A stretch of 64,000 nt of DNA from NCBI GenBank assembly GCA_002428385.1, contig DIWB01000066.1, positions 21,499-85,498 of the forward strand, read 5' to 3'. Source of the stretch: Bacteroidales bacterium UBA6117. GTDB taxonomy: Bacteria; Bacteroidota; Bacteroidia; Bacteroidales; VadinHA17. How positions within the stretch are numbered: the stretch's first letter is position 1; every line of letters starts with the position of its first letter. Positions 1 through 64,000 of the stretch are shown piece after piece. The position numbers and the translations under genes were made by a program. A model generated the notes under the pieces. The model was not told the DNA's origin, made no database searches, and saw only the letters and a program-made list of their open reading frames with translations.

Positions 1-124
1 TTGAGTACCGGGGTAAATTTTTATTTATTCCCAAATTTACTCTATAAAAAACACCTGTAGAATGATAATGATCATTATAATGGTCTGGCGGAGGTTTTTA
101 GAAAAATCTTCAGCATAAACCATT

Positions 125-132
125 TATATTTG
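125..132 (+). promoter_or_regulatory. Bacteroidota -7 box TATATTTG upstream of thiF
   Basis: Exact match to TAnnTTTG, 27 nt before the thiF ATG. Confidence 0.4.
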
Positions 133-159
133 TGTAGTCAGATCTAAAATAATCAGAGG

Positions 160-747
160 ATGAATCTGTCAGAAATCGGAAGCCACCTGAAAAAGTTCAG
201 GGTGGGAATAGCCGGAGCCGGCGGTCTGGGATCAAATTGTGCAGCCTTGCTTGCCAGAAGCGGTGTTGGTACTCTGGTCATAGCCGATTATGACATTGTG
301 GAGAAATCGAATCTGTCGAGGCAGTTTTATTTTACAGGTCAGGAAGGAATGAAGAAGACCGAAGCGCTGAAGGAAAACCTGGGCCGGATCAGTCCTGAGA
401 TCAATGTAATAATCCACAGTCTGAAGCTTGACAGAACAAACATATCACAGATATTCGGGGGCTGTGACGTGATTGTCGAAGCACTCGACAGCAGCGAAAT
501 GAAGGAGATGTTTATTGAAACCGTGCAGATCACCCTGAAGGAAGTTCCTCTCGTAGCCGGTTCAGGAATTGCAGGCTGGGGAAACAATGACATTCTGAAA
601 ACCAGGAAAATTGATGAAACGCTGTATGTTTGCGGGGACGAGACCTCAGAAGTTACGGATGATCTCCCTCCGCTTGCTCCGCGTGTAGCCATTGTGGCCG
701 GTAAGCAGGCCAATACTGTTGTTGATTTGCTAATGAAAATGAAGTAG
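160..747 (+). CDS. thiF: ThiF-family (short form) sulfur-carrier adenylyltransferase
   Basis: 195-aa ORF with ATG start. Rossmann GxGxxG (IAGAGGLGSN) and E1-like ADYD...NLSRQ motifs. Followed 15 nt later by a GG-terminated ThiS-like ORF. Confidence 0.8.
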   Translation: MNLSEIGSHLKKFRVGIAGAGGLGSNCAALLARSGVGTLVIADYDIVEKSNLSRQFYFTGQEGMKKTEALKENLGRISPEINVIIHSLKLDRTNISQIFGGCDVIVEALDSSEMKEMFIETVQITLKEVPLVAGSGIAGWGNNDILKTRKIDETLYVCGDETSEVTDDLPPLAPRVAIVAGKQANTVVDLLMKMK

Positions 748-761
748 AAGAAGTACCGGGA

Positions 762-965
762 ATGAAGATACTACTGAACAACAGGGAAGAGGAATTTGAG
801 GCGGATTCAATGACGGTAAGCAGCATGCTTGAGATCAGAAAGTTTACCTTCAGGATGAGGATCATTAAGATCAACGGCGAACTCATACCCCGCGAAAAAT
901 ACGGATCGACTGTAATTCATGATGGCGACAAAGTACAGATGTTATATCTTATGAGCGGCGGTTAA
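762..965 (+). CDS. thiS: ThiS-like sulfur carrier protein
   Basis: 67 aa with a C-terminal Gly-Gly (LMSGG). INGELIPREKY...DGDKV pattern of the ThiS/MoaD beta-grasp family. Adjacent to thiF. Confidence 0.8.
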   Translation: MKILLNNREEEFEADSMTVSSMLEIRKFTFRMRIIKINGELIPREKYGSTVIHDGDKVQMLYLMSGG

Positions 966-989
966 AAAAAAAAGTTGTAGGTTTGTATC

Positions 990-1331
990 ATGATGCAACG
1001 CTTCAAGTTCATCGATAAAATTCCACCCGTCCTGAGGAACAAGTATCTCCTCACACTTATCGTTTTTGCTGTCTGGATATTATTGCTCGATTCAAACAAT
1101 CTTATATCGAGATTTAAGGAGATGAGAAACCTTAAAAAGCTCAAGGCTGAGAAGGAGTATTATGTCCAGCGCATCGAAGAGGATAAGAGGAAGCTTCATG
1201 AGCTGAAAACCAGCGACAGAAACCTTGAGAAGTTTGCCAGGGAGCAGTACAGGATGAAAAAGCCGGATGAGGATCTCTACATTATTCTTTCTCCTCAGGA
1301 AGACCGCCGGAACGCAAGGGAAACAAATTAG
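990..1331 (+). CDS. septum formation initiator family protein (FtsB/DivIC-like)
   Basis: 113 aa. One N-terminal TM helix (LLTLIVFAVWILLL), then a coiled coil (KKLKAEKEYYVQRIEEDKRKLHELK) and the AREQYRMKKPDE motif typical of the family. Confidence 0.65.
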   Translation: MMQRFKFIDKIPPVLRNKYLLTLIVFAVWILLLDSNNLISRFKEMRNLKKLKAEKEYYVQRIEEDKRKLHELKTSDRNLEKFAREQYRMKKPDEDLYIILSPQEDRRNARETN

Positions 1332-2587
1332 CCGGTCAGGTCCAGTTGTCTGAAATAATTGAGCAGGCCGGTCAGGCCGGCAGGGTTATCTTTTCCCATC
1401 ATTTTAAGCAGATCCCCTGCACCTTCTTCCACAGGCACTTTGGCGTAATGGCTGACATGAACCGAATTCAGGTATTTCACAATCCTGAATATATTGAACC
1501 AGCTGAAAAATCTTTTTCTGAATGAGTCCTTTCCCGAGGTGTTTTTCCTTATCTCAGTGATCCTGGTCTCCCAATCCTCCGGACTGATGAAATGCTGTAT
1601 GCCCGGAGGCAGGTTAGCGAATTTGTAGTTGCAGTTACTCGTCTCCTCGTAAAAAAATCCTTCAACCATGCTGAAGAATTGTCTGAGCTCACGGAATGCT
1701 TCCGGATTATATGAAAGCAGGCCGGCATCAGGTGATTCAGTGAGACGTGACATCACAGGGCCCGTTCCGAAAGGCACCCTTGTTGAGACTCGTGGTGAGG
1801 GATATACAGTGGTGGAAGTCAGGTTAAAGAAACCTCCTGCAGGAAGAAGTTTCTGAATGAAATAAAAATCTTCGCCGGCCGATCGCCTGTTCATCCCTCC
1901 TGCTTTAACGTAAGCCACTGCCTTTATAGCAATTGCAGATCCCACGGTATGGTGGACCCATGGGAAGCCTGCATAGGATAGACCCTGAACAAAATATCGC
2001 ATGTGAAGCTCATAAAGCCTTATAGAATTGTAGATCTCCGCCGGAAAGTCATCGCCCGAAACAGGATGTTCAAAGTAAACGGAGCATGCCATCCGGTCGG
2101 ATCTGCCGGCCATTTCGCTGTAAACTGCTTCGAAGTAGTTGTTTTTAACCGTGCAGTCGGCATCGATATTCAGAATAATTCCATCAGGATTTTTCAGAAG
2201 CTCAAACCGTCTGACGGCTTCATCCATTCCGGCCTTTCTGGCAAGACCGACACTCCATCCCGACGACTTAAGCTCCAGCCCGTCAATAACATGAACAGTA
2301 AAAAAAAGATTCTGGTTTAGCCTCTTCCACGATTCGGCAGCATAAACGCTTTTCCGGGTGTTTAAAAGGCTCTCTTCCCCGGCGTTGTCGGGAGCATTTG
2401 CAACAATCAGGATTTCGGCTCTGCAGAGAGGCTGACTGCAGCCCGCAAAGGAGTCAAGAAGATTAGTTATTCCCGGTTCATCAAAAGCGGGAACAACAAC
2501 AATAATTCCTGTGTTTTGAGCTGGCGCCTCTGTTATAATCCGGGGGAAAAGTGAATTTTCTTTAAGCCACGCAGAGGCAAATCCCAT
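1328..2587 (-). CDS. glycosyltransferase family 2 protein
   Basis: GT-A-type N-terminus (IIVVVPAFDEPG) and NIDADC acidic motif. Start placed at the internal ATG (MGFASAW), 4 nt after the upstream gene's stop. The longest ORF runs to 2623. Confidence 0.7.
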   Translation of the reverse strand: MGFASAWLKENSLFPRIITEAPAQNTGIIVVVPAFDEPGITNLLDSFAGCSQPLCRAEILIVANAPDNAGEESLLNTRKSVYAAESWKRLNQNLFFTVHVIDGLELKSSGWSVGLARKAGMDEAVRRFELLKNPDGIILNIDADCTVKNNYFEAVYSEMAGRSDRMACSVYFEHPVSGDDFPAEIYNSIRLYELHMRYFVQGLSYAGFPWVHHTVGSAIAIKAVAYVKAGGMNRRSAGEDFYFIQKLLPAGGFFNLTSTTVYPSPRVSTRVPFGTGPVMSRLTESPDAGLLSYNPEAFRELRQFFSMVEGFFYEETSNCNYKFANLPPGIQHFISPEDWETRITEIRKNTSGKDSFRKRFFSWFNIFRIVKYLNSVHVSHYAKVPVEEGAGDLLKMMGKDNPAGLTGLLNYFRQLDLTG

Positions 2588-2591
2588 GGGA

Positions 2592-3194
2592 TCACTTCTT
2601 TTTCTCGGTCTGATATTTGGCATTCAGTCCATCAACAACCTGCTGGGTGATATCCATTGCCGAATCGCCGTAAAGGATAGGGCTTCCGAAACTCTTGCCA
2701 AGAACATACTTGTATTTGTATTCACTTTTATGTTCTTCGAGAAATGTGGTGATATATTCCAGGACCTGCCTGTTCATTACCTGGTCTTCCTCAAGAAGAT
2801 TGGACTGAAGCTGATCGCGAAGATTGACCAGTTCCTGCTGCTGCTGGAGAAGAGATTGTTCCATCTCGGCTGCAGTTGCTCTTGTAACAAGTCCCTTATT
2901 CACCTTATCCTGAAAGTCCTTCACTCCCCTTTCATACTGGGTTCCCTTGGAATTAAGTTCAGCTTCAGCGCTTTTCTGTTTTTCGAGAAGTTCATCTCTC
3001 CTGTCGGAATACATATTGAACCTGAATACCACAGTATCGATATTCACAAAGGCAATACCTTCGGTAACAGCGCCTGCAGTTCCATCCGCACTATTGTCTT
3101 TTAAGGTATTTTTATTTCCGGTAAAGTGGAGTACGAACAGGGCGGCAACAGCCAGAAACAGCAGTGCAAGCAGAACATTGGTTAGATTCTTCAT
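2592..3194 (-). CDS. OmpH/Skp-family periplasmic chaperone
   Basis: 200 aa. N-terminal hydrophobic signal (LLALLFLAVAALFVL) followed by a long Q/E/K-rich coiled-coil region, as in OmpH family proteins. Confidence 0.7.
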   Translation of the reverse strand: MKNLTNVLLALLFLAVAALFVLHFTGNKNTLKDNSADGTAGAVTEGIAFVNIDTVVFRFNMYSDRRDELLEKQKSAEAELNSKGTQYERGVKDFQDKVNKGLVTRATAAEMEQSLLQQQQELVNLRDQLQSNLLEEDQVMNRQVLEYITTFLEEHKSEYKYKYVLGKSFGSPILYGDSAMDITQQVVDGLNAKYQTEKKK

Positions 3195-3228
3195 CGAAAG
3201 AAATGTGAGGTTTAATGTTTATCAGCCG

Positions 3229-3236
3229 CAAATATA
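3229..3236 (-). promoter_or_regulatory. -7 box TATATTTG upstream of the skp-like/GT2 genes
   Basis: Plus strand reads caaatata. 34 nt before the ATG at 3194. Confidence 0.4.
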
Positions 3237-3306
3237 GCAAATTAATTATTTTGCTGCCTCACACCCTTTAATTTTAAAAAGACATGCTGAACGGGATCTC
3301 ACGGGT

Positions 3307-4326
3307 TTAGAATTCCGGGCATGGTATAGCCCTTATCTTTGTTCGCTGGCCGATTGAGAAAGAATTGAATTCGTATACAAGCGATATCTCGTGAGCACCC
3401 GAAGTTGAAGATATCAGATTTGAAATAGTGAAATCGTAACTATATCCGATATGGAGTTGTTTGGTTTTGATGCCGATCAGTCCGATAACTGCATCTCCTG
3501 CCTGGGAAGTCACAAACGGGATTCCCCTGTACCACAAACCGAAAATAAGCGGATCCCTGTAATAATACAATCCTATATCTGTCTGATAAAAGTCGGCCTG
3601 TTTCTGGAAATTAAGCGCAACCGACAATACTTCCTGATAGGTTTGACGAAGCCTCGTCTTTCTTAATATCTGGATACCTCCGAAAACATTCAGTTTAACC
3701 GGGAGGGTTGATTCATTTCCGTAAAATGACTGTTTGGGATTAAGCAGATGATCAAGAGTGAAACCACCCCAGAAGCGGTCATTATAAACCAGCGCCGATG
3801 TTGCGAAATCGACATCGGCAACCTTGCTGAAAGGTGGCGGATATACCGATGGTACCGTTCCGGAACCGGTCATCTGGCTGGCAAAGACAAGCTTGTAGAT
3901 ATCGAGCCCCAGGTAGGTGAATTTAAAATTTACCCCGGGCCGGATATGCCAGTCATCATTGATTCTGAAATCGTAGGAATACAGGAGCCCGATATTTGTG
4001 GTGCTGAGTTCTCCTGATCCTGCCACATCGTAAGTTGCAAGCACCCCGATTCCTGAATTGAAATTCAGAAGGGCTTTGTCGAATGATATACTATAGGTGT
4101 GAAAAACCCCCGGGACAGCCGGCCACTGGTTCCTGTAATTAAGGGCAAACCTGTATTCTTCAGTTGCGCCAGCGAATGACGGAGCAAGATAAAGCGGATT
4201 CGCGTAAAACTGAGAAAAAGTCGGATCCTGGCCAAAACTATCAATAAACATGACGCAAGACACTATTAATGAATATTTTATTCTCTTAAGCAAAATCGAT
4301 CCGATTAGGTTTATTTGACTATTCAT
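3307..4326 (-). CDS. PorP/SprF-family type IX secretion membrane protein
   Basis: FSQFYANPLYLAPSFAG motif after a signal peptide, then a beta-barrel-like alternating pattern. The ORF-track start at 4386 is TTG. The ATG at 4326 (MNSQ...) gives a sensible signal peptide. Confidence 0.75.
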   Translation of the reverse strand: MNSQINLIGSILLKRIKYSLIVSCVMFIDSFGQDPTFSQFYANPLYLAPSFAGATEEYRFALNYRNQWPAVPGVFHTYSISFDKALLNFNSGIGVLATYDVAGSGELSTTNIGLLYSYDFRINDDWHIRPGVNFKFTYLGLDIYKLVFASQMTGSGTVPSVYPPPFSKVADVDFATSALVYNDRFWGGFTLDHLLNPKQSFYGNESTLPVKLNVFGGIQILRKTRLRQTYQEVLSVALNFQKQADFYQTDIGLYYYRDPLIFGLWYRGIPFVTSQAGDAVIGLIGIKTKQLHIGYSYDFTISNLISSTSGAHEISLVYEFNSFSIGQRTKIRAIPCPEF

Positions 4327-4559
4327 CTCTTTCGCAACATTATATAAACGGAGATTTGGCGAAAAAGTGATATCCTTATTAAACAATTTTTTGAGAAAGT
4401 GACGTAAAATAAATATTTACAACTATTTAACCGGGAACTAAATTATTTTCAAATTGTCATAAATCATTAATCCGATATGATAAACGTCATTAAATTAAGT
4501 CTCAGTATAGTTTTTATTTGATTTTTTATTTCAGGACGTTGTTCTGAGCAATAATTTGA

Positions 4560-4567
4560 TATTTTTG
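4560..4567 (+). promoter_or_regulatory. -7 box TATTTTTG upstream of proline dehydrogenase
   Basis: Exact TAnnTTTG, 22 nt before the ATG at 4590. Confidence 0.4.
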
Positions 4568-4589
4568 TGACACTTTAACTTTAAGAAAG

Positions 4590-5501
4590 ATGTTCAATAA
4601 ATTTATTGCCGCAATACTCCCTTATTTTCCAGAGAAGTTCATCTGGATATTTTCAAAGGCATACATTTCAGGGGAAAAAATAGAAGATGCCATCAGGGTA
4701 TCGAAAGAGTTCAAAAAAAACAGGACTGATGTCTCTCTTGACGTTCTGGGAGAATTTATCACATCGCTTGAGGAGGCTGAGGAGAACAAAAAAGAGTACC
4801 TCAACCTTATTGAAGTCACAATTAAATCGGGTATTGACGGTAATTTTTCGCTTAAACCCACATCCTTCGGGCTTCTTATAGACAAGGAAGTGTGCTACAA
4901 TCATATCAGGGAGATTACAGCAAAAGCTGCATCATACAACGGTTTTATCCGTATCGACATGGAGGACTCACCCTGCACCGATATGGAGGTCGATTTATAC
5001 AGGCGCCTTAAGCCGGAATTTCCACGGAGTGTTGGTCTTGTTGTCCAGGCATATCTGAAAAGAACCCTGAATGACGTTAAAGGGTTAATGGATCTTCACA
5101 CAAAGGAATCGCCCCTTAATTTCAGGCTTTGCAAAGGCATATACATTGAACCTGCTGAAATTGCCTGGAAGAAATATGAGGAAGTCAACCTGCATTACCT
5201 CGAGGATCTTGAATATATGCTGGCCAACGGCATATATGTAGGTATTGCCACACATGACAAACCTCTGATTGAAGGAGCTTACAAACTGCTTAAGAAATAT
5301 AATGTTCCCATGGATATGTATGAATTCCAGATGCTTTACGGAGTTACTCCGAAGCTGCGCGAGAGCATTGTGAATGAAGGACACAGGATGAGGGTATATG
5401 TTCCTTTCGGGAAGAAGTGGTTTGGTTATTCAACAAGAAGGCTGAAGGAAAATCCAAAAATGGCCAGTCACATTATCAAGGCTATCTTTGTAAAAGGATA
5501 G
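4590..5501 (+). CDS. proline dehydrogenase family protein
   Basis: 303 aa. TIM-barrel PRODH-like sequence ending in the YSTRRLKENP motif (RRxxEN). Confidence 0.8.
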   Translation: MFNKFIAAILPYFPEKFIWIFSKAYISGEKIEDAIRVSKEFKKNRTDVSLDVLGEFITSLEEAEENKKEYLNLIEVTIKSGIDGNFSLKPTSFGLLIDKEVCYNHIREITAKAASYNGFIRIDMEDSPCTDMEVDLYRRLKPEFPRSVGLVVQAYLKRTLNDVKGLMDLHTKESPLNFRLCKGIYIEPAEIAWKKYEEVNLHYLEDLEYMLANGIYVGIATHDKPLIEGAYKLLKKYNVPMDMYEFQMLYGVTPKLRESIVNEGHRMRVYVPFGKKWFGYSTRRLKENPKMASHIIKAIFVKG

Positions 5502-5509
5502 CGGCCGGA

Positions 5510-6223
5510 TTATTCTTTTCTCAATTTCTCAAGATAATTCCTGTGAATCTGATCAAGCTCTTCGCGCGTCAGGCTTGATTTAAATGGTTCCGGTTTCGGG
5601 GGAAGTCCGTTAATAAGAAGATATGCCACTCCGACAAGCATAAACGGACTAAGTCCAACCATCGCATCGGATGGAATTGTTCCTTTCTCAGATGCGTTCC
5701 TCAGATTTCTCTGATGGATCATTGCATAGTTGGATTCAGGGTCTCCAAGTTTTCCAATCCCCATTCTTCCCTGATAAGCAGAAACGGCCATGTTATACCT
5801 GGCATTTTGCATTTCAGTTGTTGTTGGAGGAGGTTTATAGATGTCGTACTTCAGATTCTCAAGCCTCGGGATTATCACCACTTCTTCAATTGCAATCGTA
5901 TCCGTCTGCATGTAGATCCCAACCATGAACTCACTGCCTGATAAACTGTCGCTTACCTGAAAGGAAGCATTCTGATAGCCCAGGAGTCGGAACTCCAGGG
6001 TGTCTCTCCTGTTCACCCTGAGAGAAAAAGTGCCCTCTTCTCCGGTCACTGCTATAAAGGATCTGTTAAGGAAGATCTGGGCCTCAGGCAGAGGAAGAAA
6101 GGTTGATTCATCCCTTACTATGCCGTTAAAAACCAAAGTACCGCCTGTGGTTTCACCAACCTGGCAAAGACCAGGAGTGAGGGGCAAAAGAAATGACAAT
6201 ATAATGAGCCATCCTTTTTTCAT
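5510..6223 (-). CDS. secreted carboxypeptidase-like regulatory domain protein
   Basis: Signal peptide, then a GIVRDESTFLPLPEAQIFL...TGEEGTFSLRV segment resembling the CarboxypepD_reg beta-sandwich. Confidence 0.55.
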   Translation of the reverse strand: MKKGWLIILSFLLPLTPGLCQVGETTGGTLVFNGIVRDESTFLPLPEAQIFLNRSFIAVTGEEGTFSLRVNRRDTLEFRLLGYQNASFQVSDSLSGSEFMVGIYMQTDTIAIEEVVIIPRLENLKYDIYKPPPTTTEMQNARYNMAVSAYQGRMGIGKLGDPESNYAMIHQRNLRNASEKGTIPSDAMVGLSPFMLVGVAYLLINGLPPKPEPFKSSLTREELDQIHRNYLEKLRKE

Positions 6224-6235
6224 TTCATAACAAAG

Positions 6236-6808
6236 TTACGCATTCACTATCAAATCATCAAGTCTCCGCTTGGGAACATGGTGAACGCCTTCCCCATCCC
6301 TCCAGTATTTTATGTCGTTGCCGGCTGCTTCATCAACAACCACTTTTTCAACAGGCTTCCCCAGAGCCAGAACCAGAAGTATTTCCAGGTTTCCCGGAAT
6401 ACGAAGTTCATTCCTCAGTGCTTCTCTTTTTACTGAAGCTATCATACATCCGCCAAAGCCGGCTTCAGTTGCGCCCAGCATAATACTTTGAGCCGCAATT
6501 CCGTGGTCAACATTGAATGATTCGGTTATTTCCTTGTCGCCCAGTATTATAATATAAGCCGAAGGCCTTTCGCCTGCTGCCGGTCCTTCCCAATCCTTCA
6601 GATAAGCAGCCCAGGCAAGCGCGGGAAAAATCCTCCTGCAGTATTCAGGTGTGTTATACAAAAGATACTTAAGAGGCTGCCTGTTCGCAGCGGAGGCGGA
6701 CATTCGCGCCAGATCAACGAGATCTTCAAGTTGCTTCCTGTCTATCTGACAAGACTCGTCAAAGCGCCTGTACGACCTGGTTCCGTAAACAAGATCCTTC
6801 AGATTCAT
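6236..6808 (-). CDS. nitroreductase family protein
   Basis: 190 aa. N-terminal TRSYRRFDE motif and overall NfsB/FRase-like pattern. Confidence 0.75.
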   Translation of the reverse strand: MNLKDLVYGTRSYRRFDESCQIDRKQLEDLVDLARMSASAANRQPLKYLLYNTPEYCRRIFPALAWAAYLKDWEGPAAGERPSAYIIILGDKEITESFNVDHGIAAQSIMLGATEAGFGGCMIASVKREALRNELRIPGNLEILLVLALGKPVEKVVVDEAAGNDIKYWRDGEGVHHVPKRRLDDLIVNA

Positions 6809-6840
6809 TTCCTGTGGTATAAAGTGAATTAATCATTCAA

Positions 6841-8403
6841 TCATTTCTTCTCCTCATCCTGGTACAATCCCCTGCGGGAGAGCAGATGATCGAGATCTGC
6901 AAGTCCGTAAACTACAACCGCGGTAACGACTGCTGTATGCTCCTGGTATTCAGGTATGCTTTTGGTGTAAAGATCGTTCTCAGTATGCCAGATCTCCTGG
7001 TAGCTGAAATTATATCCTTTTACATCCGGAGCCTCAAAAGCCAGGGTGGGCACTCCGTTCATCGCAAAATACGCATGATCTGAACCTCCGGCGGTCGTTG
7101 GTCTGGGCCTGGCAGGATTGGTGTTCTTTTTAAGACTGAACGGAAAATCGGGATTTATAGAGTTTAGGGGGTTGCACACTTTTTCAAAGTCATCATACAT
7201 TGATTCGGGAACCGTAAGACCGTTTGCCACTGTTGGTCCACCATCGCGATTGAAATAGTTGGAAATCCGTGGAAGCTTTTCCTTATTGGTCTCAACCCAG
7301 TGTTTTGAGCCTAGCAGGCCGAATTCCTCAGCTGCCCAAAGACAGACAAGTACTGTGCGCTTCGGTTTTCCACCGGCAGTCATTATCAGCCGGGAAGCTT
7401 CCATGGCGGGAGTTATTCCCGATCCGTCATCAACACCGCCCGTGGCAACATCAAAAGCATCAAGGTGCCCGCCCATCATCACATACTCGTCGGGGTAACG
7501 AGTTCCCTTTATCACTCCGATGACATTATGGTATACTACCGGACCTGGTTTGAAATGATTCCTGATGTCGAACTCAAGCAGGAAATACCTGCGTTCCTTC
7601 ACCATCTTTTCGATGACGGCGTACTGGTTTTCATCAAGCTTGATATCACATACAGTCGGCAGGTTTTCAAAAGTCATACCCGGAAGATTCTTCCTGTCGT
7701 AGAGAGCCCTGACAGGGACCTCAGAAGACTGGATTACCCCGAGAATTCCCGCTTCCCGCATTTCCCTGTAGAAAAGAGCCGGCTCAGTTTTCAGGGGAAT
7801 AGTCTCTTTGGGAGGTTTGTCCCTGTTTAAATAGTTCTCCCTTGTAATTTCACGGTTTATAGTGCCTACAGAGTCATTCCAGGCAATTATACTTTTCCGG
7901 ACGGAGTCAGCCTTTTCTGAAAAATCAATGGGCCATCCGTCATTTTTTCCTCCGATCAGGACCCAGGCTCCCTTAAGAGCTCCCTTCATCCTGTCAAACT
8001 CGTCCTTGTTTTTCGGTTCCATCAGGACATGGCCGCGCTGGACCCCCCTGGTGCCCGAAGTATAGGAAGGTGTGGCAAAATGAAGTATCATGCCATTTTC
8101 CGACAGCATTCTTCCAAACCATGGTCCCCTGTTAAATCCCACCGGGACTGATCCCGCCTCGTCCATTATTACATCCATTCCCCATTTCCGGAATTCGGAA
8201 GCGCACCATAAGGCAGCATTTTCATATGCATCAGAGCCGACAAGCCTTCCTCCGAACCTGTTCGAGATCACATCAAGATGCTGCATTGTCCGGTTATCTG
8301 TCTTTCCAATCTCAATGATCCGGTCAATAACCTTTCCCTGCTGAGCCCGGATTCCCGAATAGAAGAGAAGCAGGACAGCAAAAAGAGAACAATATTTCTT
8401 CAT
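6841..8403 (-). CDS. M28-family metallopeptidase, secreted
   Basis: Zinc-ligand motifs GGHLDAFDVATGGVDDGSG and WAAEEFGLLGS. Start moved to the ATG at 8403 (MKKYCSLFAVLLLF signal peptide), 6 nt below the sod stop. Confidence 0.8.
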   Translation of the reverse strand: MKKYCSLFAVLLLFYSGIRAQQGKVIDRIIEIGKTDNRTMQHLDVISNRFGGRLVGSDAYENAALWCASEFRKWGMDVIMDEAGSVPVGFNRGPWFGRMLSENGMILHFATPSYTSGTRGVQRGHVLMEPKNKDEFDRMKGALKGAWVLIGGKNDGWPIDFSEKADSVRKSIIAWNDSVGTINREITRENYLNRDKPPKETIPLKTEPALFYREMREAGILGVIQSSEVPVRALYDRKNLPGMTFENLPTVCDIKLDENQYAVIEKMVKERRYFLLEFDIRNHFKPGPVVYHNVIGVIKGTRYPDEYVMMGGHLDAFDVATGGVDDGSGITPAMEASRLIMTAGGKPKRTVLVCLWAAEEFGLLGSKHWVETNKEKLPRISNYFNRDGGPTVANGLTVPESMYDDFEKVCNPLNSINPDFPFSLKKNTNPARPRPTTAGGSDHAYFAMNGVPTLAFEAPDVKGYNFSYQEIWHTENDLYTKSIPEYQEHTAVVTAVVVYGLADLDHLLSRRGLYQDEEKK

Positions 8404-8408
8404 ACCTG

Positions 8409-8987
8409 CTATCTGTAGCGATTGGAAATTATATCCCAGTCGAGAATTTCCCAGAACGATTTTATATAATCGGGACGTCTGTTCCTGTAATCGATGTAAT
8501 AGGCATGTTCCCACACATCACAGGTTAGGAGGGGTTTGAGGCCATTCCGGAGAGGATTTCCGGCGTTTGATTCCTGGACTATCCGGAGTTTTCCTTCCTC
8601 CTCGCTGACGAGCCAGGCCCATCCGGAGCCAAATAGTCCGGCAGCAGATTTGGTAAACTGTTCCCTGAAACCCTCAAAGGAGCCAAACGACTCGATTATG
8701 GCTTCTGCTAGCGGGCCCATGGGTGTCCTGATCCCCGATTTGGAAAACGATTCAAAATAGAAAGTATGATTCCATACCTGGGCGCCGTTGTTGAAAATGG
8801 GACCATTGGCCGTCCGGATAATAGTCTCCAGGTCTGCATCGGCGAATTCTGTTCCCGGAACCAGACCGTTAAGATTGTTCACATAAGCCTGATGATGCTT
8901 ACCATAGTGATATTCTATGGTTTCGGCACTTATATAAGGAACAAGTGCATCAGCCGGATAAGGGAGTAAGGGTAATTCAAATGCCAT
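8409..8987 (-). CDS. sodB: Fe/Mn superoxide dismutase
   Basis: 192 aa. YHYGKHHQAYVNNLN and DVWEHAYYIDYRNRR signatures. Metal specificity cannot be read from the sequence. Confidence 0.95.
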   Translation of the reverse strand: MAFELPLLPYPADALVPYISAETIEYHYGKHHQAYVNNLNGLVPGTEFADADLETIIRTANGPIFNNGAQVWNHTFYFESFSKSGIRTPMGPLAEAIIESFGSFEGFREQFTKSAAGLFGSGWAWLVSEEEGKLRIVQESNAGNPLRNGLKPLLTCDVWEHAYYIDYRNRRPDYIKSFWEILDWDIISNRYR

Positions 8988-9070
8988 GGTTTTGCTTTTT
9001 ATTTGTTAATTCAGATCCTTGTTTATCAATTCATCAAAAATACTCATTTAAGGGCTGATTCCTGCCGAAA

Positions 9071-9901
9071 TCATTCCAGAAAAATGGACTCCGGCAATTC
9101 CGGGATCACACCTTTTTCTGCTGCGATACGGTAGAGTTCTGATACGGCTTTTCTCCCGACCGGTCCCAGAGTCAGTGTGAAATCATTAACATAAAGGTCA
9201 ATATGACGACTTATTACCGATTTTTCAATTTCCCGGGCGTGGGAGGTTACGAAATCCTGCTGCTCCGAGGAATTCTCCCTTGCAAACTCAATGCTTTTAC
9301 GGAGTATCCTGTTGAATTTTAAGGCAATATCCCTGGGTATCCTCCGGTTTATCACAATGAAACCCAATGGTACAGGCAGTCCTGTGAGTTTTTCCCAGAA
9401 TTCCCCCATATCGGCGATCTTTACAAGTCCTTTTTCCGCGTAGGTGAATCTCGTCTCGTGGATTATCAGTCCGGCATCAGCTTTTCCTTCAAGCAGGGTA
9501 TTCACTATTTCCGAAAAAAGGTACTCTCTCTTATTACGGGCATCAGGCCACGCGATGCTGAACAGCAGATTGGCCGTCGTGTATTTGCCGGGAATGGCAA
9601 TGACAGCTTTGTTTACATCCTCATTCCGCAATTGCTCCCTGCTGATAAGGAGAGGGCCGCTGCCATAACCGAGAGCGCTTCCGGAATCAAGAATAATATA
9701 ATTCCCGGAAGCATATGCATAAGCATGGCAGCTAATTTTCGTAATATCGACCCGTGAATCAAACGCCCGTCTGTTAAGTTCCTCCACGTCGGCAAGAAAA
9801 TAATCAAATTCAAGTCCTTCGGTATCTATCCTCCCGTTTACAAGGGCATCGAAAATGAATGTATCATTCGGGCATGGGGAAAATCCTAGTGTAAGTTTCA
9901 T
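9071..9901 (-). CDS. mqnD: 1,4-dihydroxy-6-naphthoate synthase (futalosine pathway)
   Basis: 276 aa. N-terminal LGFSPCPNDTFIFDAL motif characteristic of the MqnD/VitK2-biosynthesis family. Adjacent to an mqnB-like gene. Confidence 0.8.
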   Translation of the reverse strand: MKLTLGFSPCPNDTFIFDALVNGRIDTEGLEFDYFLADVEELNRRAFDSRVDITKISCHAYAYASGNYIILDSGSALGYGSGPLLISREQLRNEDVNKAVIAIPGKYTTANLLFSIAWPDARNKREYLFSEIVNTLLEGKADAGLIIHETRFTYAEKGLVKIADMGEFWEKLTGLPVPLGFIVINRRIPRDIALKFNRILRKSIEFARENSSEQQDFVTSHAREIEKSVISRHIDLYVNDFTLTLGPVGRKAVSELYRIAAEKGVIPELPESIFLE

Positions 9902-9905
9902 TCTG

Positions 9906-10550
9906 TTATTTAATTAACACTAATACTTCATTAAGTTTCACCGACAGATTAGCCAGAGCCAATCCTATTTTCCAATTCTCCCGGTTGCGGGGTTCCACAA
10001 TATTGGAAACAGCTCTCAGGGCCATGAAAGGGATCTTTTCTCTGCTGCAAACATAAAAAAAAGCTGCACCCTCCATGGTTTCGATATCAGGATTGTACTT
10101 TCCCGACAGTCTGGCAATTGTCTGCAGCGATCCGGTAGCCGTGTTTACAGTAATGGCACTTACCGGCCTCAGGATTTCAGATGCTGCAGACATGAACCTG
10201 TTTTCAGCTATTATCCTGCCTGACCTGAAAGGCAGTTCATCAGGATCCTGAAGACCAGCTTCGGAGAGGGAAAGGAATCCGGAGCGATCCTCGACACCGG
10301 CATCAGCAAAACAATCCGAAACAGGCATAACCACATCTCCCGGCTGAATATCACTGTTAAAACTACCTGCAATGCCAATGTTGATTGCCAGATCAGGAAG
10401 TTGTCCTCCGCAAAAGTACCTTGTAAGAGTCCATGCTGTTGCCACAGTTCCCACTCCAGTAACAACCGGAATAAGGTCAACTCCGTTCATGGCCTTCAGT
10501 ATTTCAGATTCGGCAGGTGTGGCTGAAACCACCAAAATTCTCAGGGGCAT
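9906..10550 (-). CDS. mqnB: futalosine hydrolase (nucleosidase family)
   Basis: PNP/UDP-phosphorylase-like sequence (RILVVSATPAE...ETMEGAAF...ALRAVSN). Start moved to the ATG at 10550 (MPLRILVV). 4 nt from mqnD. Confidence 0.7.
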   Translation of the reverse strand: MPLRILVVSATPAESEILKAMNGVDLIPVVTGVGTVATAWTLTRYFCGGQLPDLAINIGIAGSFNSDIQPGDVVMPVSDCFADAGVEDRSGFLSLSEAGLQDPDELPFRSGRIIAENRFMSAASEILRPVSAITVNTATGSLQTIARLSGKYNPDIETMEGAAFFYVCSREKIPFMALRAVSNIVEPRNRENWKIGLALANLSVKLNEVLVLIK

Positions 10551-10656
10551 ATCATCCTGGTAAATAAGTTGTATCAAATAACTGCATAAATATATTGTTT
10601 TGTTAGCTAAATAGATCAACTTAATTGGTTATTATTGCAGCTTTAAAAGCCTGTTT

Positions 10657-11067
10657 ATGATATACATCACACGAAGAGAAACCTTTTGCGCTGCCCACAG
10701 GATGTGCAGGGACGAGTGGTCGGATGAAAAGAATCTGGAGGTTTTCGGAAAATGTTCGAATCCAAACTGGCACGGGCACAACTACGTGCTTAGCGTTACC
10801 GTCAGGGGGGAGATTTCGGAAGAGCTCGGATTTTTCATTAACCTTACTACACTCAAGCAGATTATTCAGGAAAAGATTATTGACAAGGTCGACCATCGTA
10901 ATCTCAACACTGAAGTAAGCTTTATGAAAGGAAAGATTGCCACTACCGAGAATATGGCAGTTGCCTTCTGGAATGAGCTTAAACCTGCCATCGAAAAGTA
11001 TGGCGCTAAGCTTCACCGTGTAAGAATAAGTGAAACAGAAAACAATACAATAGAATATTATGGCTAA
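10657..11067 (+). CDS. queD: 6-carboxytetrahydropterin synthase / PTPS family
   Basis: 136 aa. FCAAHRM and NWHGHNY catalytic motifs. Overlaps folE by 8 nt. Confidence 0.8.
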
Positions 11068-11707
11068 AAAAATTGAAAAGATTAATAACGGGAGCAAATT
11101 CTCCCCAAAGGGATATAATAAAACTGAATCGTGGGATGCTGAAACCATAGATGAGCTTGCATCGCATTATCACAGTATACTTAAGCTTCTGGGCGAAGAT
11201 CCTGACCGCGAAGGACTTCTTAACACACCGGTAAGGGTAGCCAAGGCTATGAATTTTCTCACAATGGGATATGGTCAGAATCCATGTGAGATTATCAACT
11301 CGGCCAAATTCAGGGAAGAATACAAGCAGATGGTAATTGTCAAGGACATTGAGCTGTATTCGATGTGTGAGCACCATATGCTTCCATTCTTCGGAAAAGC
11401 TCACGTTGCCTATATACCGGATGGCTATATTACCGGTTTAAGCAAGATAGCCAGGGTTGTTGAAGCCTATGCCCGACGGCTCCAGGTACAGGAAAGACTT
11501 ACAGTTCAGATCCGGGATACAATTCAGGACTGCCTGAGTCCGATGGGAGTTGCAGTTGTGATAGAGGCTCAGCACATGTGCATGCAGATCAGGGGTGTAC
11601 AGAAACAACATTCGGTTACAACCACGTCGGCATTCACCGGTATTTTCCTCAGCAATCTCAACACCAGGGAAGAATTTGTTCATCTCATAGGATCGAATCT
11701 ACACTAA
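11060..11707 (+). CDS. folE: GTP cyclohydrolase I
   Basis: 215 aa. [20 protein letters not shown] signature. Confidence 0.95.
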
Positions 11708-11719
11708 GATATCACTTTT

Positions 11720-12598
11720 ATGAAAGCTTACGTATTTCCCGGTCAGGGAGCTCAGTTTCCCGGGATGGGCAAAGACCTGTATGACAGCTCCCCTCTTGCC
11801 ATGGAGTTGTTTGAAAAAGCAAACACGCTTCTGGGTTTCAGAATCACTGATCTTATGTTCAGCGGTACTGACGAGGACCTTAAGCAAACCAGGGTAACTC
11901 AGCCTGCAATTTTTCTGCATTCGACAATACTTGCAGCTTCAAAGTCTGAAAAGATAAAGCCCGGAATGGTTGCAGGCCACTCGCTTGGTGAGTTCTCGGC
12001 TCTTGTTGCCTCCGGCGCTCTCTCTTTTGAAGACGGGCTGATGCTTGTATCCAAAAGAGCTGCAGCCATGCAGCTTGCCTGCGAAGCATCGCCCTCCACC
12101 ATGGCTGCGATAATAGGTCTCGACGATAAAATTGTGGAAGACACTTGTGCCGGAATAGATTCAATTGTTGTTCCGGCAAACTATAACTGCCCAGGTCAGA
12201 TAGTGATTTCCGGAACCAACGAAGGGGTAGAAAAAGCTGTTGAAATACTGAAGTCCCTGGGGGCCAGAATGGCAGTAAAACTTGCTGTAGGAGGAGCTTT
12301 CCATTCGCCCCTGATGGAGCCCGCCGGAATGGAGCTTGAGAAGGCCATTCTGAACACCGGATTTAAACAGCCTGTGTGTCCTGTTTATCAGAATTTCACA
12401 GGTAAACCATCAACTGATCCTGAGGTGATAAAGTCCAGCCTCATTTCCCAGCTCACATCTCCGGTTCTCTGGACGCAGACAGTCAGGAATATGATTGAGG
12501 ACGGAGCCGTATCCTTTACAGAAGTGGGGCCCGGTAATGTGCTTCAGGGGCTTATAAGGAAGATAAGCAGGGACGTTACTGCAGACTCGGCTTCATAA
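11720..12598 (+). CDS. fabD: malonyl-CoA:ACP transacylase
   Basis: 292 aa. FPGQGAQFPGMG and GHSLGEFSA active-site motifs. Confidence 0.95.
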   Translation: MKAYVFPGQGAQFPGMGKDLYDSSPLAMELFEKANTLLGFRITDLMFSGTDEDLKQTRVTQPAIFLHSTILAASKSEKIKPGMVAGHSLGEFSALVASGALSFEDGLMLVSKRAAAMQLACEASPSTMAAIIGLDDKIVEDTCAGIDSIVVPANYNCPGQIVISGTNEGVEKAVEILKSLGARMAVKLAVGGAFHSPLMEPAGMELEKAILNTGFKQPVCPVYQNFTGKPSTDPEVIKSSLISQLTSPVLWTQTVRNMIEDGAVSFTEVGPGNVLQGLIRKISRDVTADSAS

Positions 12599-15554
12599 TC
12601 ACTCCCCTGTGAGTTTTGCCGTCGACCATTATCTCAAGTGGTTTTTCAAATTTAATATGCCGGAGGTGTTCATCCTCGTATTTGCTTTTTATCCCGTTAA
12701 GAAATTCAACATCATACGATCCCTCGTTAATGTAGGGGTTGATTGTAAAATATCCTACCCTGAACGATGTCAGGTTCTGGAAGAAATGGGTTCCCTGACT
12801 CGGATCGATGCGGTATGTTTTAAGGCCTGATTCCACAATGATCCTTGCCGCCGATATCTGAGGCCATCTTACAGGTATGCCGAGCCATGGGTCAGTCGAA
12901 CCCCACCTGCCTGGTCCGATAAGCACATATCCTGTACCCTGCTTAACAAACTCATTGTTTATTTTTTCGATGTCCGAAGCAATCTCCTTGTTTCTGGCCG
13001 GATTAAACGACTCCGGCTTTACATAGACAACATCTGTTATTCCTTTAAAAAATCCGTTTCCCAGGGCCGATTCCGACCAGATGATTGAATCTCCCTGGTT
13101 AATGTCTGCCAGATTGACTACCGAAGTTTCGTCAGTGTGAACTATGGGACGTATCTGAAGAAAATTGAAAACTTTCGGGGTTCCCGGCGGGGTTTCAAGG
13201 TTGGCAGCAAATTCAATTTCTATTGGATTATTCATTTCATACTCCCCAAGGTCGAGAAGGGTATTGAGTATCTCGGCCAGGGGGAAGAGCTTGTGCTGCA
13301 GAATATTTGAGAAGGTGATAATCCTCTTTCCCGCGAAACTGATTCCGTCGCGAAGTATATTGTTATTGTAATCGTAGGCAGATGCCACATACTTCATTGC
13401 AACATCGTTGGTCACATCATTCACCCCGAGCTTGAGAATGTTGACGCCATCGTCGGTCGAAGGGACAAATTTGTCTGTCCTCAGGTCCAGGGCGCGGAAA
13501 TCCTTCTGTGTATCCCTGAGCGCAGTTTCTATGGAGGAAAGCTGAAGTATCTTCTTTGAATGCCTGGGTGAAAACCTCAGAGACTGGCCGCCCTCAACAA
13601 TGTGTTTCCCAAGTCCGAAGGCAATGTTTGCGATACCATCGCCTGCCTTTTCCGATCCGATCGGATAATAATTTATTGAACGGGCCACCCCTGAAAGCGT
13701 CGGATAGAAGACATCGCCATGACGGTTACCGCAGACCTCCTGAAGAATAATCCCCATTTTTTCCTCATCGATCACATTGGCCGTCGCGGTCATGTATGCC
13801 TTGCTCGCCTTGTAGAATACCGAAGCATAAACCTCCCTTATGGCATCAGAAATCATTTTAACCATCATCTTGTTATCGGGATGCCTGGGAATCATGTACG
13901 TGGAGTAAATACCCGCAAAAGGCTGATAGTGTGAATCTTCGAGCTTACTAGAAGATCTGACTGCAATTGGATGGTTCCTTGATACTGCCAGGAAGGCGTA
14001 AAAGTCCTGATAAATCCTGGCCGGAAGCTCAGCCTTTAGAAAACTTTCAAGAATCATCTCATCAGGAATGTCTGACAGAGCCAGCGAATACAGGTTATTA
14101 TGATCCATGAACTCATCGAAGATATCAGTGCTCAGGACCACGGTCCGGGGTATTGTGATAAGCACCCCCGGCAGCTTACTGTATAGCTTATGTTCCTTTA
14201 TCAGCCTGTTTATAAACGCCAGACCTCTTGCCTTACCGCCAATCGAGGCATCGCCGATCCTCGAAAACAACTGGTACTCATCATAGCTGCTCTTGTCGAA
14301 TTTGGCTATTACTCCCCTCCCCTTCCCAAGCCGGAAACTGGAAATGGCCACGTACAGGAAGCGCCGCATTTCATCCATGGTGTCAAAATCTTCCTTCCTG
14401 ATGTACTTGAACAACTGGGCAACCGGAAACAGAGCCCTTGCATTGAGCCATTTGGAGAAATGGTTCCTGGTTGCATGATATTCGAGCGTCTGATCAGGAA
14501 TGGTAAGCAGCTTTTGCTGAAGGCTTTGCAGGTCAGTGGCAATTGCTATCGGCTCCATTGTTTCGGGATTCTTGAATACAAACGGGCCGAATGCAAGGTT
14601 CTGGATAATAAAATTTCTAAGCTCGAGGGACAGCGATTTTGAATACTTGTAGATAAAGCCGGCACCGAGTTCTTCAGCAATTTTCTTGTGCACCTGACTT
14701 GACGACTGAATCAGGAACGGGACCTTATCATCATCGGCCATTACTACCTTGCACAGCTCTATTCCGGCATTTTCATCAACAACATTATCTTTCTTGTAAC
14801 TGATATCGGAGATCAAACCCAGCACATTGTATTTGTATCTCTTGTAAAGCGCCAGGGCATCATTGTAATTATTGGCAAGCAGTATCTTCGGACGGCCTCT
14901 CATTTTGAGCATCCGTTGATGCTCATTCAATGCCTCTCTCTGAAAATCAATCGATTGCTGAAGAACAATCCTGTAAAGACTGGGAAGGTACGACGAAATA
15001 TATCTTATTGAGTTCTCAACCAGTATGATTGCCTGAACTCCAATATTCTCTATATCGAAGTCGGCGTTCATCTTGTCCTCGATCAGCTTGATTATAGCCA
15101 GGATCAGCGAGGCATCGCCCAGCCAGCAGAAAACATAATCGATTGCACTCAGATCTTCGCCCTCAAGTCGGAGCGAAACTTCCCTGGAGAAATAGGTAAG
15201 CACCACTACAGGGATGCTTTCAAACCTGGCCTTTATCATTTTTGCCATTGCGAACACATCAGTTCCCCTCAGGCTGAGCATTGATATGACCAGGTCGATT
15301 TTGTCATTCTCAAGTATCTTCAGTGCATCTTCAGCGTTATCGGTCTGGACGAATGTCGGAGGGTATTTGAGGTTCAGGGAGACATACTCATTGAAAATCT
15401 GTTCATCGATTCTCCCGTCTTCCTCCAGCATATAATTATCGTAGTTACTGCATATAATAAGTACCCGGCGAATCCTCTTCTGCATCAGAAGGTCGAACGA
15501 GGTGTCGGTGAAATCGTATTTCTGCAGATCAAGTATGCCTTCAATAATCGTCAT
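12576..15554 (-). CDS. receiver-like + PEP/pyruvate-binding (PPDK_N ATP-grasp) domain protein, paralog B
   Basis: PPDK_N motifs GGKARGLAFIN, AVRSSSKLEDSHYQPFAGIYSTY and IILQEVCG. N-terminal CheY-like regions. C-terminal GPGRWGSTD...IIVE...GTHFF block shared with the upstream paralog. The ORF-track start at 15572 is TTG, so the ATG at 15554 is preferred. Confidence 0.7.
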   Translation of the reverse strand: MTIIEGILDLQKYDFTDTSFDLLMQKRIRRVLIICSNYDNYMLEEDGRIDEQIFNEYVSLNLKYPPTFVQTDNAEDALKILENDKIDLVISMLSLRGTDVFAMAKMIKARFESIPVVVLTYFSREVSLRLEGEDLSAIDYVFCWLGDASLILAIIKLIEDKMNADFDIENIGVQAIILVENSIRYISSYLPSLYRIVLQQSIDFQREALNEHQRMLKMRGRPKILLANNYNDALALYKRYKYNVLGLISDISYKKDNVVDENAGIELCKVVMADDDKVPFLIQSSSQVHKKIAEELGAGFIYKYSKSLSLELRNFIIQNLAFGPFVFKNPETMEPIAIATDLQSLQQKLLTIPDQTLEYHATRNHFSKWLNARALFPVAQLFKYIRKEDFDTMDEMRRFLYVAISSFRLGKGRGVIAKFDKSSYDEYQLFSRIGDASIGGKARGLAFINRLIKEHKLYSKLPGVLITIPRTVVLSTDIFDEFMDHNNLYSLALSDIPDEMILESFLKAELPARIYQDFYAFLAVSRNHPIAVRSSSKLEDSHYQPFAGIYSTYMIPRHPDNKMMVKMISDAIREVYASVFYKASKAYMTATANVIDEEKMGIILQEVCGNRHGDVFYPTLSGVARSINYYPIGSEKAGDGIANIAFGLGKHIVEGGQSLRFSPRHSKKILQLSSIETALRDTQKDFRALDLRTDKFVPSTDDGVNILKLGVNDVTNDVAMKYVASAYDYNNNILRDGISFAGKRIITFSNILQHKLFPLAEILNTLLDLGEYEMNNPIEIEFAANLETPPGTPKVFNFLQIRPIVHTDETSVVNLADINQGDSIIWSESALGNGFFKGITDVVYVKPESFNPARNKEIASDIEKINNEFVKQGTGYVLIGPGRWGSTDPWLGIPVRWPQISAARIIVESGLKTYRIDPSQGTHFFQNLTSFRVGYFTINPYINEGSYDVEFLNGIKSKYEDEHLRHIKFEKPLEIMVDGKTHRGVIMKPSLQ

Positions 15555-15568
15555 GGATAGAGATTTTA

Positions 15569-18500
15569 TCAATTCGTAGAGATCACTGCCATTCCCTTTT
15601 TCCCGTCCATACTGACAGTCAGCGGTTTGTCAAACCTTACATGCCGGTAAAAATGTCCTGTTCCTATGAGCCGGCCCTCCCTTATTCTGTCCCAGTGAAT
15701 GATATCCCGGCGCGAGTCATGGTCAACTGAAAAATATCCTACATTCATCGATGTAACGTTATGGAAGAAGTGAGAACCCAGCGAGGCGTCAGGGTGGAAA
15801 TCAGTAAGAGCCACTTCCACAATAACCCTTGCGCCCGATATCTGCGGCCAGACAACGGGGATCCCGAGAAATTTGTCGCGGCTTCCCCACCGGCCGGGTC
15901 CAATCAGGATATATTTCCTGTTCTCCCTTACCATCTGTTCGTTTACAGCGGCTATTTCATCCGCCATGCTTACAGTCAGCTTATTGTCAAATAATTCGGG
16001 TTCAATGAAGACTATGTCGGCAATATCATTTACCAGCCCGTTTCCCATACTCTTACGGGTAAGAAGCAGCAGTTTACCCTCATCTATCGAGTCGGGATCG
16101 ATCCTGTAGCCTGCTCCCATTCCCAGCATCGGTTTAATTTGGAGAAGATAAAATGATGCATTCCCTGATTCATCCTTGTTAAGATCGACGGCATATTCTA
16201 TTTCGACAGGTGTCCCGCAGGCTTCTGAAACAACTTCGAGTACTGTCTTCAGAGCCTGGGCAAGAGGCACATAATTATATTTCAGTACGTCGGCAAAGTT
16301 AACTACCCTGGGGCCCGGGGAATCCAGTCCCGGCGTAATAGTATCATTGTCAGGGTTCATAACCGAAGCCATGTGCTGCAAAGTCCCATGGCGTTCAGAA
16401 TCGCTGACTTCGAGCATTCGCAGCCCTGCGTTTTCTCCTTCCAGAAGGTTCAGTTCCCTGAGCGACATATCGACTGCATAGAACCAAAGCTGGGAATTCC
16501 TGTAAAGATCTTTCTGCGATATTATTTCGAGTGTCGGATATGCAGGAGAGAACCTGTAGGCCAGATTCCCCTCCATCACATACTGGCCAAGTCCAAGCGC
16601 TGCAACCGCAAATCCGTCACCCGGAGTCATGTGGGCTACAGGATAGAAATTGAACGACTGAGCCGATCCGCTGATATGCGGATAAAAGGCATCCTCATAC
16701 CTGTTCCCTACAACCTCCTGAATCACCACAGCCATTTTTTCAAGCTCTATTTTATAATTAATAGCTTCAAAATAGCCTCTTGCATCCCTGGAATATACAG
16801 AAGCAAACACCAGTTTAATTGCATCCGCGAGTTGCTTAAGCCTTACATCCGGCTCGGGATTGTTGTTTGGCAGCAGATATGTCCCGAATATCCCCGAAAA
16901 AGGCTGATTCTGTGAATCTTCAAAAAGGCTTGATGACCGTACGGCAAGAGGCCTGGTCATCTTTCTTACGAATACTCTCAGCTTTTTTTCGAGGGTATAG
17001 GTCAGGCTGCCTCCGACAAAAGCCTTCTGTATAACATCAAAGTCCTTCTCCTCCTTTACCAGCTGCCACAGATGGTTCCTCTCCATAAACATGTCAAACT
17101 CATCCGTCCCGATAATCGCCGTTATGGGGGTCTTGACATTTATGCCCTGAATCAGTCTTCCAAGCTCAAAGCTGTAGATCAGGGTATTTATGAAAGCCAG
17201 TCCCCTCCCTTTTCCACCAAGTGAACCCGGTGACAGAGATACTACGTTCGTCTCATCAATGATAGCGGATTCCTCGAAAACAATTACTCTTCCCTTATTC
17301 AGCTCCTTCCTCCGCTTACGGATTATGTTGAGAAGAAATTCCCTGAGCTGGTTAAGGTTCTCAAAATCGGTAATCTTTACCGGATTGATGTATTTTGCAA
17401 TCTTGACTTCTCCCCTGGCCATAAGCCAGAGGGAGAAATGATTTTTCATGGCATGATATGCAAGGGAATCTTCAGGGATTGTCTCAAGATAGGCCTCGAA
17501 CTCCTTCATCGATTTTGCAATGGCAATCTGCCTTCCGCTGTTATCGCGGTAAACAAAATGACCGAACCCCAGATAATAATTTATGAACGACTTGAGGTCC
17601 TGAAGCAGGCTTTCGGAATTCTTGTTTATGAAATTGGATTTCAGGGTAAAGGCATACCTGGCATTTTCCGGATCTGCTGACTGAAGGACAGTGGGCAGAT
17701 TTGGAAGATATGACTTGATAAGTTTTATGAGCTCATATCCGGCCTTATCGTTCATTTCCCCGTCTTTAGGGAAAGCCATGTCCGAAATAACGCAGAGCAG
17801 GTTATTGCGGTAATTATTGAAAACAACTATTGCCGCTTCCCATGATGAAACCAGCAGTATTTTTGGCCGGGCTCTGAGTTTAAGTACCTTGTAAAGCTCA
17901 TCGGTGGAAACATCCTGGATGAGCTTTTTTGTCTGGTCCATCACCAGGCTGTAAAGCATGGGGAGGTAGCTTGAATAGTAGTCGGCCGAATCCTCAACAA
18001 GAAGAATAACCCCCGTAAGTCCTTTTTGTGTATCGTTTTCGACATTCACCTTGTCCTCGAGCTGCGATACCATGGCAAAGAACACCTTTGATTCGCCGGT
18101 CCACACAAAATAATTGTCAAAAGGCACACCCTTTTCCTTCTGCCTCTTTGCGAATTCCATGTCGGAGGAATTGTTGAGCAGCAAATAAGTCGGCAGGTAA
18201 GGATACTTGTTCTTTATCTTCCTGCACATCTCCATTGGACCCTCCTTGTCGACACCGATCATGATTATGACAAGATCGTAATGGCGGGCCCTGAGCCTGT
18301 TGAATGCCTCCTCCTCGCTCGATACCCCCGTTACTCTCGGAATGGAAGTAATACTCATCTGAAAGTATTCCCCCAGGATGTGGTCGGCAAACCTTCCTTC
18401 TCCTTCGATTGAATAAGCATCGTACAGGTTTGCCACGAGCAGTATCTCCTTTACCTTGAAGGGCTGAAGATCGTGAAACACGTCCCTCTCGGCATTATGC

Positions 18501-19012
18501 CTGTCAAGGAATCTCTGAAGGAGCTTCTTGCTCGACACTGTCTGGTAATCATCTTCCTCCATCTGGACCGACCCGGTGGTCCGGATTATGTCCCTGGCCC
18601 TGTAACTGTTTATATAACCATTGATAAGGCTGGCAATGTTTATAACAAGATCTCTCTCCTCCTTGAGAAAGGGTCCTTCATATTCTTCCCTGAATTCCTT
18701 TGTATAGAAGATCTCAATTATTCCGGTCTCCTCATCAATTGTGCTGAATTCCTGAGTCATTCTCCATTCCGTTTCCCTGAAATCAGGCGACTCGAACCGC
18801 TTGTTCATAAAGGATATCCTGGCAACAGTATATTCGGGATACTGCCATGCTGCGGGAAGAAGGAGAACAATGTGCTGAAGGGTTTCCTCCACCGGTTTAT
18901 TTTCCTTAAGGATATAGGTTGTCTGATTGATGCATCCGAGTTCCTTAAGTCGCTCCCTCTGTTCATGCACCAGCCGGTTGAATTCGGGTGTTAATTGAGT
19001 ATTGGCATCCAT
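15569..19012 (-). CDS. sensor-like + receiver-like + PEP/pyruvate-binding (PPDK_N ATP-grasp) domain protein, paralog A
   Basis: 1147 aa with ATG start. Motifs GGKGRGLAFIN, AVRSSSLFEDSQNQPFSGIFGTY and VVIQEVVG. Extra ~150-aa N-terminal domain (KELGCINQ...PAAWQYPEYTVARISF...GPFLKEERDLV). C-terminal GPGRWGSRD...VIVE...GSHFF block. Confidence 0.7.
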   Translation of the reverse strand: MDANTQLTPEFNRLVHEQRERLKELGCINQTTYILKENKPVEETLQHIVLLLPAAWQYPEYTVARISFMNKRFESPDFRETEWRMTQEFSTIDEETGIIEIFYTKEFREEYEGPFLKEERDLVINIASLINGYINSYRARDIIRTTGSVQMEEDDYQTVSSKKLLQRFLDRHNAERDVFHDLQPFKVKEILLVANLYDAYSIEGEGRFADHILGEYFQMSITSIPRVTGVSSEEEAFNRLRARHYDLVIIMIGVDKEGPMEMCRKIKNKYPYLPTYLLLNNSSDMEFAKRQKEKGVPFDNYFVWTGESKVFFAMVSQLEDKVNVENDTQKGLTGVILLVEDSADYYSSYLPMLYSLVMDQTKKLIQDVSTDELYKVLKLRARPKILLVSSWEAAIVVFNNYRNNLLCVISDMAFPKDGEMNDKAGYELIKLIKSYLPNLPTVLQSADPENARYAFTLKSNFINKNSESLLQDLKSFINYYLGFGHFVYRDNSGRQIAIAKSMKEFEAYLETIPEDSLAYHAMKNHFSLWLMARGEVKIAKYINPVKITDFENLNQLREFLLNIIRKRRKELNKGRVIVFEESAIIDETNVVSLSPGSLGGKGRGLAFINTLIYSFELGRLIQGINVKTPITAIIGTDEFDMFMERNHLWQLVKEEKDFDVIQKAFVGGSLTYTLEKKLRVFVRKMTRPLAVRSSSLFEDSQNQPFSGIFGTYLLPNNNPEPDVRLKQLADAIKLVFASVYSRDARGYFEAINYKIELEKMAVVIQEVVGNRYEDAFYPHISGSAQSFNFYPVAHMTPGDGFAVAALGLGQYVMEGNLAYRFSPAYPTLEIISQKDLYRNSQLWFYAVDMSLRELNLLEGENAGLRMLEVSDSERHGTLQHMASVMNPDNDTITPGLDSPGPRVVNFADVLKYNYVPLAQALKTVLEVVSEACGTPVEIEYAVDLNKDESGNASFYLLQIKPMLGMGAGYRIDPDSIDEGKLLLLTRKSMGNGLVNDIADIVFIEPELFDNKLTVSMADEIAAVNEQMVRENRKYILIGPGRWGSRDKFLGIPVVWPQISGARVIVEVALTDFHPDASLGSHFFHNVTSMNVGYFSVDHDSRRDIIHWDRIREGRLIGTGHFYRHVRFDKPLTVSMDGKKGMAVISTN

Positions 19013-19132
19013 CAGACAAAAATTAATAGGATCAGAATTTAAAATTACTAAAATTCTGCCATCCCTGTCAAGAAATGCAGGATGCTGCGTTATTAAATGA
19101 GAAATCCGGGATGAGGACCCGGTGAAGGTTCA

Positions 19133-20152
19133 TCAGGCATCCCAGACCGATCCGCTGTTGAGCAGGTCGTCCATATTTTTTATTTTGGATTTGCTTTTTA
19201 CCTGTTCTATCTGGTTTTCAAGCTCTTTTTCATACGTCGGTCCCGGAACAGCTCTGATAACGCCGAGTGCAACAGGATATTCGGGATATTTCATATTTGC
19301 CAGCATATACTGAATTCCCGGATTTGGTTCGGCGGCATCATGAACCAGAATATCATTTTCCGTTATGCCATTCTCTCCGATTTTGACCACTTTCAGCTTC
19401 AATCCTTCGAGAATAAGTCCTTTGTCATTGTCCTTTCCAAAGATCACAGGCCTGCCATGCTTCAGTATCAGTGTACGGTCATCTCTGACCTCCTTGCCGG
19501 TCACCTTTTCATGAATCCCGTCGTTGAAAATCACGCAGTTCTGGAGCACCTCAATAACTGAAGCTCCTTTGTGCCTTGCAGCTTCAATATAAATCTGGGT
19601 AGAAAGGGTAACATTGGCATCGACAGTCCGGGCAAAGAATCTTCCTTTTGCCCCTATTACCAGTTCTCCAACTGAAAACGGCTCTTCGATGGTTCCGAAC
19701 GGTGATGTTTTTGTAACAAGTCCCTTGTCGGATGTCGGGGAATACTGGCCTTTGGTCAGCCCGTATATTTCGTTGTTAAACAGAATTATATTGATATCCA
19801 GATTTCGTCTGACAACATGGATGAAGTGATTCCCTCCGATTGCGAGTGCATCGCCGTCGCCTGTTATCTGCCAGACTGAAAGTTCGGGATTTGCTATCTT
19901 GACCCCGGTGGCTATTGCAGAAGCGCGTCCATGGATTCCGTGGAAGCCATAGGTATTCATATAATAGGGGAATCGCGATGAGCAGCCTATTCCCGAGATG
20001 AAGGCGAATTTTTCCTTTGGAATTCCCAGTTCTGAGAGCGCTTTCTGCACTGCATTGAGAACTGCATGGTCTCCGCAACCTGGGCACCAGCGTACTTCCT
20101 GATCGCTCTTGAAATCCTTCGGAGTCAACTTGTTTGTGATTGTTTCGTTCAT
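19133..20152 (-). CDS. korB: 2-oxoglutarate/2-oxoacid:ferredoxin oxidoreductase beta subunit
   Basis: 339 aa. WCPGCGDH and TPP-binding GDGDALAIGGNH motifs. 9 nt downstream of korA. Confidence 0.85.
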   Translation of the reverse strand: MNETITNKLTPKDFKSDQEVRWCPGCGDHAVLNAVQKALSELGIPKEKFAFISGIGCSSRFPYYMNTYGFHGIHGRASAIATGVKIANPELSVWQITGDGDALAIGGNHFIHVVRRNLDINIILFNNEIYGLTKGQYSPTSDKGLVTKTSPFGTIEEPFSVGELVIGAKGRFFARTVDANVTLSTQIYIEAARHKGASVIEVLQNCVIFNDGIHEKVTGKEVRDDRTLILKHGRPVIFGKDNDKGLILEGLKLKVVKIGENGITENDILVHDAAEPNPGIQYMLANMKYPEYPVALGVIRAVPGPTYEKELENQIEQVKSKSKIKNMDDLLNSGSVWDA

Positions 20153-20161
20153 AGCTCTGCT

Positions 20162-21994
20162 TTACAAAAGTTTTAAGCACTGTTCCTTGATCTCATTGAT
20201 CGTAAAAGGATGTCCCTGCACCTTATTTATCTGTTCATAATGGAATTCAGGGTATTTCATCCTGAGATAATTGGCAAACTGGCCAAGGTTAAGCTCGCAC
20301 ACTACAATTTTCTTGAATTTGCTGAAAATATCCCTCACATTACCTGGAAGCGGATTGATATAGTTGAAAGTCACGTTGCTGATTTTGTATCCCTCAGCCT
20401 GTAGTTCATTTACTGCCATGACGCGGTAGCCGTACGAACCTCCCCATCCGACAACCAGAAGGTCGCCTGATTCCTCCCCGCTTACTTTCAGATCGGGTAT
20501 CCTGGCTGCAACCCGCGCCACCTTCTGATCTCTGAAGCCAACCATGAGTTCATGGTTTTCAGGCACGTAAGAAACCGTACCTTTTACTGTTTTCTCAAGT
20601 CCTCCGATTCTGTGCTCCATATTTGGTGTCCCCGGTACAGCCCAGAATCTTGACAGTTTTTCAGGATCTCTTTTATAAGGGACGTACGGGAGGTCCTGTT
20701 CTGAGGCATAGGGAGGATGGATGTCCGGCAGGTCTTTCATTGAAGGTATTTTCCACGGTTCTGTTCCGTTTGCAAGATATCCGTCAGTAAGCAGGATTAC
20801 AGGAGTCATATGCTCCACAGCAATCCGTGCTGCTTGGAAAGCATATGTGAAGCAGTCGGTGGGGGTGCTTGCGGCAAGTACCACAACCGGGCATTCTCCG
20901 TTTCTGCCGAAAAGCGCCTGCAGGAGGTCTGACTGTTCAGTTTTGGTGGGAAGCCCTGTTGATGGTCCTCCGCGCTGTACATCAATGATGACAATGGGAA
21001 GCTCGGTCATCACCGCAAGCCCGATCGCTTCGGACTTAAGAGCAAGTCCGGGGCCTGACGTAGAAGTGACGGCAAGCATACCGGCAAAACTGGAGCCTAT
21101 TGAGGCGCAGATTCCGGCTATTTCGTCTTCCGCCTGAAAACTTTTAACTCCCAGGTCTTTCCTGGCAGCAAGCTCTTCAAGTATTCCCGTTGCAGGTGTA
21201 ATCGGATAAGATCCGATAAACAGCTGGAGTCCGGCCTTCTCTGCAGCAGCCAGCAAGCCCCATGCAGTGGCGGTATTTCCTGAAATACTGCGGTACCGTC
21301 CTTTGGCAATAGGTGCGGGATTAATCCTTATCGGGGCCAGGGCTTCTATAGTTTCGGCGTAATAATAGCCGGCACGAAGGGCAATCTTGTTAGCCTCGAT
21401 TAGTTCGGGCTTCTTGCTGAACTTCTTCTCAAAAAACTGTTCAGTGTACTTAAGCTTACGGTCAAAAAGCCAGTAGACCATTCCGAGAGCAAACATGTTT
21501 TTGGTCCGGAGAATGGTTTTCGGGTCGAGGTTCAGGTTTTTGAGGGCCTCCCTGACCATCGAGGAAATCGGGGCTGCAATCAGATTATACTGATCAAGGT
21601 TATCCTCGATAACAGGATCAGTTTTATAACCTGCTTTTTCTATATTCTTTTCTGTGAAATTGTCCTTATCGATTATTATAGTACCTCCGAATTTGGTCCA
21701 TTTGATATTGGCCCTTACAGCCGCCGGATTCATTGCCACCAGAACGTCGGCGTAATCGCCCGGGGTATAAATTACAGAATGGCCAAGATGAACCTGATAA
21801 CCCGAGACACCTCCCACTGTTCCCTGGGGAGCCCGGATCTCGGCCGGATAATCGGGAAAAGTAGTCAGGTCATTTCCATAGATGGCTGCGGTATCTGAAA
21901 ACAAGGTACCTGTCAGCTGCATCCCATCGCCTGAATCGCCCGAAAACCTGATAACCACATCTTCTTTTTCAATAACTGTGCATTTTTTTGGCAT
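20162..21994 (-). CDS. korA: 2-oxoglutarate/2-oxoacid:ferredoxin oxidoreductase alpha subunit
   Basis: About 610 aa. FSGDSGDGMQLTG N-terminus and OFOR alpha-type core. The ORF-track start at 22006 is TTG, so it is trimmed to the ATG at 21994 (MPKKC). Confidence 0.85.
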   Translation of the reverse strand: MPKKCTVIEKEDVVIRFSGDSGDGMQLTGTLFSDTAAIYGNDLTTFPDYPAEIRAPQGTVGGVSGYQVHLGHSVIYTPGDYADVLVAMNPAAVRANIKWTKFGGTIIIDKDNFTEKNIEKAGYKTDPVIEDNLDQYNLIAAPISSMVREALKNLNLDPKTILRTKNMFALGMVYWLFDRKLKYTEQFFEKKFSKKPELIEANKIALRAGYYYAETIEALAPIRINPAPIAKGRYRSISGNTATAWGLLAAAEKAGLQLFIGSYPITPATGILEELAARKDLGVKSFQAEDEIAGICASIGSSFAGMLAVTSTSGPGLALKSEAIGLAVMTELPIVIIDVQRGGPSTGLPTKTEQSDLLQALFGRNGECPVVVLAASTPTDCFTYAFQAARIAVEHMTPVILLTDGYLANGTEPWKIPSMKDLPDIHPPYASEQDLPYVPYKRDPEKLSRFWAVPGTPNMEHRIGGLEKTVKGTVSYVPENHELMVGFRDQKVARVAARIPDLKVSGEESGDLLVVGWGGSYGYRVMAVNELQAEGYKISNVTFNYINPLPGNVRDIFSKFKKIVVCELNLGQFANYLRMKYPEFHYEQINKVQGHPFTINEIKEQCLKLL

Positions 21995-22056
21995 GATGTC
22001 GTGCAAATTACTAAAAGTGAGTACTTTCTTATGAATTTTTAACTGTCGGGACCGGA

Positions 22057-22064
22057 CAAATGTA
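22057..22064 (-). promoter_or_regulatory. -7 box TACATTTG upstream of korA
   Basis: Plus strand reads caaatgta. 62 nt before the ATG at 21994. Confidence 0.35.
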
Positions 22065-22209
22065 ACTAATTAAAGAACGAAAAATCAGCTAAATATTGCT
22101 ATTATAGTATGATTTTGATCATGTTGGCCCAAGTATCCTATCCATGAAATTCAGGCACCGGAGTTAATACCCATGGCTTATTACAAATACCTGATTTTCA
22201 TTTAACAAA

Positions 22210-23037
22210 TCAGCTCCAGATGTCGGCTTTCCTCAGGTTTATTTCGCCCTCGAAAAACATCCTTGCTATTTTCTCAAAATAGGGAGTATAATCCGATATA
22301 AAAAACTGGTCGCTGACGCGGCCGGAATCATTCAGCAGATTGTTCTTTTCCAGGGTATCCCTCAGGATCATCGATACTATCCTTGCTGAATCCACAACCT
22401 CAATATTGAAATTAAAGAATTTACTTATCTGGTTCCTGATTATCGGATAATGAGTGCAGCCCAGAATAAGTGCCTCTATGCCATTCAGTGAGTCGTGCGA
22501 GAGATAGGTTCGGATTATTGCATTGCTGATGTCATCGAAAATGAATCCTTCCTCGATCATCGGAACCAGAAGCGGGGTGGCCATCGACACAAGCCGGGTC
22601 CCGGGTATTCTTTCCCTGATCTTTGCATCGTATGTACCCGAGCTGATAGTTCTTTTTGTACCAATCACTCCGACCTTTCTGAAATTCCTTGTGGCAAGGT
22701 AATCGACAACCGGATCTATCACGTCTATCATCGGGGCCCTGTCCTGGAATTCTTTTTTCAGAGTATCAAATGCAGATGCGGAGGCTGAATTGCAGGCAAC
22801 CAGAATCGCTTTCGCGTTGTGATCGAGCAGGAATTCAGTGATCTTTCCCGAGTAGTACCTGATGGCCTCAGCTGATTTGTCTCCATAGGGCAGGTGAGCG
22901 GTGTCGCCAAAGTAAACCAGGCTTTCTCCCGGGAGTATCTGTTTTATGGCATTTGCAACGGTGAGTCCTCCGACTCCCGAATCGAATATTCCGATAGGTT
23001 GTTCCTTCACGGGGTAAATTATTAAAAAAGTGACCAC
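22210..23037 (-). CDS. murI: glutamate racemase
   Basis: IGIFDSGVGGLTV, VACNSASA and LGCTHYP catalytic-Cys motifs. The start at 23037 is GTG. A GTG at 23010 (MKEQPIGIF) is an alternative. Confidence 0.9.
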   Translation of the reverse strand: MVTFLIIYPVKEQPIGIFDSGVGGLTVANAIKQILPGESLVYFGDTAHLPYGDKSAEAIRYYSGKITEFLLDHNAKAILVACNSASASAFDTLKKEFQDRAPMIDVIDPVVDYLATRNFRKVGVIGTKRTISSGTYDAKIRERIPGTRLVSMATPLLVPMIEEGFIFDDISNAIIRTYLSHDSLNGIEALILGCTHYPIIRNQISKFFNFNIEVVDSARIVSMILRDTLEKNNLLNDSGRVSDQFFISDYTPYFEKIARMFFEGEINLRKADIWS

Positions 23038-23077
23038 CTGCCGGTTCGCAGATGGTCACTTATATTTCTTGCCTGAG

Positions 23078-23599
23078 CTATTTAATCCCAAGTTTCGTTT
23101 TTGCAAGTGGCAGGACGTTGGTGCTTTTTGCCTCATCAAAATAGGTGATGGCGCCAATTGAAGTGTCAAAGACATAAACGAAGCCGTTTTCCTTTCCAAC
23201 ATCCTTAATTGCCTTATCGGCTTTCTGGGTTATCGGGGTGAAGAGTTCTACCTGCTTTTCCTGCATGGTGGTCTGTGCATTTGTCTGGAATTCAGTAAGT
23301 CTCCTCTGCGAATCATTAAGTTCCTGTTCCTTGGTCTGACGTACCAGATCGGTCAGATTCTTGCTTTCCTTCAGGTAGTTTTCATACTTGTTGTTAAGTT
23401 CAACCTGAAGCAATTCAGCCGTGTTGGTTAACTCAGTATTCAGTTTTTCAAGAGTTACAATCGCAGAGTCATATTCCGGCATGGCCTGAATGAGTTCGGT
23501 ACGATTAATATGTCCAAATTTCAAATTCTGTGAAAAAGCGCTCTGTCCGATAAAAGCTGCAATAAATATAACTGCAAGGGTTCCTATAATTCTTTTCAT
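23078..23599 (-). CDS. OmpH/Skp-family chaperone
   Basis: Signal peptide MKRIIGTLAVIFIAAF plus a coiled-coil Q/E-rich body. The ORF-track start at 23629 is TTG, so the ATG at 23599 is used. Part of the bamA-skp-skp block. Confidence 0.8.
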   Translation of the reverse strand: MKRIIGTLAVIFIAAFIGQSAFSQNLKFGHINRTELIQAMPEYDSAIVTLEKLNTELTNTAELLQVELNNKYENYLKESKNLTDLVRQTKEQELNDSQRRLTEFQTNAQTTMQEKQVELFTPITQKADKAIKDVGKENGFVYVFDTSIGAITYFDEAKSTNVLPLAKTKLGIK

Positions 23600-23639
23600 T
23601 CTGATTTGATTTTTAAAATGATGATGCAAAAATAACTAA

Positions 23640-24155
23640 TTAATTTTTATAACCTAATTTCTCAAGTACCTGATCGCTAATGTCAAATTTAGGATTGGCG
23701 AAGAGAATATTGCCTCCGGCAGCCGTGTCAAAAACAGCAGCGTAGCTTCCTTCGGCCGCTATTGTTTTGATCGCCTTCAGAATTTCATCCTGGATCGGTT
23801 TAACAAGTTCTTCCCGTTTCTTGAAAAGTTCTCCCTCAACACCGAAATACTTGTTCTGCAAGTCCTTCACTTCCCTTTCCTTATTTACAATCGCCTCTTC
23901 CCTTTTCGCCTTCATGTCCTGTGAAAGAAGCACCACATCGTTCTGATAAGATTTGTACATCTGATCAACAACCGCATAACCGTCGGAAATCTCTTTCTCC
24001 CATTGTTTTGAGAGATTGTCAAGTTGTTCCTGGGCCTGATTAAAAGAAGGAATATTCTTCCTTATATAATCTGAATCGACAAATCCATATTTCTGAGCTG
24101 AGGCAAAAGCCGCAGTCAGGAATGCAAGGATCATGACTAAACCTATTCTTTTCAT
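23640..24155 (-). CDS. OmpH/Skp-family chaperone
   Basis: 171 aa. Signal peptide and coiled-coil body. Immediately downstream of bamA. Confidence 0.8.
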   Translation of the reverse strand: MKRIGLVMILAFLTAAFASAQKYGFVDSDYIRKNIPSFNQAQEQLDNLSKQWEKEISDGYAVVDQMYKSYQNDVVLLSQDMKAKREEAIVNKEREVKDLQNKYFGVEGELFKKREELVKPIQDEILKAIKTIAAEGSYAAVFDTAAGGNILFANPKFDISDQVLEKLGYKN

Positions 24156-24173
24156 AACTGATAAAATTAATGA

Positions 24174-26693
24174 TTAAAACTGCTGACCTATCGTGAAACT
24201 AAATTGTCCTTTGTTGGCGTCAGGGAACTGTATGGGATCATCGACGGGATCAAATCCATACCCCCAGTCAACTCCCAGGAGTCCGAACATAGGCAGGTTG
24301 GCCCTGACACCTATACCTGCAGCCCTGTTCATCCTTAACGGATTATACTGCCTGATTTCGGTCCAGGCTTTTCCGGCCTCAAGGAAGGCCAGGCCATAGA
24401 TTGTAGCCTGCTGGTTCAGTGAAACCGGGTATCTGAGTTCAAGTGTGAATTTCGAATAAACGTTCCCCGTGGGAGAACCTGACCCCGGATCTGTAGGGGT
24501 TACCGAACCGTCGGTATAACCCCTTAAGGCGATTATCTCACGTCCGTAAAGACTGTAACCTGTCATGCCGCTTCCTCCAAGATAGAAGTTTTCAAATGGT
24601 GAAGGTCCGATATCCTTGTTGTAATGTCCGAGATAACCGAATGAAAATCTTGTGTTAAGTACCAGCTTATCATCCGTTGTGATGGGATGGAAATAATCGG
24701 CCTTGAACACCCATTTGTGAAATTCTATCCATTTGTATTTTTCCCTGTCTTCAAGTCCGACCATGTTCCTGCCGCTGATAAGGGAAAATGGCGGGGTTGC
24801 CTGCAGTGAAAGGGTAAAAGTGGATCCGTTGGTCGGATAAATGAGGTTCGGACCCGTTGAATATCTCGTAAGCTTTGTCGACAAGGTAAGCATATTCGAC
24901 ACTCCGTCGGAAAACAGGAAGTGATAATATGTGAAATCGTTGAGCCTGTACCTCTGGTAATTTATTTCTCCGGAAAGGGAGAAGAAATCATCAGGCCATT
25001 CGAGTCGTTTCCCAAGGCCGATTGATGCTCCGTTCGTAAGCATCGACTGGAAATTGCTGTCACTCTTCTTCCTGCCGTTTGTCATAAGCGACCGGTATAC
25101 TGAAACCGAAAAGGAATTTGCCTTGTTTCCTCCCAGCCATGGCTCCATGAACGAAAGGTTATAGGACTGATAAAGGCGTCCGTTCGACTGGGCCCGGATA
25201 CTGAGCGACTGGCCATCGCCCGAAGGATAAGGCTTCCACTCCTTTAGATTCAGGAAATTTCTCATGGAGAAATTATTGAAATGGACGCCGACTGATCCGA
25301 CAAGCATTCCCGCTCCCCAGCCACCGGATATTTCAAACTGATCATTCGCTCTCTCCTCCAGCTTGTAATGAAGGTCGACAGTTCCGTTAGCCGGGTCTGG
25401 TACCACATTAGGGCTAATCTTTTCAGGATCAAAATGACCGATCACACCAAGCTGTCTCATCGACCTCATGATAGCGTTCTTGCTGAAAAGGTCCCCGGGA
25501 AGGGTGTAGAGTTCACGCCGGGCGATATGCTCGTTGGTTCTTGTATTTCCGGTAATGATTATATTATTGAGATAGGCCTGATCACCTTCATATATCCTGA
25601 CCTCCAGATCGACTGAATCATTTTCGACCTTTGCTTCGACAGGAACCAGCCTGGAGAAAAGGTAACCCTGATCCTGGTAAAGGGAACTCACCGCATCCTG
25701 CGCACCGCCAGCTCCGTTAAGCCTGTCATCGAAATGAGACATGTTATAAACTGATCCTTTCTCGATATTCAGAACCCTTGCAAGGTCTTCGGCCCTGTAA
25801 ACACTGTTCCCTACCCATTTGATATCCCTGAGAAAGTATTGTTTCCCTTCATCAATCATTATGGCAAGGCCGACACGGTTTTCGGTGAGGGGATAGAGTG
25901 AATCGCCAAGGATCTTGAAATCCTTGTAGCCGTTATCGTTATAAAATGTGTACAGATTGTCCTTATCCTCATCATACTTGTCGGAAATGAATTTTGAGGC
26001 CTTCAGAAAATTCATTTTTTTCATTTTCGTATTCTTCATCTTCCGGCGCAGCTGCCGGGATGAAAAATTATCATTTCCGACAAAGGTGATTTCTTCAATC
26101 TTCACTTTTTCCTTCTTGTCGACATCAACAGTAAGAATTACGTTATTTGGCTGGTCGGGATCGTCTTTCTGAATAAATTCAACCGTTGTGTTCAGAAATC
26201 CCTTTTCAACGAAGAAATCGGTGATAATCTTGCGGGTTTTCTCGAGCTGGTGACTTGTAAGCTGGGAGCCAACCGGCATATTGATCTTTTCGCTCAGGTC
26301 GGTTGTTTCCGAAGTCTTGAGACCATTATACCTTATTGAAGAAATCCTGGGTCTTTCCTGAAGGGCGATGTCAAGATAAATTGTATCTGCCTGCCTCTTT
26401 ACAATGGTTACCCTCACATCCGAGAAAAGGCCCTGCTGCCACAGTTTCCTGACGGCGTTAGTTATTGCCTCGCCAGGCACAGACACTTCCTGGTTAATTC
26501 TCAGGCCTGATATTCCAATCAGAGCATTGGTATCGAGGAATCTGACCCCCGAGATGGAAACCCCGCCGATAATGTAATCATCGGATGTGGAATAATCTAT
26601 TACACCGGCTTGTTCCTGTGAGCTGGCGGCCGAACTCAACAGGATTAAAATTACTGTCAGCAATATCCCCTTTAGTCTGTCAATCACCTTCAT
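24174..26693 (-). CDS. bamA: outer membrane protein assembly factor BamA
   Basis: About 840 aa. POTRA-like repeats followed by an Omp85 barrel ending ...FSFTIGQQF. Start moved to the ATG at 26693 (MKVIDRLKGILLTVIL). Confidence 0.9.
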   Translation of the reverse strand: MKVIDRLKGILLTVILILLSSAASSQEQAGVIDYSTSDDYIIGGVSISGVRFLDTNALIGISGLRINQEVSVPGEAITNAVRKLWQQGLFSDVRVTIVKRQADTIYLDIALQERPRISSIRYNGLKTSETTDLSEKINMPVGSQLTSHQLEKTRKIITDFFVEKGFLNTTVEFIQKDDPDQPNNVILTVDVDKKEKVKIEEITFVGNDNFSSRQLRRKMKNTKMKKMNFLKASKFISDKYDEDKDNLYTFYNDNGYKDFKILGDSLYPLTENRVGLAIMIDEGKQYFLRDIKWVGNSVYRAEDLARVLNIEKGSVYNMSHFDDRLNGAGGAQDAVSSLYQDQGYLFSRLVPVEAKVENDSVDLEVRIYEGDQAYLNNIIITGNTRTNEHIARRELYTLPGDLFSKNAIMRSMRQLGVIGHFDPEKISPNVVPDPANGTVDLHYKLEERANDQFEISGGWGAGMLVGSVGVHFNNFSMRNFLNLKEWKPYPSGDGQSLSIRAQSNGRLYQSYNLSFMEPWLGGNKANSFSVSVYRSLMTNGRKKSDSNFQSMLTNGASIGLGKRLEWPDDFFSLSGEINYQRYRLNDFTYYHFLFSDGVSNMLTLSTKLTRYSTGPNLIYPTNGSTFTLSLQATPPFSLISGRNMVGLEDREKYKWIEFHKWVFKADYFHPITTDDKLVLNTRFSFGYLGHYNKDIGPSPFENFYLGGSGMTGYSLYGREIIALRGYTDGSVTPTDPGSGSPTGNVYSKFTLELRYPVSLNQQATIYGLAFLEAGKAWTEIRQYNPLRMNRAAGIGVRANLPMFGLLGVDWGYGFDPVDDPIQFPDANKGQFSFTIGQQF

Positions 26694-26697
26694 ATCG

Positions 26698-27444
26698 TCA
26701 TTTGTCCAAAAGTTGTTCACTAGTCTTCCCAAACCTTCTCTCTCTCTTCTGGAAGTCAATTATGGCCTTGTAAAGTTCCTCCTTACCAAAATCGGGCCAA
26801 AGTACATCTGTAAAATAGAATTCTGTATAGGCCATCTGCCACAGAAGGAAGTTACTTATCCTCATCTCCCCGCTTGTCCTGATCATCAATTCGGGGTCGG
26901 GAACTCCGGCGGTGGCCATATAGCTGCTGAAGTTGAACTCGGTAACCGATTCCGGACCAATCCGGCCGGCTGAAATATCGGAAGCCAGTTTTTTGGCAGC
27001 CTCAGTCATTTCCCACCTCGAGCTGTAACTCATGGCAACAATCAGGTTCAGCCCGGTGGCGCCGGATGTCAGATTTATTGTCTCCATCAGCCTTTTCCTC
27101 ACGTCAGTGGCAAGCCTGTCGGTATCGCCTATTGCAGAAAGCCTGATATTGTTTTTGATGAGTGTATCGGTCTCGCTGTTGAGTGACTCTACTATAATTC
27201 CCATCAGAGCTGATACCTCTTCATCGGGTCTTCCCCAGTTTTCAGTTGAGAAAGCATACACGGTAAGATATCCCAGCCTGAGTTCGGCTGAAGCCTCTAT
27301 TACCTCCCGCAATGCCTTAACACCCTGATGATGGCCGAAAATCCTGTCCAAGCCCCTTTGCCTGGCCCATCGTCCGTTGCCATCCATTATTATTGCTATG
27401 TGTTCGGGCAGTCTGTCAGTATTGATCTCTTCTGAAAGGGACAT
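26698..27444 (-). CDS. uppS: isoprenyl transferase (undecaprenyl-diphosphate synthase)
   Basis: HIAIIMDGNGRWA, YAFSTENW and RTSGE.RISNFLLWQ signatures. Confidence 0.95.
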   Translation of the reverse strand: MSLSEEINTDRLPEHIAIIMDGNGRWARQRGLDRIFGHHQGVKALREVIEASAELRLGYLTVYAFSTENWGRPDEEVSALMGIIVESLNSETDTLIKNNIRLSAIGDTDRLATDVRKRLMETINLTSGATGLNLIVAMSYSSRWEMTEAAKKLASDISAGRIGPESVTEFNFSSYMATAGVPDPELMIRTSGEMRISNFLLWQMAYTEFYFTDVLWPDFGKEELYKAIIDFQKRERRFGKTSEQLLDK

Positions 27445-27447
27445 GAT

Positions 27448-28179
27448 TCAGCGTCGTCTTGGTGCATCAACATCATTAAATGCAGGACATCGTACAAGCT
27501 TGTTGTAGATCTTCCAGGTAAACGCCACACCTGCAAAAGAGTACCAGTCGTTGTTGTGAAGCCATGCCTTATTCTTGTGTTGCGGATCTATATTTTCCGT
27601 TAAGCCGTCAAAGTTATCATAAAAAGTCTTACGAAAACCATATTCGACTTCAAGACCAAGATTTTTTGCAATATTTACTTTTAATCCAACAGAGAAAGGT
27701 ATGATAGGCTTAAATCCAGTTATTGGAATAACATCCTCATAAGATTCATTAAGTGGATCCCAAATTAAAGAGTCAATATTTAAATAAGAATACCCTGCTC
27801 CTGCAGCAAAATAAGGTGTAAAATTCCATTTTTTACCCTGGGTTGAATAAGGAAGAAAATTAAATTCAAATTGAAAAGCCCCTTCAACTACAAATCCCTT
27901 AAATTTACTATTGCGTGCTAATTGAAACGAATTATTAAAGTCAGAGTCATAACCCTTAAGACCTCCCATTAAGAGGTTTGCCCGAATTGATTGTCTTGGA
28001 TGGAGATTATATCTGTAAAACAATCCTCCCGCAGGTAGAGGACGATATAATATACGACCTGGGTTTATGTCACCAAGATATGATGTAACACCTCCATAAA
28101 TCCCATAATCAGCACTTCTCTGTGCTGATACGGAAAATGACAATATCGTAAAAAAAAGAATGACCGTTAATTTCTTCAT
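27448..28179 (-). CDS. small outer-membrane beta-barrel protein (DUF6089-like, possible PorG homolog)
   Basis: 243 aa. Signal peptide, YGIYGGVTSYLGDINP N-terminal motif, aromatic-rich alternating strands. Its position directly upstream of uppS-bamA matches my memory of the P. gingivalis PorG locus. Confidence 0.55.
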   Translation of the reverse strand: MKKLTVILFFTILSFSVSAQRSADYGIYGGVTSYLGDINPGRILYRPLPAGGLFYRYNLHPRQSIRANLLMGGLKGYDSDFNNSFQLARNSKFKGFVVEGAFQFEFNFLPYSTQGKKWNFTPYFAAGAGYSYLNIDSLIWDPLNESYEDVIPITGFKPIIPFSVGLKVNIAKNLGLEVEYGFRKTFYDNFDGLTENIDPQHKNKAWLHNNDWYSFAGVAFTWKIYNKLVRCPAFNDVDAPRRR

Positions 28180-28200
28180 CCAATCGTATTCAGAGTAAGA

Positions 28201-28962
28201 TCATCTGAAAGAAGGAAGCCCCTTGGCAGTTGTTTTCAACTTATAGGTAACGGTAAAATTAAGGAAATAGTACTTGTCGTTTACTTTCGACACCACCGGC
28301 GGATCAAACCCGTCGATAAAATCGGTATTGGCCCATCTACCGCTGAATTCAACACCGAAATTGAGATTGGGATTATAGATCAGGGTGGTTCCGAAACCGG
28401 CCGGGATAACAAGTGCAAAGCCTTTGAAGTCAGTGGTTCCCGGCTGAATTATTTCTCTTTGTTCCAAAGCATTATTTGGATTAACCGAGTAAGCGGCCCC
28501 TCCCACTCCTGCAAAGGCATAGAAATCGAGCGAAGACAGCATTGCCCACAGGCTTTTCCCTTTCAGAAAAAGGTAACTGCTTTCGTACTTGTTCTTTATG
28601 AAATAAAACTCGCCCAGAAGGGCAGGTTCAAACAAATTTGTAACAGCTTCATAATCCCTGTTTTCATTCGAACCCCTCTCATCAATCGCATGGAGACTGG
28701 CGTAAGTCATGCTTGCCCTGAGGTTCGCAGTTCTTCCAAGCCGGTACCTTAAGTTTCCGTTTATGTCAAATCTCGTCTGCCGATAGCTTAAATCCTTGAA
28801 TCCAAGCATATTTTCGCCATGGGTATAACCACCGATATCAGGAAACGAGAATGAGGGACCGATCCCAAGCTGGGCTTCCCATCTTCTCAGTTTCCATAGC
28901 TGGGCATCTGATAACTGGACCGCAAAACAAAATATTACGACGACGAAAAGTGATCGTTTCAT
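28201..28962 (-). CDS. outer-membrane beta-barrel (porin-family) protein
   Basis: 253 aa. Signal peptide, alternating hydrophobic strands, C-terminal aromatic residue (...LPSFR). Confidence 0.5.
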   Translation of the reverse strand: MKRSLFVVVIFCFAVQLSDAQLWKLRRWEAQLGIGPSFSFPDIGGYTHGENMLGFKDLSYRQTRFDINGNLRYRLGRTANLRASMTYASLHAIDERGSNENRDYEAVTNLFEPALLGEFYFIKNKYESSYLFLKGKSLWAMLSSLDFYAFAGVGGAAYSVNPNNALEQREIIQPGTTDFKGFALVIPAGFGTTLIYNPNLNFGVEFSGRWANTDFIDGFDPPVVSKVNDKYYFLNFTVTYKLKTTAKGLPSFR

Positions 28963-29034
28963 TATAGTTTGAATTAAATTGCTGATACAAATATAATAAT
29001 CTAAAATTATTCAGCGTGTTTTAATAAAGGTAAT

Positions 29035-29913
29035 TTAGTTTCTCCTGTCGGCGCCCCACATGAGCCTGTTCCTTAAAGTGCTGTAAAAATCGATCCCTTT
29101 GAGCATAACCGTTTTCAGTTTTTCATCCGACCGCGATATTACAATCTCCTCACTGAAAGGAAGTCTGTGCGATCTGAAGTCACATGTAGCCATATAATCA
29201 GCGCTCCTCCCTTCAACTACCATCCTGAGGTTGCTCTCCCCTGAGATCACAATAGGCCGGATGGTCAGATTGTGCGGTGATATAGGAGAGATAATAATGC
29301 TTTCATCCTCTGGCGACAGGATAGGTCCTCCGACACTCAGGTTATAGGCCGTGGAACCTGTTGCCGTAGATACTATCAGTCCGTCAGCCCAGTAAGTATT
29401 CAGGTAGGCATCATCAACATGAACGTGAATGGTGATCATGCTGGGGTCAGCTTTCTGGATTGTAACTTCATTAAGGGCGGTGGAATCGCCCGGCGCAAAA
29501 ATATCACGGGGTTTCCTGATCTCAAGGAGCGATCTTTCAATCACCTGGTATTCGCCGTTATGGAGAAGATCGATTGAATGCCCTATTTCATCCTCCGGTA
29601 TGTTTGCCAGAAAGCCCATCCTTCCCGTGTTAACCCCGGCAATAGGAATTCCGAAATCTCTCACTTTGAGCATGGTTTCAAGGAAGGTGCCGTCGCCGCC
29701 TACGCTGAGTACCAGGTCGGGCAGTTCCTTCAGACTGCCAAGGTCGTTAAACCTTTCAAAAGGTTCACTCTCCCCGCACGAAACAACACTGCCTGTATTC
29801 TGATGCAGGTAAATCCTTATACCTTTCCTGCAAAACTCCCCGATCAGCCTGTTCACTCCCTCAACCGTCCTGGGTTTGTTCTCTTTACAATAAATGGCGA
29901 CTCTCTCAAGCAT
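29035..29913 (-). CDS. nadK: NAD kinase
   Basis: 292 aa. VGGDGTFL and TGSTAYNLS motifs. Confidence 0.9.
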   Translation of the reverse strand: MLERVAIYCKENKPRTVEGVNRLIGEFCRKGIRIYLHQNTGSVVSCGESEPFERFNDLGSLKELPDLVLSVGGDGTFLETMLKVRDFGIPIAGVNTGRMGFLANIPEDEIGHSIDLLHNGEYQVIERSLLEIRKPRDIFAPGDSTALNEVTIQKADPSMITIHVHVDDAYLNTYWADGLIVSTATGSTAYNLSVGGPILSPEDESIIISPISPHNLTIRPIVISGESNLRMVVEGRSADYMATCDFRSHRLPFSEEIVISRSDEKLKTVMLKGIDFYSTLRNRLMWGADRRN

Positions 29914-29916
29914 GAT

Positions 29917-30582
29917 TCAGATATTCATGTATTTCATAAGAAGATCGAAGCGTTCCGAGTAAAATTTATCCATTGAATCGTCTGACGTGATCCACGTTTT
30001 AACATCATAATTGTACCTTTCAAACGTCCTGATTACCGAGGTCAGGTCATTTGTATTCACTTTAATGGTCACTTCCAGCTTCGTGGAGTCGGGCGGGGAA
30101 GTTACATACATGCTCAGTACCTTCACATTGTTGCCTTCCACAATCTGTGCAATCTGGGAAAGGGAATAATCCCTTTCAATGAGATCCAGAACAATTATGC
30201 CGCCCTGCTGATCCATAGAAGAAATACCTGCAAGATACCTGACGAGTTCCGACGTTGTTATTAATCCCTTATAGTGCATCTTATCATCAAGAACCGGAAC
30301 AACGCTGAGGTTAAGCCGTGAAGACAGCCCGATGACTTCAAAAAGATGCTGTTCGGTAGTGACGTAAGGTTTAAGGAGGGTGAGGGAATGATTACCTATC
30401 GGCTCTTCCGGCTGGTTCATGTCGTATATGTCGGTGTCGGAAATCAGACCGAGGAAATCGAGGTTATTGACTATCGGCAGATGAGAAATCCTGAATATTT
30501 CCATCCAGTTGAGGGCAGTCTGACCTGTATCAGACGTTCTCAACGCGGGTATCACTTCCGATATCAGATCTTTTGCAACCAT
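29917..30582 (-). CDS. CBS domain-containing protein
   Basis: 221 aa. Tandem CBS-like segments (HLPIVNN..FLGLIS..DI; VPVLDDKMHYKGLITTSELV). 3 nt from nadK. Confidence 0.7.
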   Translation of the reverse strand: MVAKDLISEVIPALRTSDTGQTALNWMEIFRISHLPIVNNLDFLGLISDTDIYDMNQPEEPIGNHSLTLLKPYVTTEQHLFEVIGLSSRLNLSVVPVLDDKMHYKGLITTSELVRYLAGISSMDQQGGIIVLDLIERDYSLSQIAQIVEGNNVKVLSMYVTSPPDSTKLEVTIKVNTNDLTSVIRTFERYNYDVKTWITSDDSMDKFYSERFDLLMKYMNI

Positions 30583-30639
30583 ATTTGCCGGCTCTCCTTT
30601 TTAATTTCACCTAAAGTTAGAAAAAAAAGAGAGTTGTTG

Positions 30640-30647
30640 TATTTTTG
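30640..30647 (+). promoter_or_regulatory. -7 box TATTTTTG upstream of pdxJ
   Basis: Exact TAnnTTTG, 35 nt before the ATG at 30683. Confidence 0.4.
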
Positions 30648-30682
30648 TATAAGATTACATACGCATAATCACCTTATTTATT

Positions 30683-31399
30683 ATGACAAGACTCAGTGTT
30701 AACATCAACAAGATAGCCACCCTCAGAAATGCACGGGGTGGGAACATCCCTAACGTAAAAACGGCTGCAATAAACTGTGAACTATTTGGAGCCGATGGCA
30801 TTACTGTGCATCCACGCCCCGACGAACGGCACATCAGATACAGGGATGTTCTTGAATTAAGACCTGTAATCAAGACCGAATTCAACATTGAAGGCTATCC
30901 GTCTGACAAATTCATTGACCTTGTCCTGGCTGTGAAACCCGACCAGGTAACCCTTGTGCCCGATGCACATGATGCCATAACCTCAAATGCCGGATGGGAT
31001 ATTCCGAGATACATGCTATTCCTGAAGGATGTGATCTCCACCTTTAAAAAGGATGGGATAAGAACTTCCCTTTTCGTTGACACAACTCCTTCAAATGTCG
31101 GAAGCGCTGCGCTGACAGGAACCGACAGGGTTGAACTTTACACCGAACCCTATGCCACCCTTTTCAACACCAATGCACCCGGGGCAATCGGACCATTCAT
31201 CGCCGCCGCTCAGATTGCACGCGATGCCGGACTGGGAGTAAACGCCGGCCACGACCTGAATCTTGATAATCTAAGGTACTTCCACCAGAATATCCCATGG
31301 CTGGAAGAAGTCTCAATCGGCCATGCCCTTATAGCTGACGCACTTTACCTGGGACTGGAGAACACAATCCGGATGTACAAAAGGCAATTGTCCGACTGA
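30683..31399 (+). CDS. pdxJ: pyridoxine 5'-phosphate synthase
   Basis: [25 protein letters not shown] and NAGHDLN signatures. Confidence 0.95.
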
Positions 31400-31407
31400 C
31401 CAGGCCA

Positions 31408-32211
31408 ATGAAGCTTTTCTTCAGAAAATATGGTTCCGGCCCGCCTCTCATAATCCTTCATGGCCTTTATGGATCATCCGACAACTGGGTATCGCTGGCA
31501 AAAAGCATCAGCGACAGGTTCACCGTTTATCTTCCCGATCAGAGAAATCATGGTCAATCACCACACAACGATGTTCATGATTATAGATCGATGAAGGAAG
31601 ATCTCTACGAACTGACCCAGGACCTCGGCCTGGAAAAGTTTTTCCTGGCCGGTCACAGCATGGGAGGGAGAACAGCGATGGCCTTTGCATTGAGCTGGCC
31701 TGAAAAACTTTATGGACTTATTGTTGGTGATATCCCGCCTGTTTCTACCAATGAAAAATACTCTGCTGCGTATTCCGCTCATTCGGAAATTCTTGATTCA
31801 ATCCTGTCGGTCGACCTTAAAGGAAAGAAGTCGCGCGAAGAGATTGAAGCCATCCTTTCACAAAAGATAAGTTCACCAGGTGTAAGGGGATTTATAATGA
31901 AGAATCTCAGGAGGCTGCCGGAAGATTCATTCGCCTGGAAGCTAAACGTACCTATTCTTAAACTTAGCCTGGGGGAAATAATCCGGGGGATTAAGTTGGG
32001 AAAATCCGATTACAGGGAAGTAAGCGGTTTCCCGGTGCTGTTTCTCAAAGGCGAGAATTCAGATTACATTGCCGAAAGCGATTATTCCGGGATCAGGACC
32101 CTGTTTCCCGGTGCAGAATTCGTAACAATACCCGGCGCCGGGCACTGGATCCATTCAGACAACCCTGAGGCAGTCAGAAAATCGTTTCTGGAACTCACAG
32201 GCAACAACTGA
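31408..32211 (+). CDS. alpha/beta hydrolase (esterase)
   Basis: 267 aa. HGLYGSSDNW oxyanion region, GHSMGG nucleophile elbow, C-terminal GHW(I)H. Confidence 0.8.
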   Translation: MKLFFRKYGSGPPLIILHGLYGSSDNWVSLAKSISDRFTVYLPDQRNHGQSPHNDVHDYRSMKEDLYELTQDLGLEKFFLAGHSMGGRTAMAFALSWPEKLYGLIVGDIPPVSTNEKYSAAYSAHSEILDSILSVDLKGKKSREEIEAILSQKISSPGVRGFIMKNLRRLPEDSFAWKLNVPILKLSLGEIIRGIKLGKSDYREVSGFPVLFLKGENSDYIAESDYSGIRTLFPGAEFVTIPGAGHWIHSDNPEAVRKSFLELTGNN

Positions 32212-32238
32212 TCAGAACAGAGTCACCGATTCAACCTT

Positions 32239-32280
32239 GTCCTCTTCTATTTCCGGCAGGTTCATGAACCTGAAGAGGAC
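32239..32280. terminator. nested inverted repeat between convergent genes (hydrolase / udk), possible bidirectional terminator
   Basis: Outer arms GTCCTCTT (32239-32246) and AAGAGGAC (32273-32280). Inner 16-nt perfect palindrome CAGGTTCATGAACCTG (32257-32272). No clear U-tract. Confidence 0.35.
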
Positions 32281-32405
32281 GCGTGCAACAGTCAGAACAT
32301 CCTTCCCTCAGTATCTGGTTACAGTGCGCGGCAAACAGCTTGCAGCATCGATTTCAGGTACATCGTCTATCGCCTGTAATACATTATGCATTAGCTGGTT
32401 GATGA

Positions 32406-33020
32406 TTATTCTTCCAAAAGATGTTTTTCGATAATTGAAACAAGGACCTCGATGCCCACCTGGTTGTCACCCCCGCCGGGAATAATAATATCGGCATACC
32501 TCTTTGAAGGCTCAATGAACTGCAGATGTGATGGTTTCACCGTCTCATGGTAACGTTCAAGAACTACCATCAACGAACGGCCACGCTCAACAATGTCGCG
32601 CTGGATTACTCTTCCAAGACGGTCGTCGGCATCAGCATCAACAAAAACCTTAATATCGAACATATCCCTCAGCCTGCTGTCGCACAGAATCATTATTCCC
32701 TCGACAATTACCACCCTGGCGGGCTTAACGGGGATCGTCTCCTTCGACCTGAGACATGTCAGATACGAATATACCGGCATCTCAATGGTTTGTCCTTCCC
32801 TGAGCTTTTCCAGATGATCGATCAGCAGAGTAAACTCGAGGGAATCGGGATGATCGAAATTGATTTTCTGCCTTTCTTCAAGAGGAATATGTCCATTATC
32901 CTTGTAATAAGCATCCTGGGGAATGACTACCACCTGTTCGCTGGGGAACTTCTCCATAACCTTTTTCACAACGGTCGTTTTTCCCGATCCGGTTCCTCCT
33001 GCTATACCCACTATCAGCAT
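32406..33020 (-). CDS. udk: uridine kinase
   Basis: 204 aa. P-loop GIAGGTGSGKTT and a DHPDSLE-type motif. Confidence 0.9.
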   Translation of the reverse strand: MLIVGIAGGTGSGKTTVVKKVMEKFPSEQVVVIPQDAYYKDNGHIPLEERQKINFDHPDSLEFTLLIDHLEKLREGQTIEMPVYSYLTCLRSKETIPVKPARVVIVEGIMILCDSRLRDMFDIKVFVDADADDRLGRVIQRDIVERGRSLMVVLERYHETVKPSHLQFIEPSKRYADIIIPGGGDNQVGIEVLVSIIEKHLLEE

Positions 33021-33027
33021 TTATTAC

Positions 33028-33035
33028 TATTTTTG
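33028..33035 (+). promoter_or_regulatory. -7 box TATTTTTG upstream of manA
   Basis: Exact TAnnTTTG, 38 nt before the ATG at 33074. Interleaved with the divergent udk box. Confidence 0.4.
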
Positions 33036-33052
33036 TCAATAATAAGATGTCT

Positions 33053-33060
33053 CAAAAATA
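33053..33060 (-). promoter_or_regulatory. -7 box TATTTTTG upstream of udk
   Basis: Plus strand reads caaaaata. 32 nt before the ATG at 33020. Confidence 0.4.
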
Positions 33061-33073
33061 ACAAATTGCACTG

Positions 33074-34075
33074 ATGTCGGAATTATATCCTCTGAAATTT
33101 GAACCTATCCTGAAAGAAAAGATCTGGGGAGGAAAGTCGCTTGCTGAAAACTACGGGAAAAAACAGGGAAATCTTAAAAATATAGGCGAAAGCTGGGAAA
33201 TCTCGGCTGTTTCAGGAAATCTTTCTGTCGTCAGCAACGGATTTCTTGCCGGAAACAACATTGAGGAGATTATTGAGGTATACATGGGCGACATTACAGG
33301 TGAATCGGTGTATGAAAAGTTCGGTTATGAATTCCCGCTGCTCATAAAGCTTATTGAAGCCAGGGATGACCTGTCTGTTCAGGTGCATCCGGGCGATGAT
33401 CTGGCCAGGGAACGTCATAATGCCTATGGAAAGACCGAATTGTGGCACATCCTTCAAAGCGAAAACGGAGCCCGCATATATACCGGTTTCTCCTTACGGG
33501 TATCACGCGAATCCTATATTGATGCGGTAAACACAGGCAGAATAGGCGAACTTCTGAATTCAGAACCTGCAATACCGGGAGATACTTTTTTCACCCCTGC
33601 CGGAAGAATACATGCTATCGGAGCCGGCATTGTCCTTGCTGAAATCCAGCAAACATCGGATATCACCTACAGGATTTATGACTGGGGGAGAAAAGATAAT
33701 GAAGGAAGACCGAGGGAGCTCCACACCGACCTGGCCCTCGATGCAATTGACTTTGCACAGACAGGAACGGGAAAAATCACAAATGAAGCAGTGTACAACA
33801 AACCTTCGAATCTTGTCAGATGCGAATATTTTGATACCAGTATAATAAGCTTCAGCACACGCATTAAAAGGGATTACAACCTGATTGATTCATTCGTTGT
33901 CTATATGTGCACCGGCGGCAGGTTTAAAATCAGCTGGGATTCCGGATCCGAAACGGTAACAAGGGGAGAGACAATTCTTATTCCGGCTTCAATCACCGAC
34001 GTTGAGCTTATCCCCGAACCCGATGCCAGTCTGCTGGAAATATATATAAACCAGAACGACCATAACAAACCTTAA
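33074..34075 (+). CDS. manA: class I mannose-6-phosphate isomerase
   Basis: 333 aa. PLKF.PILKEKIWGG N-terminus, LSVQVHPGD and TELWH cupin metal-site motifs. Confidence 0.8.
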   Translation: MSELYPLKFEPILKEKIWGGKSLAENYGKKQGNLKNIGESWEISAVSGNLSVVSNGFLAGNNIEEIIEVYMGDITGESVYEKFGYEFPLLIKLIEARDDLSVQVHPGDDLARERHNAYGKTELWHILQSENGARIYTGFSLRVSRESYIDAVNTGRIGELLNSEPAIPGDTFFTPAGRIHAIGAGIVLAEIQQTSDITYRIYDWGRKDNEGRPRELHTDLALDAIDFAQTGTGKITNEAVYNKPSNLVRCEYFDTSIISFSTRIKRDYNLIDSFVVYMCTGGRFKISWDSGSETVTRGETILIPASITDVELIPEPDASLLEIYINQNDHNKP

Positions 34076-34857
34076 TGAAAAGAATCATGGTAAAAGCTTC
34101 GAGTCACCTTCTAATAATGCTTTTTCTGCTGTTAGCGGCAGGATGCGGCAACAGGGGATCTTCAAAAAACGCCCCGGATGCTGCCAATGATAACACTTCT
34201 ATTCCCGATACCGGTTTCACCGGAATCAAGCAATATTTCAGCCGCGATGTACTGGTTAAGGAATCTACATTTGAGAATGGTATCCTCAACGGGGAAACAA
34301 AGACCTACTACAAGGGAGGGCAGCTGAATCAAACCTTCTGGTATGAGAACGGAATCCGTGAGGATTCGGCAAGGAAGTATTACCTCGAAGGTCAGGTTTT
34401 CCGTTCAACACCTTACAGGCATGACACCATTCACGGAACCCAGGTCCAGTACTATCGTTCCGGAGAGGTCAGGGCAAAACTGAGCTTCAACAAGGGACTG
34501 AGAACCCCCGGGCTTGAGGAATACGACAGAAACGGAAGATTGCAGAAGAATTATCCCGGGATAGTTTATACAATCGACGATAATTACGCGGCTTCAGGAA
34601 AGGTAAGGATCAACCTGGGCATTACCGATGAGAAAAGGAATGTGAAATTCTACCGTGGTGAGTTCGCTAACGGAGTCTTTGATACCGCAGTGTGCAAGCT
34701 GATACCGGCCGTGAACGGCAAGACCTGGCTCGATCTGAAGAAGTCGGGCACTCCCCAGCCGGCTTATGTTGGAGTTATTGCTGCCATACTTACCGATTAC
34801 GGCAACAATTACCTGACATACGAAAAGATTCCTCTTCCGTACAACGATCTGAAATAA
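34075..34857 (+). CDS. lipoprotein with MORN-variant (YwqK-like) repeats
   Basis: Lipobox LLAAGC. Repeated G..NG....YY..G pattern (NGILNGETKTYYKGGQL, ENGIREDSARKYYLEGQV). Confidence 0.55.
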   Translation: MKRIMVKASSHLLIMLFLLLAAGCGNRGSSKNAPDAANDNTSIPDTGFTGIKQYFSRDVLVKESTFENGILNGETKTYYKGGQLNQTFWYENGIREDSARKYYLEGQVFRSTPYRHDTIHGTQVQYYRSGEVRAKLSFNKGLRTPGLEEYDRNGRLQKNYPGIVYTIDDNYAASGKVRINLGITDEKRNVKFYRGEFANGVFDTAVCKLIPAVNGKTWLDLKKSGTPQPAYVGVIAAILTDYGNNYLTYEKIPLPYNDLK

Positions 34858-34870
34858 TACAGGCAGAAAT

Positions 34871-35476
34871 ATGATTATTCATTCAGCTTCATTTATCGGG
34901 AGCAGTACTACGATTGAACAGTGCCCGGAACCGGTGAAGCCTGAATTCGCATTCATTGGCCGCTCCAATGTAGGCAAATCAACACTGATCAACATGCTGA
35001 CCGGGTTTACCAGGCTGGCCAAGATATCAGGCAATCCGGGAAAAACAAGGACTATCAACCATTTTCTCATAAATGAGGCATGGTTCCTGGTGGATCTGCC
35101 AGGTTACGGCTATGCAAAAGTATCCTCCGGCATGAGAGAAAAATGGGTGAAATCAGCTGAACATTACATCCTTAAGAGAGAAAATCTTGCCTGCCTGTTC
35201 GTGCTTCTGGATTCGAGACATGAACCTCAGAAATCCGATCTTGCCTTCATGGAGTTCCTGGGAATCAATCAGGTTCCTTTTGCCAGGGTATTCACAAAAA
35301 CCGACAAGATTTCCGTGAATGCCATTGAAAAGACAATTAACAACCATAACAATGAAATGCTAAAGGTCTGGGATTCCCTTCCTCCCGCCTTCATCTCTTC
35401 GTCGGTGAAAAGAACAGGGAGGGAAGAGATTCTTTCATTCATTGAGGAAACTATAAAGAATTTCTCAAACGGGTAG
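34871..35476 (+). CDS. engB: ribosome biogenesis GTPase YsxC/EngB
   Basis: FIGRSNVGKSTLIN P-loop, DLPGYGYA, TKTDK. Confidence 0.9.
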   Translation: MIIHSASFIGSSTTIEQCPEPVKPEFAFIGRSNVGKSTLINMLTGFTRLAKISGNPGKTRTINHFLINEAWFLVDLPGYGYAKVSSGMREKWVKSAEHYILKRENLACLFVLLDSRHEPQKSDLAFMEFLGINQVPFARVFTKTDKISVNAIEKTINNHNNEMLKVWDSLPPAFISSSVKRTGREEILSFIEETIKNFSNG

Positions 35477-35495
35477 GGTTCTCGCAGGGAATTTA

Positions 35496-35503
35496 TAATT
35501 TTG
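35496..35503 (+). promoter_or_regulatory. -7 box TAATTTTG upstream of prs
   Basis: Exact TAnnTTTG, 42 nt before the ATG at 35546. Confidence 0.4.
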
Positions 35504-35545
35504 TAGTCTCAAAAACACAGTAGTAAACGTTCAAAAATACAGTAG

Positions 35546-36484
35546 ATGTACGGTAAGGCACCCATGAAGATTTTTTCCTGCAGAGCTTCGAGGCACCTGG
35601 CAGGAAAGATTGCGGCCGAACTGGGAATTGAGCTCGGAAAGAGTTCGGTCACAGAGTTCAGCGACGGAGAATTTCAACCATGTTTCGATGAATCCGTCAG
35701 GGGCGACATGGTATTTATCGTTCAGTCGACCAATCCGCCTGCAGACAACCTTTTTGAACTTTTGCTGATGATCGATGCTGCCAAAAGAGCTTCTGCATAC
35801 AAGGTAATCGCGGTTATACCATATTATGGTTTCGCAAGGCAGGACAGAAAAGACAGGCCGAGGGTATCGATCGGAGCCAAATTATCATCCGACCTGCTCG
35901 GGACAGCCGGCGTCGACAGGATAATCACAATGGATCTTCACGCCGACCAGATACAGGGTTTCTTCAATGTACCGGTTGACCACCTCTACGGATCGGCAAT
36001 TTTTGCTCCCTATATTGAAAATCTGAAACTCAGCAATCTGACCGTATCGGCTCCCGATATGGGAGGTTCGAAAAGGGCCAATGCGTATTCCAGGCATCTT
36101 CAGGCCGAGATGGTCCTTTGCTACAAACTGAGAAAGAGGCCTAACGTTATCGAGGAGATGTCGGTTCTCGGAGATGTGGAAGGCAGGAATGTTGTTATAA
36201 TCGACGATATGGTCGACACAGCCGGAACACTGGCGCTTGCCTCACAGAAGATCCATGAGAAGGGAGCCAAAAGCATCCGTGCTTTTGCCACTCATCCCAT
36301 CCTTTCCGGAAATGCCGTCAGGAGAATCGAAGACTCCCCGCTCACCGAACTGGTGGTAACGGATTCGGTGCCCTTTGAGAACAAATCCTCAAAAATAAAA
36401 GTACTGTCAATAGCTGAAATCCTGGCAAATACGATTCAGGCTGTCAATCTGAATCAGTCCATAAGTACGAATTTTGTATTCTGA
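35546..36484 (+). CDS. prs: ribose-phosphate pyrophosphokinase
   Basis: YYGFARQDRK, DLHADQIQGFF and IIDDMVDTAGT motifs. Confidence 0.95.
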   Translation: MYGKAPMKIFSCRASRHLAGKIAAELGIELGKSSVTEFSDGEFQPCFDESVRGDMVFIVQSTNPPADNLFELLLMIDAAKRASAYKVIAVIPYYGFARQDRKDRPRVSIGAKLSSDLLGTAGVDRIITMDLHADQIQGFFNVPVDHLYGSAIFAPYIENLKLSNLTVSAPDMGGSKRANAYSRHLQAEMVLCYKLRKRPNVIEEMSVLGDVEGRNVVIIDDMVDTAGTLALASQKIHEKGAKSIRAFATHPILSGNAVRRIEDSPLTELVVTDSVPFENKSSKIKVLSIAEILANTIQAVNLNQSISTNFVF

Positions 36485-36495
36485 ATCCTTTGTAA

Positions 36496-36503
36496 TATAT
36501 TTG
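36496..36503 (+). promoter_or_regulatory. -7 box TATATTTG upstream of rplY
   Basis: Exact TAnnTTTG, 78 nt before the ATG at 36582. This implies a ~70-nt leader. Confidence 0.35.
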
Positions 36504-36581
36504 CAGGCCAATTTTTTAAGTCTAACGTGTAATGGGGAGATGTTGTAAAGGCAGCTCTGAGTAGCACACAATTTATTTCCA

Positions 36582-37238
36582 ATGAAGACAATTGAAATCA
36601 AAGGTTCCATCAGGACCGAACTCGGGAAAAAAAGCTCAAGGAACACAAGGAAAGAGGGAAACGTACCGTGCGTGATCTACGGCAAGGAGCATAACGTACA
36701 TTTTCATACTCACGAAAACAATTTCAAGAATCTCGTTTACACCCCCGACGCCCACCTGGTCAATCTGGACCTTGACGGCAAGGAATACAAGGTGGTGTTG
36801 AAGGATATACAGTTCCACCCGGTTACAGACAAGATTACTCATGTTGATTTTGTTGAGATCTTTGATAAAAAGCCAATTGTAGTAAGCCTGCCCATCAGTA
36901 TATCAGGCGATTCAGTCGGTGTGAAGGCCGGCGGTAAACTCAGGATCAAGAAAAGACATCTTAAGGTAAGGGGTCTGGCCAACGAAATCCCCGAATCGCT
37001 CCCGATTGATATCACCAATGTCAAAATCAACCATTCAGTTAAGGTTGGTGATCTAAAATATGATAACATTGAACTGATTGATCCCAAAATCACTACTATT
37101 CTTTCAGTAGCCACATCGCGCGTTGTTGCCAAGGAAGGTACTGAGGGTGAAACGGCTGCCGGAAAAACTGAAGGCGCAGCTGCAGAAGGAGCCGCACCGG
37201 CACCAGCCGCTGATTCCAGGGAAGGAAAATCGAAGTAA
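36582..37238 (+). CDS. rplY: 50S ribosomal protein L25 / Ctc form
   Basis: 218 aa. N-terminal L25 fold (R...GK..SR..R..G.VP.V.YG) with an Ala/Glu-rich C-terminal tail. Confidence 0.9.
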   Translation: MKTIEIKGSIRTELGKKSSRNTRKEGNVPCVIYGKEHNVHFHTHENNFKNLVYTPDAHLVNLDLDGKEYKVVLKDIQFHPVTDKITHVDFVEIFDKKPIVVSLPISISGDSVGVKAGGKLRIKKRHLKVRGLANEIPESLPIDITNVKINHSVKVGDLKYDNIELIDPKITTILSVATSRVVAKEGTEGETAAGKTEGAAAEGAAPAPAADSREGKSK

Positions 37239-37267
37239 TAAAAAACTTCTCCTAACAGGCAGGCAAC

Positions 37268-37897
37268 ATGAAATATCTGATAGTTGGCCTGGGTAATATT
37301 GGCGATGAGTACAGCGATACCCGTCATAATATAGGCTTTACAATACTTGATGCATTTGCTGCTGATTTGGGGGTTACCTTCTCCGACAGGAGATACGGAT
37401 CAACTGCCGAAACCACATACAGGGGAAAGACCTTCATTCTTCTCAAGCCTTCCACCTATATGAATCTCAGTGGAAATGCTGTAAGATACTGGCTTAATAA
37501 AGAGAAAATCCCTGTTGAGAACCTGCTAGTAATAGTTGACGATCTCGCCCTCCCCCTTGGCAGTATCAGAATGAGACCCAAGGGAAGCGATGGAGGCCAC
37601 AACGGACTTGCCCATATAAACTCGGTTCTTGGAACATCTGAATATACACGCATCAGGATAGGCATAGGCAATGGTTTCAGAAAAGGCAGCCAGGTCAACT
37701 ACGTTCTTGGCCAATGGAACAAGGAGGAAAAAGAATTCCTGAGCGGAAGAATCAGTATTGTGATCGACATGATCAGGTCGTTCGGCACAATAGGAACAGA
37801 ACTTACCATGACTGCTTTTAACCGTACATCAAAACTTCCTGTCCAAAAGGAAACAAAGGAAGAAGGGAAAAAAGATCAGGAACCAAATGAACCCTGA
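37268..37897 (+). CDS. pth: peptidyl-tRNA hydrolase
   Basis: LIVGLGNIGDEYSDTRHNIGF and GGHNGL motifs. Confidence 0.95.
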   Translation: MKYLIVGLGNIGDEYSDTRHNIGFTILDAFAADLGVTFSDRRYGSTAETTYRGKTFILLKPSTYMNLSGNAVRYWLNKEKIPVENLLVIVDDLALPLGSIRMRPKGSDGGHNGLAHINSVLGTSEYTRIRIGIGNGFRKGSQVNYVLGQWNKEEKEFLSGRISIVIDMIRSFGTIGTELTMTAFNRTSKLPVQKETKEEGKKDQEPNEP

Positions 37898-38291
37898 ACC
37901 TGAAATATCAAGTGTTCGCATTGACAAATTCCTCTGGTCCGTCAGGCTGTACAAAACCCGAAGCATGGCATCGGATGAATGCAGAAAGGGAAGGATTATA
38001 ATAAACAATATCCAGGTAAAACCATCCAGGATCGTTGAAGGCAATGAGATAATTACAGTCCGAAAACCTCCTGTCACATACACCTACCGCGTAATCAAAC
38101 CAATTGAGAACAGGGTTTCAGCAAAACTGGTCAGCAATTTCATAGAGGACCTTACCCCGGATCAGGAAAAGATAAAACTTGAAATCAGTCATTCCGCTTT
38201 CCCGGGATTCAGACTAAAAGGACTCGGAAGGCCTACCAAAAAGGAAAGGAGAAATCTCGACAGATTTACTGATGATCGTGATTCCTGCTGA
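37887..38291 (+). CDS. S4-domain RNA-binding protein (Hsp15-like)
   Basis: 134 aa. RIDKFLWSVRLYKTRSMASDECRKGRI S4 motif. Overlaps pth by 11 nt. Confidence 0.7.
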   Translation: MNPEPEISSVRIDKFLWSVRLYKTRSMASDECRKGRIIINNIQVKPSRIVEGNEIITVRKPPVTYTYRVIKPIENRVSAKLVSNFIEDLTPDQEKIKLEISHSAFPGFRLKGLGRPTKKERRNLDRFTDDRDSC

Positions 38292-38440
38292 CATGGTGGT
38301 ATAAATACGTATTATTGCCGGTTGACATTATTAAATTACTCACCGTTTGAACTTTATACTGTTCATTTTTTCTAAATTGCGCTAATCTTAAAGGAAAAAC
38401 AAGGTATCATCCTCCCGGGATTTTGCAATTACCTGATTGT

Positions 38441-39778
38441 ATGGGAAAAGAGAATATTGAAGAATACTCAGCCGGATACACTCTGTTTAAAAAAACAGTC
38501 GGCTTCTGGCATGATAATATATATTACAGGAAGGTCATTACAATCGGCACCGAAAATATAGATCCTGACCATCATCTTATTTTCGCTCCCATCCATCAGA
38601 ATGCGCTGATGGATGCACTGGCCGTGGTTTTTACCCATTCCGGCCAGCCCATTTTCCTTGCCCGTTCCGATATTTTCAGGAAAAAGATAATTGCCTCTTT
38701 TCTGTATTTCATCAAAATGCTTCCTGTTTACAGGATTCGTGACGGATTCAGCGCACTCAAATCAAATGATGAAATATTCCACAAGACAATTGATGTCATC
38801 AGGAACAAAAACGGGCTTGTAATACTCCCGGAAGGCGACCATGCCGGTTTCAGGAGACTTCGCCAGCTTAAAAAGGGAATATGCCGGGTTGCCTTCCAGG
38901 CCGAGGAAGCTCAAAACTTCGGTCTGAACATTAAAATAATCCCTGTCGGTATCGAGTACACAAATTACCGGAGAGCGAGGCAGGTACTTACCGTGGTCTA
39001 CGGAAAGCCCATTGAGGTATCCGAATACCATCAGCTTTACAGGGAAGCTCCCGAAAGAGCGATTAACAAACTCAAGGAAAGGCTTTCAGAGGAGATCAAA
39101 AAACTGATGGTGCATATAGAATCAGTTGATGATTATGAGGCTATCGACGAACTGAGAAGCATTATCAACGGGAAATACAGTGACGACATAAAATTCCCGA
39201 AACTGTACCGCGACCGGAATCTTATAAGCAAACTCAACTCGCTTAAGACAACCGAACCTGAGAAATTGAATCGTATATGCTCACTCAGCCTGAGCGTAAA
39301 AGAACAGGCTGAAAAACTGAAGGTTACCTACAAGCTTCTTGAGAAGAAAAAACATCCGCTGGGCTGGCTTCTGACAGGAATGGCAGGGCTCCTGGCAACA
39401 TTCCCGCTCTGGTTGTTCGGCAACATTTTTACTCTGACATTCTTTGCCCCTCCGGAACTTCAGATCAAAAAAACCAAAGATCCCCAATTTCACAGTACGA
39501 TGAGGTTCGGAATATCATTTGCCCTGGCATTCATATTCCTGCCCGTATATCTTATCCTGTGCCTTCTCATATTTTCACCATGGTGGCTCGCGATAATGAT
39601 TTTTATTGCAATTCCTCTTTCAGGCCTTTTCGCATGGAGTTATAATCTGCTGCTGAGAAGAATCATCGGAGGATTCAGAGTCAGGAAATATTTAAGGGAC
39701 AAAAACAAGGACTTTTCGGCCCTCAGGCTTAACTATGATGAGCTCATCTCGCTCGTGTCAGAATTGAAAGATGAATAA
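38441..39778 (+). CDS. lysophospholipid/glycerol-phosphate acyltransferase family membrane protein
   Basis: PlsC-like HQNALMD and VILPEGDH blocks. C-terminal TM helices. The ORF-track start at 38423 is TTG, so the ATG at 38441 is used. Confidence 0.6.
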   Translation: MGKENIEEYSAGYTLFKKTVGFWHDNIYYRKVITIGTENIDPDHHLIFAPIHQNALMDALAVVFTHSGQPIFLARSDIFRKKIIASFLYFIKMLPVYRIRDGFSALKSNDEIFHKTIDVIRNKNGLVILPEGDHAGFRRLRQLKKGICRVAFQAEEAQNFGLNIKIIPVGIEYTNYRRARQVLTVVYGKPIEVSEYHQLYREAPERAINKLKERLSEEIKKLMVHIESVDDYEAIDELRSIINGKYSDDIKFPKLYRDRNLISKLNSLKTTEPEKLNRICSLSLSVKEQAEKLKVTYKLLEKKKHPLGWLLTGMAGLLATFPLWLFGNIFTLTFFAPPELQIKKTKDPQFHSTMRFGISFALAFIFLPVYLILCLLIFSPWWLAIMIFIAIPLSGLFAWSYNLLLRRIIGGFRVRKYLRDKNKDFSALRLNYDELISLVSELKDE

Positions 39779-40571
39779 GAAGTCAATTTTCAATGATAAG
39801 GTGGTGTGGATCACGGGGGCATCTTCAGGCATTGGAGAAGCGCTTGTCCATGAATTTGCCGGTCTTGGCGCCAGGGTGATTGCTTCATCAAATGATCCGG
39901 AAGGATTGGAACGAGTGAAGCTTGCTTGCGGCAGACCGGATGCCGTCAGTTGCGAATCCTTTGACCTTGCCGATACTTCAGAGATAGATAAAATAGTTGA
40001 AAATCAGATCTCCGCATTCGGACAGATCGATTACCTGCTTAACATTGGCGGAATAAGCCAGCGATCGAGAATTGAGGAAACACCTCTCTGGCTCGACAGG
40101 AAGATATTTGAAATCAACTACTTCGGCACAGTGGCCCTTACCAAGGCTGTATTGCCGTACATGTTAAGCAGGAAATCGGGTCACATAGTGGCAACAAGCA
40201 GTATAACCGGCCGGTTCGGCTTCCCTCTCAGATCAGCTTACTCAGCCTCAAAACAGGCTCTTCACGGTTTCTTTGAGACACTATTTCTTGAAAACAAGGC
40301 AAACAGGATCAGGACATCCGTCATAATACCCGGAAGGGTGAGAACAGGCATCTCTTTGCACGCGCTCAACAAAGAAGGAGAGGAATACGGGAAAATGGAT
40401 GCCGGTCAGGCAAACGGAATACTTCCTGAACAGGCAGCAAGGACAATAATCAGGGGTATAATCAGAAATAAAAGAGAAATACTGGTTGGAAGAGGTGAAC
40501 TTATCATGCTTTACATCAGGAGGATATGTCCATGGCTCTTTTTCAGGATCGCAGACAAGGTAAAAAACTAA
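39771..40571 (+). CDS. SDR-family oxidoreductase
   Basis: TGASSGIGEA cofactor motif and YSASK catalytic motif. Confidence 0.8.
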   Translation: MNKKSIFNDKVVWITGASSGIGEALVHEFAGLGARVIASSNDPEGLERVKLACGRPDAVSCESFDLADTSEIDKIVENQISAFGQIDYLLNIGGISQRSRIEETPLWLDRKIFEINYFGTVALTKAVLPYMLSRKSGHIVATSSITGRFGFPLRSAYSASKQALHGFFETLFLENKANRIRTSVIIPGRVRTGISLHALNKEGEEYGKMDAGQANGILPEQAARTIIRGIIRNKREILVGRGELIMLYIRRICPWLFFRIADKVKN

Positions 40572-40595
40572 CAGGATAGAAAGGTATTGAAGGAG

Positions 40596-41678
40596 ATGAA
40601 AGAAGGTTACAAATTGGGGGGCATACAGCAGATAGGGATAGGGGTTAAGAATCTGAAAGAGGCCTGGAGATGGTACAGCAAGATGTTTGGAATGGATTGC
40701 CGGATTTTCGATGATAAAACAGAAGCCAATCTGATGCTTCCCTATACCGGCAACGTTCCCCAGAGCAGGCATGCCATCCTTGCCCTCAACCTCCAGAGCG
40801 GGGGTGGATTCGAGGTATGGCAGTACCAGGAAAGAAAGCCTGTGCAGATAGAAGAAGAGATCAGCCTTGGAGACCTCGGAATCCTTGTTTGCAAGATCAA
40901 GGTGAAGGATATAAGTGAGGCACATTCTTTTTATAAAAGCAACGATTGCGTTCTCAGCGGAGAGCCGGCCGATGATCCGTCAGGAAACCCTTCTTTCTTC
41001 GTTAAGGATCCTTTTGGTAACCTGTTTCAGATAGTGGAAGGGAATAACTGGTTCATGAACGAGAAAAAAATCAGCGGCGGTTCCTACGGGGCAATCCTCG
41101 GAGTGACTGACATCGATAAATCGCTTTCGATATATTCGGATATACTCGGTTACGACCATGTTGTTTATGACAAAACAGGATATTTCCCCGATCTCGGATT
41201 GCTTCCGGGCGGGAAAAAAGAATTACGAAGGGTCCTTCTGAAAAGAACTAAACCATTTTCGGGTTATTTCAGCAGAATCTTCGGACAGAGCGTCATAGAA
41301 CTGATAAGTGCCCCGGGAAATCCAGGTAAAAGGATTTACCAAAACCGGTTCTGGGGCGATCCGGGATTCATACATTTGTGTTTCGACATTTTTGAAATGG
41401 ATGTACTCAGAGAACATTGCACAAGCCTGGGGTATCCTTTTGTAGTCGACAGCATGGATTCAAGAAATGGAAACAGTTTTGAGATGGGTGATGCCGCGGG
41501 CCATTTTGCCTATATCGAGGATCCCGACGGAATTCTGCTGGAATTTGTCGAGTCGCATAAAATGAGGATATCAAAACGGCTTGGATGGTATGTTAACCTG
41601 AAAAACAGAATGGGGTATAAACCCCTTCCCGGATGGTTACTTAAATTGCTGAGATTCTCAAGAGTGAAAAATATCTGA
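40596..41678 (+). CDS. VOC (glyoxalase/dioxygenase) family protein, two-domain
   Basis: Two VOC-like halves (IQQIGIGVKNL...; ...HFAYIEDPDGILLEFVE). The ORF-track start at 40587 is TTG. Confidence 0.6.
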   Translation: MKEGYKLGGIQQIGIGVKNLKEAWRWYSKMFGMDCRIFDDKTEANLMLPYTGNVPQSRHAILALNLQSGGGFEVWQYQERKPVQIEEEISLGDLGILVCKIKVKDISEAHSFYKSNDCVLSGEPADDPSGNPSFFVKDPFGNLFQIVEGNNWFMNEKKISGGSYGAILGVTDIDKSLSIYSDILGYDHVVYDKTGYFPDLGLLPGGKKELRRVLLKRTKPFSGYFSRIFGQSVIELISAPGNPGKRIYQNRFWGDPGFIHLCFDIFEMDVLREHCTSLGYPFVVDSMDSRNGNSFEMGDAAGHFAYIEDPDGILLEFVESHKMRISKRLGWYVNLKNRMGYKPLPGWLLKLLRFSRVKNI

Positions 41679-41719
41679 TACCGGAAGAAAAAAGCTGTGT
41701 TGTCTGGAACAAACGATCG

Positions 41720-42928
41720 TTAAAGGGCAGCTTCCCTAAGTGACTCTGCCTCCTTCATTACTCTCATAATATTGCCTCCCCATATTCTGGCAATATCTGA
41801 CTTGCTGTACCCTCTCTGCAGCAGTTCAATAGTGATATTCTTCATATCAGCCACACTCATGCATCCTTCCACTCCCCCTCCGCCGTCAAAGTCGGTGCCG
41901 ATACCGACGTGGTCAATCCCGATAACCTGAACAACATGATCAATATGATCCGCCACATCCTTTACAGTGGCAAGCTTTTCATATCTTTCCTTGATTGCCC
42001 TGTATTCTTCCCTGGCAATCTTCTTTTCTTCCTCCCCGAGTAAGGCGAAATCACCATATTTATCAGCGAACTCCCTGAGCCTGGCATCAAGCTGCGGGTT
42101 TGGATCGGGTATCTTAAGATAAGCGCTCAGAATGCAAATCTGTATAACGCCTCCGTTATCCCTCAGCGCAAGCAGCATGTCATCATCAAGGTTCCTGGGC
42201 GATTCGCACAATGCCCTGCAGGATGAATGGGATGCAATAACCGGGGCTTCCGAAACTTCAAGTACGTCATAGAATGCGTTGTCGGAGATGTGAGACACAT
42301 CGACCATCATGCCGAGCCGGTTCATCTCTGCCACAACCTTCTTTCCGAATTCAGAAAGGCCGTCATGTTCAGGCCCCCTGGGGTCGGTCGAGGAATCACA
42401 GATATCATTGTTCCTGGTGTGTGAAAGCGTTATGTATCTTGCTCCCCTGTTGTAGAAAGCTTTTACCCTGCTGAGATCCAATCCAATAGGATAGCCGTTT
42501 TCTATACCTATGAAAGCTGAAATCTTACCCTCTTTCTTAAGCCGTAAAGCATCCCCTGGGGAAGTTGCAATACCTGCCATATCGGGGTATTGCTCCACAT
42601 TTGACCGTACTTTGTCCAGAACCTCGAGCGCATATTCGTAGATGGCGTTATACGCTGAGTCATTCCTTGGACCCTGGCTTGTGAATACGGCAAAGAATTC
42701 GGCATCAAGTCCTCCTTCCTTCATTCTGGGAAAATCAATGCATCCCTCAGCATGCTTCATCCCAAGATCAAAGTCTGATCTCGCGATATTTATCGGGGTA
42801 TCACAATGGGTGTCCACTGTAAGTGTCTTCTCATGAATCTTTTCAGCCTGGCTGACCAGCCGGCTTGCATTGTCAGTGCATGCCGGAAACAGGATTAATA
42901 TTAATGTGAAACAGATGACTCTGTTCAT
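41720..42928 (-). CDS. membrane dipeptidase (M19 family), secreted or lipoprotein
   Basis: 402 aa. VDTHCDTP, DVSH, ASHSS and GIGTDFDG metal-site motifs. Confidence 0.85.
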   Translation of the reverse strand: MNRVICFTLILILFPACTDNASRLVSQAEKIHEKTLTVDTHCDTPINIARSDFDLGMKHAEGCIDFPRMKEGGLDAEFFAVFTSQGPRNDSAYNAIYEYALEVLDKVRSNVEQYPDMAGIATSPGDALRLKKEGKISAFIGIENGYPIGLDLSRVKAFYNRGARYITLSHTRNNDICDSSTDPRGPEHDGLSEFGKKVVAEMNRLGMMVDVSHISDNAFYDVLEVSEAPVIASHSSCRALCESPRNLDDDMLLALRDNGGVIQICILSAYLKIPDPNPQLDARLREFADKYGDFALLGEEEKKIAREEYRAIKERYEKLATVKDVADHIDHVVQVIGIDHVGIGTDFDGGGGVEGCMSVADMKNITIELLQRGYSKSDIARIWGGNIMRVMKEAESLREAAL

Positions 42929-43014
42929 ATGTCGGCAATTACCATTTCTAAATGCAAGATAACTTAAAATGATACATTAAACTTTCTGATAACCTGCATT
43001 TAACACTATTTAAC

Positions 43015-43048
43015 AAGAAAAACCCTGTCCGCGTTCGGGCGGACAGGG
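43015..43048 (-). terminator. intrinsic-terminator-like hairpin with no upstream gene to terminate
   Basis: 10-bp perfect GC-rich stem CCCTGTCCGC/GCGGACAGGG (43023-43032 / 43039-43048) with a 6-nt loop. On the minus strand it is followed by UUUUUCUU (43015-43022). It lies 95 nt upstream of the dipeptidase ATG on the same strand. Confidence 0.5.
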
Positions 43049-43376
43049 CAGCCATGAAAAGAATGGAAAAATTGCTTTTTGGACAGTAAAAGCTTCTTTC
43101 TAAAGTAACCTACTTTAAGTATCCTGAATGTTTTTTTGTTTACGCTTATACCTTTACAATAAATTTGATCAGGTAATCAAAGTGTAAAATTAATTTATTC
43201 TTTAAAATAAAGCAACAAAATTCCGATTCAATTGCAATTTTAGGGAATCCTCTTTTAAATTAATAGGTTAACTTTCTACCCTGCCTGTAACATTTGTGGC
43301 TTTTATTCGTCTTTATTCTGACCTTTAAGAACGTCTTTTATTCGTTTCTTTACCTTTTTTAATCCTGCAAACTACA

Positions 43377-44459
43377 ATGAAATCAGTTTACACAATTGCT
43401 GCCTGCCTCCTTTATTTCGTGATTCCGCTTGGCGCTCAGGACGAATCAGCGAATAAGAGCTTTTCAAAATCCATCACCGTCGGGCGTGAAACAAAGCTTG
43501 AGGTAATAAACAGGTACGGTGACATTAACATCTCGACCTGGGACAAGGACTCTGCATATATCACTGCTGAAATCGAGGCTTATGCCCCCGACAGAACCAG
43601 GCTCGACAAATTAATCGCCGGCATAAATGTTAGTATAACCGGAACCGGATCACTGGTAAGGGCCGAGACCGTTTTCGAACGTGAGACAACCGTTCTCCTC
43701 GAAAGCTTCAAGGAATTTACCGGGAAGTTAATCGATTATGAGTCCAGGGTACGGATCAATTATTTCATCAATATACCTGATTATGTCGACATCGACATAA
43801 AAAACCAGTTTGGAGACATATCCGCTGAAGACAACACCGGAACAGTATCCATTGATCTTTCAAACGGTGATTTCAGGGCAAATACCCTTAACCGTGTTTC
43901 AGCGCTTAATCTGGATTTCGGCGACGCCGTGATTGGCTCGGTAAGGTCAGCAAAAATCATTACATCATTCTCTAAAATAAAGATTGACCGGAGCGATGAA
44001 CTTGACCTTAGCAGTACATCATCGAGATTTGATCTGGGTAAGGCAGGCATTGTTGAGTTCGAATCGCGGAAAGACAAATTCTTCATAGGTGAAGTTTCAA
44101 CCATAACAGGAGTCTCCTGGTTCACCGACTACAGCATTGAATACCTGGTGACTGCGGCTGACATTGACCTGAAATTCGGAAGCTTCGATATTGAGAGGAT
44201 AAATGGGAGGTTTGACAACATGGTTATTAAATCAGCCAACGCCGACATAAAGGCAAATTTCGAACCCTCTGCCTCCTATGATTATGAAATAAGGCAGGTC
44301 AACGCATTTGTGGTCCTTCCTGACAATAAAACCAGGGCCGAAAAAGAAACCGTAAACGAAAACAGGAAAGAATACCTCCTTACCGGTAAGATTGGCACGA
44401 GCACAGGCAGAAGCCGGCTGAAGATCGATGCCACCAGAGGGAATGTCTATGTCAGATAA
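43377..44459 (+). CDS. DUF4097-like beta-strand repeat protein, secreted
   Basis: Signal peptide. Repeated G(D)I...N..G.V pattern typical of putative-adhesin/DUF4097 repeats. Confidence 0.5.
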   Translation: MKSVYTIAACLLYFVIPLGAQDESANKSFSKSITVGRETKLEVINRYGDINISTWDKDSAYITAEIEAYAPDRTRLDKLIAGINVSITGTGSLVRAETVFERETTVLLESFKEFTGKLIDYESRVRINYFINIPDYVDIDIKNQFGDISAEDNTGTVSIDLSNGDFRANTLNRVSALNLDFGDAVIGSVRSAKIITSFSKIKIDRSDELDLSSTSSRFDLGKAGIVEFESRKDKFFIGEVSTITGVSWFTDYSIEYLVTAADIDLKFGSFDIERINGRFDNMVIKSANADIKANFEPSASYDYEIRQVNAFVVLPDNKTRAEKETVNENRKEYLLTGKIGTSTGRSRLKIDATRGNVYVR

Positions 44460-44477
44460 TCCGGACAGCCGGTAATC

Positions 44478-46466
44478 CTACTTCGCCTTAAACCTGGCCA
44501 GACCATCATCCAGCCACTTTTTATATTCCTCAACATTGAGATTTGTGGGCATGGGCTGATTAAGCGGATTCCCCTCGTGATCGACGATCACATAAAGCGG
44601 AAGGGCATTTGTCTTGAATCTGGATATCTCCAGATCCTCATTGATCTTCCCTATTGTCTTTTTCACCTTTCCGTCAACGGTTGAAGTTATCCATTTACTT
44701 TCCGGAAGCTCTGTCCTGTCATCGGCATAAAGTGCAATTATCACGAAATTATTCCTGAGCCTTTCCAGCACTTCAGGATCTGACCAGACTCTTGCTTCCA
44801 TAACCTTACAGTTGGCGCAGGCATGGCCTTTGAAATCGATCAGGGCGGGTTTCCCCTGTTCACGGGCACACTGCAACCCCTGTTCAAAGTCGAAATAGCC
44901 GGTCAGTCCGAGCGGCATCTCAAAGATATCATCGTAGAGAGGTTCTGAACAAAGCTCACTGGAGCTTATAAACATGGATTGAGGGGTGGCAGGCATATTG
45001 CTTCCAGCCTGTATCGCCGACAGGTTGAGTCCTGATGTTTGCGGAGAAGGCAGAAGCGATGAAAGGCCTTTAAGCGGTGCCCCGAAAAGTCCCGGAATCA
45101 TATAAACCACAAACGAAAAAACCGCGATTATGAGAAAGATCCGGAAGGTTCCGATATAAGGTATCTCACTGTCGTGCCTGAATTTGAGTTTCCCCATCAG
45201 ATACAGCCCCATCAGGCTGAATAGGACTATCCAGATTGCAAGGTATATATCCCTCGAAAGAAGCCTGAATGAATAAACCGTGTCGATGGTCATCAGGAAT
45301 TTAAGACTGAAGGCGAGCATAATGAAACCCAGCACTACCTTTACCGAGTTCAGCCATCCTCCCGACTTCGGCATCTTGCTCATTACAGAGGGGAACAAGG
45401 CAAAGATTGTAAAAGGAAGAGCAAATGCAAGACCATATCCCAGCATTCCGATTGTAGGCCTCAGCACATCACCAGAGGCGGCCTCAACAAGAAGGGCACC
45501 GACTATCGGACCGGTACATGAAAATGACACTATAACCGTTGTCAATCCCATAAAGAAGGAAGCTATAAGACCTCCCCTGTCAACCCGTGAATCGGCTCCT
45601 GAAACCCATTTGTTGGGCAGCACAATCTCGAAAGCTCCGAAGAATGATACAGCAAAAACCACAAAGAGGGCAAAAAACAGGAGGTTTGGTATCCAGTGGG
45701 TGCTGAGAGTGTTGGCAAATCCCGCACCGGCACTTGTGAGCGACACAATCACTCCAAGGAGAGAATATATCAGTACAATTGAAAACCCGAAAATCAGCGC
45801 CTTGATTACCGATTTGGCCCTGTTCTCCGAACCCTGGGAAAAGAAAGCCACAGTCATCGGGATCATGGGGAAAACGCATGGAGTAAGAACTCCGGCAAAT
45901 CCGGCCAGCAGCGAGATAAGAAAGAACTTGAGCAGACCTCCTCCCTGCTTTATACCCTCAGTACCTTCAGTTATCGTTCCTGTATCATTCGTTGAAGCTG
46001 ATACTCTGGTTTCTCCAATGCTCACCGAGAACTCAACATCTTTCGGAGGTGAGCAGGTGGTATTGTTGCACGACATGAAATTAACCGTGCCCGAAACGGT
46101 AAAGGAAGGCTTCGCCGAACTGACAAGCTGCCGGAACTCTGCCGCATCGCTGAATGATTTTATCCTGAAGCCGAAAGCTTCATCCATAAGCTCCTCGGGT
46201 TGTGTAACTTCAAAAGTCTTCCCGTCGAGGGTGAAATCCGCCGGCTCATTGAATGAAAACGATGTAGGTATCGGCCCTCCCTCCGGAATATCCATTGCAT
46301 AAATATGGGAGCCTTTTTCAATTTCAGCCGTGAACACAATGGCATAGGCGTTATCCCCCGTCTTTTCATAGCCGAAAGTCCATGTCACCGGGTCATAGAT
46401 CTGGGATATGGCTCCGTTAATTATGAAGAAGGAAAAAAGCAGTGTGGTTACGTATCTTTTAAACAT
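44478..46466 (-). CDS. dsbD: thiol:disulfide interchange protein DsbD family
   Basis: Central TM domain with LTPCVFPMIP, multiple TM helices, C-terminal thioredoxin-like FKGHACANCKVME. Start moved to the ATG at 46466 (MFKRYVTTLLF). Confidence 0.8.
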   Translation of the reverse strand: MFKRYVTTLLFSFFIINGAISQIYDPVTWTFGYEKTGDNAYAIVFTAEIEKGSHIYAMDIPEGGPIPTSFSFNEPADFTLDGKTFEVTQPEELMDEAFGFRIKSFSDAAEFRQLVSSAKPSFTVSGTVNFMSCNNTTCSPPKDVEFSVSIGETRVSASTNDTGTITEGTEGIKQGGGLLKFFLISLLAGFAGVLTPCVFPMIPMTVAFFSQGSENRAKSVIKALIFGFSIVLIYSLLGVIVSLTSAGAGFANTLSTHWIPNLLFFALFVVFAVSFFGAFEIVLPNKWVSGADSRVDRGGLIASFFMGLTTVIVSFSCTGPIVGALLVEAASGDVLRPTIGMLGYGLAFALPFTIFALFPSVMSKMPKSGGWLNSVKVVLGFIMLAFSLKFLMTIDTVYSFRLLSRDIYLAIWIVLFSLMGLYLMGKLKFRHDSEIPYIGTFRIFLIIAVFSFVVYMIPGLFGAPLKGLSSLLPSPQTSGLNLSAIQAGSNMPATPQSMFISSSELCSEPLYDDIFEMPLGLTGYFDFEQGLQCAREQGKPALIDFKGHACANCKVMEARVWSDPEVLERLRNNFVIIALYADDRTELPESKWITSTVDGKVKKTIGKINEDLEISRFKTNALPLYVIVDHEGNPLNQPMPTNLNVEEYKKWLDDGLARFKAK

Positions 46467-46550
46467 AGTTATATCTGTCAATACTTTGTAAAAGTAATAA
46501 ATCAGCACGATTAACAGAAAAGAGCAGGGTGTTGTTCGAAGTTTTACTTA

Positions 46551-48110
46551 CTATGCCAGGTCAATTTCATTGCCTTCCCTGTCAAAGAAGTGGTATTCAA
46601 GCATATGATATGAAGGAACCGCCTGGACTTTTATCATGATCCGGTATTTAATATCCCATTTCAGATAAAGCGGGATTGGCCCTTTCTTAAGGTATGAAGC
46701 CACAAAGGGATGGACATTAAGTACAATGCTTCGGGTCTTTATTTTGTCAACCAGGAATGAAAGATCCTTCTCCAGGGTGTCGGAGAACAAAATTGTGGGA
46801 CGGATCTGTCCTGTTCCCTGGCATGCAGGGCACTTTTCATCAGTCACGATGTTCATTTCGGGTCTGACCCTTTGCCTTGTTATCTGCATAAGGCCGAATT
46901 TTGAAAGGGGCAGTATGTTATGCTTGGTCCGGTCGCCGGCCATGATCTCCTTCATCTTGTCGAACAGAGCCTGTTTGTTTTCATTGGTCTGCAAATCAAT
47001 GAAATCGATAACTATAATGCCTCCCATATCCCTTAACCTGAGCTGCCTGGCAATTTCCTTCGCAGCTTCCATATTGACTTCCAGTGCGTTGGTTTCCTGG
47101 TTGTTTCCGGATCTCGACCTGTTTCCGCTGTTAACATCAATAACATGGAGAGCTTCGGTATGCTCTATTATGAGGTAGGCGCCGTGCTTGAACGAGACAG
47201 TCTTTCCGAACAGCGCCTTGATTTGCTTGTTGACTCCAAAATGATCAAAAATGGGAATCGAACCGGTATAAAGCTTTACGATCTTCTCCTTTTCAGGTGC
47301 GATCTCCCTTATGTAATTTTTTACCTCTTCAGCCAGTACACTATCATTGATGTGAATGCCGTTGAACGTCACATTCAACATATCCCTTATGATTGTTGAT
47401 GTGCGGTTCATCTCCCCGATAAAGAGCCGTGGTGTCCTGGTTTCCTTTTTGACTGAGCCGAAAGCCGATTCCCACCTGTTAACCAGTTCCCTGAGTTCAG
47501 CATCGAGCACCGCCACCTTTTTTCCTTCTGCTACAGTTCTCACAATTACACCATAGTTCTTTGGCTTGATGCTCTGCACCAATGTCTTGAGGCGGTTCTT
47601 CTCCTCGTTGCTCTCAATCTTCGATGAAATGGAAACCTTGTCGGTGAAGGGGATCAGCACCAGATTCCGGCCCGCGAGGGATATCTCCGACGCCAGCCTC
47701 GGGCCTTTTGTGGATATGGGCTCCTTGGTAATCTGAACCAGAACGGTTTGTCCGGTGGTTAGAACATCGGTAATCTTACCGTCCTTGTCAATATCCGGCT
47801 CGCATTTGATTTTGTTGATGGGGGTTATACGCCCCTGACGCTGTATGGCTGAAATATAATATTTGTGCTGGGTCCTGAACTGAGCTCCGAGATCGAGGTA
47901 ATGAAGAAATGCGTCTCTCTCGTAGCCTACATTTACAAATGCAGCATTAAGCCCCGGCATGATCTTCTTTACTTTTCCCAGGTAAATATCCCCCACAGAG
48001 AACTTTATGCTTCTCTTCTCCTTATTTAACTCTGTCAGCTGCTTATCTTCCAGCAACGCCAGCGAGACTTCGGATACACCAACATCAATGATCAACTCCT
48101 TGTTTACCAC
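46551..48110 (-). CDS. rng: ribonuclease E/G family protein
   Basis: 519 aa. S1 domain (GDIYLGKVKKIMPGLNAAFVNVG), catalytic VIDVNSG and GGIIVIDFIDL, Zn-link CPACQGTG. GTG start at 48110. Confidence 0.85.
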   Translation of the reverse strand: MVNKELIIDVGVSEVSLALLEDKQLTELNKEKRSIKFSVGDIYLGKVKKIMPGLNAAFVNVGYERDAFLHYLDLGAQFRTQHKYYISAIQRQGRITPINKIKCEPDIDKDGKITDVLTTGQTVLVQITKEPISTKGPRLASEISLAGRNLVLIPFTDKVSISSKIESNEEKNRLKTLVQSIKPKNYGVIVRTVAEGKKVAVLDAELRELVNRWESAFGSVKKETRTPRLFIGEMNRTSTIIRDMLNVTFNGIHINDSVLAEEVKNYIREIAPEKEKIVKLYTGSIPIFDHFGVNKQIKALFGKTVSFKHGAYLIIEHTEALHVIDVNSGNRSRSGNNQETNALEVNMEAAKEIARQLRLRDMGGIIVIDFIDLQTNENKQALFDKMKEIMAGDRTKHNILPLSKFGLMQITRQRVRPEMNIVTDEKCPACQGTGQIRPTILFSDTLEKDLSFLVDKIKTRSIVLNVHPFVASYLKKGPIPLYLKWDIKYRIMIKVQAVPSYHMLEYHFFDREGNEIDLA

Positions 48111-48165
48111 GTCTCTTACTAAACTCAGTCAATAATCCACAACAATACCCAACATACTGATACAA

Positions 48166-48197
48166 TAAACCTAAAGATCGTCTGACCTTTAGGTTTA
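48166..48197 (-). other. 11-bp AU-rich hairpin between the bS22-like ORF and the rng start
   Basis: TAAACCTAAAG (48166-48176) pairs with CTTTAGGTTTA (48187-48197), with a 10-nt loop. It lies 56 nt upstream of the rng GTG start. Confidence 0.5.
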
Positions 48198-48226
48198 GTT
48201 ATCTTTAAAAAGACTACCCGATCCGT

Positions 48227-48316
48227 CTATTTCTTCTTATGTCTGTTCTTCCGCAAGCGTTTTTTGCGCTTGTGGGTAGCCATCTTATGTCTTTTTCTCT
48301 TTTTTCCGCTTGGCAT
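48227..48316 (-). CDS. 29-aa Lys/Arg-rich peptide, probable bS22-type (AURKAIP1/COX24-like) small ribosomal protein
   Basis: Hand-translated: ATG at 48316, TAG at 48227-48229, giving MPSGKKRKRHKMATHKRKKRLRKNRHKKK. It starts 7 nt downstream of the HU stop on the same strand. Below the ORF-track length cutoff. From memory, it matches the highly conserved Bacteroidota small basic protein. Confidence 0.6.
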   Translation of the reverse strand: MPSGKKRKRHKMATHKRKKRLRKNRHKKK

Positions 48317-48322
48317 GGGAGA

Positions 48323-48610
48323 TTATTTCTTAACGTGTGACTTAACTTTGGTGATAAACGATTTTGCCGGCTTGAAGGAAGGAATATTGTGAGCTGGGAT
48401 TATGATAGTGGTATTCTTGGAGATATTCCTTGCTGTTTTCTTAGCTCTTTTCTTTACAATAAAGCTGCCAAATCCTCTCAGGTACACATTGTTACCGCTT
48501 ACCATGGAATGCTTTATCGTATCCATAAAGGCCTCAACAGTTTTCTGAACTGTTACCTTCTCAATACCAGTGTTCTTGGCAATTTCATTAACGATGTCTG
48601 CTTTAGTCAT
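48323..48610 (-). CDS. hup: HU-family DNA-binding protein
   Basis: 95 aa. MTKADIVNEIA...GFGSF.VKKRA.K.ARN signature. Confidence 0.9.
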   Translation of the reverse strand: MTKADIVNEIAKNTGIEKVTVQKTVEAFMDTIKHSMVSGNNVYLRGFGSFIVKKRAKKTARNISKNTTIIIPAHNIPSFKPAKSFITKVKSHVKK

Positions 48611-48667
48611 TTTCGTGAAGTTTAAAATTCAACAAATTATTTTGAGTATACTTTTTTTTCAACCCTG

Positions 48668-48675
48668 CAAATATA
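48668..48675 (-). promoter_or_regulatory. -7 box TATATTTG upstream of the HU gene
   Basis: Plus strand reads caaatata. 57 nt before the ATG at 48610. Confidence 0.35.
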
Positions 48676-48943
48676 AAAATATTATTTATTTATATTGAAT
48701 TAGTTAAAGAATAATTTTTTTCCTGAAATAATAAAATTGCCTAAAATACAATGAAATAGAAAAACCAGCCGTTCAGGTTTCCCTCTTTCGCGGTTGCCTG
48801 AAGGCTGATTGGCGGTCAAATTCCGGCCTGAGGTAAGGTGTTGAAAACATGTATATTCTGCATAAACCTTCACACTGGTTCCGATAAGCTATTTTTTATT
48901 AACTTTACGTTTTGGATATTTCTGAAATCAAAACCATAACTAT

Positions 48944-49408
48944 ATGTCAATCAACAAGGTTATTTTAGTGGGAAATGTTGGCAAAGACCCTGTTGTCCGG
49001 TATTTCGACAAGGGTGCAGCCAAAGCAACATTCCCTCTGGCCACAAGTGAATCCTACACCAATCAGCAGGGAGAAACTATTACCACCACAGAATGGCACA
49101 ATATAGTCCTCTGGCGTGCAATGGCCGAAGTAGCGGAAAAAACAGTCAAAAAGGGATCTCAGCTCTATATCGTTGGAAAAATCAAGACGCGTTCATACGT
49201 CGACAAGGAAGGGAACAACAAATACATCACCGAGATTCTCGCCGACACTTTCCTGGTTCTGGATAAGAAACCGACTGCACCAGGCAGCACCGGGACAAGC
49301 AATGAACCAGTCAGGAGCGAAACACCAGACAAGGATAACGATATTCCTGAAGTGAACGATCCGGCTGCAGGCTACCAGGCATCCGGCGATGATGATCTCC
49401 CTTTCTAG
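48944..49408 (+). CDS. ssb: single-stranded DNA-binding protein
   Basis: MSINKVILVGNVGKDP OB-fold start and acidic tip DDDLPF. Confidence 0.95.
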   Translation: MSINKVILVGNVGKDPVVRYFDKGAAKATFPLATSESYTNQQGETITTTEWHNIVLWRAMAEVAEKTVKKGSQLYIVGKIKTRSYVDKEGNNKYITEILADTFLVLDKKPTAPGSTGTSNEPVRSETPDKDNDIPEVNDPAAGYQASGDDDLPF

Positions 49409-49432
49409 CAGTCTGTTTTAAAGAATCTGGAA

Positions 49433-50776
49433 TTGGAAGCGGATATTTCTTTTTCATCTGTCGCATACATAACAGGCATGGCCGCCGGTCATCTTGATAT
49501 TAAGCTGATCGTTGGTTTTTTGATCCTGGCTCTTCTCCTTTTCATATCGGCGCTGATGTCGGGATCTGAAGTGGCTTTCTTCTCTCTTCGTCCGGAAGAC
49601 ATCGAACAACTCAGGTCAGACAAGTCCAGAAAGGCTGCAATGGTCCTGAAACTTCACGACTCACCCGACACTCTCCTCAGTACAATACTCGTTGCCAACA
49701 ACACGGTGAACATTGCAATTGTACTTCTGGCAGCCTTCCTGAGTTCAATGCTCTTTGACTTCAGCGCTTACCCAGTTCTGGGTTTCATTATAGAAGTAGT
49801 AGTAATTACCTTCATCCTCCTTCTTTTCGGTGAGGTGATCCCCAAGGTGTTTGCTACAAGGAAACAACTGCCGATGTCGCTTTTCATGGCATTCCCCCTG
49901 TCCTTTCTTTTAAAACTGTTCAGGCCCTTAACCGCTCTCCTTATCTTTTCAACTTCATTTGTGAAGAAAAGGGCAGGACACAGGCATGCAAATATTAGTA
50001 TGGACGACCTGTCGGAGGCTCTTACGCTTGCCTCGGACGATATAAATGAGGATGAAAAAATTCTCAAGGGGATAGTCAATTTCGGGAATATAAATGTAAG
50101 CGAGATTATGTGCCCGAGAATCGATGTGACTGCCATTAATATAAAGGCAGGCTTCAACAAGGTAAAATCCACCATCATCGAATCAGGCTTTTCAAGGATC
50201 CCGGTATATGCAGGATCGTTCGATTCAGTAAAAGGGATACTCTACGCAAAGGATATTCTTCCCTATATCAATAACCCCGACAGTTTCAAGTGGCAGTCGC
50301 TGATGAGGCCCGTGCATTTCGTTCCCGAAACGAAGAAAATAAATGAACTCCTCAAGGAATTCCAGATAAGAAAGATACATATGGCGGTTGTTATCGACGA
50401 GTACGGCGGTACTTCCGGGATCATTACTCTCGAGGACGTACTGGAGGAGATTGTAGGTGAAATCACCGATGAAAGCGACGAGGATGAAACAATGTACCGG
50501 AAAATAGACGATCGCACCTATGTTTTCGAAGGGAAAATACTTCTTAATGACTTTTTCAAGATAATCGACGTCGCAGGCGATCCTTTTGAGGATGTCAGGG
50601 GCGAATCGGAGACTCTTGCCGGACTTCTGCTTGAGCTTACAGGTGAGATCCCTCAGAAGGGGCAGGTTATTACATACAAAAATTTTAATTTCAGGATCGA
50701 GTCTGCTGACAAGAGAAGGATAAAGGAGATTCGCGTGGAAATAACTGACGATTATGGTAAAACAAATAAAGAGTAG
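49433..50776 (+). CDS. gldE: gliding motility-associated protein GldE (CNNM/CorC-type, TM + CBS pair + CorC_HlyC)
   Basis: SGSEVAFFSL DUF21 start, CBS pair, C-terminal transporter-associated domain. ssb-gldE-gldD order as in Flavobacterium. Start is TTG at 49433, with the ATG at 49478 as an alternative. Confidence 0.8.
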   Translation: MEADISFSSVAYITGMAAGHLDIKLIVGFLILALLLFISALMSGSEVAFFSLRPEDIEQLRSDKSRKAAMVLKLHDSPDTLLSTILVANNTVNIAIVLLAAFLSSMLFDFSAYPVLGFIIEVVVITFILLLFGEVIPKVFATRKQLPMSLFMAFPLSFLLKLFRPLTALLIFSTSFVKKRAGHRHANISMDDLSEALTLASDDINEDEKILKGIVNFGNINVSEIMCPRIDVTAINIKAGFNKVKSTIIESGFSRIPVYAGSFDSVKGILYAKDILPYINNPDSFKWQSLMRPVHFVPETKKINELLKEFQIRKIHMAVVIDEYGGTSGIITLEDVLEEIVGEITDESDEDETMYRKIDDRTYVFEGKILLNDFFKIIDVAGDPFEDVRGESETLAGLLLELTGEIPQKGQVITYKNFNFRIESADKRRIKEIRVEITDDYGKTNKE

Positions 50777-51365
50777 TACTGCTTTACTCTTGATTCTGAC
50801 ATTGCTGGCCGGCATTTCAGGCTGCAGTAAGGCTCCTGTCCCGAAACCGCGGGGCTATTTCAGAATCGATCTCCCCGCTAAGGAATATGTCACTTTCAAT
50901 AATCCGGCAGAATCCGCAAACCTGCCGTTAACATTCGAATACCCCCGGTACGGAGTTATTTCGGATAAGATTGAAAACGCTCCTGAGCCGGGCTGGTTCA
51001 ACATAGAATTTCCAGGCTACAAGGCCAGCCTCCACCTTACATACAAGGATATTCACGGTGATCTTGAAGAACTCGTAGAACAAACCTATACCATGAATGT
51101 CAAAAACCACATAACAAAAGCCGATGCCATTAATGAACAGGTAATAACTGATCCGGAAAAGCGGATTTTCGGGATCTTTTATGACCTCAAGGGCAATACG
51201 GCTACCGCCGTTCAGTTTTACGTAACTGACAGCGCTGATCATTATCTCAGGGGATCACTCTATTTTGAAGCAGAACCAAATGCCGATTCCCTGACCCCTG
51301 TGATCGATTTCTTCAGGGAAGATGTTTTCCATCTGATTGAAACCCTGGAGTGGAAAAAGAAGTAA
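50754..51365 (+). CDS. gldD: gliding motility lipoprotein GldD
   Basis: Lipobox LLAGISGC followed by PKPRGYFRIDLP, the typical GldD N-terminus. Overlaps gldE by 23 nt. Confidence 0.7.
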   Translation: MVKQIKSSTALLLILTLLAGISGCSKAPVPKPRGYFRIDLPAKEYVTFNNPAESANLPLTFEYPRYGVISDKIENAPEPGWFNIEFPGYKASLHLTYKDIHGDLEELVEQTYTMNVKNHITKADAINEQVITDPEKRIFGIFYDLKGNTATAVQFYVTDSADHYLRGSLYFEAEPNADSLTPVIDFFREDVFHLIETLEWKKK

Positions 51366-51380
51366 ACTCTCTGACGACTG

Positions 51381-52028
51381 ATGGGATGTATTTCTAAGCA
51401 TTACCTGAATGAGTACACAATACTGGGTGTATGGAAAATTGAGGAGGACATCGAAACTCTGCTCGGTATGGTCGATCTTGATATTATTGACAAAAAGAAA
51501 TACAAGGGTTTTGCAAGCACATCAAGAAAACTTGAATTTCTCAGTGTCAGGGCACTGCTGGCCGAATTGCTGGGCAAGGATGCAAGAATTGTCTACAACA
51601 AGAATAATAAGCCCTTTCTCAGGGACGGTTCCCGGTTCATAAGCATCTCCCATTCAAACAAACTCACCGCCATACTGCTTAGTTCCAATGAGAAGGTAGG
51701 TATTGATCTTGAATACATGAGCACCAACATCAGCCGTATAGCTTTCAAATTCATAAACAGGAAAGAGAAAATTACAAGGGATCCTGACAAGCGCGTTTAT
51801 CATCTTTACCTTCACTGGTGCGCGAAGGAAGCTCTTTACAAGATCTGCGACAAGGAGGGAATAAGCATTAAGAAGAACATTACCATCGAACCTTTCGATG
51901 TAAAGGAATCGGGTGAGATACAAGGCAGTGTGAAGACAAAAAAGATAAATGACTCATTCGACCTCTTCTATACGAGATATGACAATTACACAATAGTCTG
52001 GACCAAAAAGAATTATGATAAAAGATAA
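51381..52028 (+). CDS. 4'-phosphopantetheinyl transferase superfamily protein
   Basis: VGIDLEYM and WCAKEALYK motifs. Confidence 0.75.
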   Translation: MGCISKHYLNEYTILGVWKIEEDIETLLGMVDLDIIDKKKYKGFASTSRKLEFLSVRALLAELLGKDARIVYNKNNKPFLRDGSRFISISHSNKLTAILLSSNEKVGIDLEYMSTNISRIAFKFINRKEKITRDPDKRVYHLYLHWCAKEALYKICDKEGISIKKNITIEPFDVKESGEIQGSVKTKKINDSFDLFYTRYDNYTIVWTKKNYDKR

Positions 52029-52743
52029 TTTCCCTGGTAAAAAAAGCTTAGCCCTTCTTCTCGATCCTGACAAGACTTCGGGAAAGGACCTTAAGAGGAT
52101 ACTGAAGATAGCATCCGGATCGCGGACAGACTATATTCTGGTTGGAGGAAGCCTTACTTTCAACAGTATAGATGATCTCATAGAATCTGTCAGAAGCCAG
52201 TGCAGCATTCCGATTGTCCTTTTCCCGGGAAACCTCCTCCAGCTGAGCCTTAAAGCTGATGCCATCCTGCTGCTTTCCCTCATCTCCGGGAGAAATCCCG
52301 AACTTCTTATAGGGAATCACGTCATTGCAGCTCCTTTCCTGAGAAGCGTGAAGGAGAAGCTGATTTCAGTAGGTTATATCCTGGTGGGATGCGGAAAGAA
52401 AACCTCGGTTGAGTATATAAGCCAGACCGAAGCCATTCCGGCCGATAAAACCGATCTTGTTGTAGCCACTGCAATGGCCGGGGAGATGCTTGGCTTAAAA
52501 ATGATTTACCTCGAAGCAGGCAGCGGCGCCACGAATCCCATCCCTGCGGAAATAATCAGTGCTGTAAGGGAAAATGTAGCTGTACCGATCGCCGTCGGAG
52601 GCGGAATAAAAACCCGGGGTGAAATAGCTGAAGCCTTCAGCGCCGGAGCCAACCTTATAATCCTGGGTAACGGTTGTGAGAAGAATCCCAGTCTGCTTGA
52701 GGAAGCGTGTGCCGAAAGAGATGCCGCAAGGCAATCTATCTGA
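52015..52743 (+). CDS. geranylgeranylglyceryl/heptaprenylglyceryl phosphate synthase family protein
   Basis: 242 aa. LVGGS, IVLFPGN, IYLEAGSGA and AVGGGI motifs of the PcrB/GGGPS TIM-barrel family. Confidence 0.8.
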   Translation: MIKDNFPGKKSLALLLDPDKTSGKDLKRILKIASGSRTDYILVGGSLTFNSIDDLIESVRSQCSIPIVLFPGNLLQLSLKADAILLLSLISGRNPELLIGNHVIAAPFLRSVKEKLISVGYILVGCGKKTSVEYISQTEAIPADKTDLVVATAMAGEMLGLKMIYLEAGSGATNPIPAEIISAVRENVAVPIAVGGGIKTRGEIAEAFSAGANLIILGNGCEKNPSLLEEACAERDAARQSI

Positions 52744-54409
52744 ACAGTTCAGGCATAGGCTCGCCGGTGCATGCGTTGGGATATGGTATCCTGCATAATG
52801 ATGAGAGCGTTGCTGCAACATCGGTCAGATTCACCTTCCGCATAACAGTCGACCTGTTAACCGTCCAGCCATACCATATTAAAGGAACATGACAATCATA
52901 TTCATAGGGTGAATTGTGACTGGTAAGATGATCGTCATCCACCTCGACCCAGCCCGGATGAAGGGTGACAATGACATCGCCCGAACGCTGGGGACTGAAG
53001 TTGTTTATTATTCTTTTCAGATGACCATTACCGAAATCATTTGCTTCAAACGCATAATAGGGATAAGCTGATGCCACGCCCGTGAACTGTGTCAGGAACC
53101 GCGCTGTCTTCTTCTGGATATCCTCTATCGGCATCCGTGCATCCTCGATAAGAGTTCTGTTCAGGAAGATCTGCCGCTCCGAAAAACCCCTTACCCAGTC
53201 GCCCTCACCGTAAACTGCATTAAGATAACTCCTGAGAAGCTGAAGAGCCTGGTTCTGTTTGAAGTAGCCCGAAGGGATCCTGTTATCGGTCATGACAGGG
53301 GGTACCTCTGCCACTCCATGTGCAGCTGTAAAATAGATAAGAACGTTCCGTTTACCCAGATTGTCATTTAAATAATTCATCAGAGTCTCGATGTTCCTGT
53401 CGAGCCTCAGAATCGCGTCAGCTGTCTCCACCGACGAAGGACCAAACCTGTGCCCAATATAGTCGGTCGACGAATAGCAGATCGAAAGAAAATCCGGAAC
53501 ATCATCCTTCCCCATCCCCTCCTGTTCAATCAGCTTAATCGCAAAATCAGTTGTCAGGGCATCGGCAAACGGAGTTTCCCTCAGGAAGGCATAGTTACGG
53601 ACTGCATTTCTCCCCGACGATGGTTTGCTGAGCTTGTTTAAGTCATATGGAAAATAGTTCAGTCCGTTAAACCCTTTCTCAAACTTATTAGAATCGGGAA
53701 GGCAGGTCGAATAAGCATCTGCTTCCTTTGAAAGCATCCACGAAGAGTTAAGATAAGTTTCCTGATGCTTCATTGCATTGAAATCGTTGACCCATGAAGG
53801 AAGTGAATTCAGGTAATAAGTCGACGACATCCAGCCTCCCGTGGTATTGTCGTACCAGAAGGCCCCGTCGGCTGAATGGCCCGCCGTAAGAATAGCTGCC
53901 TGCTCCTTTATCCCTACCGAAAAAACCTTCGACCGCTTACCTGTGGCTATCTTGAGCTCATCGGCAAATGTCGATGCATTAAGATTTAAGGGTGAATGAA
54001 GACCCGACTCATAGCTTCCTCCGACAGGGTTGACACTGACATCCTTTGTACAGTAAACAAAATCATTCTTCAGCGGAACATACCAGTTATCCGACGTAAT
54101 TCCATGATAGGCTGGTTCAGTGCCGGTTGCAACCGTCGAAAAACCTGGTGCCGACTGTGTCAGCATGTAATCATAAGCGGCATTTCTGAAAAAAGTGCCC
54201 TCGTTGATCATTCTCTTTATTCCGTTTTCCGAAAACCTGTCCCTCAGGCGTTCAATCTGATCAAACCTGAGTTGTTCAACAACAATCCCGATAATCAATG
54301 CCGGCTTATCAGGCGGAAGATAAGCCCCCTGCCCCGAAAGCCCAAGAAAACCGCACAATAAGACAAATACCGATATTACCTTCTTTCCTGTCATTTCTCT
54401 CCTCTTCAT
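52736..54409 (-). CDS. alkaline phosphatase / nucleotide pyrophosphatase family protein, secreted
   Basis: Signal peptide from the ATG at 54409 (MKRREMTGKKVISVFVLL). Metal-site-like STDYIGHRFGP and AAHG motifs. Confidence 0.7.
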   Translation of the reverse strand: MKRREMTGKKVISVFVLLCGFLGLSGQGAYLPPDKPALIIGIVVEQLRFDQIERLRDRFSENGIKRMINEGTFFRNAAYDYMLTQSAPGFSTVATGTEPAYHGITSDNWYVPLKNDFVYCTKDVSVNPVGGSYESGLHSPLNLNASTFADELKIATGKRSKVFSVGIKEQAAILTAGHSADGAFWYDNTTGGWMSSTYYLNSLPSWVNDFNAMKHQETYLNSSWMLSKEADAYSTCLPDSNKFEKGFNGLNYFPYDLNKLSKPSSGRNAVRNYAFLRETPFADALTTDFAIKLIEQEGMGKDDVPDFLSICYSSTDYIGHRFGPSSVETADAILRLDRNIETLMNYLNDNLGKRNVLIYFTAAHGVAEVPPVMTDNRIPSGYFKQNQALQLLRSYLNAVYGEGDWVRGFSERQIFLNRTLIEDARMPIEDIQKKTARFLTQFTGVASAYPYYAFEANDFGNGHLKRIINNFSPQRSGDVIVTLHPGWVEVDDDHLTSHNSPYEYDCHVPLIWYGWTVNRSTVMRKVNLTDVAATLSSLCRIPYPNACTGEPMPELFR

Positions 54410-54471
54410 TTTGAAAACTCCAAAAATAATCTTTTCATGATACGAAAGCAAAACAAGAGCCAAAACCAGTG

Positions 54472-56172
54472 TTATAACAATGTTATAACATACTTTCCGG
54501 TGCCCGAAAGCCTCTTCGTCCTGCTTGTAAATACAATAATATATTCACCCGGCCCCAGATTGCTTAAATCCAGCCTCAGGGGTTCTCCCTCCAAAGCATC
54601 AATCTCATAATCTGAGAGCAGCTTTCCGGTTGTCCCAAAAACCTTTACATTCAATGAACCCGTCAGACCCTCAGGCAAAAGGACATTCACCTCACCATGG
54701 CCCGGATTCGGATATAAGAATGGAGCAAGTCTCTTTGTCGTGTCAGGCGGTTTCACCAGGGGTATCAGGGCGATATCGATATCCGTCCGTTCACCGGGTA
54801 TAACGTTTACATTTCTTATAATGGTATCCCTGAATCCTCCGGCCGTTATTTTCAGGTCATAAATTCCGGGTGAGATGAGCCGGGTGAAAACACCCGATGC
54901 AGTGTCGCTGATTACATGTGAATTATCCCTGTCGTGGCCTTCTGTAACGATCGCGGCGGGCACAGGTTTGCCGTCGTAAAAGCCGGTAATCCTGCCCCAG
55001 ATCCCGAACAATGCATTTTCGAGATAACCAAGCATCGACCGGTAGTTATATTCCCAGAGATCATCAAGTTCAGAAACGGGGGTAATGTAATCCTCATCGA
55101 GTTCGACAGTGAGTTCCCGGCCATACAGACTGTAAGTGACATAATCCTGCCTTCCTCCGAGGATGGAGTACCATTCCCAGCCTCTGGTGACGCCATTGTC
55201 GAGATAATCCATATAACCCTGAGGGGCATGAAGATGAACGGTATCTGCCCATTCCCTGCTCACAGTGTAAAACCAGTCATCGTCGGCATGCTCATACGGC
55301 CACCTGTCCCACGGGTAGTTGATCACCTCCTCTCCTGAATGGAAATTTGCCGACAGAACAAAGCGGTGTTGCGACATAAATCTTATCATATCAATGGTCT
55401 CCTTCTGGAGTGTAACCTGCGGCGCTTCCGGATCGGGGAAATTACGGTTGAGATCGTACCCGGCAGCATTGAATCGCACCGGAGAACTTATTACATCACC
55501 GTTCCTGTAGGTCCCGTCGGGATTTGCCAGAGGATTTATCCAGATCTCAAGATTGTCAACAAGGTTCTTCACCCGGCTGTCGGTGGTATAATTCCGGAGA
55601 AGAAAATCTGAAAGCCTGAGCATCATTATAATACCTCCTGTTTCGTCACCATGGATTGACGAAGAATAGAATACTTCAGGTTCTGACTCATCGGTCCGGC
55701 AGTTATCCGATATCTTAAGTGCGAGAATAGTCTTTCCGCTGATTGATGTACCAATCGTGTCGAGCCGGCATAATGAAGGATACAGTGAGGCAAATGAGCG
55801 CATAACTGAATCAAACTGCGACAAAGTGGGATAAACATCCCATTCCATTGCCCGGGCCATGCTGACTGCATGCATCTCGCCCTTAACAGCCGGTTCCTCA
55901 TTTAACCGGTAACTTCGTCCTTCAGAAATGAAGTTGCGGACTGTAAGGGGAGACAGTAGCAGATTAACCTCTTTGTCGTTTACTGACCGTATAGAATAAC
56001 TGCGCGATAAATTGCGGATGTCGCTAATACCGGCTGTTGCTGTAACAACTTCAGCCTGCCCTCTTTCAGCGACAGCTTTCAGAAGCTTTACATTATCCGG
56101 TATGATTTGTGAATGGCTCCAGCCCGTCAGGAGTGAAAGCAGGATTATCGGTATCAGTGATTTCTTTGACAT
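54472..56172 (-). CDS. M14-family zinc carboxypeptidase with T9SS C-terminal sorting domain
   Basis: SIHGDETGG (HxxE zinc site), a carboxypeptidase-regulatory-like beta-sandwich, and a C-terminal ~80-aa Por-secretion-tail-like segment (LYPNPGHGEVNV...YIIVF...KYVITLL). Confidence 0.8.
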   Translation of the reverse strand: MSKKSLIPIILLSLLTGWSHSQIIPDNVKLLKAVAERGQAEVVTATAGISDIRNLSRSYSIRSVNDKEVNLLLSPLTVRNFISEGRSYRLNEEPAVKGEMHAVSMARAMEWDVYPTLSQFDSVMRSFASLYPSLCRLDTIGTSISGKTILALKISDNCRTDESEPEVFYSSSIHGDETGGIIMMLRLSDFLLRNYTTDSRVKNLVDNLEIWINPLANPDGTYRNGDVISSPVRFNAAGYDLNRNFPDPEAPQVTLQKETIDMIRFMSQHRFVLSANFHSGEEVINYPWDRWPYEHADDDWFYTVSREWADTVHLHAPQGYMDYLDNGVTRGWEWYSILGGRQDYVTYSLYGRELTVELDEDYITPVSELDDLWEYNYRSMLGYLENALFGIWGRITGFYDGKPVPAAIVTEGHDRDNSHVISDTASGVFTRLISPGIYDLKITAGGFRDTIIRNVNVIPGERTDIDIALIPLVKPPDTTKRLAPFLYPNPGHGEVNVLLPEGLTGSLNVKVFGTTGKLLSDYEIDALEGEPLRLDLSNLGPGEYIIVFTSRTKRLSGTGKYVITLL

Positions 56173-56180
56173 TCACAAGT

Positions 56181-57278
56181 TTAAACATTGAACCTGATAT
56201 GAAGTATATCCCCGTCCCCGACAATATAGTTTTTCCCCTCAACATAAAACTTCCCGGCTTCCTTGCAGGCATGTTCCGAACCCAGGGTAACAAAATCGTG
56301 GTACTTCATCACCTCAGCCCTGATAAAACCACGTTCGAGGTCGCTGTGGATAACTCCGGACGCCTGTGGTGCCGTCATTCCCTTCTTTATGGTCCATGCC
56401 CGTATCTCCTTGGGTCCGACCGTGAAAAAGGTCTGGAGATTGAGCATCATGTATGCGGCCCTTACCATCTTGTCGACACCCGGCTCATCGAGCCCTGCAT
56501 CATTCAGAAATTCAAGCCTGTCGGCCTCATTTTCAAGTTCGGCTATTTCCGCCTCAACCGCACCCGCGATCACAATCACTTCTGCACCGGTTCCCTTAAG
56601 GGCTTCCCTTACCATCTCAACATATTTATTACCTGAGACAACCGATTTTGCATCCACGTTGCAGACATACATAACGGGTTTCATGGTGAGCAGAAAGATG
56701 TCGTCGACATATTTCCTGTCTTCATCCTTTACTTCAAGAGTGCGTGCATTCTGAAAATTCCCGATGTGCTCCCTGTACCTTTCAAGCGCCTCCACCCCCT
56801 GCCGGGCATCCTTATCGCCGGTCTTTACAAGCCTTTCCAGACGCTGAAGCTTCTTTTCGACCGATTCCAGGTCCTTAACCTGCAGTTCAAAATCGATAGT
56901 CTCCATATCCCTTACGGGATCAACAGAGCCATCTATATGAGGAAGCGCTTCATCGTCAAAACATCTCAGGACATGGATCAGGGCGTCTGTATTGCGGATG
57001 TCGCCGAGAAACTTATTACCCACACCCTCCCCCTTGTTTGAACCGCGGGTAAGTCCGGGAATGTCAACGATCTCGACAGTTGTATGAACTATCTTCTCCG
57101 TGACCTGATGCTTTTCCAGTTCATACAGCCTCGGGTCGGGCACCTGTATCACTCCCATGTTCGATTTTGTGGCGCTGAAGGCAAACGCGTTGGTCTCGCC
57201 TTTTGTATTTGAGATACAGTTGAAGATCGTTGTCTTGCCGGTATTGGTGATGCCTATTATGCCGCATTGGAGAGCCAT
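56181..57278 (-). CDS. ychF: redox-regulated ATPase YchF
   Basis: GIIGITNTGKTTIFN P-loop and C-terminal TGS region (...IHSDLERGFIRAEV). Confidence 0.95.
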   Translation of the reverse strand: MALQCGIIGITNTGKTTIFNCISNTKGETNAFAFSATKSNMGVIQVPDPRLYELEKHQVTEKIVHTTVEIVDIPGLTRGSNKGEGVGNKFLGDIRNTDALIHVLRCFDDEALPHIDGSVDPVRDMETIDFELQVKDLESVEKKLQRLERLVKTGDKDARQGVEALERYREHIGNFQNARTLEVKDEDRKYVDDIFLLTMKPVMYVCNVDAKSVVSGNKYVEMVREALKGTGAEVIVIAGAVEAEIAELENEADRLEFLNDAGLDEPGVDKMVRAAYMMLNLQTFFTVGPKEIRAWTIKKGMTAPQASGVIHSDLERGFIRAEVMKYHDFVTLGSEHACKEAGKFYVEGKNYIVGDGDILHIRFNV

Positions 57279-57317
57279 CGGTTATTATTTTATGTTACAA
57301 TTTCAGATTTAAGAATA

Positions 57318-58682
57318 CTATTTACTTGTCACCAGAATCTCCAGCACTTCATCCACGCTCATTTTTTTCTGTTCTCCGGTCGACATTGTCTTCAGGGTTA
57401 CCTGGTTGTTTTTAATTTCCTCCTCACCAGCCAGTATTATGAACGGTATCTTCCTTGAATCGGCATACGCCATTTGCTTTTTCAGTTTGGCAGTATCGGG
57501 ATAGACTTCGGCGCTTATCCCGTTCTCAATCAGCCTGCTTCTTACCTTCAGGGCATATCCGGTTTCATACTCGCCGAAATTGACTATCATCACTTTTGTC
57601 TGCACAACATCCCTGGTAATGAACAGGTTCAGCTGGGTCATTACATCATATATCCTGTCGGCTCCGAACGATACGCCCACTCCCGAGACTCCCTCCATGC
57701 CGAAAACTCCCGTAAGGTTATCATAGCGCCCTCCGCCGCATATGCTTCCTATGCTTGCATCCCGGGACTTGACTTCAATGATGGCCCCGGTGTAATAGTT
57801 CAGTCCCCTTGCCAGTGTCAGGTCAAGTTCAGTTTCTGCAGTAAGGGTTGTACTCCCTATGTACGAAAACAGCTTTCTCATCTCCTCAATTCCCTTAATC
57901 CCTGCCTCTGAGGCAGAGAGGACCGTTTCGAGCTCCGACAGCTTTTCCTCAGTGTTTCCCTTAAGCTTCAGAATGGGCTGCAGCCTGTCAATGGCAGCAG
58001 GAGATACACCCTTACCCTTTAGCTCTTCATTTACAGCGTCTATCCCGATCTTTTCAAGTTTATCTATTGCAACCGTTATATCGGTGATCCTTCCCGATTC
58101 GCCGATTATCTCTGCAATGCCTGACAGTATCTTCCTGTTGTTTATTTTTATTACGATGGCTATCCCAAGATCCCTGAAAATATCATCTATGATCCTTATC
58201 AACTCATATTCATTCAGCAGGGAATCGCTTCCGATAACATCAGCGTCGCACTGGGTGAATTCACGGTATCTTCCCTTCTGGGGCCTGTCGGCTCTCCAGA
58301 CCGGTTGTATCTGGTACCTCTTGAACGGAAAGAAGATTTCATCACGATGCTGAACCACATAACGTGCGAATGGCACAGTGAGGTCGTACCTAAGTCCCCG
58401 TTCGCATATGTTTAATGATAGTTTATTTACCTCTCTTCCAAGAAGTTCCTCGTCGCTGACGCCTGAAAGGAAGTCGCCTGAATTAAGGATCCTGAACAGG
58501 AGCTTGTCACCCTCCTCCCCGTATTTTCCAAGAAGGGTCGACAGGTTTTCCATTGCAGGAGTCTCTATCGGCTGGTAACCGTAGTACCTGAAAACCTTTT
58601 TGATCGTCTCAAAAATGCTTTCCCGTTTCATCATCTCTTCCGGTGAAAAGTCGCGGGTTCCTTTTGGTATAGAGGGCTTCAT
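57318..58682 (-). CDS. hisS: histidine--tRNA ligase
   Basis: PKGTRDF start, class-II motifs (FRYE-type [17 protein letters not shown]). The ORF-track N-terminal extension to 58796 (GTG, HDLHDL...) is read-through of a 9-bp DNA repeat, so the ATG at 58682 is used. Confidence 0.95.
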
Positions 58683-58699
58683 GATTTTAAGATAAAAGG

Positions 58700-58707
58700 C
58701 AAAATTA
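58700..58707 (-). promoter_or_regulatory. -7 box TAATTTTG upstream of hisS
   Basis: Plus strand reads caaaatta. 17 nt before the ATG at 58682. Lies inside direct-repeat copy 1. Confidence 0.45.
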
Positions 58708-58724
58708 GGAAAAAAAAGGGGAAA

Positions 58725-58772
58725 GTCATGCAGGTCGTGCAGGTCGTGCAAGTCGTGCAAGTCGTGCAAGTC
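58725..58772. repeat. 9-bp tandem repeat, 5.3 units (GTCATGCAG GTCGTGCAG GTCGTGCAA x3 GTC)
   Basis: Read directly from the sequence. Responsible for the HDLHDLHDL artefact in the ORF track. Confidence 0.95.
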
Positions 58773-59003
58773 TTTTCCTGTTCCGAGCGGTTTCACTGGG
58801 ATGAAAAAGATAAATAACAGATTTTTAAGCTATAATAGAGATTTTTACTGCGAATATTGGTGTCCCGTCCTATGTTTTTTGGGATGGTTACACGTCGGAG
58901 GGTTGGCAGGAGCCGTAGTTCTTCAGGCTTGAGGGTAGACTTCCATTCCGATTGCGATCAGTAGATATCGGGACGATCCCACCCGGTTTAGTAGCATTAT
59001 TAT

Positions 59004-59247
59004 CAATCCAGCCTTGAAGGCTGGCCTTCCAGTAGCCCCGGTCCCATCCGGGGCGGGGGTATTTTTGCCAATCCCACCCCGGAGGGGTGGCCTTCATGCT
59101 TCATGGTTATGTTATGAAAATGTAATGTAACCTGGCTGTGGAATAAATTGTTGGAAGTCAACCCTTCCAGGGTTGTTCGTATTGTGTGGTGCATTTTTCC
59201 CGGGGTGGAACCCGGGCTACTGGAAGTCGACACCCCAGGTGTCGTTA
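59004..59247. repeat. composite imperfect palindrome made of six GC-rich stem-loops (three per arm) around an AT-rich centre
   Basis: Stem-loops: 59008-59024 (CCAGCC/GGCTGG), 59036-59053 (CCCCGG/CCGGGG), 59074-59090 (CCACCCC/GGGGTGG), 59159-59175 (CAACCC/GGGTTG), 59199-59216 (CCCGGG/CCCGGG), 59229-59243 (GACACC/GGTGTC). The core CTTCCAGTAGCCCCGG (59026-59041) is the reverse complement of 59212-59226 apart from one extra C. Confidence 0.8.
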
Positions 59248-59340
59248 AAAGATATCCTGAATGTTTGATACGTCAGAAAATTCTGGAAATATTAACCTCA
59301 TCTTGGCTTTGGGTGTCTTTCGCACAAAGCAGGAAAAAAC

Positions 59341-59415
59341 AAAAGGCAAAAGTAGGAAAAAAAAGGGGAAAGTCATGAAAGTCATGCAGGTCGTGCAAGT
59401 CGTGCAAGTCTTTTC
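59341..59415. repeat. direct repeat copy 2 (75 nt)
   Basis: AAAAGGCAAAAGTAGG-A8-GGGGAAA + GTCATGAAA GTCATGCAG GTCGTGCAA GTCGTGCAA GTC + TTTTC. Same order as copy 1. Confidence 0.85.
59347..59354 (-). promoter_or_regulatory. orphan duplicate -7 box TACTTTTG inside direct-repeat copy 2
   Basis: Plus strand reads caaaagta, in the same position within the repeat as the hisS box. It points into the 563-nt hairpin-rich spacer, not at a gene. Confidence 0.3.
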
Positions 59416-59461
59416 AATTTGAGGACCTGCAAGACCGCAAGACCTGCATGACCTGCAAGAC
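59355..59461 (-). terminator. long imperfect hairpin plus U-tract immediately after the ppk2 stop
   Basis: Arms 59424-59461 and 59372-59410 are inverted arrays of the 9-mer. By hand pairing I count ~31 pairs including G-U, with a 13-nt loop. On the minus strand the hairpin is followed by UUUCCCCUUUUUUUU. It starts 6 nt after the ppk2 stop codon. Confidence 0.55.
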
Positions 59462-59466
59462 AGTTC

Positions 59467-60330
59467 TTAATACTTCTCCGGCACGAAATTCTGCTCGGTG
59501 ATCGGAGGCCTGACGTAAGCTACATCATGGTTAAGGGGGGGCAGCCTGATTGATTTCTGAGTAAGATCCTTGTAGGGAATCATCGAAAGAAGGTGGTCGA
59601 TGCAATTCAGCCTGGCTCTCCGCTTGTCATCGGCCGGTACCACATACCAGGGCGACTGCCGTGTATCGGTATAAGAGAACATCTTGTCCTTGGCCATGGA
59701 ATACTCGACCCATTTTTCGCGCGACTCCACGTCCATCTGGCTTATCTTCCAGCGTTTTGCAGGATCCTTAATCCGGTCCTGAAAACGATTTTCCTGCTCC
59801 TTATCGCTTATGGAAAACCAGTATTTTATCAGAATTACGCCTGATCTTATCAGCATTCTTTCAAATTCGGGGCACGACCTCAGGAATTCCTCATATTCCT
59901 CATCGGTGCAGAAGCCCATGACCTTCTCAACACCTGCCCTGTTGTACCAGCTCCTGTCGAACAGCACTATCTCACCTCCTGAAGGAAGCTCAGATACATA
60001 ACGCTGGAAATACCATTGTGTTTTTTCCTTTTCGGTGGGGACGCCCAGTGCAACTATTCTGCATATTCTTGGATTCAGACAGCCTGCAATTGTCTTTATC
60101 ACACCTCCCTTGCCTGCAGCATCGCGTCCCTCGAAAATAACCACCACCTTAAGTCTGTTGGCCTTCACCCATTCCTGGAGCTTCACCAGTTCGATCTCCA
60201 GATCGCGGAGCTTCTTCAGGTACCCGGCACTCCCCAGTTTATCACGCTTTTCAGCCTTGATGTCGTGATATAGATCTTTTTTCTCAAAAACCTCAATCCT
60301 GGGTTTCTTGTCTTTTTTGTCTTTTGTCAT
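59467..60330 (-). CDS. ppk2: polyphosphate kinase 2
   Basis: 287 aa. VVIFEGRDAAGKGG Walker A and FDRSWYNR motifs. Confidence 0.9.
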   Translation of the reverse strand: MTKDKKDKKPRIEVFEKKDLYHDIKAEKRDKLGSAGYLKKLRDLEIELVKLQEWVKANRLKVVVIFEGRDAAGKGGVIKTIAGCLNPRICRIVALGVPTEKEKTQWYFQRYVSELPSGGEIVLFDRSWYNRAGVEKVMGFCTDEEYEEFLRSCPEFERMLIRSGVILIKYWFSISDKEQENRFQDRIKDPAKRWKISQMDVESREKWVEYSMAKDKMFSYTDTRQSPWYVVPADDKRRARLNCIDHLLSMIPYKDLTQKSIRLPPLNHDVAYVRPPITEQNFVPEKY

Positions 60331-60401
60331 GTCGGAACGGGTAAATCAGATTAGAAATATACAAATTTCTTATCTGACAGACCTCTTCCGGCACAAAAAT
60401 A

Positions 60402-60758
60402 TTACTGAATGAAAGGGATGCTTATCGGGTACCTGAATTCTTCACCCTTTGAAGCTTTAACGCTTGCTATCACAGCACATATCACTTCAAGGAAACCGAG
60501 AAATACGAGTATCGGTATACCCACAATTATAAAAACCAGGGGAATTGCAAGGACCATGTATAATAAAATGGAGAGCTGGAAATTCAAGGCCTGCTTTCCG
60601 TTAAAGTCGACCCATTGGGATTCATCCTTCCTCGAAAGCCAGCAGATCAGGGGGCCAAGGATTCCGCCGAAGGGGAAAAAATACCCTGCAAACGTGGAAA
60701 GATGGCACAACATGGCCCAGTTCCTTTCGCTTTCCGACAATTCTCTTATCTCTTTCAT
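60402..60758 (-). CDS. DUF4870-like small membrane protein
   Basis: 118 aa. ERNWAMLCHLS...GPLI.WL motif followed by two or three TM helices. Confidence 0.6.
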   Translation of the reverse strand: MKEIRELSESERNWAMLCHLSTFAGYFFPFGGILGPLICWLSRKDESQWVDFNGKQALNFQLSILLYMVLAIPLVFIIVGIPILVFLGFLEVICAVIASVKASKGEEFRYPISIPFIQ

Positions 60759-60805
60759 AACAATTCTTTTACAAAAAGACGCTGTTATTACGGTATTGCT
60801 GCATT

Positions 60806-61651
60806 TCAGGGCCTGACAAAACGCTTAAGGTCGGAAGGTAAAAGCCCGTTGGGATTATTCTTGTCGATCTTGTGCTGATCGTAGTAATACAAACCCGAAT
60901 CGTCGGTTCCGAAAAGCATCTTGTAGCAGAATCCTGAGGTGGCATCCTCCCCGGGACCCACTTTGTGAAGGATCAGGGTATTGGGCGTCTTTTCGCGTAT
61001 GGCTTTAACAATCTCATCTTCCGGAACAATCTCAAAATCGTAGGGATAGACTGATTTAATTTTATCGATTGTGCCGAGGCCGTCGGATAGATCGGCTTCG
61101 GTTGCAAGTATCTTCCTGCTTCGGACATCGGGAGTGAACCTGTTGTAATAACTAAGGAATCTTCTGCCTATCATTGCCGGATTTTCAGCTATCAGACGGG
61201 CATGATTCTGCATGAACAGCAAAATTGCCCCCAGCTTATAACCGTATTCCAGGTCATCCTCACCGCCGGCCGAAAGGGGAATGGCGGAAATCTCAGGCAT
61301 CCTGCCAAGTTCCGTGACAGCTTTCCCCTGGAGAAGGTTGATAAAATTATATGACGATCCTAATTTATCGTTGGAAGGCCGGGTTTCAGTAAGAATCAGG
61401 AAGGAAAAGGAAGGATCGGTCCGTTTCGGGTCAAAATCGCTCAGACTGATGAACTCGTAAGGAGTAACGGTCCAGTATTCCTTAACCGCCTGCCGGATGT
61501 AGGCATTGTATATAGTGTTGCCACCCTCGAGAACAACGCATGTCGTGGATGACATGAACTGCTTTATTTCATTGCCTGAAGGAAAAGGGGCCTGTCCTGG
61601 CAGCAATCCGCAGAAGGCTGTCAGCAGAACGAACAAAAAAAGTTTCTTCAT
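60806..61651 (-). CDS. hypothetical secreted protein
   Basis: 281 aa with a signal peptide (MKKLFLFVLLTAFCGLLPGQ). No family recognised. Its start codon directly abuts the stop of the upstream gene (TAAATG). Confidence 0.45.
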   Translation of the reverse strand: MKKLFLFVLLTAFCGLLPGQAPFPSGNEIKQFMSSTTCVVLEGGNTIYNAYIRQAVKEYWTVTPYEFISLSDFDPKRTDPSFSFLILTETRPSNDKLGSSYNFINLLQGKAVTELGRMPEISAIPLSAGGEDDLEYGYKLGAILLFMQNHARLIAENPAMIGRRFLSYYNRFTPDVRSRKILATEADLSDGLGTIDKIKSVYPYDFEIVPEDEIVKAIREKTPNTLILHKVGPGEDATSGFCYKMLFGTDDSGLYYYDQHKIDKNNPNGLLPSDLKRFVRP

Positions 61652-62434
61652 TTACAGTTCCTGGTTTGATGGAATATACAGAGGATTCCTTTCATTAAAC
61701 TTGCGTATGTAAACAAACATAAGGTCCTTTCTCTTTTTTCTCGGCAGATTCATGTACTCCTCATACAATCCCGTATCCTTCATAAGGAGAAGCTCTGTAT
61801 TCTCAACATCATATTCAAGAACATTGCCCGTCTCAAAATCAATAAGATACTGTCTCAGTTCATTGCGTCCCACATTGTTCCTGCCATAGGGTGAATAATA
61901 AGAACCGTATGGAGAATAATAATTCCCGTAGGAATAAGGGCTGTACAGGCCGTACGGATACCTGCTGTATGGAGAATAGCCGTAAGGATCATAATATCCG
62001 TAGGGAGAATTATAATACCTGTTGTCATATGAGGTAACATCGGCAACAAAATGACAGATGCTCCCTATGAAGGTGATCCTGTTGAAATTTCCCTGTACCT
62101 GAACATACAGTATGCCATTTCTGGCGAAAGCCCAAATTTCCGACTTGTCAATTTCCTGCCTTACACCCATGCCGTCATAGAAATAGATCTTTTCTGACTC
62201 CAGCAGATTCTTGAAAAAGTCCTTGTCGTTGTAGTCAGTGGAAGTCAGAATCTTTGCCTTGGGTATGGGACTGTTTGTCTTTACCTGGTCGAAATTCAGA
62301 TAAACGCCATCGTTGAAGCGGAAGTCGGTGGTATATTCCACCATCCCTTCATTTTTCTGCCCGGCAGCCTGGTAAAAAGCGCCGCCGGCAGCAATCACTG
62401 CAAGCATCAGCAAAACCCGGATTATCGTCTTCAT
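61652..62434 (-). CDS. hypothetical secreted protein with a Tyr/Pro/Ser/Gly-rich (SPYG-repeat) insert
   Basis: 260 aa with a signal peptide. Residues ~136-184 (61883-62029) read YDNRYYNSPYGYYDPYGYSPYSRYPYGLYSPYSYGNYYSPYGSYYSPYG. No family recognised. Confidence 0.45.
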   Translation of the reverse strand: MKTIIRVLLMLAVIAAGGAFYQAAGQKNEGMVEYTTDFRFNDGVYLNFDQVKTNSPIPKAKILTSTDYNDKDFFKNLLESEKIYFYDGMGVRQEIDKSEIWAFARNGILYVQVQGNFNRITFIGSICHFVADVTSYDNRYYNSPYGYYDPYGYSPYSRYPYGLYSPYSYGNYYSPYGSYYSPYGRNNVGRNELRQYLIDFETGNVLEYDVENTELLLMKDTGLYEEYMNLPRKKRKDLMFVYIRKFNERNPLYIPSNQEL

Positions 62435-62483
62435 ATTGGCAGATGATTTTATATCCGAAGGATCAAAAATTATACCATAAAAA

Positions 62484-62491
62484 CAAAAATA
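62484..62491 (-). promoter_or_regulatory. -7 box TATTTTTG upstream of the Tyr-rich protein operon
   Basis: Plus strand reads caaaaata. 49 nt before the ATG at 62434. Confidence 0.35.
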
Positions 62492-62549
62492 AGATTTTCC
62501 CCTAAAGGAACGTTATATCAAGGTATGTATATTTATCATCAATTATTTT

Positions 62550-62557
62550 TATATTTG
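62550..62557 (+). promoter_or_regulatory. -7 box TATATTTG upstream of the hybrid kinase
   Basis: Exact TAnnTTTG, 29 nt before the ATG at 62587. Confidence 0.4.
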
Positions 62558-62586
62558 GACTTCTGCAATGAATCTATCACTTTGTT

Positions 62587-63927
62587 ATGGAAATAAACAG
62601 TAACGGAACGGCTGATTCCGGGCCTCATTGTTCTGAGGAAGAGTATGCAAAACGAAAAAACCTGATCGAGACTTATTCAATAATCTCGCTCGTCTGTCTC
62701 ATTCTTGCAGTAATTCTCATTTCCTTCGGTGTTCGTCTGCCTGCCGGAATACTTATTATCGCAGGCGCCACAATGGTGATTATGATAACCCGCAAATCAG
62801 GAACTCTCCTGAGAACAGCGAGGGCATCGATTGAAGAAGCCTCCTCGTCAAGTGAGAAAAAGGAAGATGTCATAGCAGGATTTTCTCACAGGATAAGAGA
62901 GCCTCTCAATAATCTTGTCGTTATCTCCGACCTGCTGTTAAACACCGATCTGCAGAAAAAACAAAAAGAACTTGTCGAGACCTTCGTCGCCTCCACAAAC
63001 AACATGGTGACCATTGTTAATGAATTAACAATGGAATCGGCAGGGAACATCAGCTACGGATCAAGAAAACCCATAAGATACAATATGCTTTCCACGATCC
63101 AGAACACTATTGACCTCTTCAAACAGAAGGATAAGGCAAACCTCGACTTTATTTTCAGCAGAAAGGATTACAGTGAATATGAATGCAGCGGCGATCCGAT
63201 AATAATCAAACAGATCCTTCTCGATATTTTCAATACTATTGAAGCCCAGGGATCAGGAATGCCAACCAAAGTCACTATAAACCTGAGGAAAGAAAGGCAA
63301 TCGGAACATGTGAATAATATTGATATCAGGATACAGACTGACAGAAAAATAAGCTTCATTGAAAATGAAGGCACTTATGGTCAGCTTGCCTCGCGGCTGA
63401 TTGCCCGTAAAAAAGGGAGATACAGCCAGGAACAGGGCGAAAATTTCTCGGTGCTGACGGTAAGCATTCCATTTGCCAGTCCTGCTGCCGGACAAATTCT
63501 CCCAGGGCAACCGGAACCAGTTGACAGTCAGGCAAAGGAAAGGATACGAAAAGACATGAAAGATGCAAGGATCCTCCTGGTTGAAGATAATCTTATTAAC
63601 CAGAAGATCACTATTCTGACGCTAAAGCCGCTTGTCGGCTTCATCGACACGGCGTCGAACGGCCGGGAGGCTATAGAGAAACTCGGGGAGGCAAATTACG
63701 ATCTTATCCTGATGGATATCGTCATGCCTGTTATGGACGGAATAATGGCGGCTGAAAAAATCCGTGAAATGGAAGATGGTTCAGGAATTCATATTCCGAT
63801 TATTGCAATAACGGCAAATGCCATGATAGGCGACAGGGAAAAATGTCTCTCGGCAGGAATCGACGATTATATCTCAAAACCTTTTCAGCCTTCGGCCCTT
63901 GTGGAAAAGATAAGTCAGCTGCTTTGA
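62587..63927 (+). CDS. hybrid sensor histidine kinase / response regulator
   Basis: Two TM helices, HisKA H-box ([10 protein letters not shown]), a divergent HATPase region, and a C-terminal receiver ([10 protein letters not shown]...[14 protein letters not shown]...ISKPF). Confidence 0.75.
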
Positions 63928-64000
63928 CATTTGAATTAGATTGCCGGCAGGATGCCATACTGAACCAGAACTGATAAGTGCACATTTGATTTCTGCCAAT

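Follow-up and report, generated by a model that had tools for sequence, protein, structure and literature searches.

On the minus strand of the window, by which we mean the whole 64-kb stretch of DNA analysed here, ppk2 is separated from the downstream gene hisS by an intergenic gap of 784 nt (positions 58683–59466; features in Table 1). It ranks first by size among about 60 inter-ORF gaps of the window, the runners-up measuring 448 and 333 nt, and its coordinates are as given in the original prediction, which had described it as a repeat- and hairpin-dense island in a housekeeping region. The repeats, arrays, hairpins and complementarities listed there are all present and above chance. Most of the gap is a non-coding, hairpin-rich insertion of ~0.57 kb that separates the ppk2 terminator from the hisS promoter and is carried by some strains only; the odd gap can thus be explained as a strain-variable repeat insertion.

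The hisS start codon, ATG 58682, corresponds to residue 1 of HisS in relatives, and residues 1–453 align to relatives' HisS at 96%. In contigs with the long form of the gap, gene callers start hisS at GTG 58796 (492 aa), an extension that we flag here as a systematic annotation error. ORFs in the island had been considered short and implausible, and so they are: none exceeds 76 aa, and neither the five ORFs scanned nor any of the six reading frames matches Pfam. JGI gene callers do annotate ORFs of 69 and 53 aa in the island, but these lack a Pfam match or homologue, and the homologous DNA of L004 has in-frame stops. A search of 5.8 billion proteins with the 69-aa ORF returned the ORF itself alone, all carrying contigs being this very locus. 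We consider a small protein gene, together with the Bacteroidales-type invertible promoter (inverton) discussed below, extremely unlikely. Two further candidates were rejected. A SusD-like pseudogene rested on a 58-nt, 74% match to a coding region (L007:13050-13104) with an E value of 0.2 and no Pfam support in any frame, and a CTTCAAG hairpin resembling an anticodon loop is not part of a tRNA; the window has neither tRNA nor tmRNA.

Table 1. Features of the ppk2–hisS region, in window coordinates
Feature	Position	Strand	Details
hisS CDS	57318..58682	-	454 aa; Pfam tRNA-synt_His and HGTP_anticodon
hisS-proximal direct-repeat copy	58689..58777	-	-7 box TAATTTTG 58700-58707; C4T8 run 58710-58721; 3'-arm-type 9-mer array 58723-58772
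9-nt tandem array	58723-58772		5.6 copies
Right terminal inverted repeat of core	58770..58789	.	GTCTTTTCCTGTTCCGAGCG on + strand
Inserted core, ~565 nt	58776..59340	.	missing from same-species short allele and 17 related species
AT-rich core segment	58790..58889	.	20-nt tandem pair at 58807-58846
Module copy 2	58914..59021	-	homologous to ~120-nt element downstream of hisS in L004 and L016; nhmmer E = 2e-26
Fourth TGGAAGTC+hairpin unit, degenerate	58945 down to about 58925	-	
Third TGGAAGTC+hairpin unit	59031 down to 59009	-	
Module copy 1	59030..59089	-	tandem with copy 2; matches 5' half of L004/L016 element; nhmmer E = 2e-4
GTAG-tagged palindrome	59032..59053	+	GTAG-CCCCGG-TCCCAT-CCGGGG; left arm of inverted repeat I1
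Pair of TGGAAGTC+hairpin units in inverted orientation	59152..59244	+	59152-59175 and 59221-59244
Second GTAG-tagged palindrome	59199..59220	-	GTAG-CCCGGG-TTCCAC-CCCGGG; inverted relative to the first; right arm of I1
Left terminal inverted repeat of core	59321..59340	.	minus strand GTTTTTTCCTGCTTTGTGCG
ppk2-proximal direct-repeat copy (distal to hisS)	59336..59415	-	3' hairpin arm, T-run, orphan -7 box TACTTTTG 59347-59354 pointing into core
9-nt tandem array	59370-59410		4.6 copies
ppk2 terminator-like hairpin of tandem 9-mers	59372..59461	-	T-run 3' of hairpin at 59357-59364
9-nt tandem array, inverted unit	59424-59461		4.3 copies
ppk2 CDS	59467..60330	-	287 aa; Pfam PPK2, E = 2e-104

The terminator and promoter cassette

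In relatives, the space between the two genes holds an ancestral-type cassette that runs from the ppk2 stop through a long hairpin of tandem 8–9-mers, a T-run, a -7 box and a short leader to the hisS ATG. The box follows TAnnTTTG, the -7 promoter consensus of Bacteroidetes (PMC7366714), and lies 25 nt upstream of the ATG in the window and 25–45 nt upstream of it in closer relatives. Judged at the sequence level, the flanks of the island, not its core, qualify as a putative cassette of intrinsic terminator and sigma-ABfr promoter. The long 9-mer hairpin reported earlier is highly stable, the 131-nt distal segment that holds it having a minimum free energy of −52.6 kcal/mol (z = −12.7), and about 12 close relatives have an equivalent hairpin after ppk2. 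Tandem arrays of 7–9-nt units fill the cassette across the clade, with units GTCGTGCA(G), GACCGCAA and CTTTTAT and a copy number that differs by species; the 9-bp arrays noted in the window proved to be three in number.

Relative to this layout the window allele has ~647 nt extra, made up of the ~565-nt core and a second, ~80-nt copy of one cassette half (3' hairpin arm, T-run and -7 box). The direct repeat predicted at the gap edges is this duplication: positions 58689–58763 and 59336–59410 are 92% identical over 75 nt, the whole repeat extending over ~78–87 nt. Also as predicted, the promoter-like box pointing into the island on the minus strand is intact and has a twin near hisS, and both boxes (TACTTTTG and TAATTTTG) fit TAnnTTTG. 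The two repeat copies are of different type. The hisS-proximal one is identical to the conspecific short allele in its last 54 nt, -7 box included, and is the predicted working promoter cassette of hisS, whereas the ppk2-proximal one has the sequence type found in L005, L006 and L016. Since the cassette half is duplicated, ppk2 keeps a terminator and hisS keeps a promoter, and an essential gene thereby tolerates an insertion upstream of it.

Alleles, core and modules

The ppk2–hisS junction had been proposed as a place to look for an empty site, and such sites exist both in related species and within the species. Across 17 related species the spacing between the genes is 119–414 nt and the core is present in none; both repeat copies of the window align to one and the same 78-nt segment of L001. 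Contigs encoding an identical PPK2 protein fall into two alleles, one of 784 nt (L087, L089, L091-L093, L098 and L213) and one of 221 nt that lacks the core (L094-L097), with flanks 98.2–99.4% identical between the groups. The long allele is unchanged in at least six independent assemblies and is hence not an assembly artefact. Three assemblies break off within the core, at 58889, 59123 and 59220. The short-allele hairpin differs from that of the long allele, so the short allele did not arise by clean excision, and the direction of change rests on outgroup parsimony.

What, then, has been inserted? The core is bounded by 20-nt terminal inverted repeats matching at 15 of 20 positions (75%), a score reached by one of 5000 shuffles and four of 5000 random genomic pairs; their outer 8–9 nt overlap target-derived sequence. 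Inverted repeats around the core, together with a plus-strand TAnnTTTG match inside it (59060–59067), would speak for an inverton. Bacteroidales invertons, however, have near-perfect inverted repeats around a promoter and occur in both orientations within populations; we reject this candidate because the repeats are poorly matched and the core has one and the same orientation in all long-allele assemblies.

Internally, the AT-rich left part had been placed at 58801–58930. The AT-richness is borne out (GC 0.34–0.36 over 58750–58899), but the right-hand limit lay slightly too far, as the sequence from 58890 on is already GC-rich. The GC-rich stem-loop cluster is equally real, with six perfect stems of 6–7 bp within 59008–59244 against 0.9 ± 0.9 expected from 300 dinucleotide shuffles. 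The long-range complementarity quoted between 58931–58945 and 59152–59166 is present as a 14-nt pairing at 93% (58932–58945 with 59152–59165), next to a second one, I1, of 28 nt at 86% (59026–59053 with 59199–59226). Both arise from a single module repeated in inverted orientation, and the two helices would cross if formed in RNA. Within the core, TGGAAGKC+hairpin units occur in both orientations, with stems that differ yet stay complementary, and two of them are preceded by GTAG palindromes, the second of which has one compensatory C/G swap in its stem relative to the first. A perfect hairpin follows 8 of 53 TGGAAGKC sites, compared with about 1.7% for scrambled control motifs.

Part of the core has relatives elsewhere. 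A ~105-nt module homologue lies downstream of hisS at a synteny break in L004 and L016, the rest of the core not being covered; local alignment scores are 29.5 for module copy 2 and 22 for copy 1, against a null maximum of 17. A small hairpin of L004/L016 (TTCCTGCTGTC...GACAGGAA) was considered as a relative of the inverted repeats of the core, but this likeness was discarded, its score being within the noise of the local-alignment null. In L004 the terminator hairpin bears an unrelated element, 274 nt long and bounded by 11-nt terminal inverted repeats, and nested palindromic arrays occupy the same hairpin in L002 and L094. With three kinds of small insertion in close relatives, the tandem 8–9-mer terminator hairpin emerges as a hotspot of insertion and rearrangement.

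A search for further copies of the island, as had been proposed, gave none in the limited sequence covered. By blastn and nhmmer, a second full copy of the core was absent from the 64 kb of the window and from ~1.1 Mb around hisS in 80 relatives; searches of PLSDB plasmids and INPHARED phages likewise gave none. One viral pattern scan gave no match and another gave chance 15-mer matches alone, while a metagenome scan returned two unrelated high-GC contigs, the window's own locus not being among its matches. No transposase or integrase is encoded by the 58 window ORFs scanned.

These properties also bear on a different origin, a rearrangement scar, in which duplication of or template switching at the terminator palindrome, or import of DNA from a relative by recombination, trapped ~0.56 kb of filler flanked on either side by a copy of the cassette's 3' half. 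Direct repeats of ~80 nt far exceed a transposon target duplication, and the difference in type between the two copies, distal and proximal, would suit such an event, as would the lack of a further core copy in the sequence searched. One allele has the hairpin loop in inverted form relative to the other, and the arm unit and its copy number vary among species; the terminator hairpin site therefore rearranges often. Moreover, the outer parts of the terminal inverted repeats resemble the target (GTCTTTT), suggesting joins by microhomology. Random filler, however, would not be expected to consist of repeated palindromic modules that recur at another locus of a sister species, inverted repeats at the exact core ends are unlikely by chance, and a donor locus was not found. 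On balance, we regard a scar as rather unlikely.

Structured RNA or passenger DNA

Could the core instead serve as RNA? The original prediction envisaged a structured RNA of ~0.5 kb transcribed from the distal box. In a functional version of this idea, the orphan -7 box would drive a noncoding RNA of ~0.5–0.65 kb or a long regulatory hisS leader, with the hairpins and long-range pairings as its structure. The box is intact and of consensus type, minus-strand read-through would be unblocked by terminator-like sites bar one weak match, and transcription of the island from this predicted promoter is plausible. The minus strand also folds better than its shuffles (z = −3.3), and paralogous hairpins still pair with differing stem sequences. 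Yet the plus strand folds at least equally well (z = −3.8), the two long-range pairings would cross and arise from a repeat unit present in inverted copies, and the module homologue lies downstream, not upstream, of hisS. In a consensus fold of the core with the only homologue found, compensatory changes affect 0 of 41 pairs and the covariation term is an unfavourable +5.45 kcal/mol (three sequences, two of them nearly identical). One substitution among the long-allele strains, in L089, falls in the conserved GGATTGG motif.

As had been stated, the island could not be matched to a known RNA family. Over the whole window Rfam 15 gave no match at gathering score, and at E ≤ 10 the island drew nothing but miRNA models of eukaryotes, all scoring far under gathering level and situated on the 9-mer hairpin, which amounts to generic hairpin noise; L016 is likewise without a match. 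The core is, finally, missing from conspecific strains with the short allele as well as from the 17 related species. We think a functional structured RNA unlikely and have dropped the island from the list of candidate new structured RNAs. Because only some strains of the species carry the insertion, it looks like a small insertion akin to a mobile element and not like a conserved RNA gene.

The other suggestion made for this island, a decayed insertion of MITE-like or REP-cluster type, is favoured by the empty sites, the terminal inverted repeats and the repeated palindromic modules in both orientations. We consider it fairly probable that the island is a strain-specific, non-coding insertion of MITE-like or REP-cluster-like character in the terminator and promoter cassette between ppk2 and hisS in an uncultured Bacteroidales species. 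Against this stand the single full copy of the core in the sequence searched, a homologue limited to one ~105-nt module, the imperfect inverted repeats that share their outer nucleotides with the target, direct repeats much longer than the 2–10-nt target duplication of MITEs, the lack of a transposase or integrase among the scanned ORFs and a short allele that is not a clean excision product.

Under the MITE- or REP-cluster-like reading, the core would be one repeat element, or several clustered modules of this kind, and would have arrived by transposition or by recombination at the unstable terminator palindrome. It would persist because the duplication leaves both flanking signals intact, and recombination between the two direct repeats could delete it again. 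The orphan promoter would probably yield a leader of ~650 nt reading through into hisS, the core itself having no dedicated cellular function; the insertion is probably a passenger.

Comparison with known systems

Bacterial MITEs are below about 1 kb, non-coding and bounded by terminal inverted repeats, and they come with a 2–10-nt target duplication, dispersed copies and a cognate autonomous IS; the Correia elements of Neisseria are an example. Within Bacteroidales, BrickBuilt of Porphyromonas gingivalis is present 19 times per genome and has promoter activity (PMC4596501). Like both of these, the island core is small, non-coding, strictly intergenic and strain-variable, the latter with an empty site, and it combines imperfect inverted repeats at its ends and internal repeats with a position beside promoter signals. 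Unlike MITEs, it is flanked by a duplication of ~80 nt in place of a few nucleotides, and its inverted repeats are poor. Dispersed full-length copies, as known for BrickBuilt, are absent from the sequence searched, and the core has no sequence similarity to deposited elements.

Integrative elements are flanked by attL/attR direct repeats that rebuild their target, for instance tRNA 3' ends. Similarly, direct repeats of tens of nucleotides flank the insert in the window, and one copy restores the disrupted target, here the hisS promoter. An insert of 0.57 kb without a recombinase, repeats that are 92% identical and the lack of an identifiable att core or integrase set it apart from elements of this type. 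As for the arrays, tandem TAACTGA heptamers occupy the 5' leaders of some Bacteroidetes and Cyanobacteria (PMC4679880), and the flanking cassette of the island is comparably rich in short tandem arrays of species-variable copy number. Its units are others, however, its inverted arrays form a terminator-like hairpin, and the arrays are part of the target cassette rather than of the insertion.

The remaining comparison is with REP and BIME elements. A GTAG REP is defined as a palindrome of 20–40 nt, one end of which bears an unpaired GTAG (PMC3733652). Two units of the island, starting at 59032 (+) and 59220 (−), have this published shape: they are GC-rich and ~22 nt long, have stems of 6 bp and loops of 6 nt, stand tail-to-tail and are compensatory stem variants of each other. 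Like REP/BIME arrays, the island's units are clustered in both orientations, extragenic, located just downstream of a gene and strain-variable, as is common in REP clusters (PMC3733652). A true REP/BIME cluster, in which the GTAG palindromes would be mobilised by a RAYT (Y1/HUH) transposase from another genomic locus, is nevertheless very improbable. High-copy extragenic dispersal is not seen, related units in the 64-kb window numbering two only. GTAG palindromes are not enriched there (4 observed, mean of 6 in shuffles), nor are CGTC-tagged ones, and CTTCCAGTAG occurs at 0 of 80 relatives' loci (about 1 Mb). No RAYT or other Y1 transposase is found among the 58 ORFs scanned, and the phyla in which a 2013 survey located GTAG repeats do not include Bacteroidetes (PMC3733652). 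Furthermore, the dominant signature of the island, TGGAAGKC+hairpin, is not that of a described REP family.

There is a slim chance that the core and its TGGAAGKC+hairpin and GTAG-palindrome modules represent an undescribed family of small mobile palindromic elements of uncultured Bacteroidales, which would target long terminator palindromes and generate a ~80-nt duplication of hairpin arm and promoter that rebuilds both flanking signals. If true, this would be an equivalent of REP/BIME in Bacteroidales, differing in the outcome of insertion, and the orphan promoter could turn every insertion into a new transcribed leader; if the modules are dispersed and mobile, environmental Bacteroidales would gain a new repeat family.

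The two alleles of the hisS-ppk2 gap

The gap between hisS and ppk2, here called the island, measures 784 nt, as the original prediction had it; no other gap between window ORFs is as large, the next two being 448 and 333 nt. These two (42929-43376 and 48611-48943) are ordinary AT-rich intergenic DNA with one GC-rich hairpin each and show no similarity to the island. The ~80-nt direct repeat, three 9-nt arrays, long 9-mer hairpin, AT-rich stretch and long-range complementarities ascribed to the island were all found at the positions given for them. Of about 61 ORFs in the window, 58 were scanned, and all of these are ordinary housekeeping genes, with no transposase or integrase among them; a type IX secretion sorting domain occurs in one neighbouring gene product. 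The HisS protein shares 96% identity with its counterparts in uncultured Bacteroidales MAGs, and 9.5 kb of the window is 100% identical to contigs ENA ERZ27315036 and JGI 3300002498, whose source is methanogenic hydrocarbon-degrading enrichment cultures.

Features of the hisS-ppk2 region and of the junction cassette
Feature	Position	Strand	Remarks
hisS	57318-58682	-	Pfam; start set by alignment to relatives' HisS from residue 1
Proximal repeat copy (hisS side)	58689-58763		92% identical to distal copy
Core (inserted ~565 nt)	about 58776-59340		20-nt inverted repeat ends, 15/20 positions matching
Core part 1, hisS direction			AT-rich start
Core part 2			two hairpin-GACTTCCA units, one followed by GTAG and palindrome
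Core part 3			AT-rich centre
Core part 4			two tandem forward modules
Core part 5			AT-rich tail with 20-nt tandem pair
Distal repeat copy (ppk2 side)	59336-59410
Extra promoter-like box	59347-59354		intact, directed into core
Terminator-like hairpin	59372-59461		tandem 8-9-nt units on both arms
ppk2	59467-60330	-	Pfam
Cassette part 1			long hairpin; arms are tandem 8-9-nt units, GTCGTGCA(G) vs near-complement GACC(T)GCAA
Cassette part 2			GACTTTCCCCTTTTTTTT
Cassette part 3			CCTACTTTTG, containing -7 box TAnnTTTG, 25-45 nt before ATG
Cassette part 4			short leader, T-rich and in many cases with CTTTTAT repeats

In 17 related species, ppk2 and hisS are adjacent across a gap of 119-414 nt, which in the closer relatives is a four-part cassette. 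TAnnTTTG, in its third part, is the Bacteroidetes -7 box consensus (PMC7366714). From shape and conservation, we infer that the cassette comprises a putative intrinsic terminator of ppk2 and, after it, a putative promoter of hisS.

Contigs encoding the same PPK2 protein as the window fall into two allele groups with flanks of 98.2-99.4% identity: a long allele with the 784-nt gap (L087, L089, L091-L093, L098, L213; at least six independent assemblies) and a short, core-less allele of 221 nt (L094-L097). The short allele's final 54 nt upstream of the ATG equal the window's proximal repeat copy, including TAATTTTG, and the distal copy has TACTTTTG, like the relatives' loci L005, L006 and L016. 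In a further relative (L001), a single 78-nt segment, made up of the 3' arm, the T-run and the -7 box, can be aligned with either copy, and nothing matches 58773-59340. The long allele retains the full hairpin and T-run by ppk2 and has its own promoter box at normal distance by hisS; the duplicated promoter-like box reported earlier is an extra one. Empty sites exist within the same species as well as in L001, and sequence comparison marks the window allele as an insertion.

Gene callers extend hisS in long-allele contigs to a GTG at 58796 (492 aa), covering 58683-58796 and translating the 9-mer array as LHDLHDLHD...; this call is an annotation artefact caused by the insertion.

Variability of the target hairpin

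Hairpins equivalent to that of the window lie between ppk2 and hisS in the relatives' loci L001-L007, L010, L016, L017, L049 and L063. Their unit (GTCGTGCA(G), GACCGCAA, AACTGCAT) varies among species, as does its copy number (about 4 to 18), while the arms stay roughly complementary, which amounts to a palindromic minisatellite. Since unit sequence, copy number and even loop orientation vary among species and alleles, the palindrome is unstable over evolutionary time. The long allele and L003 have CCTCAAATTGAAAAG as the 15-nt loop, the short allele and L006 its inverted form, CTTTTCAATTTGAGG (window 59404-59432 vs L094:4650-4680, L003 and L006), so that the arms evidently recombine. At L002:2341-2555 and L094:4565-4787 the site has expanded in a second way: the arms contain small nested palindromic arrays, made of CTTCGCT-type units and the complement of these units. 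In a sister species (L004:5630-5903; also L084-L086, L088, L090), a non-coding element of another kind, 274 nt long, occupies the equivalent hairpin; its ends are 11-nt inverted repeats (GACTTCTGACA / TGTCAGAAGTC), and a further inverted repeat of ~100 nt lies inside it. A second copy of this element was not found in the sampled loci, a sample too small to exclude low-copy families.

The main rival explanation, a rearrangement scar at this unstable palindrome, would account for direct repeats that are long and non-identical. The core is probably a passenger insertion.

Tandem arrays of 7-9-nt period are common in intergenic DNA of the clade (just upstream of hisS in L001, L010, L012-L014, L017 and L049; L010:3482-3608; L017:4896-4965; L008:1602-1684; several in L020; L079:5822-5901). 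The hisS leader has CTTTTAT x4-9, for example, and an Alistipes MAG has AAACTGA x11 ahead of hisS. Such arrays recall the TAACTGA leader repeats (PMC4679880).

Anatomy and homologues of the core

The end match of the core was reached by 1/5000 shuffles and 4/5000 random genomic pairs; its outer 8-9 nt look like target sequence (GTCTTTT), which leaves the precise ends uncertain. Hairpin density indeed exceeds chance, with six perfect 6-7 bp stems in the core compared to 0.9 +/- 0.9 in dinucleotide shuffles. Within the core, TGGAAGKC is directly followed by a perfect hairpin in three copies, plus one degenerate; the stems are all different and all paired (AACCC/GGGTT, GACACC/GGTGTC, CAGCC/GGCTG). 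In the window and 80 loci taken together, such a hairpin follows this motif at 8 of 53 sites, as opposed to ~1.7% for scrambled control motifs. Two GTAG-tagged palindromes are one compensatory C/G swap apart. The long-range pairings are inverted copies of core units, which in hisS direction run E, D, E', D' and would hence cross as RNA helices. A third TAnnTTTG match, TATTTTTG at 59060-59067 (+) inside the core, points toward ppk2 and may be chance, given 49 occurrences of the motif over the whole window.

The sole homologue found is a ~120-nt element that directly follows the 3' end of hisS in the MAGs L004 and L016, which are close relatives of each other and sister to the window's species. 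With nhmmer, this element matches 58914-59021 at E = 2e-26 and 59030-59089 at E = 2e-4; the local alignment scores are 29.5 and 22, where the null reaches 17 at most. The element lies at a synteny break, where hisS is no longer followed by ychF; in both MAGs (7363-7900), ychF synteny is lost exactly at the homologous module, and ~500 nt of non-coding DNA follow. Searches of the window, 80 loci, plasmids and phages gave no other match to the core. Three independent assemblies break within the core, not at its edges, at 58889 (L214), 59123 (L211) and 59220 (L099), which could reflect other module copies in those samples or low coverage. A dispersed family of hairpin-targeting mobile modules, if true, could raise the significance of the core.

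Transcription, coding potential and classification

The proposal of a ~0.5-kb structured RNA upstream of hisS fared poorly. Rfam gave no match at gathering score and generic hairpin noise only at E<=10, and a consensus fold computed from the window module and its L004 and L016 counterparts contained 0/41 compensatory pairs, with an unfavourable covariation term. Each strand folds more stably than its shuffled versions, and to much the same degree (z = -3.3 and -3.8), as expected for inverted DNA repeats. Together with absence from close relatives, these tests argue against a conserved structured RNA. Predicted transcription from the extra, orphan promoter is likely; as no convincing minus-strand terminator follows it, a long hisS leader would be the expected product. 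Island ORFs (<= 76 aa) are implausible, as had been judged: neither they nor the six reading frames gave any Pfam match, a 69-aa JGI-called ORF has no homologue besides itself, and homologous DNA in L004 contains in-frame stops.

Structure and origin of the island are largely explained. Evidence such as the empty sites favours the alternative proposal, a decayed insertion that is MITE-like or a REP-like cluster. The core resembles a MITE in size, non-coding nature and empty site, and in part in its imperfect inverted ends (whose outer part is target-like), but its direct repeats are ~80 nt rather than a short target duplication. Two core units have REP shape as defined in PMC3733652, but lack REP abundance in the window, and no RAYT gene was seen among the 58 window ORFs scanned. 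With its fit to both sets of criteria being partial, we file the core in neither family and describe it as a MITE/REP-cluster-like insertion, which behaves like, and has the appearance of, a small non-autonomous repeat element or a palindromic-unit cluster.
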